The notes beneath the pieces are model-generated. The model saw only the letters and a program-made list of their open reading frames with translations, ran no database searches and had not been told where the DNA came from. Shown here piece after piece: positions 1 to 64,000 of a stretch of 64,000 bases of DNA (the first letter of the stretch is position 1; each line of letters starts with the position of its first letter). The stretch comes from Macrostomum hystrix (taxonomy: Eukaryota; Animalia; Platyhelminthes): positions 6,820,001 through 6,884,000 of the forward strand of contig CATNEN010000029.1 in assembly GCA_950097015.1 (NCBI GenBank), written 5' to 3'. Position numbers and translations under genes: made by a program.

Positions 1-420
1 TGCTCAATCAGATTGTCTACTTTTCTTTAGAATCTGCTCAATCAGATTGTCTACTTTTCTAAAGAATCTGCTCAATCAGATTTTCTACTTTTCTTTAGAA
101 TCTGCTCAATCAGATTGTCTACTTTTCTAAAGAATCTGCTCAATCAGATTGTCTACTTTTTTTTAGAATCTGCTCAATCAGATTGTCTACTTCTTTATAG
201 AATCTGCTCAATCAGATTGTCTACTTTTCTTTAGAATCTGCTCAATCAGATTGTCTACTTTTCTAAAGAATCTGCTCAATCAGATTGTCTACTTTTCTAA
301 AGAATCTGCTCAATCAGATTGTCTACTTTTCTAAAGAATCTGCTCAATCAGATTGTCTACTTTTCGATAGAATCTGCTCAATCAGATTGTCTACTTTTCT
401 ATAGACTCTGCTCACTCAGA
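1..420. repeat. 34-bp tandem minisatellite (TGCTCAATCAGATTGTCTACTTTTCT(T/A)AGAATC), about 12 copies, in a Rab intron
   Basis: Unit recurs at 1, 35, 69 and onward, and decays into unique sequence near 400-430. Confidence 0.95.
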
Positions 421-478
421 CTGTCATTTTTATGTTCTATATCAACTTGAAGAGCTATTGCTTTAAACTGAATTGTAG

Positions 479-2756
479 GAGTCGACTTCAGAAGAAAGAA
501 GTTTATAATACACAACAGAGGCATTGAACTAGAAATCTGGTCAGTGAGAACTATGATAATGTTATGTGACTATAGACTTTTTTTTAATGTATTCTCCTAA
601 ATGTTAGGGACACAGCTGGTCAAGAGAAGTTTCGGACCATAACTTCATTTCAATATCGAAACGCGAGGGTAAGGATCTGGACTTATGTACGTGTTTGTTA
701 TGAATCGAAATGAAATAAAGTGTAGCATGAGATTGCGTTAATTGAATTCAGGGCATCCTGCTAGTCTACGATATCACCAATCGACTGTCATTTGAACGAA
801 TGCGCAACTACTGGCTAAGAAGCATAAGCGAGGCAAGTTAAATTTATTTGGAATTAGATATTTTAGCATTGCTACTTACGCACAGTCAGTAGTTTAGTGC
901 GCGCATCCAAAAGGCTAGACTTTCTGTGTTTAAATTATAAAATGAAAGGAAATTTCAGCACGCGGGAGAGGACCACCTGATTCCCGTGTTCCTGGCTGGC
1001 AACAAGCTCGACCTGGTCAATAATAGGCAGGTGTCGCACGCTGAAGGACATCAGGTAAGTCGGTTGATGCAGGAAGCGGTTGACAGACTGAAGCTTGAAT
1101 CCCCGAAGACTTCTAGTCCCATTGTTTGCCTGCCAGGGTAGTTTATTGTGAGTATAAGCGGCGTCAACCCGACTTATGTCTAGCCATACCAATCATCCAA
1201 GTTCTCCATTATTACCAGCTACAGCTAGCTGGCTTCCGTTCCGGTTTAGTTATCCCATGGATTATGCATGGAAGCACAGGGCGGTGGTTAAACATGCGGT
1301 AGAAAAAATGAGCAAACAGCTAAACAGCTCTCCGCTTCCGACTCAGTCACTTTGCGTAGAATTATGAAACTTTAGTACTCTTCGTTTTTTCTTAGTACAC
1401 TTTTATGATAATATATATACGCGAGAATGTTAGTTACGTGTCACCCGTTCAAAAAAACTGTAAAAGTACATCCGTTAACAGCAACTTAAGACCCGAAATT
1501 TGTTTTCTGACTTTTATATATTTTATAACCTACTTTCTCTGAAAGAACAAGTAAGCAGTAAAAGTACATCCATCACAACAACAACTTCCTCCTTTTTTAA
1601 CAGCGCATTACTTTCTTTTTTTTATCAGTACATCAGTAAGAAAGTGTACATTTATTGTACATCAATCACCTTCCATTTACGATGCGTCCAATTATACTTT
1701 TTCCATAAATGCTCATTGTAGGCGCATGTAAGCTGCAGTGCCTATGATTTCTTTGAGACCAGCTCAAAAACTGGCGAGAATGTGCAAGCCCTATTTTCTG
1801 CGCTGGCTGCCGCAATGTTCTCAACGTGGAAGGTGAGTATTGCACTGTTATGCGCTATACTGTTATACCACAGATTCTGGAAATCCTGGGATTCTGGGAA
1901 TCCTGAGGTTCCGGGAATCCAGAGATTCTGGAAATCCTGAGGTTCCGGGAATCCAGAGATTCTAGGAATCCAGAGATTCTAGGAATCCAGAGATTCTAGG
2001 AATCCAGAGATTCTAGGAATCCAGAGATTCTAGGAATCCAGAGATTCTAGGAATCCAGAGATTCTAGGAATCCAGAGATTCTAGGAATCCAGAGATTCTA
2101 GGAATCCAGAGATTCTAGGAATCCAGAGATTCTAGGAATCCAGAGATTCTAGGAATCCAGAGATTCTAGGAATCCAGAGATTCTAGGAATCCAGAGATTC
2201 TAGGAATCCAGAGATTCTAGGAATCCAGAGATTCTAGGAATCCAGAGATTCTAGGAATCCTGAGATTCTAGGAATCCAGAGATTCTCGGAATACAGAGAT
2301 GCTAGGAATACAGAGATGCTAGGAATACAGATACAGTCTCATTTCTCCGCTGTCTCATCTCTTCGCTACCTCATCTCTTCCCTGTCTCATCTCCCCCTGT
2401 CTCCTCTCTCCTGTCTCATCTCTCCCCTGTCTCATCTCTCCCGTGTCTCATCTCTCCCCTGTCTCATCTTTTGTGGTTCTCTCCGTGGCCCGCACACTAA
2501 TAAGTTTGCCGAACCTGCAGTCTAGCCTAACCTTTTTAGGTGTAGTTTCTTACAAATGTCGGCTAGCACTTTAGAAGTTAATGGAAGATTTTGCTAGTAG
2601 GAGTCGAGACTTCCATGCAATCTTCTATTATTTCCTGCAGCCCCTGCTTTGCGCACCGCCCGTGGCAATCGATGGCGTCTGTGTCGACTCGCGGGCAGCT
2701 GGGCCGGCGGCAACTGCCGTTATCGTTGCCGGGAAGAAGAAAAAAATAAGGAAACA

Positions 2757-2791
<35 letters not shown>

Positions 2792-2895
2792 GGGTGCAGC
2801 ATGCGCCAGTGGATCGCAGCGTCAGCTTTCAGCTGCACAATCTGGCGCCTCCTGTTAGCCCGCCGGAGAAATCCGCTTGCTGTAAAACCGGCTGA
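479..2895 (+). CDS. Rab-family small GTPase (Rab8/10/12/15-like), 5' end outside the window
   Basis: Exons 479-539, 608-668, 752-832, 959-1054, 1722-1832 and 2641-2895 join in phase. The product reads [77 protein letters not shown], showing G2-G5 motifs and a C-terminal CC prenylation motif. Intron 833-958 has a GC donor. Confidence 0.92.
1871..2335. repeat. 17-bp minisatellite (GATTCTAGGAATCCAGA)n in the last Rab intron
   Basis: Near-perfect tandem copies at 1960-2280 with degenerate edges. Confidence 0.95.
2337..2517 (+). mobile_element. Right-end fragment of a hAT-Charlie-like MITE with internal (GTCTCATCTCTCCCCT)n
   Basis: Ends GGCCCGCACACTAATAAGTTTGCCGAACCTG, matching the right end of the complete copy at 38238-38575. 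It carries the same internal repeat, and no left TIR is seen. Confidence 0.7.
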
Positions 2896-3045
2896 CGCTT
2901 GTTATCTACTGTCCATGGACTAGGGAAGTCGTCACACCCACCCTGATTTCTCAACCAGCTGATACTGGTAACCAATTTACAGCAGGACGAACTGCATAAG
3001 TTGGGTATTAAGTAGTCTTCAAGGTTTTATATTATTAGCTTACAG

Positions 3046-3255
3046 AGGTTGTAGCCAAGGGTTTAGAGCGTCGGACACACGACTTGAAGGTCGGGGGTTC
3101 GATTTCTGATCCCACTGAGTCCTTTAACAAGACACTTAACTGTACTTTGCTTCAGTTCACCCAGCTGTTAAATGGGTTATCAGCATTAGCCTGGGTAATT
3201 GAGGATAGGTGTGGCGTCCCCCCCCAGTCCATGGACTGAACAGCTGTACACAGCC
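3046..3255 (+). mobile_element. tRNA-derived SINE
   Basis: A-box-like GTAGCCAAGGG and B-box-like GGTTCGATT, followed by body GTCCTTTAACAAGACACTTAAC...CACCCAGCTGTTAAATGGGT. A homologous copy lies at 38215-38755. Confidence 0.7.
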
Positions 3256-3324
3256 TTCAGATGCGCCGCGCAATAGCTGCGGCTGTGCTGTCAGCTGCAC
3301 AATTGTCCCAATGGAGGCAGGTGC

Positions 3325-3400
3325 AATTAGTTTAGGCTGAGAATCGAACTACCGACCTCACACTCAGAAGTTTGATGCTGTAACCACTAGGCTTACAAGC
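3325..3400 (-). mobile_element. tRNA-derived SINE head (second family)
   Basis: Reverse complement reads AGCCTAGTGGTTACAGC...GTAGTTCGATTCTCAGCC, similar to the head at 47185. Confidence 0.55.
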
Positions 3401-3549
3401 TTGCAAGATAGTACTCGTATTAGAAATTCCTAAATTTCTGTCGATTCTGTTGATTTCCACACCTTTTAAACAGTCCCTGAGTTTATAGATTTGTACTTGT
3501 TCTAATTATTTGCAGATTCATAGAATTTACTGATTTAAATAATCGGCTG

Positions 3550-4300
3550 ATTCCTAGACTTCACCGATTCCTAGAATCCACTGATTCCTAGAATCCACCG
3601 ATTCCTAGAATTCACCGATTCCTAGAATTCACCGATTCCTAGAATCCACTGATTCCTAGAATCCACCGATTCCTAGAATTCACCGATTCCTAGAATCCAC
3701 CGATTCCTAGAATCCACCGATTCCTAGAATCCACCGATTCCTAGAATCCACCGATTCCTAGAATTCACCGATTCCTAGAATCCACCGATTCCTAGAATTC
3801 ACCGATTCCTAGAATCCACGGATTCCCAGAATTCACCGATTCCTAGAATCCACCGATTCCTAGAATTCACCGATTCCTAGAATCCACGGATTCCTAGACT
3901 TCACAGTTTCCTAGAATCCACCGATTCCAAGAATCCACGGATTCCTAGAATTCACCGATTCCTTGGACTCACAGATTCCTTGGACTCACAGATTCCTTGG
4001 ACTCACAGATTCCTTGGACTCACAGATTCCTTGGACTCACAGATTCCCTGGATTCACAGATTCCTTGGACTCACAGATTCCTTGGACTCACAGATTCCCT
4101 GGATTCACAGATTCCTTGGACTCACAGATTCCTTGGACTCACAGATTCCTTGGATTCACAGATTCCTTGGACTCACAGATTCCTTGGACTCGCAGATTCC
4201 TTGGATTCACAGATTCCTTGGATTCACAGATTCCTTGGACTCACAGATTCCTTGGACTCACAGATTCCTTGGATTTACAGTTTCCTAGAATCCACAGATT
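3550..4300. repeat. Two adjoining 17-bp minisatellites: (GATTCCTAGAATCCACC)n to about 3960, then (GATTCCTTGGACTCACA)n
   Basis: Direct reading; the unit switches abruptly at about 3960. Confidence 0.95.
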
Positions 4301-5002
4301 CTTTTAATTTACGTCTAATACGCTCGTAACCTACGTCGATCGGTATTTCAGATATTTTGTGTATTGTGTAGTTAATGTATTACATGTATGTTTTTAGTTG
4401 TATTTTGTCTTAATCATACTTATCATGTGCTCTTCCCTGCATTGTTCTGATTTAAATTACATAGGTTTGTGATATTTTAATCCTCTCAACGGCTTTTAAA
4501 TGTAATTAAAAAACGAATTTCTATTTCATTGTTTTGGTACTTATGATGAGCAAAGGAATCTTTGTAATCTAGCTTATAAATAAACTACTCACTAGTAGTC
4601 TGTTTGCGAATGTAAAAAAACACCCATAGAATATTTTAGCCTAATGACACACCGCTCAAAGGCACTCGGAAGACACTCGAGCATTCGGTCCTCGCGAATT
4701 TATATTTCAGTCTTCTCTCTATGCTCCGCTGAGATGTAAAAAATCCACCAGAGCAGAAAATGAACCAACCCCCCCTGTCTAGTCGCGCTTGTCTTCGCAC
4801 CATGTGTAGCTCATTGAATATTTCAGTTTGAGCAGTGGTCTGCTCAACTAACATCTCTGCCGCACAGTCCTGTCTCTTCTTATTTAGGCCCTTAAATGTG
4901 CTCCTAGCCCATTGTACTCAGCCTGCAACCATCTGCTCTCTCTCTTTCTCTCTCTTCCTTACCCAGTTTTCTCTTTGGTAGAGCTCGCCAAACTGCTTGG
5001 CT

Positions 5003-5017
5003 GTTGTCATTGGTTAC
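5003..5017. promoter_or_regulatory. Putative RFX X-box upstream of the SAXO-like gene
   Basis: GTTGTCATTGGTTAC (reverse complement GTAACC-AAT-GACAAC) has one mismatch to GTNRCC(N0-3)RGYAAC and lies about 160 bp upstream of the ATG of a ciliary-type gene. Confidence 0.5.
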
Positions 5018-5175
5018 CGCCTAGGCAGTGAGAGAGAGCCTTCACGCGTTCGCTATCTTTAATAACTGGCTAGTCGGCAGGCTCGCGTCAGTTTGAGTGC
5101 CAATTTGATAATTCTGGAAAAAAGTCTATATAATTTAGCTCGATTTATCGACATCGATTCTCAATAAATAAAACA

Positions 5176-8100
5176 ATGGCCGCAGCAGCAGCGGCACCCG
5201 GCAGCCTGCCAGTGTCGCGCGGCTCAGTCATCGACTCGGAGCTGGAGGCGCTGATGCGCGCTCATCCGGAGCGCACTAGGGAGCTTCTGTACGGCCTGTA
5301 CAACATCCCGACTCCGGGCATGGGCCACGGAGCCGAGGAGCCGTCCGCCGCCTCAGCTGCCGCGGGTCCCAAGGGCAGCCTGGGTAGGTCGCACTACCAG
5401 GAGACTTACATCCCCAAGGAGCTGCGCAAGCGATCGAGCAAGCGACCGCCGCCGGCTGGTCCGGCTGTTTCCATGGCAACGGACGCCGGCGGTAGGCGGA
5501 TACAGGTGATGAGCTTCGACACCTCGCAGAGGGCGGACTTCGTGCCGAAGGATTTGAAAGCGGCGCGCAACGATCCGTTGAAGAAGAAGGGAGGAGACAG
5601 CGGAGCGGGGGACGGCGAAGCCTCCTGGGTGTGGAAGGATCAGATGGGCGAGAAGCGCGCCACCGTGTACCAGGTAGGAGTTTCAGGCTGCCTGGGCTGA
5701 GCTGTGTCAGGTGTTTGTATCTTGGCTGAGCTGTGTCAGGTGTTTGTATCTTGGCTGAGCTGTGTCAGGTGTTTGTATCTTGGCTGAGCTGTGTCAGGTG
5801 TTTGTATCTTGGCTGAGCTGTGTCAGGTGTTTGTGCCTTGGCTGAGCTGTGTCAGGTGTTTGTATCTTGGCTGAGCTGTGTCAGGTGTTTGTGCCTGGGC
5901 TGAGCTGTGTCAGGTGTTTGTATCTTGGCTGAGCTGTGTCAGGTGTTTGTATCTTGGCTGAGCTGTGTCAGGTGTTTGTGCCTTGGCTGAGCTGTGTCAG
6001 GTGTTTGTATCTTGGCTGAGCTGTGTCAGGTGTTTGTGCCTTGGCTGAGCTGTGTCAGGTGTTTGTGCCTTGGCTGAGCTGTGTCAGATGTTTGTGTCTG
6101 ATCTGAGCTGTGTCAGGTGTTTGTGTCTTGGCTGAGCTGTGTCAGGTGTTTGTGTCTTGGCTGAGCTGTGTCAGGTGTTTGTGTCTTGGCTGAGCTGTGT
6201 CAGGTGTTTGTGTCTTGGCTGAGCTGTGTCAGGTGTTTGTGTCTTGGCTGAGCTGTGTCAGGTGTTTGTGTCTTGGCTGAGCTGTGTCAGGTGTTTGTAT
6301 CTTGGCTGAGCTGTGTCAGGTGTTTGTGTCTGATCTGAGCTGTGTCAGGTGTTTGTGTCTTGGCTGAGCTGTGTCAGGTGAGCCTGTCAAGCGTCTAGAC
6401 TGAATTCCTATTCTCACCTGAACGCCCGCCCAGGACGAGTACAAAGAGAGGCCGCTGGGCCAGCTGGAGCGTCCAAAGCCGGACGGAGGCGGCAAAGGCG
6501 GGCGGGTGCTGGTGACGAACGGCCAGTTTCACGGCCAGACAACCAGCATGGCCGACTACAAGGGCTTGAGCAGCGGCAGGAATCCGATTCGCTACGGCGA
6601 GATGCCGGAGTTCCTTGGCTCAGTGCTGAATCCCGGCAATTCTAGGGAGCTGCAGACGGTCAACCAGTCCACCTATACAGGTGAGGCGAACTCGGAAAAC
6701 CCTGGATCAACCGTTTTTTTATCGATAAGCAAGTCATTGATTTTCGTTTTCTACCCCTTCTCACGCATTTCCAACCTTGGCAGGTCCTCGCGGTGTGCCC
6801 GCCCAGCCAGCGGTGCCAGCCATCGGAAATCTGTCCCTGGACGGTGAGCGGGACTTCACCACCGTCAACCGGGACACGTACAAGCCGATGCCGCCTGGAG
6901 TCCGGAGGCCGCCACCGGCTCGCCTCAGCAACGAGTCAATTCTAGAGCGGAAGCTGCCGATGCACTCTGAGACTCAGACGAAGGCAGACTTTAAAGGTCA
7001 CGACGCCAGACAGTTTAAACGATCCGAGAGGGCGCACCCGCCGGAGGCGCTGGTTGATTTGAGGTGAGATCTCCCTATTCTTGAAAGATTTTTCCCTTTC
7101 TCAAGGTGAGATTCAGAGACTTTGGATTCTCAAGGTGAGATTCAGAGACTTTGGATTCTCAAGGCGAGATTCAGAGACTTTGGATTCTCAAGGTGAGATT
7201 CAGAGACTTTGGATTCTCAAGGTGAGATTCAGAGACTTTGGATTCTCAAGGTGAGATTCAGAGACTTTGGATTCTCAAGGTGAGATTCAGAGACTTTGGA
7301 TTCTCAAGGCGAGATTCAGAGACTTTGGATTCTCAAGGTGAGATTCAGAGACTTTGGATTCTCAAGGTGAGATTCAGAGACTTTGGATTCTCAAGGTGAG
7401 ATTCAGAGACTTTGGATTCTCAAGGTGAGATTCAGAGACTTTGGATTCTCAAGGTGAGATTCAGAGACTTTGGATTCTCAAGGTGAGATTCAGAGACTTT
7501 GGATTCTCAAGGTGAGATTCAGAGACTTTGGATTCTCAAGGTGAGATTCAGAGACTTTGGATTCTCAAGGCGAGATTCAGAGACTTTGGATTCTCAAGGT
7601 GAGATTCAGAGACTTTGGATTCTCAAGGCGAGATTCAGAGACTTTGGATTCTCAAGGTGAGATTCAGAGACTTTGGATTCTCAAGGCGAGATTCAGAGAC
7701 TTTGGATTCTCAAGGCGAGATTCAGAGACTTTGGATTCTCAAGGTGAGATTCAGAGACTTTGGATTCTCAAGGCGAGATTCAGAGACTTTGGATTCTCAA
7801 GGTGAGATTCAGAGACTTTGGATTCTCAAGGTGAGATTCAGAGACTTTGGATTCTCAAGGTGAGATTCAGAGACTTTGGATTCTCAAGGTGAGATTCAGA
7901 GACTTTGGATTCTCAAGGTGAGATTCAGAGACCTTTGGATTCTCAAGGCGAGATTTCAGAGACTTTGGATTCTCAAGGTGAGCTTCAGAGACTTTGGATT
8001 CTCAAGGCGAGATTCAGAGACTTTGGATTCCTCAAGGTGGAGATTCAGAGACTTTGGATTCCCTCAAGGCGAGATCAGAGACTTTGTGATTCTCAAGGCG

Positions 8101-11100
8101 AGATTCCAGAGACTTTGGATTCTCAAGGTGAGATTCAGAAGACTTTGGGATTCTCCAAGGTGAGTATTCAGAGGACTTTGGATTCTTCAAGGTGAGATAG
8201 ATCAGAGACTTTGGATTCTCAAGGTGAGATTCAGAGACTTTGGATTTCTCAAGGTGAGGATTTCCGAGGACTTTGGATCTCCAAGGGTGAGATTCAGAGA
8301 CTATTGGATTCTCAAGGGGAGATTCAGAGACTTTGGATTCTCAAGGTGAGATTCAGCGACTTTGGATTCTCAAGGTGAGATTCAGAGACTTTGGATTCTC
8401 AAGGTGAGATTCAGAGGACTTTGGATTCTCAAGGTGAGATTCAGAGACTTTGGATTCTCAAGGTGAGATTCAGAGGACTTTGGATTCTCAAGGTGAGATT
8501 CAGAGACTTTGGATTCTCAAGGTGAGATTCAGAGACTTTGGATTCTCAAGGTGAGATTCAGAGACTTTGGATTCTCAAGGCGAGATTCAGAGACTTTGGA
8601 TTCTCAAGGTGAGATTCAGAGACTTTGGATTCTCAAGGTGAGATTCAGGGAACTTTGGATTCTCAAGGTGGAGATTCAGAGACTTTGGATTCTCAAGGTG
8701 AGATTCAGAGACTTTGGATTCTCAAGGTGAGATTCAGAGACTTGGATTCTCAAGGTGAGATTCAGAGACTTTGGATTCTCAAGGGATTCAGAGACTTTGG
8801 ATTCTAAGGTGAGGATTCAGAGACTTTTGGATTCTCAAGGTGAGATTCAGAGACTTTGGATTCTCAAGGTGAGATTCAGAGACTTTGGATTCTCAAGGTG
8901 AGATTCAGAGACTTTGGATTCTCAAGGTGAGATTCAGAGACTTTGGATTCTCAAGGTGAGATTCAGAGACTTTGGATTCTCAAGGTGAGATTCAGAGACT
9001 TTGGATTCTCAAGGTGAGATTCAGAGACTTTGGATTCTCAAGGTGAGATTCAGAGACTTTGGATTCTCAAGGTGAGATTCAGAGACTTTGGATTCTCAAG
9101 GTGAGATTCAGAGACTTTGGATTCTCAAGGTGAGATTCAGAGACTTTGGATTCTCAAGGTGAGATTCAGAGACTTTGGATTCTCAAGGTGAGATTCAGAG
9201 ACTTTGGATTCTCAAGGTGAGATTCAGAGACTTTGGATTCTCAAGGTGAGATTCAGAGACTTTGGATTCTCAAGGTGAGATTCAGAGACTTTGGATTCTC
9301 AAGGTGAGATTCAGAGACTTTGGATTCTCAAGGTGAGATTCAGAGACTTTGGATTCTCAAGGTGAGATTCAGAGACTTTGGATTCTCAAGGTGAGATTCA
9401 GAGACTTTGGATTCTCAAGGTGAGATTCAGAGACTTTGGATTCTCAAGGTGAGATTCAGAGACTTTGGATTCTCAAGGTGAGATTCAGAGACTTTGGATT
9501 CTCAAGGTGAGATTCAGAGACTTTGGATTCTCAAGGTGAGATTCAGAGACTTTGGATTCTCAAGGTGAGATTCAGAGACTTTGGATTCTCAAGGTGAGAT
9601 TCAGAGACTTTGGATTCTCAAGGTGAGATTCAGAGACTTTGGATTCTCAAGGTGAGATTCAGAGACTTTGGATTCTCAAGGTGAGATTCAGAGACTTTGG
9701 ATTCTCAAGGTGAGATTCAGAGACTTTGGATTCTCAAGGTGAGATTCAGAGACTTTGGATTCTCAAGGTGAGATTCAGAGACTTTGGATTCTCAAGGTGA
9801 GATTCAGAGACTTTGGATTCTCAAGGTGAGATTCAGAGACTTTGGATTCTCAAGGTGAGATTCAGAGACTTTGGATTCTCAAGGTGAGATTCAGAGACTT
9901 TGGATTCTCAAGGTGAGATTCAGAGACTTTGGATTCTCAAGGTGAGATTCAGAGACTTTGGATTCTCAAGGTGAGATTCAGAGACTTTGGATTCTCAAGG
10001 TGAGATTCAGAGACTTTGGATTCTCAAGGGAGATCAGAGACTTTGGATTCTCAAGGTGAGATTCAGAGACTTTGGATTCTCAAGGTGAGATTCAGAGACT
10101 TTGGATTCTCAAGGTGAGATTCAGAGACTTTGGATTCTCAAGGTGAGATTCAGAGACTTTGGATTCTCAAGGTGAGATTCAGAGACTTTGGATTCTCAAG
10201 GTGAGATTCAGAGACTTTGGATTCTCAAGGTGAGATTCAGAGACTTTGGATTCTCAAGGTGAGATTCAGAGACTTTGGATTCTCAAGGTGAGATTCAGAG
10301 ACTTTGGATTCTCAAGGTGAGATTCAGAGACTTTGGATTCTCAAGGTGAGATTCAGAGACTTTGGATTCTCAAGGTGAGATTCAGAGACTTTGGATTCTC
10401 AAGGTGAGATTCAGAGACTTTGGATTCTCAAGGTGAGATTCAAGGCGGAGATTCAGGACTTTGGATTCTCAAGGTGAGATTCAGAGACTTTGGATTCTCA
10501 AGGTGAGATTCAGAGACTTTGGATTCTCAAGGTGAGATTCAGAGACTTTGGATTCTCAAGGTGGATTCAGAGACTTTGGAGTCTCAAGGTGAGATTCAGA
10601 GACTTTGGATTCTCAAGGTGAGATTCAGAGACTTTGGATCTCAAGGTGAGATTTCAGAGACTTTGGATTCTCAGGTGAGATTCTAGACTTTGGATTCTCA
10701 AGGTGAGATTCAGAGACTTTGGATTCTCAAGGTGAGATTCAGAGACTTTGGATTCTCAAGGTGAGATTCAGAGACTTTGGATTCTCAAGGTGAGATTCAG
10801 GAGACTTTGGATTCCTCAGGTGAGATTCAGAGACTTTGGATTCTCAAGGCGAGATTCAGAGACTTTGGATTCTCAGGTGAGATTCAGAGACTTTGGATTC
10901 TCAAGGTGAGATTCAGGAGACTTTGGATTCTCAAGGTGAGATTCAGAGACTTTGGATTCTCAAGGTGAGATTCAGAGACTTTGGATTCTCAAGGTGAGAT
11001 TCAGAGACTTTGGATTCTCAAGGTGAGATTCAGAGACTTTGGATTACTCAAGGTAAGATTCAGAGACTTTGGATTCTCAAGGTGAGATTCAGAGACTTTG

Positions 11101-12581
11101 GATCTCAAGGTGAGATTCAGAGACTTTGGATTCTCAAGGTGAGATTCAGAGACTTTGGATTCTCAAGGTGAGATTCAGAGACTTGGGATTCTAGGAATTA
11201 GTCCATTATTTGCGCAGCAGCTCTCGCATCGCCATATTCGCAGGTACGACCGAAATGGCTACTGGCACACGGAGCAGCGGCAGGAATTCCGCGGCGTCGA
11301 CGTCACCCAGCACCCGGTGCCGGCCAGCTTCAAGAAGGACCCCAGCCAGTACACCGCGCCAGAGGGCCGGATGGAGGGCGAGTCAACGAGCCACCTGGAT
11401 TTTCAGGCCAAGGACCTGCGGTCAGTCACTGATTTGCAATTCCTATCAATCAATTTCTATCAAGATTCCTAAATCCAGTGTTCATTTCTAAGAGTAAGAG
11501 TCAGAGACTGTCCTCAGGGGTGAGATTCAGAGATCATTCTCAGGGTGAGATTCGGAGACTATTCTCATGTTGAGATTCGGAGACTATTCTCATGTTGAGA
11601 TTATTGAGATTATGAGACTATTCTCATGTTGAGATTATTGAGATTATGAGACTATTCTCATGTTGAGATTCGGAGACTATTTTCATATTGAGATTCGGAG
11701 ACTATTCTCATGTTGAGATTATTGAGATTATGAGACTATTCTCATGTTGAGATTATTGAGATTATGAGACTATTCTCATGTTGAGATTCGGAGACTATTC
11801 TCATGTTGAGATTATTGAGATTATGAGACTATTCTCATGTTGAGATTCGGAGACTATTTTCATATTGAGATTCGGAGACTATTCTCAAGGTGAGATTCAA
11901 GAACTATTCTCAAGGTGAGATTCAGAACTATTCTCAATGTGAGATTCGGGGACGACTTTCAGGATGAGATTCGGTGACTATTCTTAGGGTGAGATTCGTG
12001 GATGCTTATCAGGGTGAGATTCGAAGACAATTCTCAGGGGGAGATCCGACAGTCAATTTTAGATTCCAATACCATACCCAACTCCATCCAATGGTTTATT
12101 TTCGAATCTCTAAATTCCATCTATTCTTTGGCATCTAATCCAATCGATTAGTGAGGCCTATCGCGAGCGGGTAAAGCCACCTGAGGCCAGCACCAGATTT
12201 GCCGGCAAGTTCGCCGCCGAGACCACCACCGCGGAGGCCTATCGTCGGGTTGCCGGCGAGCCCGTCTCGCCGCGAATGCGACACGGCGACTTTCACCTGG
12301 CCTATCATCACGTGCCTAAATTTGACAGACTACAGGGCGAATCCGAGACAAAGTCCAGCTTCGTGGCCAAGCCGCTAACTCACACCGAGTCCTATAAGCC
12401 GGTGGTGACTGCGGCGCCGACTGACGGAGAGCGCGACTTTGACACAGTCTACCGCTCCGTGTACAAGCAGCCGAGATTCCGCCTAACCAGAGAGCAGGCT
12501 GCTGCGGTCAAGGCCGAGCTGCGACGGCTGGAGGCGGCGCGCGGCTGCCGCCCGGCCCTGCCAGGAATTGTTAGGAGCTAA
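5176..12581 (+). CDS. SAXO/FAM154-like axonemal microtubule inner protein with repeated Mn-type motifs
   Basis: Exons 5176-5673, 6434-6680, 6784-7063, 11244-11420 and 12152-12581 have compatible phases and GT-AG ends. Repeated T-T/x-Y/F-x-x-x-F/Y motifs include TTSMADYKG, DFTTVNRDTYKP, SETQTKADFKG, ESTSHLDFQ, ETTTAEAYR and DFDTVYRSVYKQP. Confidence 0.75.
5694..6380. repeat. 29-bp minisatellite (GGCTGAGCTGTGTCAGGTGTTTGTRTCTT)n filling SAXO-like intron 1
   Basis: About 23 tandem copies between donor 5674 and acceptor 6433. Confidence 0.95.
7090..11190. repeat. 29-bp minisatellite (TTTGGATTCTCAAGGTGAGATTCAGAGAC)n, about 140 copies, filling SAXO-like intron 3
   Basis: Near-perfect at 8830-10020. 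The indel-rich stretches at 7920-8830 and 10020-11110 look like long-read errors. Confidence 0.97.
11500..12050. repeat. Degenerate ~25-bp array (TGAGATTCGGAGACTATTCTCATGT)n in SAXO-like intron 4, related to the intron 3 array
   Basis: Shares the GTGAGATTC.GAGACT..TTCTCA core with the 29-bp unit. Confidence 0.85.
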
Positions 12582-14046
12582 TCATTGATGGCGATTTCAT
12601 ACTGTGCTTAATTGAGTAGTGTTATTGATTTTGCACAAGAAACTGTTGTGTCAACTTGTTTAATCAAATAACAAACAATCAACAATTCTTCAGACGCGAG
12701 TTTCTCTATTTTTGACTAGCTTTAGTCCTTTAGATTTTACTGTTTCGTTGTTGCCTAAAAATAGAATTCTACTATTGTCGTTATACTACTGACTACTCGT
12801 AGTAGCGTGTTTTTGCTATCGTGTTGTTTTTCTCAATCTCGCGCATAAACGTGCAGATGTTTTTGCCAGATAAAAATTAAGAAACAATTTTTTCTATTGT
12901 TCATAAACGAAATAGTAGCTGAATGACTTCCTCGTTACTTTTAGCGGCTCGAAGCAGAAAATCGTTAAAAAGCCTTTCTAGATAGAAAAAACTTGTAACT
13001 TTAGCAAAAAGACGCAAAACACGCTTTATAAATAACTTTTTTTCAGATACAGACAGTAGGATCGATTTTCTATAACTCGAACGGTATTATATGTATTTGC
13101 TATTACCGGGCCTTATTACAAAATTCGTTTTATTAAAAATCGTGTCAAAACGGGAACAACTTGTGCAGACTTTTTTGTTAAAAAAACTATACAAAGAAAT
13201 GCTTTCTGGTATGCCGAAATTGCGAACAAATTCGAACAACAGAGACAAAAAAACATAGGGATTGAATCATACATATTAGACCAAGTCATGCGCTCATGCC
13301 AGCAAGATGTTTAGAGTTCACATACATTTTTCACAAGTGAAAATCATAGGTCCTAATTAATTTTTCGTTCAATTTAAAATCAATCAGCACACTAATCTAC
13401 TTAGTTTATTAAAATTAACAAAATCAATTGCACTTTTGAATAAAAATGCAAACATGAAATCAAAAGTTGACGACACTAAATATTACAATACTTGGACGCG
13501 AAGATTAACTCATAACAATCATTAACACTCAGAAATTAGCTCGTATCATATTAAAAACTAATTTCTACGACAAAAGTCAAAATTTAGATTAAAAAATTAA
13601 TATTACACTACAATGCTAGATTTTTTATAAAATCCAAGTTTAAAACAAATAAAATAACCTTATTCATTCTAAGAAAAGGGAAAATAAATTGTTTGCGCCG
13701 TACGTTAAAGTATTGCAGTAGATACGACATATTAATTAGCTAAAATGAAACCTTTAAGTATTTTTATGAAAAGTGTCAATGTGACTGCACTATTTAATAA
13801 CTGACTGTTTTTATTGACTGAAATGACTGAAAATTGCTCTGTCCCTATTTAAAAATTAAATTAACTAAATTAACTAATTATATTTAATTTATTAATTTAA
13901 CTAGAAATTTTATTTTGTCGTGTACCAACCAGCTTTTGAAAGTAATGCCAGTCCACTTCAACTTTTTCTAACGACGACAACAACCTAGAATAAAAATCGA
14001 GTCCAAGAAACTTCTGCATGCTTTGCAAAGCGAATTCTTAAATGAC

Positions 14047-16279
14047 TTAGCCTCGACGGCAAACACCGAATTGGATCTTGATACCGGCGCTGCGAACCTG
14101 CTGACAGTTGCCCACCTGCTGCTGCTGCTGATCAGCATGCAGCTGTTCAGATCCGTTCCCAAGCGGGCAATACTTGATTGTATGCGCTTTGCTGCCGGTG
14201 GCACCGCAGATCGGGCAGGAGTACCTGGTGGATTGGTGGGTTATTGTTGTGGATTGTTTGGTTGGTAAATGTGTAAGTGAATTGCATGGTTTGGTGGGTA
14301 GGTTGGTGTGGGTTGCTTGATTGGTGCATGTGTGAAATGGATTGGTAGGTTTTCAGTGAGTTGGTAGTTTGGTGGGTTGGTAGGCTGGTGGATCATTGTT
14401 GTAGATTGTTTGGTTGGTGCACGGGTAAAGCGGACACTCACTGATACAGCACCGGGCAGGTGACATTGCCGAAGGCGTCAGCCAGCCGGTGGCTGGTGTA
14501 CACGTGGAAGGGCTCCTGGTTCTGGCGGCAGAAGACGCACAGCTCGATGCGCATCTCCCGCTTCTTCTGGTGATGCATCTTCAGCCTGGTGAGGAAGTTC
14601 AGCAGGGTGCCCTTGTCGATGGCGATCTGGTTTGGGCCCTGCGGAATCACGCCGGGGCCCGGGATCGGGGCGCTGCAGGTGACCGACGCGATCCACTTGT
14701 CGATCTCGTGAACAATGCCAGGCTTGTTCGGCTGCTGCTGAAGCTGCTGCTGATGCTGGAGCTGATGCTGAAGCTGATGCTGGAGCTGACGCTGGTACTC
14801 GAGCTGCAATCGGGCCATGCCATCTTGAGCAATGGGCAGCTCAAAGCGCTGGTTCTGATGTCGATGATCCGAGTGCTGCTGCGGCCAGTGAACTGCAGCA
14901 GCTTTCGAGCCTTTAAAATCGTGTACAGGATGGGGTCGATCGAAAAGCCTTTCAGTGGGGTGAGGGTGAGAGTCAGTGGTCTGAGAGTCAGTGGGGTGAG
15001 AGTCAGTGGGGTGAGAGTCAGTGGGGTGAGAGTCAGTGGGGTGAGAGTCAGTGGGGTGGGAGTCAATGGGGTGAGGGTGAGAGTCAGTGGGGTGGGAGTC
15101 AATGGGGTGAGGGTGAGAGTCAGTGGGGTGGGAGTCAATGGGGTGAGGGTGAGAGTCAGTGGGTTGAGGGTGAGAGTCAGTGGTCTGAGAGGCAGTGGGG
15201 TGAGAGTCAGTGGGGTGAGAGTCAGTGTGGTGAGAGTTAGTGGGGTGGGAGTCAATGGGGTGAGGGTGAGAGTCAGTGGGTTGAGGGTGAGAGTCAGTGG
15301 TCTGAGAGGCAGTGGGGTGAGAGTCAGTGGGTTAAGGGTGGGAGTCAATGGGGTGAGGGTGAGAGTCAGTGGTCTGAGAGGCAGTGGGGTGAGAGTCAGT
15401 GGGGTGAGAGTCAGTGGGGTGAGGGTGAGAGTCAGTGGGGTGAGAGTCAGTGGGGTGAGAGTCAGTGGGGTGAGAGTCAGTGGGGTGAGAGTCAGTGGGG
15501 TGAGAGTCAGTGGGGTGAGAATCATTGGGGTGAGAGTCAGTGGGGTGAGAGTCAGTGGGGTGAGAGTCAGTGGGGTGAGAGTCAGTGGGGTGAGAGTCAG
15601 TGGGGTGAGAGTCAGTGGGGTGAGAGTCAGTGGGGTGAGAGTCAGTGGGGTGAGAGTCAGTGGGGTGAGAGTCAGTGGGGTGAGAGTCAGTGGGGTGAGA
15701 GTCAGTGGGGTGAGAGTCAGTGGGGTGAGAGTCAGTGGGGTGAGAGTCAGTGGGGTGAGAGTCAGTGGGGTGAGAGTCAGTGGGGTGAGAGTCAGTGGGG
15801 TGAGAGTCAGTGGGGTGAGAGTCAGTGGGGTGAGAGTCAGTGGGGTGAGAGTCAGTGGGGTGAGAGTCAGTGGGGTGAGAGTCAGTGGGGTGAGAGTCAG
15901 TGGGGTGAGAGTCAGTGGGGTGAGAGTCAGTGGGGTGAGAGTCAGTGGGGTGAGAGTCAGTGGGTGAGGCATTGAGAATGCAGGCAATGCTGGCACAATA
16001 CTCACCCAGCTGCTTGAGCTGACTAGGATAGCTGAATATTGGAGCGCTAGGCGAAAGCAGACTTGTAGCCCTAGTCTTGGCGCAGCCTGGTGTAGCTGAT
16101 GTCATCGGTGCTGATCCCAGCTGACCAACCAAAGGCGGACTGGTGCGGCTCCACGCCGCCGCGGCGGATGATCTCGGAGACTCGGAAGGCTGTATCATCA
16201 GATTGTCTACGAAGTCAGCCTCCCGCTGCTGAATCTGCTGATGATGATGCACCGATGTTGACCAGCCCCGGTGTTGCAT
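14047..16279 (-). CDS. nanos: Nanos (two CCHC zinc fingers)
   Basis: Exons 16279-16006, 14910-14442 and 14224-14047 join in phase. The zinc-finger region reads CVFCRQNQEPFHVYTSHRLADAFGNVTCPVLYQ|YSCPICGATGSKAHTIKYCP, with Q/H-rich regions elsewhere. Confidence 0.93.
14953..15967. repeat. 15-bp minisatellite (GGGGTGAGAGTCAGT)n filling nanos intron 1
   Basis: Perfect copies at about 15430-15965 and variant units at 14953-15430. Confidence 0.97.
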
Positions 16280-16984
16280 TGCTGTTGTCTAGCTGTAACA
16301 GTTTGTTGAAATGAAAAATCTTGGACTAATCTCGGAATAAGACAGTTCTTGAAGACTGCAGCACTTTTTATATACGTCTCCGCGGATGGGAATGGGGTGG
16401 GTGGTTGATGACCAATTAGGCGAAGTTTAACTTCATGCGTCCTGGCCCAACCAATCGGAGAGGCTCGAGGGTTTTGGGTCGCTCACAGCGGGTGGCCCCA
16501 TGTTCCGGCATTCAGAGTTCCGGTCGATGAGTCATCCGGCGAAAATAATTTTAACAGAAAGCTTTATCCTCGCACCTCGAGAATTAGTTGCTAGGGCTAA
16601 CTCAATATCGTTTGTTTGCTTTTATTATATACTTACTGAATGTGACACTTAGGATCCGAGGAGGTGTTAGAAAAGTGACCAAACCAGATAAAAATAAAAC
16701 TTGTTGCTATGCTCCTAAGCTGTCCACGTGGGACACCAAACTAATGAGAATGCGGCCTTTATGGCAAATGAATTTATCTGAATACTATAGAAAAAGTCTA
16801 TATAGTAAATAGACTTCAATAAAACGTCATTCACTTTGTAAGTGAACAAATTTATACTATTCATTAAATGCCCTTTATTACAAAGCGCTATTTTATTATG
16901 ACTCTCTTATTAAAACTTTAACTGAATATTTTCACGCCAATGACGCATGACGAATGACTTTTAACATCAGATTTAGCACTTGAG

Positions 16985-19070
16985 ACGGGAAATATAAGGC
17001 AGGGGAGAGATGAGACAGGGCAGAAATGAGACAGGGGAGAGATGAGACAGGGTGAGATGAGACAGGGTGAGATAAGACAGGGTAGAGATGAGACAGGGCA
17101 GAGATGAGAAAGGGGAGAGATAAGACAGGGGAAAGATGAGACATGGCAGAAATGAGACAGGGGAGAGATGAGACAGGGTGAGATAAGACAGGGGAGAGAT
17201 GAGACAGAGGAGGGATGAGAAAAGGGAGAAATGAGACAGGGGAGAGATGAGACAGGGTGAGATAAGACAGGGGAGAGATGAGACATGGCAGAAATGAGAC
17301 AGGGGAGAGATGAGACAGGGTGAGATGAGACAGGGTGAGATAAGACAGGGTAGAGATGAGACAGGGCAGAGATGAGAAAGGGGAGAGATGAGACAGGGGA
17401 GAGATGAGACATGGCGGAAATGAGACAGGGGAGAGATGAGACAGGGTGAGATAAGACAGGGGAGAGATGAGACAGAGGAGGGATGAGAAAAGGGAGAAAT
17501 GAGACAGGGGAGAGATGAGACAGGGGAGAAATGCGACAGGGGAGAGATGAGACATGGCAGAAATGAGACAGGGGAGAGATGAGACAGGGGAGAGATGAGA
17601 CATGGCAGAAATGAGACAGGGGAGAGATGAGACAGGGTGAGATGAGACAGGGTGAGATAAGACAGGGTAGAGATGAGACAGGGCAGAGATGAGACAGGGG
17701 AGAGATGAGACAGGGTGAGATAAGACAGGGGAGAGATGAGACATGGCAGAAATGAGACAGGGGAGAGATGAGACAGGGTGAGATAAGACAGGGGAAGATG
17801 AGACATGGCAGAAATGAGACAGGGGAGAGATGAGACAGGGTGAGATAAGACAGGGGAGAGATGAGACAGAGGAGAGATGAGAAAGGGGAGAAATGAGACA
17901 GGGGAGAGATGAGACAGTGTGAGATAAGACATGGGAGAGATGAGACATGGCAGAAATGAGACAGGGGAGAGATGAGACAGGGTGAGATAAGACAGGGGAG
18001 AGATGAGAAAGGGGAGAAATGAGACAGGGGAGAGATGAGACAGGGTGAGATAAGACAGGGGAGAGATGAGACATGGCAGAAATGAGACAGGGGAGAGATG
18101 AGACAGGGTGAGATAAGACAGGGGAAAGATGAGACATGGCAGAAATGAGACAGGGGAGAGATGAGACAGGGGAGAGATAAGAAAGGGGAGAAATGAGACA
18201 GGGGAGAGATGAGACATGGCAGAAATGAGACAGGGGAGAGATGAGACAGGGGAGAGATGAGACATGGCAGAAATGAGACAGGGGAGAGATGAGACAGGGG
18301 AGAGATGAGACATGGCAGAAATGAGACAGGGGAGAGATGAGACAGGGTGAGATGAGACAGGGTGAGATAAGACAGGGTAGAGATGAGACAGGGCAGAGAT
18401 GAGACAGGGGAGAGATGAGACAGGGTGAGATAAGACAGGGGAGAGATGAGACATGGCAGAAATGAGACAGGGGAGAGATGAGACAGGGTGAGATAAGACA
18501 GGGGAAGATGAGACATGGCAGAAATGAGACAGGGGAGAGATGAGACAGGGTGAGATAAGACAGGGGAGAGATGAGACAGAGGAGAGATGAGAAAGGGGAG
18601 AAATGAGACAGGGGAGAGATGAGACAGTGTGAGATAAGACATGGGAGAGATGAGACATGGCAGAAATGAGACAGGGGAGAGATGAGACAGGGTGAGATAA
18701 GACAGGGGAGAGATGAGAAAGGGGAGAAATGAGACAGGGGAGAGATGAGACAGGGGAGAGATGAGACAGGGGAGAGATAAGAAAGGGGAGAAATGAGACA
18801 GGGGAGAGATGAGACATGGCAGAAATGAGACAGGGGAGAGATGAGACAGGGGAGAGATGAGACAGGGGAGAGATGAGAAAGGGGAGAAATGAGACAGGGG
18901 GGAGATGAGACAGGGGAGAAATGATACAGGGGAGAGATGAGACAGGGGAAAGATGAGACAGGGGTGAGAAGAGACAGGGGAATATGAGACAGGGGAATAT
19001 GAGACAGGGGTGAGATGAGACTGGGGAGAGATGAGATAAGAGAGATCAGACTCGAGAAAAATGAGACATT
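16985..19070. repeat. Variant 14-15-bp purine-rich minisatellite (GAGATGAGACAGGGGA/GAAATGAGAC...)n
   Basis: About 2.1 kb of interspersed variants. It is the reverse complement of the internal repeat of the MITE copies at 2337 and 38238. Confidence 0.95.
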
Positions 19071-20684
19071 TTTGGTACCACAATTTACTTGACTACTGAG
19101 AGGTCAATGCGCTTTTTTATATTTGACCTGGCACTGTACACTTAAGCGATTGTACATCTAAGCACGCATGTACATTTAGATAAGAAGCCAACCATGTTAC
19201 AAACCATTTTACATATGAATAAATGAGGCAAGGGATGGATAGCGAACAGACGGGATATTATTATAATTATTATTATTATTGAGGTGGATAAATGAGACGA
19301 AGGAGAAGTGAGAGACAGGGAAGAGATAACAATAAGAGATGACAGAAAAGATGAGACGGGTCGAATTAGACGGTGGATCAATAAAACAGGGAGGAGATCA
19401 GACGAGACAGATGAGAAAGGGTAGGTGATGCTACAATTCTACAACTACTTTCATACAAATAGGAAAAATCTGACTTCTACATGATTGCGAATTTGCTATT
19501 GATCTTTGCTTGGCATGCCTCTGATTGTCCTTTGCCTGTTTGTTGGGCTAGGGGTATGAGTGAGAGTTTGAGATAGACGAGGGAATGCCGCATTCTTCAG
19601 GAGGGGGGTTGTTTTCAGGGAGGTTGTTCTGACTTGTGACTGTGAGGAGGGGTGGGAGCTGCGATTCTAATTGGTGCTTAATAATCGTGTTACTTTCGAC
19701 CCCACCCAAGCCACCCACCCCACCCAATGCCCAATCCCAGTGAAGAATAGGATAGGGAATTTTCGCTTTAATGTGCGGAGAGTCCACCTCACTCCATTTT
19801 AAATGAATTAATAAACACAGCACAGAGCCAAAGAGCTCTGAATCTAGAAACAGGAGAGACAACTACCCGCCAAACCCGTAGGCTGACTGGCTGTCCCGAA
19901 AATACGAGTACACTAAGCAGATAAGAAATTATGATGCACTTGCAGAAAAACACAGATAAGTTCTGTAACATGCAATAATATTTATCTTTATTAGAAAGCA
20001 GTAATAGATTATCTACATTTTAGCTGATGCTTGTATGTCTGCCTATTTTAGCTAAAGAGATGTGCTGAAAAAAGTTTTAGGTAGACAAATACTCGTATTT
20101 TCATCTTCCAGACAGAAATTTGAAGTTTAAATTTAGAAATGTTTCGACATTTTGGTTATTTTTCAACAGTCTAGTAGTAAATTCGATAGGCTTATTGATG
20201 AATTCTAAAAGTTGCAGCTACATGGCACTTTAATCTGGCATCACAAATATAATTTCTAAAAGTTCCTTTAAGCACAGACAGCACATTAGCTACAACAGCT
20301 GTAGACACACAAGCTTCAACTAATATGTAAATAATTTATTCAGCTTTCTAGTAAAATAAATATGTTCACTCAAATTTTGCCATCTTGAATTAAGAGTGAT
20401 CTTTGCTATCCCGCTATTAAACAAATATATTTTACAGACACGTTGTAAACAGATTAACAAATATAACCAGGGGAAAAAGAGCTAATTTGTACTGAATTAA
20501 AAAAATTTTATTGCTCATACAACGAGTAACATAAATTTATTAGCTCTATGCTGAAGGAAATTTTCTAGAATAAAATATTTAGAACAAAACACCGATTAAT
20601 AAATACATAAATAGGCACATTAAAACAGCTACAACAATTTAGTATCCAAACTAAGAATACTTAGCACAGAAAAAGATAAAACAC

Positions 20685-21541
20685 AAGTCACTGGATTCCA
20701 GTTCCCAGTCACTCGGATCCCTAACCCCAGAAGGATTCCAGTTCCCACAGTAACTCGGATCCCTAACCCCAGAAGGATTCCAGTTCCCAGTCACTCGGAT
20801 CCCTAACTCCAGAAGGATTCCAGTTCCCAGTCACTCGGATCCCTAACCCCAGAAGGATTCCAGTTCCCAGTCACTCGGATCCTTAACCACTGGATTCCAG
20901 TTCCCAGTCACTCGGATCCCTAACCCTCGAAGGATTCCAGTTCCCAGTCACTCGGATCCCTAACCCCAGAAGGATTCCAGTTCCCAGTCACTCGGATCCC
21001 TAACCCCAGAAGGATTCCAGTTCCCAGTCACTCGGATCCCTAACCCCAGAAGGATTCCAGTTCCCAGTCACTCGGATCCTTAACCACAGGATTCCAGTTC
21101 CCAGTCACTCGGATCCCTAACCCCAGAAGGATTCCAGTTCCCAGTCACTCGGATCCTTAACCACAGGATTCCAGTTCCCAGTCACTCGGATCCCTAACCC
21201 CAGAAGGATTCCAGTTCCCGGTCACTCGGATCCCTAACCCCAGAAGGATTCCAGTTCCCAGTCACTCGGATCCCTAACCCCAGAAGGATTCCAGTTCCCA
21301 GTCACTCGGATCCCTAACCCCAGAAGGATTCCAGTTCCCAGTCACTCGGATCCCTAACCCCAGAAGGATTCCAGTTCCCAGTCACTCGGATCCCTAACCC
21401 CAGAAGGATTCCAGTTCCCAGTCACTCGGATCCCTAACCCCAGAAGGATTCCAGTTCCCAGTCACTCGGATCCCTAACCCCAGAAGGATTCCAGTTCCCA
21501 GTCACTCGGATCCCTAACCCCAGAAGGATTCCAGTTCCCAA
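20685..21541. repeat. 40-bp minisatellite (GGATTCCAGTTCCCAGTCACTCGGATCCCTAACCCCAGAA)n downstream of AMMECR1
   Basis: About 21 copies, some shortened to CCTTAACCACAG variants. Confidence 0.95.
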
Positions 21542-21902
21542 GGACGTGACCAGCATACTATTTCTAAGAAAATGGTTCCTAAAACAATCGCGCATGCAAG
21601 ACACAAGATACAAGATATACAAGACAAAAAAACATAGCAAAATAAATCTCGCATATTTATTACAGTTAGCAAAAAGCGCTGGAAATTCAAGTAATTTGAC
21701 AATTCTGAATGCCATACTTTACAATTCTATTGATTCTTTCTAAAACTTTATTTTATATATATTTTACAATAAAAGAACACTTCAAATACGAAAAAGTTGT
21801 AGTTAAAAGGTAAAAAAAGAGAGAAAATATACAGGCGCTTCGATAATTAAATTACAGAAAAAAGCTTAACTTCAGATATGTACCATGAGCTTGCTCTCCG
21901 CT

Positions 21903-24145
<2,243 letters not shown>

Positions 24146-26001
24146 AATATGTTGTATTTTTAACAAAAAGCCTCTCAAGGCAACTATGTCATTGTGACAT
24201 TTCTACATATAAAACTAGTTATAAAAAAGAAAATGAAAATGACTGAAAAATGAACCTTTCGAGTGAATTGTGTCCCCTTTCTCTTAAGGATTTCACTAAA
24301 AGGACAAAGAAGTTAAAAATCGATTCAGTACTAAAGCATATTTAGTTATAAAAATCTGCTTCATAAATGGATGATAACGGCAATTTGTACAACTCTCTAT
24401 ATCTCAATAGTTTTGTTGTTCATTTAAGAATGTTGATCGAATCTGGACCGGATGACATCAAATGTTTTGAAGTCACGGTAATTGTCAATCAGCTGATTGC
24501 ATTTGTTTTCATTAAATGTTATAAACTTAGAGATGCAAGACAGTATAGATATTTATTTCGTTTCTATGCTGTTCCGTATATTATATAAGCTTTCAATGCA
24601 CTTTTGAAAGCATAACTTTGATTTGTTGTATTTCGTGCCATGCGTAATTAATTTGTCTCTGACGGTGCTTTCTACATACAGCCAAATAGTAAACTAAACA
24701 AGACATTCGCTCCTAGAGCTGCGCTGCGCTAACCTTCCCTGCAACTGATGTCAATGAGAAAACTTTTGGTAGCGAAATTTTGCATACCAAAGAAAATGTT
24801 AAAGTAATATATTTTTAAGTAAATATACTCTAATTCCAATGAACAAAATGATTCTCTTCGTTTATATTTATTAGACTACTTCTGTAAATAGTACCCAGTT
24901 ATTTTCGGCGAGAAGTGGCGACAAAGTTTAAAGATTAGTTTGACCGAAAAGTTGAAAAATGATAAAATAAGTGTTCCAAATCTTCTCCCAAGCGTTACCA
25001 TAATGTGATGGTTAAATACGAGTGTATAATTCTTAGTTTCACAATGTTTTATAACATTCGTAATATATCGTAATTTAAAGATATAAACCAAGAAAAATGC
25101 ATTTTATTGAATTCGCAAAATGAACTACACTAGTACTAGTACAATTATTACTAGAATCGTAAAAGCAATGCGTTTATTGACTCAATTGTTTGATATCTAC
25201 ATTTCTGATATATAGTAAGATATGCAAGAAAACATAACTGGTATTTTAAACTTTGAAGCAGTATTATACCACTTACGCGTATTAATAATAACAATAACCT
25301 TTTTTAAACCGGATGATGTCGACGATAACTAATATAGATAAGAGACAATTATTTTATTGAATATTAGGAAGCTAGTCAGATCCATTACGTTACAAATAGC
25401 TCGTCTGGAAAGCGTGAAATAAAATTGTTAAGCCGTAATTTCAGGTAATGATATAAAACTTACACAACAAAATATGGTACGACGGAGAAGTACTACGAGC
25501 AGCAAACATGAATTCGACAGCTGTAAATGTCTCTTGTCGCCAGCAGCGGATCCAACTGTACAACATGAAACAGGAGTTAGCACGTGTAGAAACAGTGAAA
25601 ATTAAAATTTGACTGCGCTTATCTACAATTTTGAGTGGCTTAACCCACACGGTAATTTAAGAACATACAAGCACATAATACCAACTATACAATGTATTTG
25701 TGTATATACAAACGAAAACGCCAGCAATAAGCAATAGCATGTGAGCTTAAGTTTCAATTCTTATTTTAAATGACACAACAAAAAGCTAAGTAGAATGACT
25801 GGCAGACATTTGTGTCGTCTTTAATGTTGAAACAATTTTTTAGCCCTATCATATTATTTTGCTATTTTACTAAAATTTTCAAAGGTAAGCTTTCAAATTT
25901 GCACCTACATACTTAAGATCTCAAAGCAGACATAAAATTATCAGAAGCCAACGTGTCAGAGGTGCAAATTTTTTAGATACGATCTTCATAGCAGAAGGTG
26001 T

Positions 26002-27273
<1,272 letters not shown>

Positions 27274-27354
27274 CGCTGAATAAATCAAGCTGAAAATCGT
27301 GCAATTAAAACAGATATTACTACCGTTGTTAGTACTAAATGTTTTCGAATAAAG

Positions 27355-28345
27355 CACCGAATGAAGGATTGAAGATAATGACAGCTGAAGCACTGAATGA
27401 AGGATTGAAGATAATGACAGCTGAAGCACTGAATGAAGGATTGAAGATAATGACAGCTGAAGCACTGAATGAAGGAAGGATTGAAGATAATGACAGCTGA
27501 AGCACTGAATGAATGAAGGATTGAAGATAATGACAGCTGAAGCACTGAATGAAGGATTGAAGATAATGACAGCTGAAGCACTGAATGAAGGAAGGATTGA
27601 AGATAATGACAGCTGAAGCACTGAATGAATGAAGGATTGAAGATAATGACAGCTGAAGCACTGAATGAAGGATTGAAGATAATGACAGCTGAAGCACTGA
27701 ATGAAGGATTGAAGATAATGACAGCTGAAGCACTGAATGAAGGATTGAAGATAATGACAGCTGAAGCACTGAATGAAGGATTGAAGATAATGACAGCTGA
27801 AGCACTGAATGAAGGATTGAAGATAATGACAGCTGAAGCACTGAATGAAGGATTGAAGATAATGACAGCTGAAGCACTGAATGAAGGATTGAAGATAATG
27901 ACAGCTGAAGCACTGAATGAAGGATTGAAGATAATGACAGCTGAAGCACTGAATGAAGGATTGAAGATAATGACAGCTGAAGCACTGAAGGAAGGATTGA
28001 AGATAATGACAGCTGAAGCACTGAATGAAGGATTGAAGATAATGACAGCTGAAGCACTGAATGAAGGATTGAAGATAATGACAGCTGAAGCACTGAATGA
28101 AGGAAGGATCGAGGATAATGACAGCTGAAGCACTGAATGAAGGAAGGATCGAAGATAATGACAGCTGAAGCACTGAATGAAGGAAGGATCGAAGATAATG
28201 ACATCTGAAGCACTGAATGAAGGATTGAAGATAATGACAGCTGAAGCACTGAATGAAGGATTGAAGATAATGACAGCTGAAGCACTGAATGAAGGAAGGA
28301 TCGAAGATAATGACAGCTGAAGCACTGAATGAAGGATTGAAGATG
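27355..28345. repeat. 36-bp minisatellite (GAAGGATTGAAGATAATGACAGCTGAAGCACTGAAT)n with 40-bp variants, upstream of the WDR5 ATG
   Basis: About 27 copies by direct reading. Confidence 0.95.
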
Positions 28346-28674
28346 TCAGACGTAAAATTTTGCTAATCAAAAACAGAAGTAAAGAAACAGGGAGGCAACG
28401 TTAAATTGCAAAGAATGAAACTAGCGAAACGTTGTATGTTTATATATTGAAACGGATCGCATTCTCGCCTAACTAATGAATGCAAGTGGCTTCATCGTAA
28501 AAAGCAGAAATCCAGATAAAAATGAAAGCGGCAAATCTCCACAGTGACTTTAGCTTTAGAAAAGGAAGTTTTTTAACTTATAACTAACAAACACGATACG
28601 AATTTTTACTCTTTAATGCGCGTGGTAGATAGATATTGTCCCTATCTACCTTCAATCAAATAGATGAAAATGTA

Positions 28675-29072
28675 CTAGTCTAGAATCCCAATCTACTCGA
28701 CTAGAATCCTAATCTACTAGACAAGAATCCCAATCTACTAGTCAAGAATCCCAATCTACTAGACAAGAATCCCAATCTACTAGACAAGAATCCCAATCTA
28801 CTAGTCAAGAATCCCAATCTACTAGACAAGAATCCCAATCTACTAGACAAGAATCCCAATCTACTAGACTAGAATCCAAATCTACTAGTCAAGAATCCTA
28901 ATCTTCTAGACTAGAATCCCAATCTACTAGACAAGAATCCAAATCTACTAGTCAAGAATCCCAATCTACTAGACAAGAATCCCAATCTACTAGACAAGAA
29001 TCCCAATCTACTAGTCAAGAATCCCAATCTTCTAGACTAGAATCCCAATCTACTAGACAAGAATTCTAATCT
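28675..29072. repeat. 21-bp minisatellite (AGAATCCCAATCTACTAGACA)n
   Basis: About 19 copies between ICT1-like and WDR5. Confidence 0.93.
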
Positions 29073-29188
29073 ACACAACGTGAATCTGAATGATTCCCGC
29101 AGTCAACTGCAATCCATTTAAGAACTAATTATCAGAATCAACTGCACAGATCAGACAAAAATTGACTGATCTGTAGATCTTTTACAAA

Positions 29189-29674
29189 TCATTTTTCAAC
29201 ATGATTGAGAATTCTTAGCCGGCTAAAGCTAAGATTGCCGCCATTGAAGGGCTTAGTCAAGGCAGTCTCTCGATCTAGCGCAGGCAGCTGTCTAGACTCT
29301 AATTTCAGAGCCTGTGCGCTAGTAATGGAAGCAGGCGGTGCCTCGGCCTGTCGTATGCACTCCCGAATGGTCTCCATGCAATCCGCCCGATTCAACAATC
29401 GCTTCTTAGTCCGCTCTGAGGCAACGACAAAGTCGCCGCGGCGGTCAATCCTGTCAGAGAACAGCTGGGACAAGCGCGACTTCAACTGCGGCGGCACAAA
29501 GCTGGCGCCGGCCAGGTTGAACCGGATCTCCACGCGCGCCGACGATGAGCCGTCTAAGCCGACGCCTTCGCTGATGCGCAGCTCATCGATTGGGATTCGG
29601 CCGCTGAATGCCGAGGCGGAAGAATAGGAGCGCCGAAGTAGTTGCGAGCCGGTGGAGTGCAACAGGCGCAACAT
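29189..29674 (-). CDS. MRPL58: ICT1/MRPL58 (mL62)-like mitochondrial protein lacking the GGQ motif; intronless CDS
   Basis: N-terminus resembles a mitochondrial presequence (MLRLLHSTGSQLLRRSYS). The segment IPIDELRIS..VEIRFNLAGASFVP..DRIDRRGDFVVASERTKKRLLNRADCMETIRECI aligns by eye to ICT1 [55 protein letters not shown]. Confidence 0.8.
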   Translation of the reverse strand: MLRLLHSTGSQLLRRSYSSASAFSGRIPIDELRISEGVGLDGSSSARVEIRFNLAGASFVPPQLKSRLSQLFSDRIDRRGDFVVASERTKKRLLNRADCMETIRECIRQAEAPPASITSAQALKLESRQLPALDRETALTKPFNGGNLSFSRLRILNHVEK

Positions 29675-29751
29675 GCTGTGACTGCCGACTGCTGCAAGTT
29701 AGATTGCCGCCTACATTAACAAACTAAACGACAGGATGGCGCATATATACT

Positions 29752-30690
29752 TTTATGAACCCCTATCTACCTTCATGAACTCCTATCTACCTTCATGAAC
29801 TCCTATCTACCCTCATGAACCCCTATCTACTTTCATGAACCCCTATCTACATTCATGAACTCCTATCTACCTTCATGAACCCCTATCTACCTTCATGAAC
29901 TCCTATCTACCTTCATGAACCCCTATCTACTTTCATGAACCCCTATCTACATTCATGAACCCCAATCTACCTTCATGAACTCCTATCTACCTTCATGAAC
30001 CCCTATCTACCTTCATGAACCCCAATCTACTTTCATGAACCCCAATCTACCTTCATGAACTCCTATCTACCTTCATGAACCCCTATCTACATTCATGAAC
30101 CCCTATCTACCTTCATGAACTCCTATCTACCTTCATGAACCCCTATCTACCTTCATGAACTCCTATCTACCTTCATGAACCCCTATCTACCTTCATGAAC
30201 CCCAATCTACTTTCATGAACCCCAATCTACCTTCATGAACTCCTATCTACCTTCATGAACCCCTATCTACCTTCATGAACCCCTATCTTACGTTCATGAA
30301 CCCCAATCTACCTTCATGAACTCCTATCTACCTTCATGAACCCCTATCTACCTTCATGAACCCCTATCTTACGTTCATGAACCCCTATCTACCTTCATGA
30401 ACCCCAATCTACTTTCATGAACCCCAATCTACTTTCATGAACCCCAATCTACTTTCATGAACCCCTATCTACATTCATGAACCCCTATCTACCTTCATGA
30501 ACCCCTATCTTACGTTCATGAACCCCAATCTACCTTCATGAACTCCTATCTATCTTCATGAACCCCAATCTACCTTCATGAACCCCTATCTACCTTCATG
30601 AACCCCCATCTACATTCATGAACCCCAATCTACCTTCATGAACTCCTATCTACCTTCATGAACCCCAATCTACCTTCATGAACCCTAATA
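29752..30690. repeat. 20-bp minisatellite (CCCCTATCTACCTTCATGAA)n upstream of the ICT1-like ATG
   Basis: About 46 copies by direct reading. Confidence 0.95.
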
Positions 30691-31539
30691 TACTTCATTA
30701 GGAAAAAACGAAATTTTCCTCTTAATGGTTGGCAAAAAAGAGAAATGTGTAAAACGAAGCAGCAATAAAAATGTTCACTCAATTTCAGATGTATGAATCA
30801 TATATATTTCTTGCATGCAAAGTTTTAAATCAATCATATTTCAAACGCATCTTGTCACTGATGAAATCCAGGCAGGCAATACTACGATCTATAACAATTT
30901 CACAATTCAAATTGAGAACAGCAAAAAAGTAAAAAAAAACTTTATGCCAGTAAAATAGTAATTAATAAGTCTAATAATAACTAATGCCCCGAATCATAAA
31001 GCAGCATGAAACTGTATTAAAGCTACCGTCAAGATAATTATGATACTCTAAACATTGTACAATTCTATTAATAATAGACAATAGCGATTAATATTTCATT
31101 GATCACAGAACAATATCTACATAGTTGTTTTCAACATTATACAAGTAACTAGGATCTGAATTACACTATGCATAACTAAGTAGAGGAAATTTACCACAGT
31201 GCATTATTTATCTACCGATTCGAGGTAACTGATGCATGCAAGAAATTCAGTATAATATCTATACAAACAAACACTATAAATATATCATAATAACAGTCTT
31301 CAATCGATAAAAAAATCACTAATGTGATTGCTTTTTGTCTCGGAGATTGTGCAAGCGGATTCACCTTGAAGGTTAGATATTTAAAAAGATTATCAAACAA
31401 GACTATAAGACAGATTGGCAGTTAATACAGTTCATATGTATTACAACGATGCCAGATATGACAAACAAGAGCATGCTTTTTAAAAACATTAAGCTTGATG
31501 TTAAATGATGCCACCACGACCACAAGGACAGCAGGACAA

Positions 31540-33366
31540 GTGAGGTGTGAAGTGTGGGTTCCGTTGAAGGACCAGTGAGGTGTGAAGTGTGGGCTCCGTT
31601 AAAGGACATGGGAGGTGTGAAGTGTGGGCTCCGTTGAAGGACCAGGGAGGTGAGGAGTGTGGGCTCCATTTAAGGACCAGTGAGGTGTGAAGTGTGGACT
31701 CCGTTAAAGGACATGGGAGGTGTGAAGTGTGGACTCCGTTAAAGGACATGGGAGGTGTGAAGTGTGGACTCCGTTAAAGGACATGGGAGGTGTGAAGTGT
31801 GGGCTCCGTTGAAGGACCAGGGAGGTGAGGAGTGTGGGCTCCGTTAAAGGACATGGGAGGTGTGAAGTGTGGGCTCCGTTGAAGGACCAGGGAGGTGAGG
31901 AGTGTGGGCTCCGTTAAAGGACATGGGAGGTGTGAAGTGTGGGCTCCGTTGAAGGACCAGGGAGGTGAGGAGTGTGGGCTCCGTTGAAGGACCAGGGAGG
32001 TGAGGAGTGTGGGCTCCGTTAAAGGACATGGGAGGTGTGAAGTGTGGGCTCCGTTAAAGGACCAGGGAGGTGAGGAGTGTGGGCTCCGTTGAAGGACCAG
32101 GGAGGTGAGGAGTGTGGGCTCCGTTGAAGGACCAGGGAGGTGAGGAGTGTGGGCTCCGTTGAAGGACCAGGGAGGTGAGGAGTGTGGGCTCCGTTGAAGG
32201 ACCAGGGAGGTGAGGAGTGTGGGCTCCGTTAAAGGACATGGGAGGTGTGAAGTGTGGGCTCCGTTAAAGGACCAGGGAGGTGAGGAGTGTGGGCTCCGTT
32301 GAAGGACCAGGGAGGTGAGGAGTGTGGGCTCCGTTGAAGGACCAGGGAGGTGAGGAGTGTGGGCTCCGTTGAAGGACCAGGGAGGTGAGGAGTGTGGGCT
32401 CCGTTAAAGGACATGGGAGGTGTGAAGTGTGGGCTCCGTTAAAGGACATGGGAGGTGTGAAGTGTGGGCTCCGTTGAAGGACCAGGGAGGTGAGGAGTGT
32501 GGGCTCCATTTAAGGACCAGTGAGGTGTGAAGTGTGGACTCCGTTAAAGGACATGGGAGGTGTGAAGTGTGGACTCCGTTAAAGGACATGGGAGGTGTGA
32601 AGTGTGGGCTCCGTTGAAGGACCAGGGAGGTGAGGAGTGTGGGCTCCGTTAAAGGACATGGGAGGTGTGAAGTGTGGGCTCCGTTAAAGGACATGGGAGG
32701 TGTGAAGTGTGGGCTCCGTTGAAGGACCAGGGAGGTGAGGAGTGTGGGCTCCATTTAAGGACCAGTGAGGTGTGAAGTGTGGACTCCGTTAAAGGACATG
32801 GGAGGTGTGAAGTGTGGACTCCGTTAAAGGACATGGGAGGTGTGAAGTGTGGACTCCGTTAAAGGACATGGGAGGTGTGAAGTGTGGGCTCCGTTGAAGG
32901 ACCAGGGAGGTGAGGAGTGTGGGCTCCGTTAAAGGACATGGGAGGTGTGAAGTGTGGGCTCCGTTGAAGGACCAGGGAGGTGAGGAGTGTGGGCTCCGTT
33001 AAAGGACATGGGAGGTGTGAAGTGTGGGCTCCGTTGAAGGACCAGGGAGGTGAGGAGTGTGGGCTCCGTTGAAGGACCAGGGAGGTGAGGAGTGTGGGCT
33101 CCGTTAAAGGACATGGGAGGTGTGAAGTGTGGGCTCCGTTAAAGGACCAGGGAGGTGAGGAGTGTGGGCTCCGTTGAAGGACCAGGGAGGTGAGGAGTGT
33201 GGGCTCCGTTGAAGGACCAGGGAGGTGAGGAGTGTGGGCTCCGTTGAAGGACCAGGGAGGTGAGGAGTGTGGGCTCCGTTAAAGGACATGGGAGGTGTGA
33301 AGTGTGGGCTCCGTTGAAGGACCAGGGAGGTGAGGAGTGTGGGCTCCGTTGAAGGACCAGGGAGGT
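31540..33366. repeat. 35-bp minisatellite (GGAGGTG(T/A)G(A/G)AGTGTGGGCTCCGTT(G/A)AAGGAC(CA/AT)G)n with an internal 1085-bp duplication
   Basis: About 52 copies. Identical translated variant patterns occur at 31844-32029 and 32929-33114. Confidence 0.95.
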
Positions 33367-34016
33367 TTTAAGAAAAATGCGTGAGCATGAAAGTATCCTT
33401 AATTATTACGTAGTGTGCAAGATAAAAATATAACAGAAAAATATCCTGTTGCAGATCTTTTTTAAGGATTGTCTGTATACTGGCCATCAAAGCAGGACCG
33501 AAATTAATAAAAAAGGGCAAAAAGTACGGCCTACATGTTAAGACACCGCCTATAGCTAATAATATAGCAGAGAAGAGATTCACAGTACATAACGCAAAGT
33601 TAATAAAACGATTTTGACACAGTTTTTTGACGCACCTCAGCAAAAACATTTGAATACATCTAAGACATCATTTGTAAAAGCACAAATGGTGTAGAAAATT
33701 ATGTAAAAAAACAAACAAACAAACGTACAAACAAACAAGGTTTTCGAATAGTCCAGCAGTTTCATTGACATCAATAGAGTTAATAATATAGATTTATGCA
33801 CACAGTAAAAAATCATCAATAAAAAGAATTTATAGTACCTTGAACAGGTGGAGTAACACGATTTGTGACACAGTAATCTGGATATGAACGAGGCATGTCT
33901 AGATTATAAAGATTACAATTCGTTTTCAGCGAGCCTAAAACGACAGGAAAGTGTACAATAAAGTAACTTATTAAGCGTGATTGCATTTTCGAGGCATTAG
34001 TCGATTAAGTAGAGCT

Positions 34017-37000
34017 CTAAATCATAGTGTTCTTATAGGGAAGCTTATTTCCAGCCGCAGGAGGCCCACCTCGTCCGCCTCGAAGACTAAGCCTAGGCTG
34101 CTGCTGCTGCGGCTGCTGGCTAGAAGACACCGAGGATGACACCTGCCTGTAGACACGCCGAAATTCACCGCCTCCGCCGACGACAACTTGACTTCCAACA
34201 GGCTGGGAGGCCTGCGTAGACTTACCAGATACAGAAGCAGATTGATGATGGGACGGCGGTGAAGGAATATACTTTATTTGCTGCTGCTGCGAGCCGCCAG
34301 CAGTTGAGGCTGCTGCTGATGATGTCAAGCTGGATATGAAAGAAGAGATCAACTTTAAAATCACTAATATAGATGAGGTGAAAAATATATAATTGACACC
34401 TAGCCCATTTGTGCAGCCAATCGCACAGCCGCAGCTATTGTGCGACGCTATGAAAGGCTGTATACAGCCGTGGACTGGGGAAGAGGCCGCCACACACAAG
34501 AGATTTGTGTTGCTTGAGGATAAAAATAGTTACCATTTGGCTGGGATTAGATTTCCATTAGTCTATGAAGGGTAGCAGAAGCGGCACTCACTCCGTGGAT
34601 GAGGACACCGTACTGCCATCAGTGCTAGGCATCCGATCCCGATAGCCAACAGCTTCGGCGCCATCAGCAACAGCAGCAGCAGCATCGGCCGGCCCTGGCA
34701 AAGGCGGCCTATCGCAGTGTTCCTGGCTCTCCTTAACTAGTCTGGCCAGCTCCATCAGTACATATTTGCGACAATGAGCACCCTTCAACAGTTCGCTAAC
34801 TGGCCTCTCCCAGTCACTGGACCAGACCAGGTAGGCGCCGTGAAGGCCGGACTCCAGTAGGTTATCCTCGCTAATTGGCGCGCCCCAGAGTAGAAGCCAG
34901 CTGTACAGACACTGGGCAGACCAGTACAGCAACAGGTGGGAGGCAAATTTCTGTCGAATGTCCAGCAGGCGAGCCCAGTCCAGTCTGACGTAGCGCAACA
35001 GTGCAATGCCATACATTAGACTGCGCCGGTGCCTGTCAGAAATATCATTTTAGACTTTCGCTTTGTCTAAACTCGCGAAATCGAGTTATAAAAGAGATGT
35101 TGCAGCAGTAATTGGAGCAACTTTGAGCCGTTAGAGAAGGGTTTGGGTCGTTAGAGAAGGGCTTGAGTCGTTAGAGAAGGGTTTGAGTCGTTAGAGAAGG
35201 GTTTGAGTCGTTAGAGAAGGGCTTGAGTCGTTAGAGAAGGGTTTGAGTCGTTAGAGAAGGGTTTGGGTGGTTAGAGAAGGGTTTGAGTCGTTAGAGAAGG
35301 GTTTGAGTCGTTAGAGAAGGGTTTGGGTGGTTAGAGAAGGGTTTGGGTCGTTAGAGAAGGGCTTGAGTCGTTAGAGAAGGGTTTGAGTCGTTAGAGAAGG
35401 GTTTGGGTGGTTAGAGAAGGGCTTGAGTCGTTAGAGAAGGGTTTGAGTCGTTAGAGAAGGGCTTGAGTCGTTAGAGAAGGGTTTGAGTCGTTAGAGAAGG
35501 GTTTGAGTCGTTAGAGAAGGTTTTAAGTCGTTAGAGAAGGGTTTGAGTCGTTAGAGAAGGGTTTGGGTGGTTAGAGAAGGGTTTGAGTCGTTAGAGAAGG
35601 GTTTGGGTGGTTAGAGAAGGGTTTGAGTCGTTAGAGAAGGGTTTGGGTGGTTAGAGAAGGGTTTGAGTCGTTAGAGAAGGGTTTGGGTGGTTAGAGAATA
35701 TTCAACGATTCTCGTCGGGGTGTCTAGTGGCAAAATGAACAAATTTTGGCATTGTTTTTGTGCTCACTAAATGTCATCATGTAATCATGTCGGCTATCAT
35801 ATAAAAGCAGTAATTTAAACTTAGCAAGCCTCCCGCAATTTCAGATCGATAAAATTGTTAATTTCTTAATTTTTTTAACCAATATGGATTCGCCAAACAG
35901 GTTTATGTCAGCTGTCCTTGTCACCAGGACTCCGACAAGAACCGCTGAATATCTCGACGATGCATACTCAGACGGTGTTGTAAGTAATTTAATCGCAAAG
36001 GATGGAAAACTTTAATTCAGATAGTGGAGTTTCACAAATATCGGCCATTCAGTTTGGCAGCTATCGTGAATTAGGCAGTGGGTATTTTAAATACACCCTA
36101 TGATCTTTCCACAGGTGGGAGATAGCGTCGTTAGTCATTCTACTGTTAATGCCTTAGGAGAAAATACTATATCCGCTTGTCCCTGTTTAATCGAGACCGC
36201 ATTTGGATATTAGGGTCGTGTAGGTCGCCAGTATCGTTTAGTATTTTTTCAAGATGTATAAATGGCTTCATGGCTTTACCTTCGATGCCTAATAGCTAGG
36301 CAGTTGCCCTTTAGATCTGATTTATCTAGCGTCAATAGTAGACCGCAGTCAACCAGTTCCGAATGGAACTGACTAGAAAGATGACGCAAACCCAGCGACG
36401 GCAGAAGCTGGTCGGCCACCCAGGCAGCGTCCAGGCTGGGCGGCGGCTGTGGCGGTGAGTCGACGCTTGTCCTTAGCCGGTCGATGGCCAGGCGAAGCCG
36501 GCGACGATGCAGCGGCTCGCTGATTGAGAGCTCCCGCTGCATATCGGCGTCGGTTAGGCGGGCAAGAATGTCCCCGGATTTAACTGTGGCCTGCATTTTC
36601 AATTGAAGACAATTTGACATGTCTAGTCATGAATGGTGGACCAAGGATGGTGGACAGTGCCTGAATGATTGTGGACAGTGTCTGAAGGATGGTGGACAGT
36701 GCCTGAATGATTGTGGACAGTGTCTGAAGGATTGTTGACAGTGTCTGAAGGATTGTGGACAGTGTCTGAAGGATTGTGGACAGTGTCTGAAGGATTGTGG
36801 ACAGTGTCTGAAGGATGGTGGACAGTGTCTGAAGGATGGTGGACAGTGTCTGAAGGATCGTGGACAGTGTCTGAAGGATCGTGGACAGTGTCTGAAGGAT
36901 GGTGGACAGTGTCTGAAGGATTGAGGACTGTCTGAATGATTGTGGACAGTGTCTGAAGGATCGTGGACAGTGTCTGAAGGATGGTGGACAGTGTCTGAAG

Positions 37001-40000
37001 GATCGTGGACAGTGTCTGAAGGATGGTGGACAGTGTCTGAAGGATTGAGGACTGTCTGAATGATTGTGGACAGTGTCTGAAGGATCGTGGACAGTGTCTG
37101 AAGGATCGTGGACAGTGTCTGAAGGATGGTGGACAGTGTCTGAAGGATGGTGGACAGTGTCTGAAGGATGGTGGACAGTGTCTGAAGGATTGTGGACAGT
37201 GCCTGAAGGATGTCCACAGCAAGATTGCAGAATACTCGCCTGAAGTCGTTCCGCATAAGCGGCCAGGCCAACACCCGGGCTGGCTGCCCAGGCGGCCACG
37301 TGTTCCGCTCGCCAACGCGTGAGCGGCAGTGACACGGCCTCCCTTGCCAGCTGGTCCTGGCGGCTGCCCCCGCTAGACTTCTTCATTCTAGTTGAGGTGC
37401 GCAACAGTTTCTGACGGCCGAAGCTAACATCGGCCGAGTTCATCGATGTCGGCAAAGGAGCTTCGGGTGACACAGCGGAGGCGGCGGCAACAATGGGCGA
37501 CTCCAACGCGTCGCCGTAGTAGCCGATGTCAGTGCCGCCTAGACGGCGTCGTCGATCCGGACTGTCCTCGGACTGGGCAGAATGGGCAGAGTTGGTGTCA
37601 CCTCGGCCGCTGTCCGCAGCGCTAGCTACGCTGCCGCCAAGCAGTTGGCATTGAAGGCTACGATCGGCATCCTCGTCGGCGCCTGTTATCGCCTGTGTCT
37701 GGGTGGCGGCGCAGACGCACGGTCGCCGATCAGCCAGGGCGGCCCGAACACGCCGCTTCTGCTTGTCTAATTCGTGTTTTAACTTTGCAACCTTGTGTTA
37801 GAAAAATATGAGAAGGAAATAACTAGATTTGCTAGCATTGCTACTGCTTCAGTGAATGTCAGTAGTACTGCAGTCTCAGTACGCATTTTTCATATTTTTT
37901 AATTCTTAGCAGAAACTTTTCGACATTTTTCTGATTTGTATAGAGAAAATGGATTGGAAAAACCAATGTCTGCAGAAATGAGCATTACGTCATTAGATTA
38001 TGTTTATTAAATGGCGGGGCGTCAATAAAAGCCTACACAGTGCCAATTTTGAGCCGAATGCAAAGCACGCGCTTGCACAGCAAGTGTTTTAGCGGTATGA
38101 AGTCATAGTTTGGTAGAATACGAGCGTAAAAAGCTAATTTGAGTCCCCCTTGAGCTGGTTAAATTGCATCTTCAGTGAGTTTTTACAGAAAAAATAAATA
38201 TTATTACTTAATATAACAAGTAGCCCATTGGTTAAAGCAGGGGTCGGCAAACTCCGGCCCGCGGGCCGGCCCTCGAAGCTCCCAAATCCGGCCCGTTGCC
38301 CCTTATAGTATCTTGTCTCATCTCTCCCGTGTCTCATCTCTCCTGTGACTTATCTCTCCCGTGTCTCATCTCTCCCGTGTCTCATCTCTCCTGTGTCTTA
38401 TCTCTCCTGTCTCATCTCTCCCGTGTCTCATCTCTCCTGTGTCTTATCTCTCCCGTGTCTCATCTCTCCTGTGTCTCATCTCTGCCCTATCTCACATTTC
38501 TGTAATCAATGCGGCCCGCTGTCGTCTTTTACGTTTTCTCTTTGGCCCGCTAGCTAATAAGTTTGCCGACCCATTGGTTAGAGCGTCGGACTCATGACTT
38601 GAAGGTCGGGGGTTTGATTCTTGACATCAATGGACAACTGTACTCGGAATTTCTCAAGTTAACCTAACCCAGCTCTAAATGGGTATTGGCTGGGGTATTT
38701 GAGAGCGGGTGTGGCGCCCCCACACCATAGTCGATGGATCGGCTGCACATCTGGCCTAATTTTGTATTAATTTTATTCTTTACAGACTACTTAAAGTATG
38801 CAGTTAGAATATATAGATAGATAACAATTTAGCAGATAAATACAAACAATAACAAACCGTATGGTTACAAAGCTGCTTTCTAATATATAGTATTTATTTA
38901 TAATTTACTCACGGCTACGCGGCTCAGCAGTTGAAAGCAACTAACGGCAATAGATTTAGCGCATAGATTTTTAGATGAGATTAGAAAACTGGTTGAATAA
39001 ACCTGACACACACATAAATTAATAGGTGAAATATTAGATAGCTGTGATGATGTTATGCTATGCCAATTATTTGAGTTTCATTAAAATGACAAATAGCAAC
39101 ACAACTAGCTATGCAAAACGCTGGACTGGCAATTGTTAAAATGCAACTAACTTACCTCGATTTCAGACTGAAATGATGGCAATTTTGTAAATATTTTTTT
39201 AAGAATGAACATACATAGACTAGTAGTATTTCCTCAAGTCTATGGCCCCCACTTTTTAGGATTACGGAGTACTAATTAGGCCTTAATAGTGGCTCGAGGC
39301 TCAATAGTACATTAATACTAGGGGTGTTCCGGGTTCGGGGTCGGGTCGGGTTTTGGTACCGGGTTCGGGGGTAGGGGGTAGGGTGTTCGGGTTCGGGTTT
39401 CCGGGTCGGGTTTTGGCACCGGGCTCAGGGGTTTCCGGATTTTTCAATTTTATTTTAGTTTTACTTAATTAGTATTATGTGATAAAGCGTCTTTCAGAAT
39501 CGCGCCATTTCAAAAAAATTACCTCGTGAACTAAACTGGCGTACGCATAATGCACTGCACTAAGGAAGGACTTAATAATCGTGATCCAGTAATCATTCTA
39601 ATGTAAATATATCATTCTACGAATTTTCGGCCCTGCATTATAATATTCCATAGTGAAAGGAATGATCTATATATCTGAAGTCTAAACTGCATTATGTCTT
39701 ATGTCTTTAATTATGTTTTATTTTACCTAGCCAGCTAGTTAAGTAGGTAATCCCACATCCAGGGTAACAGAGAACTTGTAGACCTTTACTAAACAGAGCA
39801 AATCATATTAATGATTATCTATTCTCTATATAGCAGGTTCGTTTACTGTCATCCATTCATTAAAGCTTTTTAGCGGTTTATTTTTCTAGCATATAAGCTC
39901 TAGCCTTAGCCCTGCTTTTAGCCTTAGCTTATAATTTATGTATTAGGGGCTAGGGCTACACTGTTGCTGACTACTGACTAGCAGCATGTCTGAGACTATA

Positions 40001-40961
40001 AGAGCAGATAAATATGAACACAGTCAGGTAGGTCAGAGTCTACCTGACCTACCTGAACTACATAAAAACCTGCCTAAGGCCTTGAGGAGCTGAGGGTGAA
40101 GTGAAGAGTACGACTGAGGAGTTGAGTAGTGTAGTCATAGTGGGGAGAAGATTTAACAATTGAAAAGGAGATAGTCGGGTAAAGTTCGGGGTCGGGTCGG
40201 GTTTTAAGTCCGGGTCGGGTTCCGGGTTCGGGGTTAAGGGCTCGGGTCGGGGTCAGTGTACCGGGTTCGGGGTACCCCGAACCCGGAAAAATGGAAACCC
40301 GAACACCCCTAATTAATACCCATGCTTCAAGGCGTAAATAGGGGGGAGAAATCAGAGGGCGCCTTCACCCGACACGGCCTTGGAGTCCGTCAGTCCGTAG
40401 CCTACAGCCTGGCTGCGCACTGTCGCGACGGTGGCCGCCTGCGAGAGTTCTAGGCGCACTCTGATTATCTTATTCACGCCCGGAGGGGTATGGGTATTGC
40501 TTTTAACTGCACGGAAAAAAGTTACTAAGAAATATCAATGGCCATTAACGAGCTAGATTTTTTTGCCACCGGGCAAAAAGGTCATGGTACAAAATCTTTA
40601 CCTCGCGCAGGCAAGCGGCTGACTTATCGTTGGACTCGCGGCAGAAGGCCAGCATTTCCAGTTTCTCCTGTTCGCCGCGTTCCAACTGTTCCAATAGGCG
40701 TTTAAGTCTGCGCAGCAGGTCCACCCGCTCCCGCTTCAGGCTGGCAATCTCGCATTTCTGCTGTTGCGCTAGAGAAAGTCTGCGACAGTCGCTATTATCA
40801 TCGGACACTGATAGCTGCACGGAATCGTCGCCACTGTCCGAGTCCACGCTAGTATTAGACGAAGCATCATTGCTGCTGTCGCAGTCTTCTTTGTTGCTTT
40901 TAGTAACGCCATTCTCAGTTGGCGTCGACTTTTTCTCTTTCGAGTCGATAATCGTTGTCAT
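34017..40961 (-). CDS. Kazrin/liprin-beta-like protein: N-terminal coiled coil plus three SAM domains
   Basis: Exons 40961-40602, 37791-37240 (GC donor), 36590-36280, 35032-34592 and 34329-34017 join in phase. SAM motifs: [97 protein letters not shown]. Confidence 0.8.
35128..35700. repeat. 20-bp minisatellite (TTAGAGAAGGGTTTGAGTCG)n in intron 3 of the SAM gene
   Basis: About 28 copies. Confidence 0.95.
36640..37215. repeat. 21-bp minisatellite (TGGACAGTGTCTGAAGGAT(T/G/C)G)n filling intron 2 of the SAM gene
   Basis: About 27 copies. Confidence 0.95.
38215..38755 (+). mobile_element. tRNA-derived SINE interrupted by a MITE
   Basis: Removing 38238-38583 restores GTAGCCCATTGGTTA(A/G)AGCGTCGGACTCATGACTTGAAGGTCGGGGGTTTGATT, homologous to the copy at 3046-3255, including the CCCAGCTCTAAATGGGT and GTGTGGCG body. 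Confidence 0.75.
38238..38575. mobile_element. hAT-Charlie-type MITE (338 bp)
   Basis: TIRs are CAGGGGTCGGCAAACT and AGTTTGCCGACCCATT (2 mismatches), with an 8-bp TSD GGTTAAAG/GGTTAGAG. The left end CAGGGGTCGGCAAACT..GGCCCGCGGGCC resembles the MER58/Charlie terminus pattern. Confidence 0.8.
39319..40311. mobile_element. Non-autonomous hAT element (993 bp)
   Basis: Termini TAGGGGTGTTC...GAACACCCCTA, perfect 8-bp TSD ATTAATAC (39311-39318 and 40312-40319), and subterminal CGGGTT/CGGGGT repeats at both ends. No transposase ORF. Confidence 0.88.
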
Positions 40962-41164
40962 GACTACAGATTGCGATTGGTAGCTTCTTCTAATAGTCTG
41001 GTCGTTAAGGGCCAAGAAGTTACAGAGTGGTGAGTAAGAAGAGTTTTGGCAGCCAGTGCCAGACGGCAATGGCTGTGTTCGCCTGAAAAATTGGAATTAA
41101 ACTGTGAAATTACGAAAAAACTGCATCTATTATGATCTAAAATCAATAGGAGACAAACGAACCG

Positions 41165-42885
41165 GGCATGTGAATCTACTGAGATTCAACTGATGAGAAA
41201 TCTGAGAATAGGAATTAGATAATCTGGCATGTGAATCTACTGAGATTCAACTGATGAGAAATCTGAGAATAGGAATTAGATAATCTGGCATGTGAATCTA
41301 CTGAGATTCAACTGATGAGAAATCTGAGAATAGGAATTAGATAATCTGGCATGTGATTCTACTGAGATTCAACTGATGAGAAATCTGAGAATAGGAATTA
41401 GATAATCTGGCATGTGATTCTACTGAGATTCAACTGATGAGAAATCTGAGAATAGGAATTAGATAATCTGGCATGTGAATCTACTGAGATTCAACTGATG
41501 AGAAATCTGAGAATAGGAATTAGATAATCTGGCATGTGAATCTACTGAGATTCAACTGATGAGAAATCTGAGAATAGGAATTAGATAATCTGGCATGTGA
41601 ATCTACTGAGATTCAACTGATGAGAAATCTGAGAATAGGAATTAGATAATCTGGCATGTGAATCTACTGAGATTCAACTGATGAGAAATCTGAGAATAGG
41701 AATTAGATAATCTGGCATGTGATTCTACTGAGATTCAACTGATGAGAAATCTGAGAATAGGAATTAGATAATCTGGCATGTGATTCTACTGAGATTGAAC
41801 TGATGAGAAATCTGAGAATAGGAAATAGATAATCTGGCATGTGAATCTACTGAGATTCAACTGATGAGAAATCTGAGAATAGGAATTAGATAATCTGGCA
41901 TGTGAATCTACTGAGATTCAACTGATGAGAAATCTGAGAATAGGAATTAGATAATCTGGCATGTGATTCTACTGAGATTCAACTGATGAGAAATCTGAGA
42001 ATAGGAATTAGATAATCTGGCATGTGAATCTACTGAGATTCAACTGATGAGAAATCTGAGAATAGGAATTAGATAATCTGGCATGTGATTCTACTGAGAT
42101 TCAACTGATGAGAAATCTGAGAATAGGAATTAGATAATCTGGCATGTGATTCTACTGAGATTCAACTGATGAGAAATCTGAGAATAGGAATTAGATAATC
42201 TGGCATGTGAATCTACTGAGATTCAACTGATGAGAAATCTGAGAATAGGAATTAGATAATCTGGCATGTGAATCTACTGAGATTCAACTGATGAGAAATC
42301 TGAGAATAGGAATTAGATAATCTGGCATGTGAATCTACTGAGATTGAACTGATGAGAAATCTGAGAATAGGAATTAGATAATCTGGCATGTGAATCTACT
42401 GAGATTCAACTGGTGAGAAATCTGAGAATAGGGATTAGATAATCTGGCATGTGATTCTACTGAGATTCAACTGATGAGAAATCTGAGAATAGGAATTAGA
42501 TAATCTGGCATGTGATTCTACTGAGATTCAACTGATGAGAAATCTGAGAATAGGAAATAGATAATCTGGCATGTGAATCTACTGAGATTGAACTGATGAG
42601 AAATCTGAGAATAGGAATTAGATAATCTGGCATGTGATTCTACTGAGATTCAACTGATGAGAAATCTGAGAATAGGAATTAGATAATCTGGCATGTGATT
42701 CTACTGAGATTCAACTGATGAGAAATCTGAGAATAGGAAATAGATAATCTGGCATGTGATTCTACTGAGATTCAACCGATGAGAAATCTGAGCATAGGAA
42801 TTAGATAATCTGGCATGTGAATCTACTGAGATTCAACTGATGAGAAATCTGAGAATAGGAATTAGATAATCTGGCATGTGAATCT
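41165..42885. repeat. 61-bp minisatellite, about 28 copies, between the INTS10 3' end and the SAM gene 5' exon
   Basis: Unit GGCATGTGAATCTACTGAGATTCAACTGATGAGAAATCTGAGAATAGGAATTAGATAATCT; the phase shifts 1 nt per 60-nt line. Confidence 0.97.
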
Positions 42886-43205
42886 AATAAGATTATGTTT
42901 GCGGTAGCATGGTACAACAGAAGGAAATACACAAAAATCCTGTGATATAAATAGCTATAAATTTAATTTACTATAAACCAACTATAAACAACGATTAGAA
43001 AGTCTAAGGAAATGCATTTATGTCGCATTTAATTTTAATAATAATTACACAGATTTCAATTTTTTACAACGCTAAATTCGGAAATCCCTTACAAAAAATT
43101 ATAGGAAAGTTCAATGCAGGAGAAAAATTAAAAATAAAATCAACGAATGTAATGCAGGCACATGAATTTGTAGCAAAAGTATTTAAACAGTAATTAGCAT
43201 CAACT

Positions 43206-46200
43206 TCATTCAAAGTTGGCTTGCTCGGCAAATTCTAACAGAGATTTCTCTTCGCGACAGATAAATTGATACAATAATTCAGCAGAGTTCTCGTGGCATC
43301 TATCCATCTGGGCGGCCATGCGATAGTCGAAGTTGTTGCCAACGCTGCCGGATCGCTTGCTAGAGCTGGCTAGCTCTTCGCTAGCCGGGAATAGCTGCAA
43401 TTCTGCGCAGCCGCTGTTGCGCAACAGGGCCAACTCTTCGATTGCTTCGGGCAGGATGACGAAATCAGCAAACTGGGGATAATCTAATCCGCCGCGTTCT
43501 TTGATGGCCTCCAACAGTTTGTCCAGCTGCCGTTGCTGCCATTGGCTCATGTCTTCTTCTGGCCAATCGCGTTGCAGCAGCACAAGGCAGTGGCCAATCA
43601 GGAGGTGCGGCGAATTTCTGCCGCCGAGATGATCAACTAGGCGACTGAGCAGGTTGGCCAGTGTAGATACAAGCAAGCGAAGAACCAGGCCGCAGGTTAG
43701 CGGAGTCAGGCACGGCGTACCTGCAGGGGGGCGGGCATCTGCTGTGACGGTCGGCACGAGGCTACCGTCAGACGGTGACAGGGCAAGGCAGCAGGCCACT
43801 AGGGGACGAACGGAGCCGGCCTGTAATTAAATTATTTTACCAAGAATCCAGGCGATGCAGTAGAACTACAAAGGGGGGAGTTCCCCACAGAAAATTTTTG
43901 TGCTGCACCTAAACGTAGCAACGCAAGCACATTGAACTAAAAAAACATGGGCCAATTTTTTGTTGCGCATCTTCTGACTGTCGAGATATTCAATGGTTCT
44001 GGCCGAAGGTCAAATTTTTCCCATAAGCGCTAGTGTATTTCATACACCCCTGTACACAAATTAGCACTGCACCTCAGTGCGGCCTTGCCAGGCCTTCAAA
44101 ATTTATCAGCATGTCACCAGAATGTGCCTGCATCATCTCACTTCCCTTATCTGGACGGACTGCTGGATCTTTAAGGGCTACAACAGGTGGAAATTGAGCA
44201 CAATGGCCCCCTTGGGTTTTATACTAATTCCCTTGGTATAAAAACGGGCGGCTAAATGGCTTGGTAGTCGCACTGTTAAAGTTGTGAAGATACCAAAAAT
44301 ATGCAACGCATAATACTAAAAATTATAGTTAGAAATTATGTTAACACTAGACCCTAACACTGTTGTTTTACATCACTAAGCCAACTAAGCTGTGATTAGA
44401 TACGAAGCGATAGACAGGTCACAGGCCTGAGCCTCACCATAGCGCCCTGCAGTTGCATACACTGCGCCTCATAATAAAGCCGCTGTTCAGCTGGCCAGAC
44501 GCCGCTAGAGGCTAGTTGCCGCATGTCGCGCAGGCAGGCAGCCGGCTGTCCGGTGTACAACAGATGCTCAGCGACGATGCCATCCAGCCAGGCCAGCAGT
44601 CGAATTGATTCGCGTCTCTTCAGGCGCTCTTGAAATGATTCTAGACGACGCTGCAGCTCTGGCCAGTCGCGAACTAACCTAACAGTCCGGCTGATGGATA
44701 GGAACGCTTTGCCAGCTTCGCGACGATTAGCCGGAGACGAGGCCAATTGAAGCTTGTCTGTAGTCGGTCGCAGGCAGTACAGTAGGAGAGCAGAGCGGAC
44801 ACCAGGAATTGGCACAGACTCAGCTTCTAACGCTGATGACGTCATCGCTGCAGCAGAGGAAGCTGGCGCTGGCGATGCTGGAGGCGACGTCGACGGAGCA
44901 GCGGAAGGTCTGGCTAAGCGATAGAAACGACAGACAGCTTCTCCTAACAGCAGAAGAGTCACAGGGGCTAGAGACTTTGTCTGCGGGGAGACGTGATGGA
45001 TGAGATAGGGATCTGAATCTAGCCACAATCTACAGTCTTATATATCTAGATAAAATGTACAGTAATCTCGATAGATTGTACGGAAATCTAGATAAAATGT
45101 ACAGTAATCTCGATAGATTGTACGGAAATCTAGATAAAATGTACAGTAATCTCGATAGATTGTACGGAAATCTAGATAAAATGTACAGTAATCTCGATAG
45201 ATTGTACGGAAATCTAGATAAAATGTACAGTAATCTCGATAGATTGTACGGAAATCTAGATAAAATGTACAGTAATCTCGATAGATTGTACGGAAATCTA
45301 GATAAAATGTACAGTAATCTCGATAGATTGTACGGAAATCTAGATAAAATGTACAGTAATCTCGATAGATTGTACGGAAATCTAGATAAAATGTACAGTA
45401 ATCTCGATAGAGCGTACAGAAATCTAGATAAAATGTACAGTAATCTAGATAGAGCGTACAGAAATCTAGATAAAATGTACAGTAATCTAGATAGATTGTA
45501 CGGAAATCTAGATAAAATATACAGAAATCTAAATAAAAATACAGAAATATAGAAAACAATTTAAGAAATTTACACGACATCTGCAGAAATCTAGAGAAAG
45601 TAGACGGAAATTTAGACAAAATCAACAAAAATCTAGACATAATCTACAAAATATATTAAAAATTGGAAAAAGGAAACAGACCTCGCTAAAATCTTCAGAT
45701 CCGGCGGCCGCCGACAGAACAGCTTCAGGTGGCCCTCTGGCCAGCTGATGCAGCTGCATTCCCAGCTGACGGCACAGGCTATCGGCCAGCTGACGACCGG
45801 CTGGCCACGGATTGGCTGGCGGTTGCCAGTTGTCAATTAGCGGCAGTGGTGCCTGCTGCTGTTGCTGCTGTGGAATGCAGTTGACTACTGAGCCTAGGGC
45901 TACGTAAAACTCCGTAGACATTGTTAAAAGTTTGCGCAGTAGCTTAGAGTTCAGTTGAACGCTTATGCTACTACTGGCACTACTGTTGACGCCAAGTAGT
46001 ACAGGTAGTACATCAATCACCAGGCATTTGCGATATTTGTTGAGCACGGTCTCTACACAAGCATCCTGGAGAATAGTTTAGAAATGGAGAACTCCAATCA
46101 GAATTGTATATTAAACAATGATGAGTTATTCAGAATAAAATGGGAATATTAAGCTTGTCTTTGAAATGTCAATATAATGATGTTTTTTAAATAGATCAGT

Positions 46201-46991
46201 CTATAGTAAACCATGGGAATTAAAACCAAAGGGATTGAATTTTATAGTTTCTGCTTTGAAGGTGAAACTTTTATGCTTTTAAACACTTAAAATCTAAAAA
46301 TTTAACATTCAAGGGGTGAGACTTTCTATAGATATTTCATGTGATTGACATAAATCCTAACTAATTGTCAGGTCAAGCTAACCTGTTCCGCAGCCAGCAG
46401 AGCTTCAACCAGGGATGCGCCCTGCTGAGCCGCCACAGATGGATACTGCTGAATGGCGTACAGCAGTAGGCTAGCCTGCTCAAGCGCGCTGCCAACCGAC
46501 TGGCCATATTTTAGCAACAGTTCGCACTGCAGTCGGCCTGGTAGCCTCCCAAAAAGTGCGCTGCAACCTGCGTCACCGTCCGCCTTGGTGACACCTTCCA
46601 GTACGCGACTAAGCTCCTGATAGAACAGCGCCTCGTTGGGATTATCCGCGTACATCTGCATGAAAGCAGCGGCAGCGGCGTCCCAATTGCCTTCGTCCCG
46701 AGCGAGTTGATATGCCCGGCGGCGCACTTTGAAGCTGTCTCGCCAGAGGCATCTAGCCAAAGCCAGATGGCACCTGGCCATCTGATAATCTCCTTGGCTA
46801 GCTCTACTTTCGATGGCTTGACAAACAAAATCGACGTCAGCTTCAATCCGCTCAGACGCTGGCACTAATGGCAAAGGATCTGTGGCCGCTGTGGTGTTCG
46901 ACTGTGAGCCAGTGGACACTGCCGCTGGGCCAGATGATGATGATGAAGGAGCTTTCCTTTTCAGCTTGCTTGACATTATAACTGAAGACAT
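43206..46991 (-). CDS. INTS10: Integrator complex subunit 10
   Basis: Exons 46991-46383, 46065-45682, 44980-44438 and 43820-43206. Motifs LFGRLPGRLQCELLLK, QQGASLVEALLAAE, NKYRKCLVIDVLPVL, GHCLVLLQRDWP and EAIEELALLR match INTS10 by recollection of the family. Confidence 0.85.
45043..45620. repeat. 42-bp (2x21) minisatellite (TCTAGATAAAATGTACAGTAATCTCGATAGATTGTACGGAAA)n in INTS10 intron 2
   Basis: About 12-13 copies, decaying toward 45620. Confidence 0.93.
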
Positions 46992-47184
46992 TGTGCGGAG
47001 AAATTCGAGTTTAAGTGCTTATGTCTAGAGAGGAGTAAACTGATTGTCAAGAAAATTTAAAAAAAGTTACTCCTCACTGTCTCTCACTGATAATTGTGGC
47101 CAAGTGAATTTAAAGACATACATTTATGTAGCTATAGCTAAATTATACATAGGCTATAATGTTGGCTATAAATGTGAGCTTTCA

Positions 47185-47330
47185 GCCTAGTGAGCCTAGT
47201 GGTTAGAGCTTCTGATCGAAAGGTTGGGAGTTCGAATCTCAGCCAAATGTGGAGAATTCGTGTCCATGAGCAAGACACTCAATTCCAAGTGCATTGGTTC
47301 ACAAAGGCATAAAATTAGTACTAGCAGCAC
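47185..47330 (+). mobile_element. tRNA-derived SINE
   Basis: AGCCTAGTGGTTAGAGC (A box) and GAGTTCGAATCTCAGCC (B box), followed by GTGTCCATGAGCAAGACACTCAA. Confidence 0.65.
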
Positions 47331-49074
47331 ATCAGTAATCAACTTCAAGACTGAAATTTTGATTGGTATGGCAGCCTCCTCAGCCCATTGAGTAAAAAGC
47401 TAATTATACAACATTTAGAAGATCTACACATTTAAGATGTAGCTATGCGACTTGGCTATACATCTGTTCCAACAAGGCATTTATGAGAATTATAGTTAAA
47501 AAGAAACTAAATTAAATGACTTTTTTTGCTATGAACTAGCTCATTTACAAAGACAGTGTTACAACTAGAATAACTTTCAAATATTTTTATTTATGAAACA
47601 ATTTATATACAAATAAATATAAAAATGTTTTAATATCTAAGATTGCAAAATAATAGCTATGGGCTTCTATGCCCACTTTGGGAATTTTGGCACAGCTATA
47701 CAGCAAGTCATTTTGAAAATCATCTTGCCGCTTGTGGGATGTGGCTAAATAAAAAAATCACTTTTAACCTTGTTTGTTCCACTTGCATTATTTTGGTCAT
47801 TTAAAATCATGGGAATACTCTATGGAGTCCAATAGTAAGTCCTTGGTGGCAACAATGTATTTAAGCTTTACATATATATATAAACAGAACTTCACATTAA
47901 GCTCTAAATATAGGGTCCATGTAAACACCACAATGGACCCTACGAGACTGCAATGGACTACAGTGGGACTAAGGAAAGTTTTAATTTTTTTATTAAAAAT
48001 ATGGCTTTAATGAGCTTTGCTGATTTCTAGTAGGCCTATTGGCTTAATAAAAATTATTTTACAAAAATAATACTAATTTGTACACTCGGAAAACATAAAT
48101 TAGTTGCACACATACAGCAGCTAGCTGAAAGTTTATAATTTAATTTTTTGTTTATGTTTCTTTCATTAATTTATTTTAGATTACTTTAGACTGATGTAAG
48201 AGTCAATTGTAATTATTAGACACTTGTAATCTGATTATCTTGGTGTTAAGATTGTTTTCATTTTGTTTTTAAACAAAAAAAATCATATAATTATCATGCA
48301 TAAAATCTGAACTTGCAAATATTTTACCAAGATAATTATAATGCAATATATAGTTAGTAAAAATCCCTATTTCCCTATTGTAAAAATCTCTGAAATCTGA
48401 GATTTCAGAATGGTAGTGCTTATCCCCAGCATACTATAGCAATAATGGTCATACTATCCATGTGGTACCATGAGAATAATGACTAGCTTGTCTGCATTGA
48501 ACACTGGAAAGATAACTGTATTCTAGTTATTCTAGGAATAATAACTCATTTATTTGCATAGAACACAGAGAAGGCTTTATATATATTTTCAATCTGTTTA
48601 TGTTCTCATTTTTTAACAGTAAAACAAAGCTAATTGGTGCCAAATGTGAGTTCAAATTTATCAGAAACATAAACTTGATGGCAATTCAGGGTAGGGTAGG
48701 GCCTAATGTATCATCAACCAAACAAGAATGTGTATTTTTTTACTTCAAACCTAAGCTACAGATTTTCTATTTAAGATATGATGATAAATCAAAAGCCAAG
48801 TTATAGAAAACAGTTACATCTTTCTAAAAAGTATCTGCTTTTGCTATTTTGTCAAATAGAAAAAAGTTATTCCTGCTTTTTATCTAAAACCGAACAATGA
48901 TTTTCATGTATCTTCAAACCAAACAGAGAACTTGATGTTTGGTTTTCCATTTTGATTAAGTGGTTAAATCTTATTTTAAGGAGTGAACTATCATGAATTA
49001 TGTCATTTGAAAGCATTTTTCATGCTCTATAAATAACTACATTTATGGTCATTTAATTGGCAAGCAACCACATA

Positions 49075-50408
49075 CGAGGGGTGTTTCAAAAGTTTCCGGA
49101 CTGATGTCACCATTTTGAGTTGAAATGGCCAAATCACTTGAAATTTGATATGCAATTGCAATAAGATTATTTTTATTATGTCCTAAAATTTCAGCGCAAT
49201 CGGATTAACTGATCAAAAGTTGTAATGAATTTTGCATTAAACATCGAAAACAACAAATACGATTTTTGGATTTCAGTTTCAAGCAATCACTCCTAATCAC
49301 TGTCAGAGTCACTGATACCGTCGGCTGTGTCGCGAGGCTGACAGCTTGCGCGCTCTACGTACTCGCCTTCGATGGAGATGCACTTCTTGTAGCGCTCAAT
49401 TAGCGCGTCGAAGCCAGCCTCCCAGAATTCAGCCTTCAGCTGACTAAGCGACTGATTGGTGGCATTGATGACTTCGTCACGAGTTGAGAAGATCTGACCA
49501 CGCAGAGGCATCTTCATCTTACCGAATAAATGAATCGATACTGATCGATACCGAGCTTACAAGTTTCTCTCGATGACACATGAGTTTTAGCCATAGACAC
49601 ATTAGACAACTGCGATGCGGCTTTAGCAGCTTAAAGCCGCATCAAAACGAATAAGATTTTTAGCAGCCTACTACGCTCTACCGTTCTGAAATGAGTCGAC
49701 CGACCAACTCCGCGGACTTTGGGTCAAAACACAAGGTCAGACTATCAACTCAGATTACATAATGGATCAGCTGAATCGCCTGCGAAGTGCAGTTTTGAGC
49801 AAGCGCCGCATAATGCGTCAGAAACCGTTTATTCTTTGGGACAATGCGCGACCTCATGCTGCCGCTAGCACAAAGGCGAAGGTGGAGGAGCTCGGCTTTC
49901 GCCTGCTAAATCATCCTGCCTACAGTCCTGACCTCGCCATTGCTGACTTTCATTTATTCGGTAAGATGAAGATGCCTCTGCGTGGTCAGATCTTCTCAAC
50001 TCGTGACGAAGTCATCAATGCCACCAATCAGTCGCTTAGTCAGCTGAAGGCTGAATTCTGGGAGGCTGGCTTCGACGCGCTAATTGAGCGCTACAAGAAG
50101 TGCATCTCCATCGAAGGCGAGTACGTAGAGCGCGCAAGCTGTCAGCCTCGCGACACAGCCGACGGTATCAGTGACTCTGACAGTGATTAGGAGTGATTGC
50201 TTGAAACTGAAATCCAAAAATCGTATTTGTTGTTTTCGATGTTTAATGCAAAATTCATTACAACTTTTGATCAGTTAATCCGATTGCGCTGAAATTTTAG
50301 GACATAATAAAAATAATCTTATTGCAATTGCATATCAAATTTCAAGTGATTTGGCCATTTCAACTCAAAATGGTGACGTCAGTCCGGAAACTTTTGAAAC
50401 ACCCCTCG
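49075..50408. mobile_element. Foldback (palindromic) non-autonomous mariner derivative, 1334 bp
   Basis: TA on both sides and CGAGGGGTG termini. Inverted arms at 49075-49534 and 49949-50408 contain the transposase 3' end. A truncated ORF at 49762-50190 has LWDNARPH...YSPDLAIADF. Confidence 0.92.
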
Positions 50409-50834
50409 TACAATCTTTGTCTAAAGTACATACTGAAAAAATGTTGTTAAAAAGTATGCTTTTGCAATAAAAATTTCTACTGAAACATCAATATCTTTCT
50501 TTCCTCTTAAAGCTTCATTGCACATCATGCCTCAGCTTGTAGATAATTTCTTCAACTTTCAAATTAGTTGATCTGTGAAACACAATAGCTTGTTTCTGTC
50601 TTGCATGAGACCAAGGAAGGAGTCAAAATCTTGTTAGGTTTTGAAGATAGATACACTGTTCGGTTGATGATACATTACCCTATGGGTTTTCAGCCATGAT
50701 GCATTCTCAAGTTAATTGGTTCCTTAACCTGCTAGTTAAAGTAAAATGTATCCAGTGTTCTGTGCAGATAAGACAGTTGTTATTCTCACAATAGGCCTAC
50801 ATATATAGGCCAATATGGATAGGAAAGCTATTGC

Positions 50835-51100
50835 TCCAGCCCAGCTGCAATGCCCGTCTACCATCCTGCGCCAGTGGCAACTTTGACTAGCAGGCCACAT
50901 TATTCAGGCCAAGAGCTATTGCCGCCAGCCCACCCAGGACATCCTGCTGCTCACCCTGCAGGGGCCATTCAGGTGTGGCCAAGCTTGGACCTGCCACTAC
51001 ATCAACTGCCTGCTGAACAATGCCGGGGTCAGGCGCCCAACACTGCCACCGGCGCGAACCATGTTCACACTGGCTCTGCGGTGCACTATCTGATGCCGCC
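50835..51100 (+). mobile_element. Degenerate non-LTR (RTE-like) retrotransposon fragment, C-terminal to the RT
   Basis: One frame reads RQWQL*LAGHIIQAKSYCRQPTQDILLLTLQGPFRCGQAWTCHYINCLLNNAG, resembling the RL..AGH...LLW.P.G.R..G.....Y...L..D.G tail of RTE-type ORFs, with an in-frame stop. Confidence 0.5.
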
Positions 51101-52359
51101 TCACTGACTTCTGGGGCTAACATATTATGTTGTGTTGCTGTTATTGTTGTTGCTCCAGTGTCCTGTGCAGATAAGCCATTTGTTATTCCCATGGTACATA
51201 TAGGCAAAAAGGAAAGCTATCTTTTCAGTGTTCTGTGCAGATAAGCTAGTCCTTATTTCCATAGTACCCTGTAGATAGTAAAGGCCATTATTGCAGTAGT
51301 ACCATGTGGATAAGCACTGCCTTTCAGAATATAAACTAGACATTAGCAGCCCTGAATGCCATGTTAGAAAATAACAAAAAATAGGCCTAGGCCTAGGCCC
51401 TATACTGCTTGTCCCTAAGCAGTATTTGTTCACAGTGTGATTTTCTGTTCCAATTAGATGATTAGTTTCAGGTTAATAGGTTAGGTAGTCTACCAAGGTT
51501 AGGTAGGTTAGGTTTTCAAGTGCTGATAGTTGATACAATCTTATATACTAAAAATAAAAATCTTGCTTGCTTGCTTTCATCATCTAACTAAAAGTACAAC
51601 GAAAGAAAAATTAACAAGAATTTTCTAATTAAAACCCTGGTAATAAAGAAATAAAAAGAAAAATTTAACCTTACATTTGCTACTATTTTTTATAGCAAGC
51701 AAAAAGCGACATAGCGAAATAGTCTTACATCCCAAGCAACTATTATAGCATGCGCCTAATTCGAGCTAACTATATTACGCCCTACGTTCACTTCGAATAT
51801 ATTGGAAACGAACGCACCGATTTAAAGCAAGCCGGAACAGAATTTTTATATGGACTTACAATCGATTTCCTACTTTGATTTAAAAAAATGTTCCTGTAGA
51901 TAAGTTACAACTATCGAAAATATAGTTCTCTTATTATTGTATTTTTTAATCCCCCTTTTGTTATCTTAAAATAATCTTTTCATGACACTTTTTAATTGCC
52001 ACTTTTAAATTCCAAGAATTTATAACATTATAATTACAACAAGGGTTATACATCTTTAGGTAGATAAAATACATGTATAATTGTCCCATATTTGGCATTT
52101 TTGGTGAAGAAATTGTGAAAATCGGTTGAGCCGTTTTTTAGAAAATCGATCACGCATATATATATATATATATAGTTTTCGTTTTTAAGATGGGCCTATA
52201 GGAATATATGCTACCTATAGCACTTTAGTTTACAGGAAACTTAGAAGCTGGATGTATATAATAATGCCATCTGTGACTTTATGTAGTCTTACAAAGGCGT
52301 TTTATGATATATCAGTTATGCTCCGTATTAAAAAAACTACGTTATAGTTTTGGATCCTA

Positions 52360-52785
52360 GGCACTTCGTCATTTTACAACTTCGTCATCTTACAACTTCG
52401 TCATCCACTTGGGGAAGGTAGGACACTTCGTCATCCAGCCAATTGGCATGCTTTAAAGTTTGGTCAGTTCGTCATCTACTAATAACAAATAAGCAATTAA
52501 GTTCGTCATCAATAAAGTGAGGGTGGGGTGGTGGGGCAGAGGTGTGAACACACTTCACATCTTAAAATGCCAAAAGAGGTGTCAAAACTGATTTCATTAT
52601 AAGAGTTGAAAGAAAGGTGCCAACACGATGTGAGGAGGTGGGGAGGGGTGGTTCTGTTCTAACTTTGAAAACTTGATTTATAGATGACGAAGTGTCCACA
52701 AGTCTTAGTCTCTTCGTCATCCACCCTCTGAGATATTGGACAGATCGTCATCTGGATGACGAAGTTGTAAGATGACGAAGTGTCC
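52360..52785. mobile_element. Unclassified MITE with TIR GG(A)CACTTCGTCATCTTACAACTTCGTCATCC and internal TTCGTCATC motifs
   Basis: Inverted ~30-bp termini. No clear TSD could be assigned. Confidence 0.7.
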
Positions 52786-54550
52786 AGGTAGGCCCTACCA
52801 TAGTTTTTTTAAGTAGGCCTAGTCTAAAATCCTATATTAATCAAATGAATGTAGGTACATAAACATTCCTGTTGGGCGTTTTCAATATAATATATTTATA
52901 ATATAAATGTATACTATATTTATTCAATCTGTATGTTCATAGCCCCTCAGTTTTTTTCATAATTATTTATACCACTATTTATTCATTTAATTGCACTGAG
53001 TTTTAGTAATACAACAATATATAGGTGCTTATTCACTTGTAGTTTAGCACACTATATATTTATATGCTAGCATTCGTACTGTCTCTAATTAGCAAGACAT
53101 GCATATATATTTTAAGTTAGCATCGGGAAAAGTTTACGTTGGCAATGTATTTCATATGAAGCCTAAATGTTGGGGTTTTTTGAGAGATGAATCATCAGCA
53201 TGACTAATTGTCCACTTGGGGTGGGTTAGGGAATTCCCTGTCACACACCCCAATTAAAATCTTGTCCCACTCCAGTGTATGTACATTTTAACGTCGGTTT
53301 AACGTCGGTAAAAACTGGTCGGTCAAAGTTATATATGCATTTTAATACTTAATACACCTATCACTACATATTTAGCTATATCTTTTGACAATATGTACTG
53401 TTTTAATTCCACCAATCAAATCTGTGAAAATGACTCAAAATGCACCACAATGCCAATGGACTGCAAAAAACTGCAATTGACTGCAACTGACTACAGTGGG
53501 ACTGAGGCAGTAGTTTTTATATTTTCTAATTTGACTTTAAGAGGTGTTGATGTCTGCCATCTGGTTGACATTCTGAAATCTCAAAAGTTATTTTCTAACT
53601 TTGTATCTTTTTATAACTTGGGAGTTAAGACTTTATAAATTATTGTTTTTTGTTAGTAAAATGTAAGACTAGTAAAATAAAACTAACAAAAGAGAACAAA
53701 ATAACAAATTTTGTTACTAAGATGATCAAATTACTCGTGTCTAATAGCCCCCATCTATCAACTTTTAAATTAGTCTGTAGTAAGCTAAAAAGTAAATTAA
53801 AAACTTCACAAAAATGCTATTTGTGTGCAGTTATTTAGTTTTCAAAAGTGTATAATGTTTTTCACTTTTTGTTTTCTTTAAACTAGAAATAATATACATG
53901 TGTAACCTCCAGAATCATAGCAAACTGTGTGACTTAGTTTTGAACCCAAAAATGCAAGGTTACAAATTGCAAACCACAATAGTGACCCAGTTGTTACTAG
54001 TCTACTAGCAACTTAAACTGATTCCATTTAGAAGCCAATGGATTGATGCTTTTACCTCATCTATGACTTAGTTATCCTTCAACTACAACTTAGTTTTTTA
54101 TCATGTCCTTAACTGCAACTTAGTTTTCCCTCAACTGCAACATATTTATAGTTTTCCTCCTTTGTGACTTAGTTAGTTTCTTTGCTTTATTTATGACTTA
54201 CAAATTGTTTCTTTATCCCAAGTTTTATATCATTGCCTTCTCTTTTCTTCTTCTTTTCTTCTCTCTCCTTCTCTTCCCTCTTCTATTTCTCCATTTCCTT
54301 TCTCTTCTTTGTGCTTTCTTCTTTCCCTCTTTGTCCTTTGGTCCTCCATTTTATTTTTTTCGCCTAATGCCTGTTGATTTTTTTGCAACTTCCTTTGCTT
54401 GGCCTTCATTACACCTGGCTAGGTCAACCAGGTGTTGCACATGTATTTAGAAATAGTTTTAAGTTAGTAAAACAGAGCAAGGAAGCATAAAAAGGCAAGC
54501 AAACAAAAAAATAAGCTGTTGTCAGCTTACTTTCTGACTTGCAACAACTA

Positions 54551-56336
54551 CGAGGGGTGTCCAAAAAGTAGTGATACTTTTGCTCGTATAGCCTTACTGC
54601 ATGCTTGAAAATCAGCAAGTTTGGTGTTGTTGGAAAGCGAAAAATATCAGCTTTAATTTTACTAAAAAATCATCCTCATATGTTTTTAAAAAAAGTTATC
54701 ACTGTCTATTTGAGCAAGGGTGGCTCATAGACTTACAAAAATACTGTATGGTTGACTTTGTTGAGTTTTTATCTGCCTCAAAGATTCATGAAGCTTTAGA
54801 GCTTAACAAATCAATAAATGTAAACCAATAAATACTGGGGTAGCATTTTACGAGCATACGAGGGTTGCTTTTTTGTCTGTGGTAAAATTGTGGCTAAGTC
54901 TTCTTTGCACTGCCAGCTTGCTTCTGCCTGCCTGCCTGCTTCTGCACTGCCAGCTCATTTTTCTTTCACAAGTGCTTGCTTTTTCAAGACCAGATTCTGT
55001 TCAACTGACAGTTATGGACGTGCACTCAAAGGAAGGACAGCGACACGCAATTCACACACTATGGAGTATTGGGAAAAGTGGACAGGAGATTTACCATCAT
55101 CTGTGCAGCATTCACGGAGCCGAAGCAGTAAGTCGCATGACGGTGTACAGATGGATCGAGCAATTTGAGTCAGGAAGAACAAATTGGCTGACTTGCCAAG
55201 GCCAGGAAGGCCATCTGCACCAAGCTCAAAGGCTTTGGCTGACCGGATTCTTGATCTGCTGGAAGAAGACTGCAGAATGACAATTCGTGAGATTGCTGAC
55301 AGACTCGACACCCCACGATCAACGGTTCATCTCTGCCTGACCAATATGAACTTCGTTAAGCTGAGCGCCCGCTGGGTCCCAAAGCTCCTCACTGCTGATA
55401 TGCGACTGCAGCGCCAGCAGACATGCCAAGGGAACCTGAATCTGGTAAGTCAACGAGGTGGCTGGAATCAGTTCCGCCAGTTGATTGTTACTGGCGACGA
55501 GACGTGGGTTCCACATTTTGACCCGCCGACAAAGCAAGAGTCTAAAGTGTGGACACTGAAGGGTTCCGACCCACCACTCAAGGCTCGCCGTGAAACTCAC
55601 TGTAAGATAATCATGCTGTCAGTTTTCTTTGACTGTAATGGCCCAATCACCATTGACTTCCTGGAGCCGAATACGATGATCAATGCAGACCGTTATTCGT
55701 CTCTCCTTGCAAGCCTGAAGGCAGACATCCAAAATAAGCGGCGCTCGGGAGTCAAGCCAGTCATCCTGCATCATGACAACGCCCGGCCGCACACTGCCCA
55801 CCAAACAATGGAGGCCATCAAAAAGCTAAAGTTTGACCTTCTGCCTCATCCGCCATATTCGCCAGATCTCGCGCCTGCGGATTTTGCCCTTTTCCCTCAA
55901 TTGAAGCGCCACCTGAGGGGCCGTGTCCATGTCAGCCGTGATCACCTGGAACAGGAAGTCCGCAGAGTACTTTTGCACGTGATTCTGCGACAGATCTACG
56001 CAGATGCGATTGATCGCTTGTTTCGTCGCTGGGAGAAGTGCGTGCAATCGGGGGGTAATTATGTCGAGAAAGCTTCCCTCCCTGATGATGATGAGTCGTA
56101 CTAACTGTCGAAACTTCTTGACCTGTTACACCATGCATAAATTCATTGTAACTCTATGGCTGACTTTGTTGTGTGTTTCTATTCATAACTTTGTTATGGG
56201 TTGTGTTTTTGTTAAATGTTTGCAGTCAAATTAAAGCTGATATTTTTCGCTTTCAAACAACACCAAACTTGCTGATTTTCAAGCATGCAGTAAGGCTATA
56301 CGAGCAAAAGTATCACTACTTTTTGGACACCCGTCG
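54551..56336 (+). mobile_element. Near full-length irritans-type mariner with ~110-bp TIRs
   Basis: TA TSD at 54549-50 and 56337-38. TIR CGAGGGGTGTCCAAAAAGTAGTGATAC... extends about 110 bp with few mismatches. Confidence 0.93.
55014..56104 (+). pseudogene. DD34D mariner transposase with a single 1-nt frameshift near 55183
   Basis: The N-terminal HTH (MDVHSKEGQR..SRMTVYRWIEQFESGRTN) continues in another frame as LADLPRPGRP..ARWVPKLL..VTGDETW..HHDNARPH..YSPDLAPADF, with 34 residues between D2 and D3. Confidence 0.9.
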
Positions 56337-57383
56337 TAGAAACTGACAAGGTAGCTTGGTAGAATAAGCTTTGATCACATTTAACTGTCATGAACTCCAA
56401 AAATCATAAATGAATCATTGGTCAACTGTATGGTAGTTTCCCTTATGAGCAAGGAGCTACACATAGTCTAGGCTTTCAAGAGCAGCCATTCCCATGGCAG
56501 ACTCTACTGCTTAGTTGGTATCACATTGGCTTCTTTTGGTGGTATGCAGTGAGGCAGCTCTATACTTTGATCTGTTTCCCTGACCAGTCTGGTCCATTGG
56601 ATGACTTTTTGCACTTGCCCAACTGGCAGTACATCTGTGTGTGTTTCACATCAACCAAGGCAAAATATAAAATCCAAGCTTCTGTTGCCACCTGTACATC
56701 TTTCTACCTACATTGTAGGGCTGTAATTCCATTTCAAGGCAATCAATGCCCAATGAGAGTCTATTAAAAATAGTGCAACAATGAAGAGAAGATGTACATA
56801 GATAAAAATAGGCTAGTTTCCAGCAGTATGTCATTGATTTTAATGACATACTTCAAGTCAAAATTAGGTAAAACATCATATATTGATGGTATCAAGGTTT
56901 TTTTTTAAAGTTATGCAACCGGCAGATTATACCACTCTTGCAGTTTTTGTGCTGGCATGACTTACACAATCACACTGCAGCCCTTCTTGTCTAGGACAAA
57001 TCAGATTTTGTATTAATGACTTACCTGTGCCATAAGTAAATGTTTATGTTTATTATCTGTAAACAAATAATTGATAAATATTTAATTGACTTCCTTAAAC
57101 CTATGCACTGTATTGTAATAAGCTTGCTACACGTGGTTATAATTAGTGTTAGTTTATTAATGACATTGTTCACAACCCAGAATCATCATACTATTAATTA
57201 TATCCACTTCATTGATTAGAGCTTGGGCCGAGAAGTTCTTAAGTTTCTGTGGTTTAAAGTAATACATCTTACTGTTTTAGGCGCAATGCTGTTTTTCTAC
57301 AAAAAAAGCCATGTGACATAAAATGATTCTGAACAAAAAGCTGCTGTCTCGTAATTTTCTTACAGGGCATCAGCACAAAAATC

Positions 57384-60300
57384 ATGAAGCACTTGACGCC
57401 TATGCTCTTACTGATCAGCCTGAGCTTGCTGAATTCAAACTGCCGCGGCTTGCAGTGCTATAAGAAGGTGTCAGATGCTGATAGTGTTTCAGTAGAGACC
57501 TGCCCACCTGGTGTGCTCAGCTGCATTCTGCATTTTCGCATCAATCTATCGACTGGCGAGCGCCTATCCGGCATGTCCAGCTGTTGGAATACGCCGGATA
57601 TTTGCGGCGAAAATCACTGCCTGTATAAGCCGCACACTCGCTTCGAAGATCACGGCACCTGCTGCTGCCGCACCGATCGGTGCAATGTCATGGACAAAAT
57701 TCTACTTGTCACAACACCGCCGCCGCCATCGCCTACGACAGCTTTGAATCCTAACGGACCGCTCAGGCGGAGTTCGTCTTCTTCTGCTTCATCTGGCCCG
57801 CCGGTTTCCACCAGCATTTGGGCGAATGGCGGCTCAGACCACGCTGTGTCAGTGCTACTGTTCAGCTTGGCCCCAATTCTGGTCATCTGCGTCATTGTTG
57901 TGTTGGCATTTTTCCTCTACACAAGGCACAAAGGGAGGAAAAAAAGTCGTTCTGAATCTATCGGCCTGGCCAGCTGTCCCACTGAACGGCAAACTTTTCC
58001 AGTAATGAGATTCTAAACTGCTACTAATATGCATATAAAACGGGTGTCCTATGATCCCATATTCCTCTAGAACTGGTGTCCCATGATCCCATATTCCTCT
58101 AGAACTGGTGTCCCATGATCCCATATTCCTCTAGAACTGGTGTCCTATGATCCCATATTCCTCTAGAACTGGTGTCCCATGATCCCATATCCTCTAGAAC
58201 TGGTGTCCTATGATCCCATATTCCTCTACAACTGGTGTCCTATGATCCCATATTCCTCTACAACTGGTGTCCTATGATCCCATATTCCTCTAGAACTGGT
58301 GTCCTATGATCCCATATTCCTCTAGAACTGGTGTCCCATGATCCCATATTCCTCTAGAACTGGTGTCCTATGATCCCATATTCCTCTAGAACTGGTGTCC
58401 CATGATCCCATATCCTCTAGAACTGGTGTCCTATGATCCCATATTCCTCTACAACTGGTGTCCTATGATCCCATATTCCTCTACAACTGGTGTCCTATGA
58501 TCCCATATTCCTCTAGAACTGGTGTCCTATGATCCCATATTCCTCTAGAACTGGTGTCCCATGATCCCATATTCCTCTAGAACTGGTGTCCCATGATCCC
58601 ATATTCCTCTAGAACTGGTGTCCTATGATCCCATATTCCTCTACAACTGGTGTCCTATGATCCCATATTCCTCTAGAACTGGTGTCCCATGATCCCATAT
58701 TCCTCTAGAACTGGTGTCCTATGATCCCATATTCCTCTACAACTGGTGTCCTATGATCCCATATTCCTCTAGAACTGGTGTCCCATGATCCCATATTCCT
58801 CTAGAACTGGTGTCCTATGATCCCATATTCCTCTACAACTGGTGTCCTATGATCCCATATTCCTCTACAACTGGTGTCCTATGATCCCATATTCCTCTAG
58901 AACTGGTGTCCTATGATCCCATATTCCTCTACAACTGATGTCCCATGATCCCATATTCCTCTAGAACTGGTGTCCCATGATCCCATATTCCTCTAGAACT
59001 GGTGTCCTATGAACCCATATTCCTCTAGAACTGGTGTCCCATGATCCCATATTCCTCTAGAACTGGTGTCCTATGATCCCATATTCCTCTACAACTGATG
59101 TCCCATGATCCCATATTCCTCTAGAACTGGTGTCCCATGATCCCATATTTCTCTAGAACTGGTGTCCTATGATCCCATGATCCCATATTCCTCTAGAACT
59201 GGTTTCCTTTCTATGCCGACATTGCGCAGGTGGGCCACCTGTCCGGCCACATCAGCCTAAGAGAGAAACTGGCCACAGGTAAATTCGGCTGCGTCTACGT
59301 TGGCGAAGACTTAAATAGCGGCCAACGCGTGGCAGTGAAGGTGTTCAAGCCACAGGAGTGCAGCAGCTGGCTAGTCGAGCAGCAGATCTACAGCCTGCCA
59401 GAGATGGCCCATCCCAATATTCTCTGCTTCATTGGGGCCGATCGTTGCGGTCAGAATGACGACTCGCGACTCTGGTTAGTTACTGAGTACCATCCTCTTG
59501 GCAGCGCTCATGATTACCTGGCCGGCCACACGGTGTCCTGGATTGAACTGCTGGACTTGGCCGAGTCTCTTAGCCGCGGCCTGGCCTTCCTACACGAGGG
59601 CACAGCCGAGAAGCCGGCTATTGCTCATCGGGATATTAAAAGTCGCAACGTGCTGATTCGATCCAATCCAAATCTTAGCTGCTGCATTGCTGATCTGGGC
59701 CTAGCAAAGACTTTCTATCAGGGCGAGGCTATCGGAGATGTGCACCCACAGGTTGGCGCTTCATTTCGTCTGGCTTGGGCTTTGATCGAGGAGGGTAATG
59801 GCTGGCACATGCTGTAGGATCAGGACTCAGGAGGGTAATGTTTGGCACATGCTGTAGGATCAGGACTCAGGAGGGTAATGTTTGGCACATGCTGTAGGAT
59901 CAGGACTCAGGAGGGTAATGTTTGGCACATGCTGTAGGATCAGGACTCAGGAGGGTAATGTTTGGCACATGCTGTAGGATCAGGAGGGTAATGTTTGGCA
60001 CATGCTGTAGGATCAGGAGGGTAATGTTTGGCACATGCTGTAGGATCAGGAGGGTATTGGCTGGCACATGCTGTAGGATCAGGAGGGTAATGTTTGGCAC
60101 ATACTGTAGGATCAGGAGGGTAATGGCTGGCACATGCTGTAGGATCAGGAGGGTAATGCCTGGCACATGCTGTAGGATCAGGAGGGTAATGGCTGGCACA
60201 TGCTGTAGGATCAGGAGGGTAATGGCTGGCACATGCTGTAGGATCAGGACTCAGGAGGGTAATTTTTGGCACATGCTGTAGGATCAGGACTCAGGAGGGT

Positions 60301-63300
60301 AATGTTTGGCACATGCTGTAGGATCAGGACTCAGGAGGGTAATGTTTGGCACATGCTGTAGGATCAGGAGGGTAATGTTTGGCACATGCTGTAGGATCAG
60401 GAGGGTAATGTTTGGCACATGCTGTAGGATCAGGAGGGTATTGGCTGGCACATGCTGTAGGATCAGGAGGGTAATGTTTGGCACATACTGTAGGATCAGG
60501 AGGGTAATGTTTGGCACATGCTGTAGGATCAGGAGGGTATTGGCTGACACATGATGTAGGATCAGGAGGGCAATGGCTGCCGCATGCTGTAGGATCAGGA
60601 GGGTAATGGCTGCCACATGCTGTAGGATCAGGCGGGTATTGGCTGACACATGCTGTAGGATCAGGAGGATAATGTCTGGCACATGATTTAGGATCAGGAG
60701 GGTATTGGCTGACACATGCTGTAGGATCAGGAGGGTATTGGCTGAAACATGCTGTAGGATCAGGAGGGTATTGGCTGACACATGCTGTAGGATCAGGAGG
60801 GTATTGGCTGACACATGCTGTAGGATCAGGAGGATAATGTCTGGCACATGATTTAGGATCAGGAGGGTATTGGCTGACACATGCTGTAGGATCAGGAGGG
60901 TATTGGCTGACACATGCTGTAGGATCAGGAGGATAATGTCTGGCACATGATTTAGGATCAGGCGGGTATTGGCTGACACATGCTGTAGGATCAGGAGGGT
61001 ATTGGCTGACACATGCTGTAGGATCAGGAGGATAATGTCTGGCACATGATTTAGGATCAGGAGGGTATTGGCTGACACATGCTGTAGGATCAGGAGGGTA
61101 TTGGCTGACACATGCTGTAGGATCAGGAGGATAATGTCTGGCACATGATTTAGGATCAGGCGGGTATTGGCTGACACATGCTGTAGGATCAGGAGGGTAT
61201 TGGCTGACACATGCTGTAGGATCAGGAGGATAATGTCTGGCACATGATTTAGGATCAGGAGGGTATTGGCTGACACATGCTGTAGGATCAGGAGGATAAT
61301 GTCTGGCACATGATTTAGGATCAGGAGGGTATTGGCTGACACATGCTGTAGGATCAGGAGGGTATTGGCTGACACATGCTGTAGGATCAGGAGGGTATTG
61401 GCTGACACATGCTGTAGGATCAGGAGGGTATTGGCTGACACATGCTGTAGGATCAGGAGGATAATGTCTGGCACATGATTTAGGATCAGGAGGGTATTGG
61501 CTGACACATGCTGTAGGATCAGGAGGATAATGTCTGGCACATGATTTAGGATCAGGAGGGTATTGGCTGGCACATGCTGTAGGATCAGGAGGGTAATGGC
61601 TGGCACATGCTGTAGGATCAGGACTCAGGAGGGTAATGTTTGGCACATGCTGTAGGATCAGGACTCAGGAGGGTAATGTTTGGCACATGCTGTAGGATCA
61701 GGACTCAGGAGGGTAATGTTTGGCACATGCTGTAGGATCAGGAGGGTAATGTTTGGCACATGCTGTAGGATCAGGAGGGTATTGGCTGGCACATGCTGTA
61801 GGTTTAGGAGGGTAATGTTTGGCACATATTGTAGGATCAGGAGGGTATTGGCTGACACATGCTGTAGGATCAGGAGGGTAATGGCTGGCACATGCTGTAG
61901 GATCAGGAGGGTAATGGCTGGCACATGATTTAGGATCAGGAGGGTATTGGCTGACACATGCTGTAGGATCAGGAGGATAATGTCTGGCACATGATTTAGG
62001 ATCAGGAGGGTATTGGCTGACACATGCTGTAGGATCAGGAGGGTATTGGCTGACACATGCTGTAGGATCAGGAGGGTATTGGCTGACACATGCTGTAGGA
62101 TCAGGAGGGTATTGGCTGACACATGCTGTAGGATCAGGAGGGTAATGGCTGGCACATGCTGTAGGATCAGGAGGGTAATGGCTGGCACATGCTGTAGGAT
62201 CAGGAGGGTAATGGCTGGCACATGCTGTAGGATCAGGAGGGTAATGGCTGGCACATGCTGTAGGATCAGGAGGGTAATGGCTGGCACATGCTGTAGGATC
62301 AGGAGGGTAATGTTTGGCACATGCTGTAGGATCAGGAGGGTAATGTTTGGCACATGCTGTAGGATCAGGAGGGTAATGTTTGGCACATGCTGTAGGATCA
62401 GGAGGGTAATGGCTGGCACATGCTGTAGGATCAGGAGGGTATTGGCTGGCACATGCTGTAGGATCAGGAGGGTAATGGCTGGCACATGCTGTAGGATCAG
62501 GACTCAGGAGGGTAATGTTTGGCACATGCTGTAGGATCAGGACTCAGGAGGGTAATGTTTGGCACATGCTGTAGGATCAGGACTCAGGAGGGTAATGTTT
62601 GGCACATGCTGTAGGATCAGGAGGGTAATGTTTGGCACATGCTGTAGGATCAGGAGGGTATTGGCTGGCACATGCTGTAGGATCAGGAGGGTAATGTTTG
62701 GCACATACTGTAGGATCAGGAGGGTATTGGCTGACACATGCTGTAGGATCAGGAGGGTAATGGCTGGCACATGCTGTAGGATCAGGAGGGTAATGGCTGG
62801 CACATGCTGTAGGATCAGGAGGGTAATGGCTGGCACATGCTGTAGGATCAGGAGGGTAATGTTTGGCACATGCTGTAGGATCAGGAGGGTAATGTTTGGC
62901 ACATGCTGTAGGATCAGGAGGGTAATGTTTGGCACATGCTGTAGGATCAGGAGGGTAATGGCTGGCACATGCTGTAGGATCAGGAGGGTATTGGCTGACA
63001 CATGATGTAGGATCAGGAGGGCAATGGCTGCCGCATGCTGTAGGATCAGGAGGGTAATGGCTGCCACATGCTGTAGGATCAGGCGGGTATTGGCTGACAC
63101 ATGCTGTAGGATCAGGAGGATAATGTCTGGCACATGATTTAGGATCAGGAGGGTATTGGCTGACACATGCTGTAGGATCAGGAGGGTATTGGCTGACACA
63201 TGCTGTAGGATCAGGAGGGTATTGGCTGACACATGCTGTAGGATCAGGAGGGTATTGGCTGACACATGCTGTAGGATCAGGAGGATAATGTCTGGCACAT

Positions 63301-64000
63301 GATTTAGGATCAGGAGGGTATTGGCTGACACATGCTGTAGGATCAGGAGGGTATTGGCTGACACATGCTGTAGGATCAGGAGGATAATGTCTGGCACATG
63401 ATTTAGGATCAGGCGGGTATTGGCTGACACATGCTGTAGGATCAGGAGGGTATTGGCTGACACATGCTGTAGGATCAGGAGGATAATGTCTGGCACATGA
63501 TTTAGGATCAGGAGGGTATTGGCTGACACATGCTGTAGGATCAGGAGGATAATGTCTGGCACATGATTTAGGATCAGGAGGGTATTGGCTGACACATGCT
63601 GTAGGATCAGGAGGGTATTGGCTGACACATGCTGTAGGATCAGGAGGGTATTGGCTGACACATGCTGTAGGATCAGGAGGATAATGTCTGGCACATGATT
63701 TAGGATCAGGAGGATTATGGCTGGCGCATGCTCAAGTTCATCTCATTGACACCTTAAATTCCACCAGGTTGGTACCAGGCGCTACATGTCTCCCGAAGTG
63801 CTAGAAGGCGCTATGAGCTTCTACAAGGACAGCTTCCTCAGAGTGGATGTGTACTCACTGGGCCTGGTGCTCTGGGAGATGCTGACACGCTGCACTGACG
63901 CCTACGGCGAAGATGGTGTGCCACCCTATCGGCTGCCGTTCGAAGCTGAGACTGGCTCAGCCAATCCCAGCCTGTTGCAGATGCAGGCGGTTGTGGTCCA
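57384..64000 (+). CDS. ACVR2: Activin/BMP type II receptor Ser/Thr kinase (ACVR2/punt-like), 3' end outside the window
   Basis: Exons 57384-58001, 59230-59751 and 63768 to beyond 64000. Contains a signal peptide, Cys-box CCCRTDRCN, a TM helix and no GS box, then kinase motifs [25 protein letters not shown] and [29 protein letters not shown]. Confidence 0.9.
58040..59205. repeat. 32-bp minisatellite (GATCCCATATTCCTCTAGAACTGGTGTCC(T/C)AT)n filling receptor intron 1
   Basis: About 36 copies. Confidence 0.95.
59795..63715. repeat. 33-bp minisatellite (GCTGTAGGATCAGGAGGGTAATGTTTGGCACAT)n with 40-bp GACTCAG variants and higher-order blocks, filling receptor intron 2
   Basis: About 3.9 kb. Variant blocks recur at about 59810, 60245, 61620 and 62495. 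Confidence 0.97.

Follow-up and report, generated by a model that had tools for sequence, protein, structure and literature searches.

We describe a homologue of the mitoribosomal protein ICT1/mL62 in the flatworm Macrostomum hystrix that, judged from its predicted sequence, lacks both determinants of ribosome rescue as well as the best-defined structural anchor of the family, and has gained a constrained C-terminal motif. The gene was found in a window of 64,000 nucleotides (contig CATNEN010000029.1, positions 6,820,001 to 6,884,000 of the forward strand), to which the coordinates below refer. It is a complete, intronless coding sequence on the minus strand (29189-29674) for 161 amino acids plus stop, with the start codon ATG at 29674-29672 and the stop codon at 29191-29189 according to the ORF list, and it is backed by a PDB match, an AlphaFold2 model and RNA contigs. 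The exact protein is absent from the public gene-position collection.

The first-pass annotation, made from the DNA letters, had named the product an ICT1/mL62 homologue, and this assignment is secure by sequence and by predicted fold. When all PDB chains were searched with phmmer, the top ten matches were mammalian ICT1/mL62 (E 2.4e-11 to 2.6e-9), the best of them aligning residues 7-141 of the query with chain residues 30-169. The family models scored weakly, with 38 bits for NCBIfam ArfB (E 1.1e-9; cut-off 100) and 13.8 bits for Pfam RF-1 (PF00472; cut-off 35). From an alignment of 99 sequences, AlphaFold2 produced a model with a mean pLDDT of 82 and values above 90 for residues 21-110; its domain shows the order beta-beta-helix(62-71)-beta-helix including the inserted helix typical of ICT1. 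At the top of the Foldseek ranking stands mL62 from the mitoribosomes of human, pig and mouse (3j7y_p with TMt 0.95 and an r.m.s.d. of 1.4 Å over 87 columns; 4ce4_u with TMt 0.85), followed by ArfB (6yss_y). The PDB matches, the model and the Foldseek ranking thus make the assignment secure despite the weak family scans. Residues 23-112 (29339-29608, minus strand) are predicted to adopt the GGQ-domain fold without GGQ, comprising the beta-sheet, the inserted helix 62-71 and a long helix 92-111 (pLDDT 92-98).

What the domain has lost is its catalytic loop. In the phmmer alignment, the 4+2 gap columns of the window protein fall precisely on human ICT1 SSGPGGQNVNKV, and the remnant of the loop, EGVGLDGSSSAR, occupies residues 36-47 (29534-29569, minus strand), 6 residues fewer than in canonical proteins according to the alignments. 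In a 119-sequence alignment, canonical ICT1 loops measure 20 residues, that of the window protein 14 and that of its Macrostomum lignano orthologue 22, and neither Macrostomum loop has GGQ. The earlier count of 12 against 18 residues is therefore right within one residue of register, and the loss of GGQ itself is borne out by RNA contigs and by the orthologue. The further statement that no frame encodes GGQ stands for the three coding-strand frames of 29400-29700, where none was found, but not for the antisense strand: one chance GGQ occurs there opposite the DRRGDF codons and was judged irrelevant. It belongs to a 140-aa open reading frame on the plus strand (29205-29627) that overlaps the ICT1-like gene and that we rejected as a gene, considering it a mirror ORF of a GC-rich coding sequence.

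The Lys/Arg-rich tail of ArfB and ICT1 docks in the mRNA channel and senses whether it is empty. The C-terminal extension of the window protein (residues 113-161; 29192-29338, minus strand) is not basic any more. Behind the domain, the window protein has 7 lysine and arginine residues (net +3) and the M. lignano protein 2 (net -2), compared to a median of 13 (net +5) in the tails of canonical ICT1s (n=79), so the loss of the basic tail claimed in the first-pass annotation was confirmed. A helix is predicted at residues 119-140 (pLDDT 54-84) and aligns to the helix 169-191 of human ICT1. These predicted features support well that GGQ-dependent hydrolysis is beyond the Macrostomum protein, which also has no sensor of the mRNA channel of the ArfB type.

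Transcripts show that neither the open frame nor the missing GGQ is a product of the assembly. Contigs of four public runs were placed on 29040-29780. Runs X3 and X4 come from an organism B that is identical to the window; in both, one contig of 713-716 nt spans 29040-29692 with zero differences and zero gaps, in agreement with the continuous frame reported before. In run X1, from a close relative or strain (organism A) that is 95-99% alike, a contig spans 29262-29682. The match to the genome ends at 29692 in X3 and X4 and at 29682 in X1, and is followed by letters that are absent from the genome. In all three contigs the reverse complement of these letters is (CTG)CGAAGACTCAATTTATTGCAT, which equals the 3' end of the published spliced leader of M. 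lignano, CCGTAAAGACGGTCTCTTACTGCGAAGACTCAATTTATTGCATG (PMC5173321). The junctions lie 17 and 7 nt before the ATG, at genomic AG dinucleotides, so that contig junctions and genome together place the trans-splice acceptor at AG 29693-29692, with an alternative AG at 29683-29682 and a 5' UTR of 7-17 nt (29675-29693, minus strand). The acceptor used in organism A is located 10 nt further downstream. As the contigs are joined to the spliced leader behind genomic AGs, they represent mature, trans-spliced mRNA that is unspliced within the coding sequence, in three runs of two studies and two organisms. At the other end, a leader-bearing contig reaches 29040 and defines a 3' UTR (29040-29188, minus strand) that runs into a 21-bp minisatellite, and the contig end matches the repeat again. 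The leader-bearing contigs follow the genome colinearly and restore no GGQ, which rules out a missing exon as well as an error of the assembly.

Both runs of organism A (X1, X2) differ from the window by L13F, S44A and T140A, by an in-frame extra alanine in the loop (behind 29536) and by a 2-bp deletion at 29192-29193 in the last codon that would add 12 residues. All of these changes are outside the core and confined to presequence, loop and tail.

Among 5.8 billion clustered proteins and 1.84 billion representatives, the sole close relative is BOX15_Mlig028226g2 of M. lignano (P0001; 170 aa, 52% identity). It also is without GGQ, its loop is 8 residues longer than that of the window protein, and its gene (L001:10001-10513) is intronless. 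The window shares its order of genes with the M. lignano contig NIVC01002073: a SAM-domain gene (34700-40769), the ICT1-like gene, the WDR5 orthologue (26002-26993) and AMMECR1 (22081-24151), all on the minus strand. The SAM-domain gene and AMMECR1 were placed by microsynteny with M. lignano, and the WDR5 orthologue has 97% protein identity to that of M. lignano and matches Pfam Beta-prop_WDR5 with E 2.7e-166. With its 52% identity the ICT1-like gene evolves far faster than its neighbours.

A comparison of dN/dS across relatives had been proposed earlier, and it gives 0.15-0.20 overall at a dS of 1.4-2.1 between the window and M. lignano, values that are not near 1 and that are approximate, given a saturated dS and no more than two orthologues. 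Constraint is unevenly distributed. The core (residues 23-35 and 47-112) has an omega of about 0.10-0.12 with 78% identity to M. lignano, the former GGQ loop about 0.59 with 45% identity, and the tail helix (residues 119-140) about 0.35 with 36% identity. Residues 138-155 (29210-29263, minus strand) form a lineage-specific C-terminal motif, A-L-x-x-P-F-x-G-(G)-N-L-S-F-S-x-L-R, that was delimited by the M. lignano alignment and by omega (about 0.11, 71% identity), and is as constrained as the core. It has no counterpart in the tails of the other ICT1 homologues in the 119-sequence alignment. By these estimates, the core and the new motif are under purifying selection.

Could the locus nevertheless be non-functional, either a decaying ICT1 retrocopy or pseudogene or an artefact of assembly or annotation that conceals a GGQ exon? 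Such a reading would draw on the absence of introns, on the position between minisatellites, on the Pfam RF-1 score of just 13.8 bits (cut-off 35), and on the few differences in organism A, every one of which is either an indel or a non-synonymous change. However, the frame is intact in two species at a dS >1, the core omega is about 0.1, the position is syntenic and a trans-spliced mRNA is present in three runs of two studies. The indels of the loop are in frame, and organism A differs only in presequence, loop and tail. A non-functional locus is accordingly very improbable. We reject a pseudogene or retrocopy on the grounds of synteny, dN/dS and expression, and a hidden GGQ exon or assembly error on those of the identical, colinear, leader-bearing contigs over 29040-29692 and the intronless M. 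lignano gene.

The minisatellites delimit the gene closely. A 20-bp array of 47 copies (29744-30685, TRF) lies directly upstream of the trans-splice acceptor and is not covered by transcript contigs, and the 21-bp array is located at 28669-29074 (TRF). The interval between the two contains the ICT1-like gene only. Further arrays are found near the gene at 27352-28344 and 31533-33366, the units around the gene being 20, 21, 35 and 36 bp long. The M. lignano locus is array-flanked as well (L001 8001-8555, 9352-9816, 10976-11045 and 11898-12217) with unrelated units.

Since the gene is real, expressed and selectively maintained without GGQ, a non-catalytic role is required. The first-pass annotation had suggested either a structure-only mL62 or a dominant-negative regulator. 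In support of the former, ICT1 GGQ mutants lose about 99% of activity and keep mitoribosome assembly, and the GSQ mutant of the human protein still assembles into mitoribosomes (PMC2845271). Moreover, mitoribosome-bound mL62 is inactive in rescue and its GGQ touches nothing (PMC12319706). A structure-only role is thus possible in principle, whereas the missing YSLDK anchor speaks against it. Three determinants have been defined for the binding of human mL62 to the large mitoribosomal subunit (mtLSU): BS-1, the N-terminal F/Y-K-S-x-Y-S-L-D-K/R-L-Y-P that contacts uL15m, BS-2, consisting of Y142 and F144, and BS-3, L188 (PMC12319706). The same 2025 study treated the YSLDK of BS-1 as the key determinant of mtLSU integration and argued that teleost ICT1, which is without BS-1, is non-ribosomal (PMC12319706). 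The window protein has neither YSLDK nor the xYP motif, and just 22 residues precede its domain. Among the two Macrostomum proteins this segment measures 22-29 residues, compared to 50-80 residues with YSLDK in canonical ICT1. Still, a regular expression for YSLDK matched only 29 of 79 canonical ICT1s in full and missed many invertebrate ones, so the motif is not universal. In the alignment to the human protein, K91 takes the place of Y142, L93 that of F144 and A138/L139 that of L188, so that the hydrophobic character is matched in part; L93, A138 and L139 do not differ between the two Macrostomum proteins. The missing BS-1 and the only partly conserved equivalents of BS-2 and BS-3 count against a scaffold role, which is plausible but unproven.

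Residues 1-22 (29609-29674, minus strand) are presumed to be a mitochondrial presequence on the basis of composition and alignment: they contain 3 basic and 0 acidic residues and an R-3-type cleavage motif, R-S-Y before S (R-S-F before A in M. lignano). We propose that the protein would be imported into mitochondria through this short presequence and would be purely non-catalytic thereafter. Its anchor would be the retained domain surface with the helix T-K/R-K-R-L-L-N-R-A-D-C, the equivalent of the human BS-2 region, together with the C-terminal motif instead of YSLDK. The hydrolysis of peptidyl-tRNA on stalled mitoribosomes would be left to another GGQ protein encoded outside the window, a canonical ICT1 paralogue and/or MTRFR. 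In our view it is somewhat probable that the protein acts in mitochondria without catalysis, most likely as an mtLSU scaffold held by domain surface and C-terminal motif, while another GGQ protein performs rescue.

The other suggestion, a regulator, would have the dead GGQ domain visit the A site or another RNA as an inhibitor, a hibernation-like factor or an RNA-binding protein, and would not make it a stoichiometric component of the ribosome. GGQ-less relatives of release factors with new roles exist, among them plant PrfB3, which lost GGQ, and a family of bacterial hibernation factors is reportedly described with the words 'lacks the GGQ' (PMC10901736); the missing YSLDK anchor and the new, strongly constrained C-terminal motif would also fit such a neofunctionalised protein. 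On the other hand, it has lost the basic tail by which ArfB and ICT1 dock in the mRNA channel, which makes the dominant-negative A-site binder of the first-pass annotation unlikely, and its conserved surface helix coincides with the region of human mL62 that contacts uL15m (PMC12319706). We consider a regulator of this kind improbable.

The scaffold explanation assumes a catalytic partner, and we looked for a canonical ICT1 of Macrostomum in two ways. Neither an Opisthorchis ICT1 query nor a profile of 22 flatworm and spiralian sequences returned one among the best 120 matches listed, which include many trematode, cestode, mollusc and nematode ICT1s; both searches were word-index based on a patchy index, and the annotation of M. 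lignano is incomplete, so this is not evidence of absence. The best Logan match, P0194, was rejected as the Macrostomum canonical ICT1, its AT-rich contigs with no Macrostomum spliced leader at the 5' end pointing to another organism. Alternatively, the GGQ-less protein could be the only ICT1 descendant in Macrostomum. Rescue of the ICT1 type would then be lost and replaced by other routes, such as MTRFR/mtRF-R acting on split large subunits or mtRF1a, and the dead protein would survive for a structural or other role, which overlaps with the scaffold reading. In favour of a sole copy, the GGQ-less M. lignano protein is the only close relative in the profile search of 1.84 billion representatives, and flatworm ICT1s (P0003, P0008) are among the best canonical matches to the Macrostomum profile, which is compatible with direct descent from the flatworm ICT1. 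Against it, the absence of a canonical gene rests on those same best 120 matches of a patchy index and an incomplete annotation, and catalysis by ICT1 is essential in human cells (PMC2845271). Furthermore, the GGQ-less form is an extra protein beside the canonical one in ticks (PMC3472500) and apparently in strongylid nematodes. A sole copy is thus possible, if doubtful.

GGQ-less ICT1-like proteins have been known from ticks since 2012: Duarte et al. describe that ticks and mites have 'one extra ICT1 without GGQ' beside the canonical ICT1 and have lost C12orf65, and propose a different, non-hydrolytic function for the extra protein (PMC3472500). No other paper in the searched literature contained a phrase for ICT1 lacking GGQ. 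New in the present analysis is the extension to flatworms, with a protein from which the tail and the N-terminal anchor are gone too. An exhaustive profile search returned 45 proteins without GGQ among the best 150 representatives; many of these are fragments or gene-model artefacts, and about 20 are full-length with a substituted loop of 8-30 residues. They include proteins from the nematodes Toxocara canis (P0102) and Teladorsagia circumcincta (P0002, TELCIR_18566) together with P0051, from the acanthocephalans Pomphorhynchus laevis (P0042) and Neoechinorhynchus agilis (P0079), from the copepod Tigriopus californicus (P0103, with the RefSeq name 'mL62-like') and from ticks (Ixodes cluster P0045). 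Further full-length examples are P0009, P0011, P0024, P0065, P0098, P0038, P0112, P0137, P0063, P0087 and P0022. The gene model of P0002 carries the GGQ-less ICT1 domain twice in near-identical form, probably by a duplication in assembly or annotation. The full YSLDK-type N-terminal motif is kept in 9 of the 20 proteins, those of tick and copepod included, which fits a structural role of such copies; the nematode, acanthocephalan and Macrostomum forms are without it. A 2025 paper stated that GGQ is fully conserved in the ICT1 of all eukaryotes (PMC12319706), and these predicted proteins contradict that statement.

Neodermatan flatworms (trematodes, cestodes and a monogenean) have a canonical ICT1 with GGQ; hence the loss does not go back to the ancestor of flatworms. 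Among nematodes, trichostrongylids near Teladorsagia possess a canonical mL62, an indication that the GGQ-less form exists there as an additional paralogue. A maximum-likelihood tree of 77 columns, computed without the loop, requires 10 changes of the GGQ-less state. The Macrostomum pair is starred on this tree (98) and is grouped with the acanthocephalans and one further protein at 89, unstarred. If all GGQ-less proteins are constrained to form a single clade, lnL drops by 76.5 units at an AU p of 0.0545 on these 77 columns, a borderline result, so that repeated loss would be favoured over a single origin but is not proven.

Compared to mammalian ICT1/mL62 (MRPL58; PDB 3J7Y chain p, 7NQL), the Macrostomum protein shares the GGQ-domain fold and the C-terminal helix, but it has no GGQ, a loop shorter by 6 residues, no basic tail, no YSLDK and a new C-terminal motif, and its domain is preceded by about 22 residues instead of about 60. 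The tick extra ICT1 resembles it in its general features: both are ICT1-sized and expressed and have an unrelated loop in place of GGQ, and the window protein is likewise conserved in a related species. In contrast, the tick protein keeps YKS..LDKIYP and a basic tail (10 lysine and arginine residues), and it stands apart from the Macrostomum pair in the tree, a separation that was not formally tested. The nematode, acanthocephalan and copepod forms also combine a full-length ICT1 domain with a loop that has no GGQ and whose length depends on the lineage, and those of nematodes and acanthocephalans share short N-termini; they differ from Macrostomum by an identity of just 25-33%, by mostly moderately basic tails and by the absence of the Macrostomum C-terminal motif. 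With bacterial ArfB (YaeJ) and free ICT1 the protein has the homologous GGQ-domain scaffold in common, as seen in the NCBIfam and Foldseek matches (E 1.1e-9; 6yss_y), yet the lack of GGQ and of the basic C-terminal helix makes an ArfB-like action impossible. Teleost ICT1, which also is without the YSLDK mtLSU-binding motif, is the reciprocal case: it kept GGQ and tail and is regarded as rescue-only, whereas the Macrostomum protein lost both (PMC12319706).

ICT1 is unusual in being an essential mitoribosomal protein as well as a rescue enzyme, and the relation of both roles is debated. The Macrostomum protein offers a direct handle on the parts of ICT1 that serve the structural role and bears on the question whether mitoribosome rescue can manage without catalysis by ICT1. 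Dead ICT1 copies are found in at least four other invertebrate lineages besides Macrostomum. We tentatively suggest that the GGQ-less ICT1 may be a recurrent outcome in animals that splits the scaffold from the rescue hydrolase, with Macrostomum as an extreme case in which all known determinants of rescue and of anchoring were shed, a new C-terminal anchor evolved and maybe no other ICT1 is left. If this were true, flatworm, nematodes, acanthocephalans, copepods and ticks would share the same split, and it would not be an oddity of ticks. RNAi and transgenesis are routine in Macrostomum. If its GGQ-less protein were indeed the only ICT1 left, a transgenic, RNAi-amenable flatworm would be available as a natural knock-out of ICT1 catalysis.
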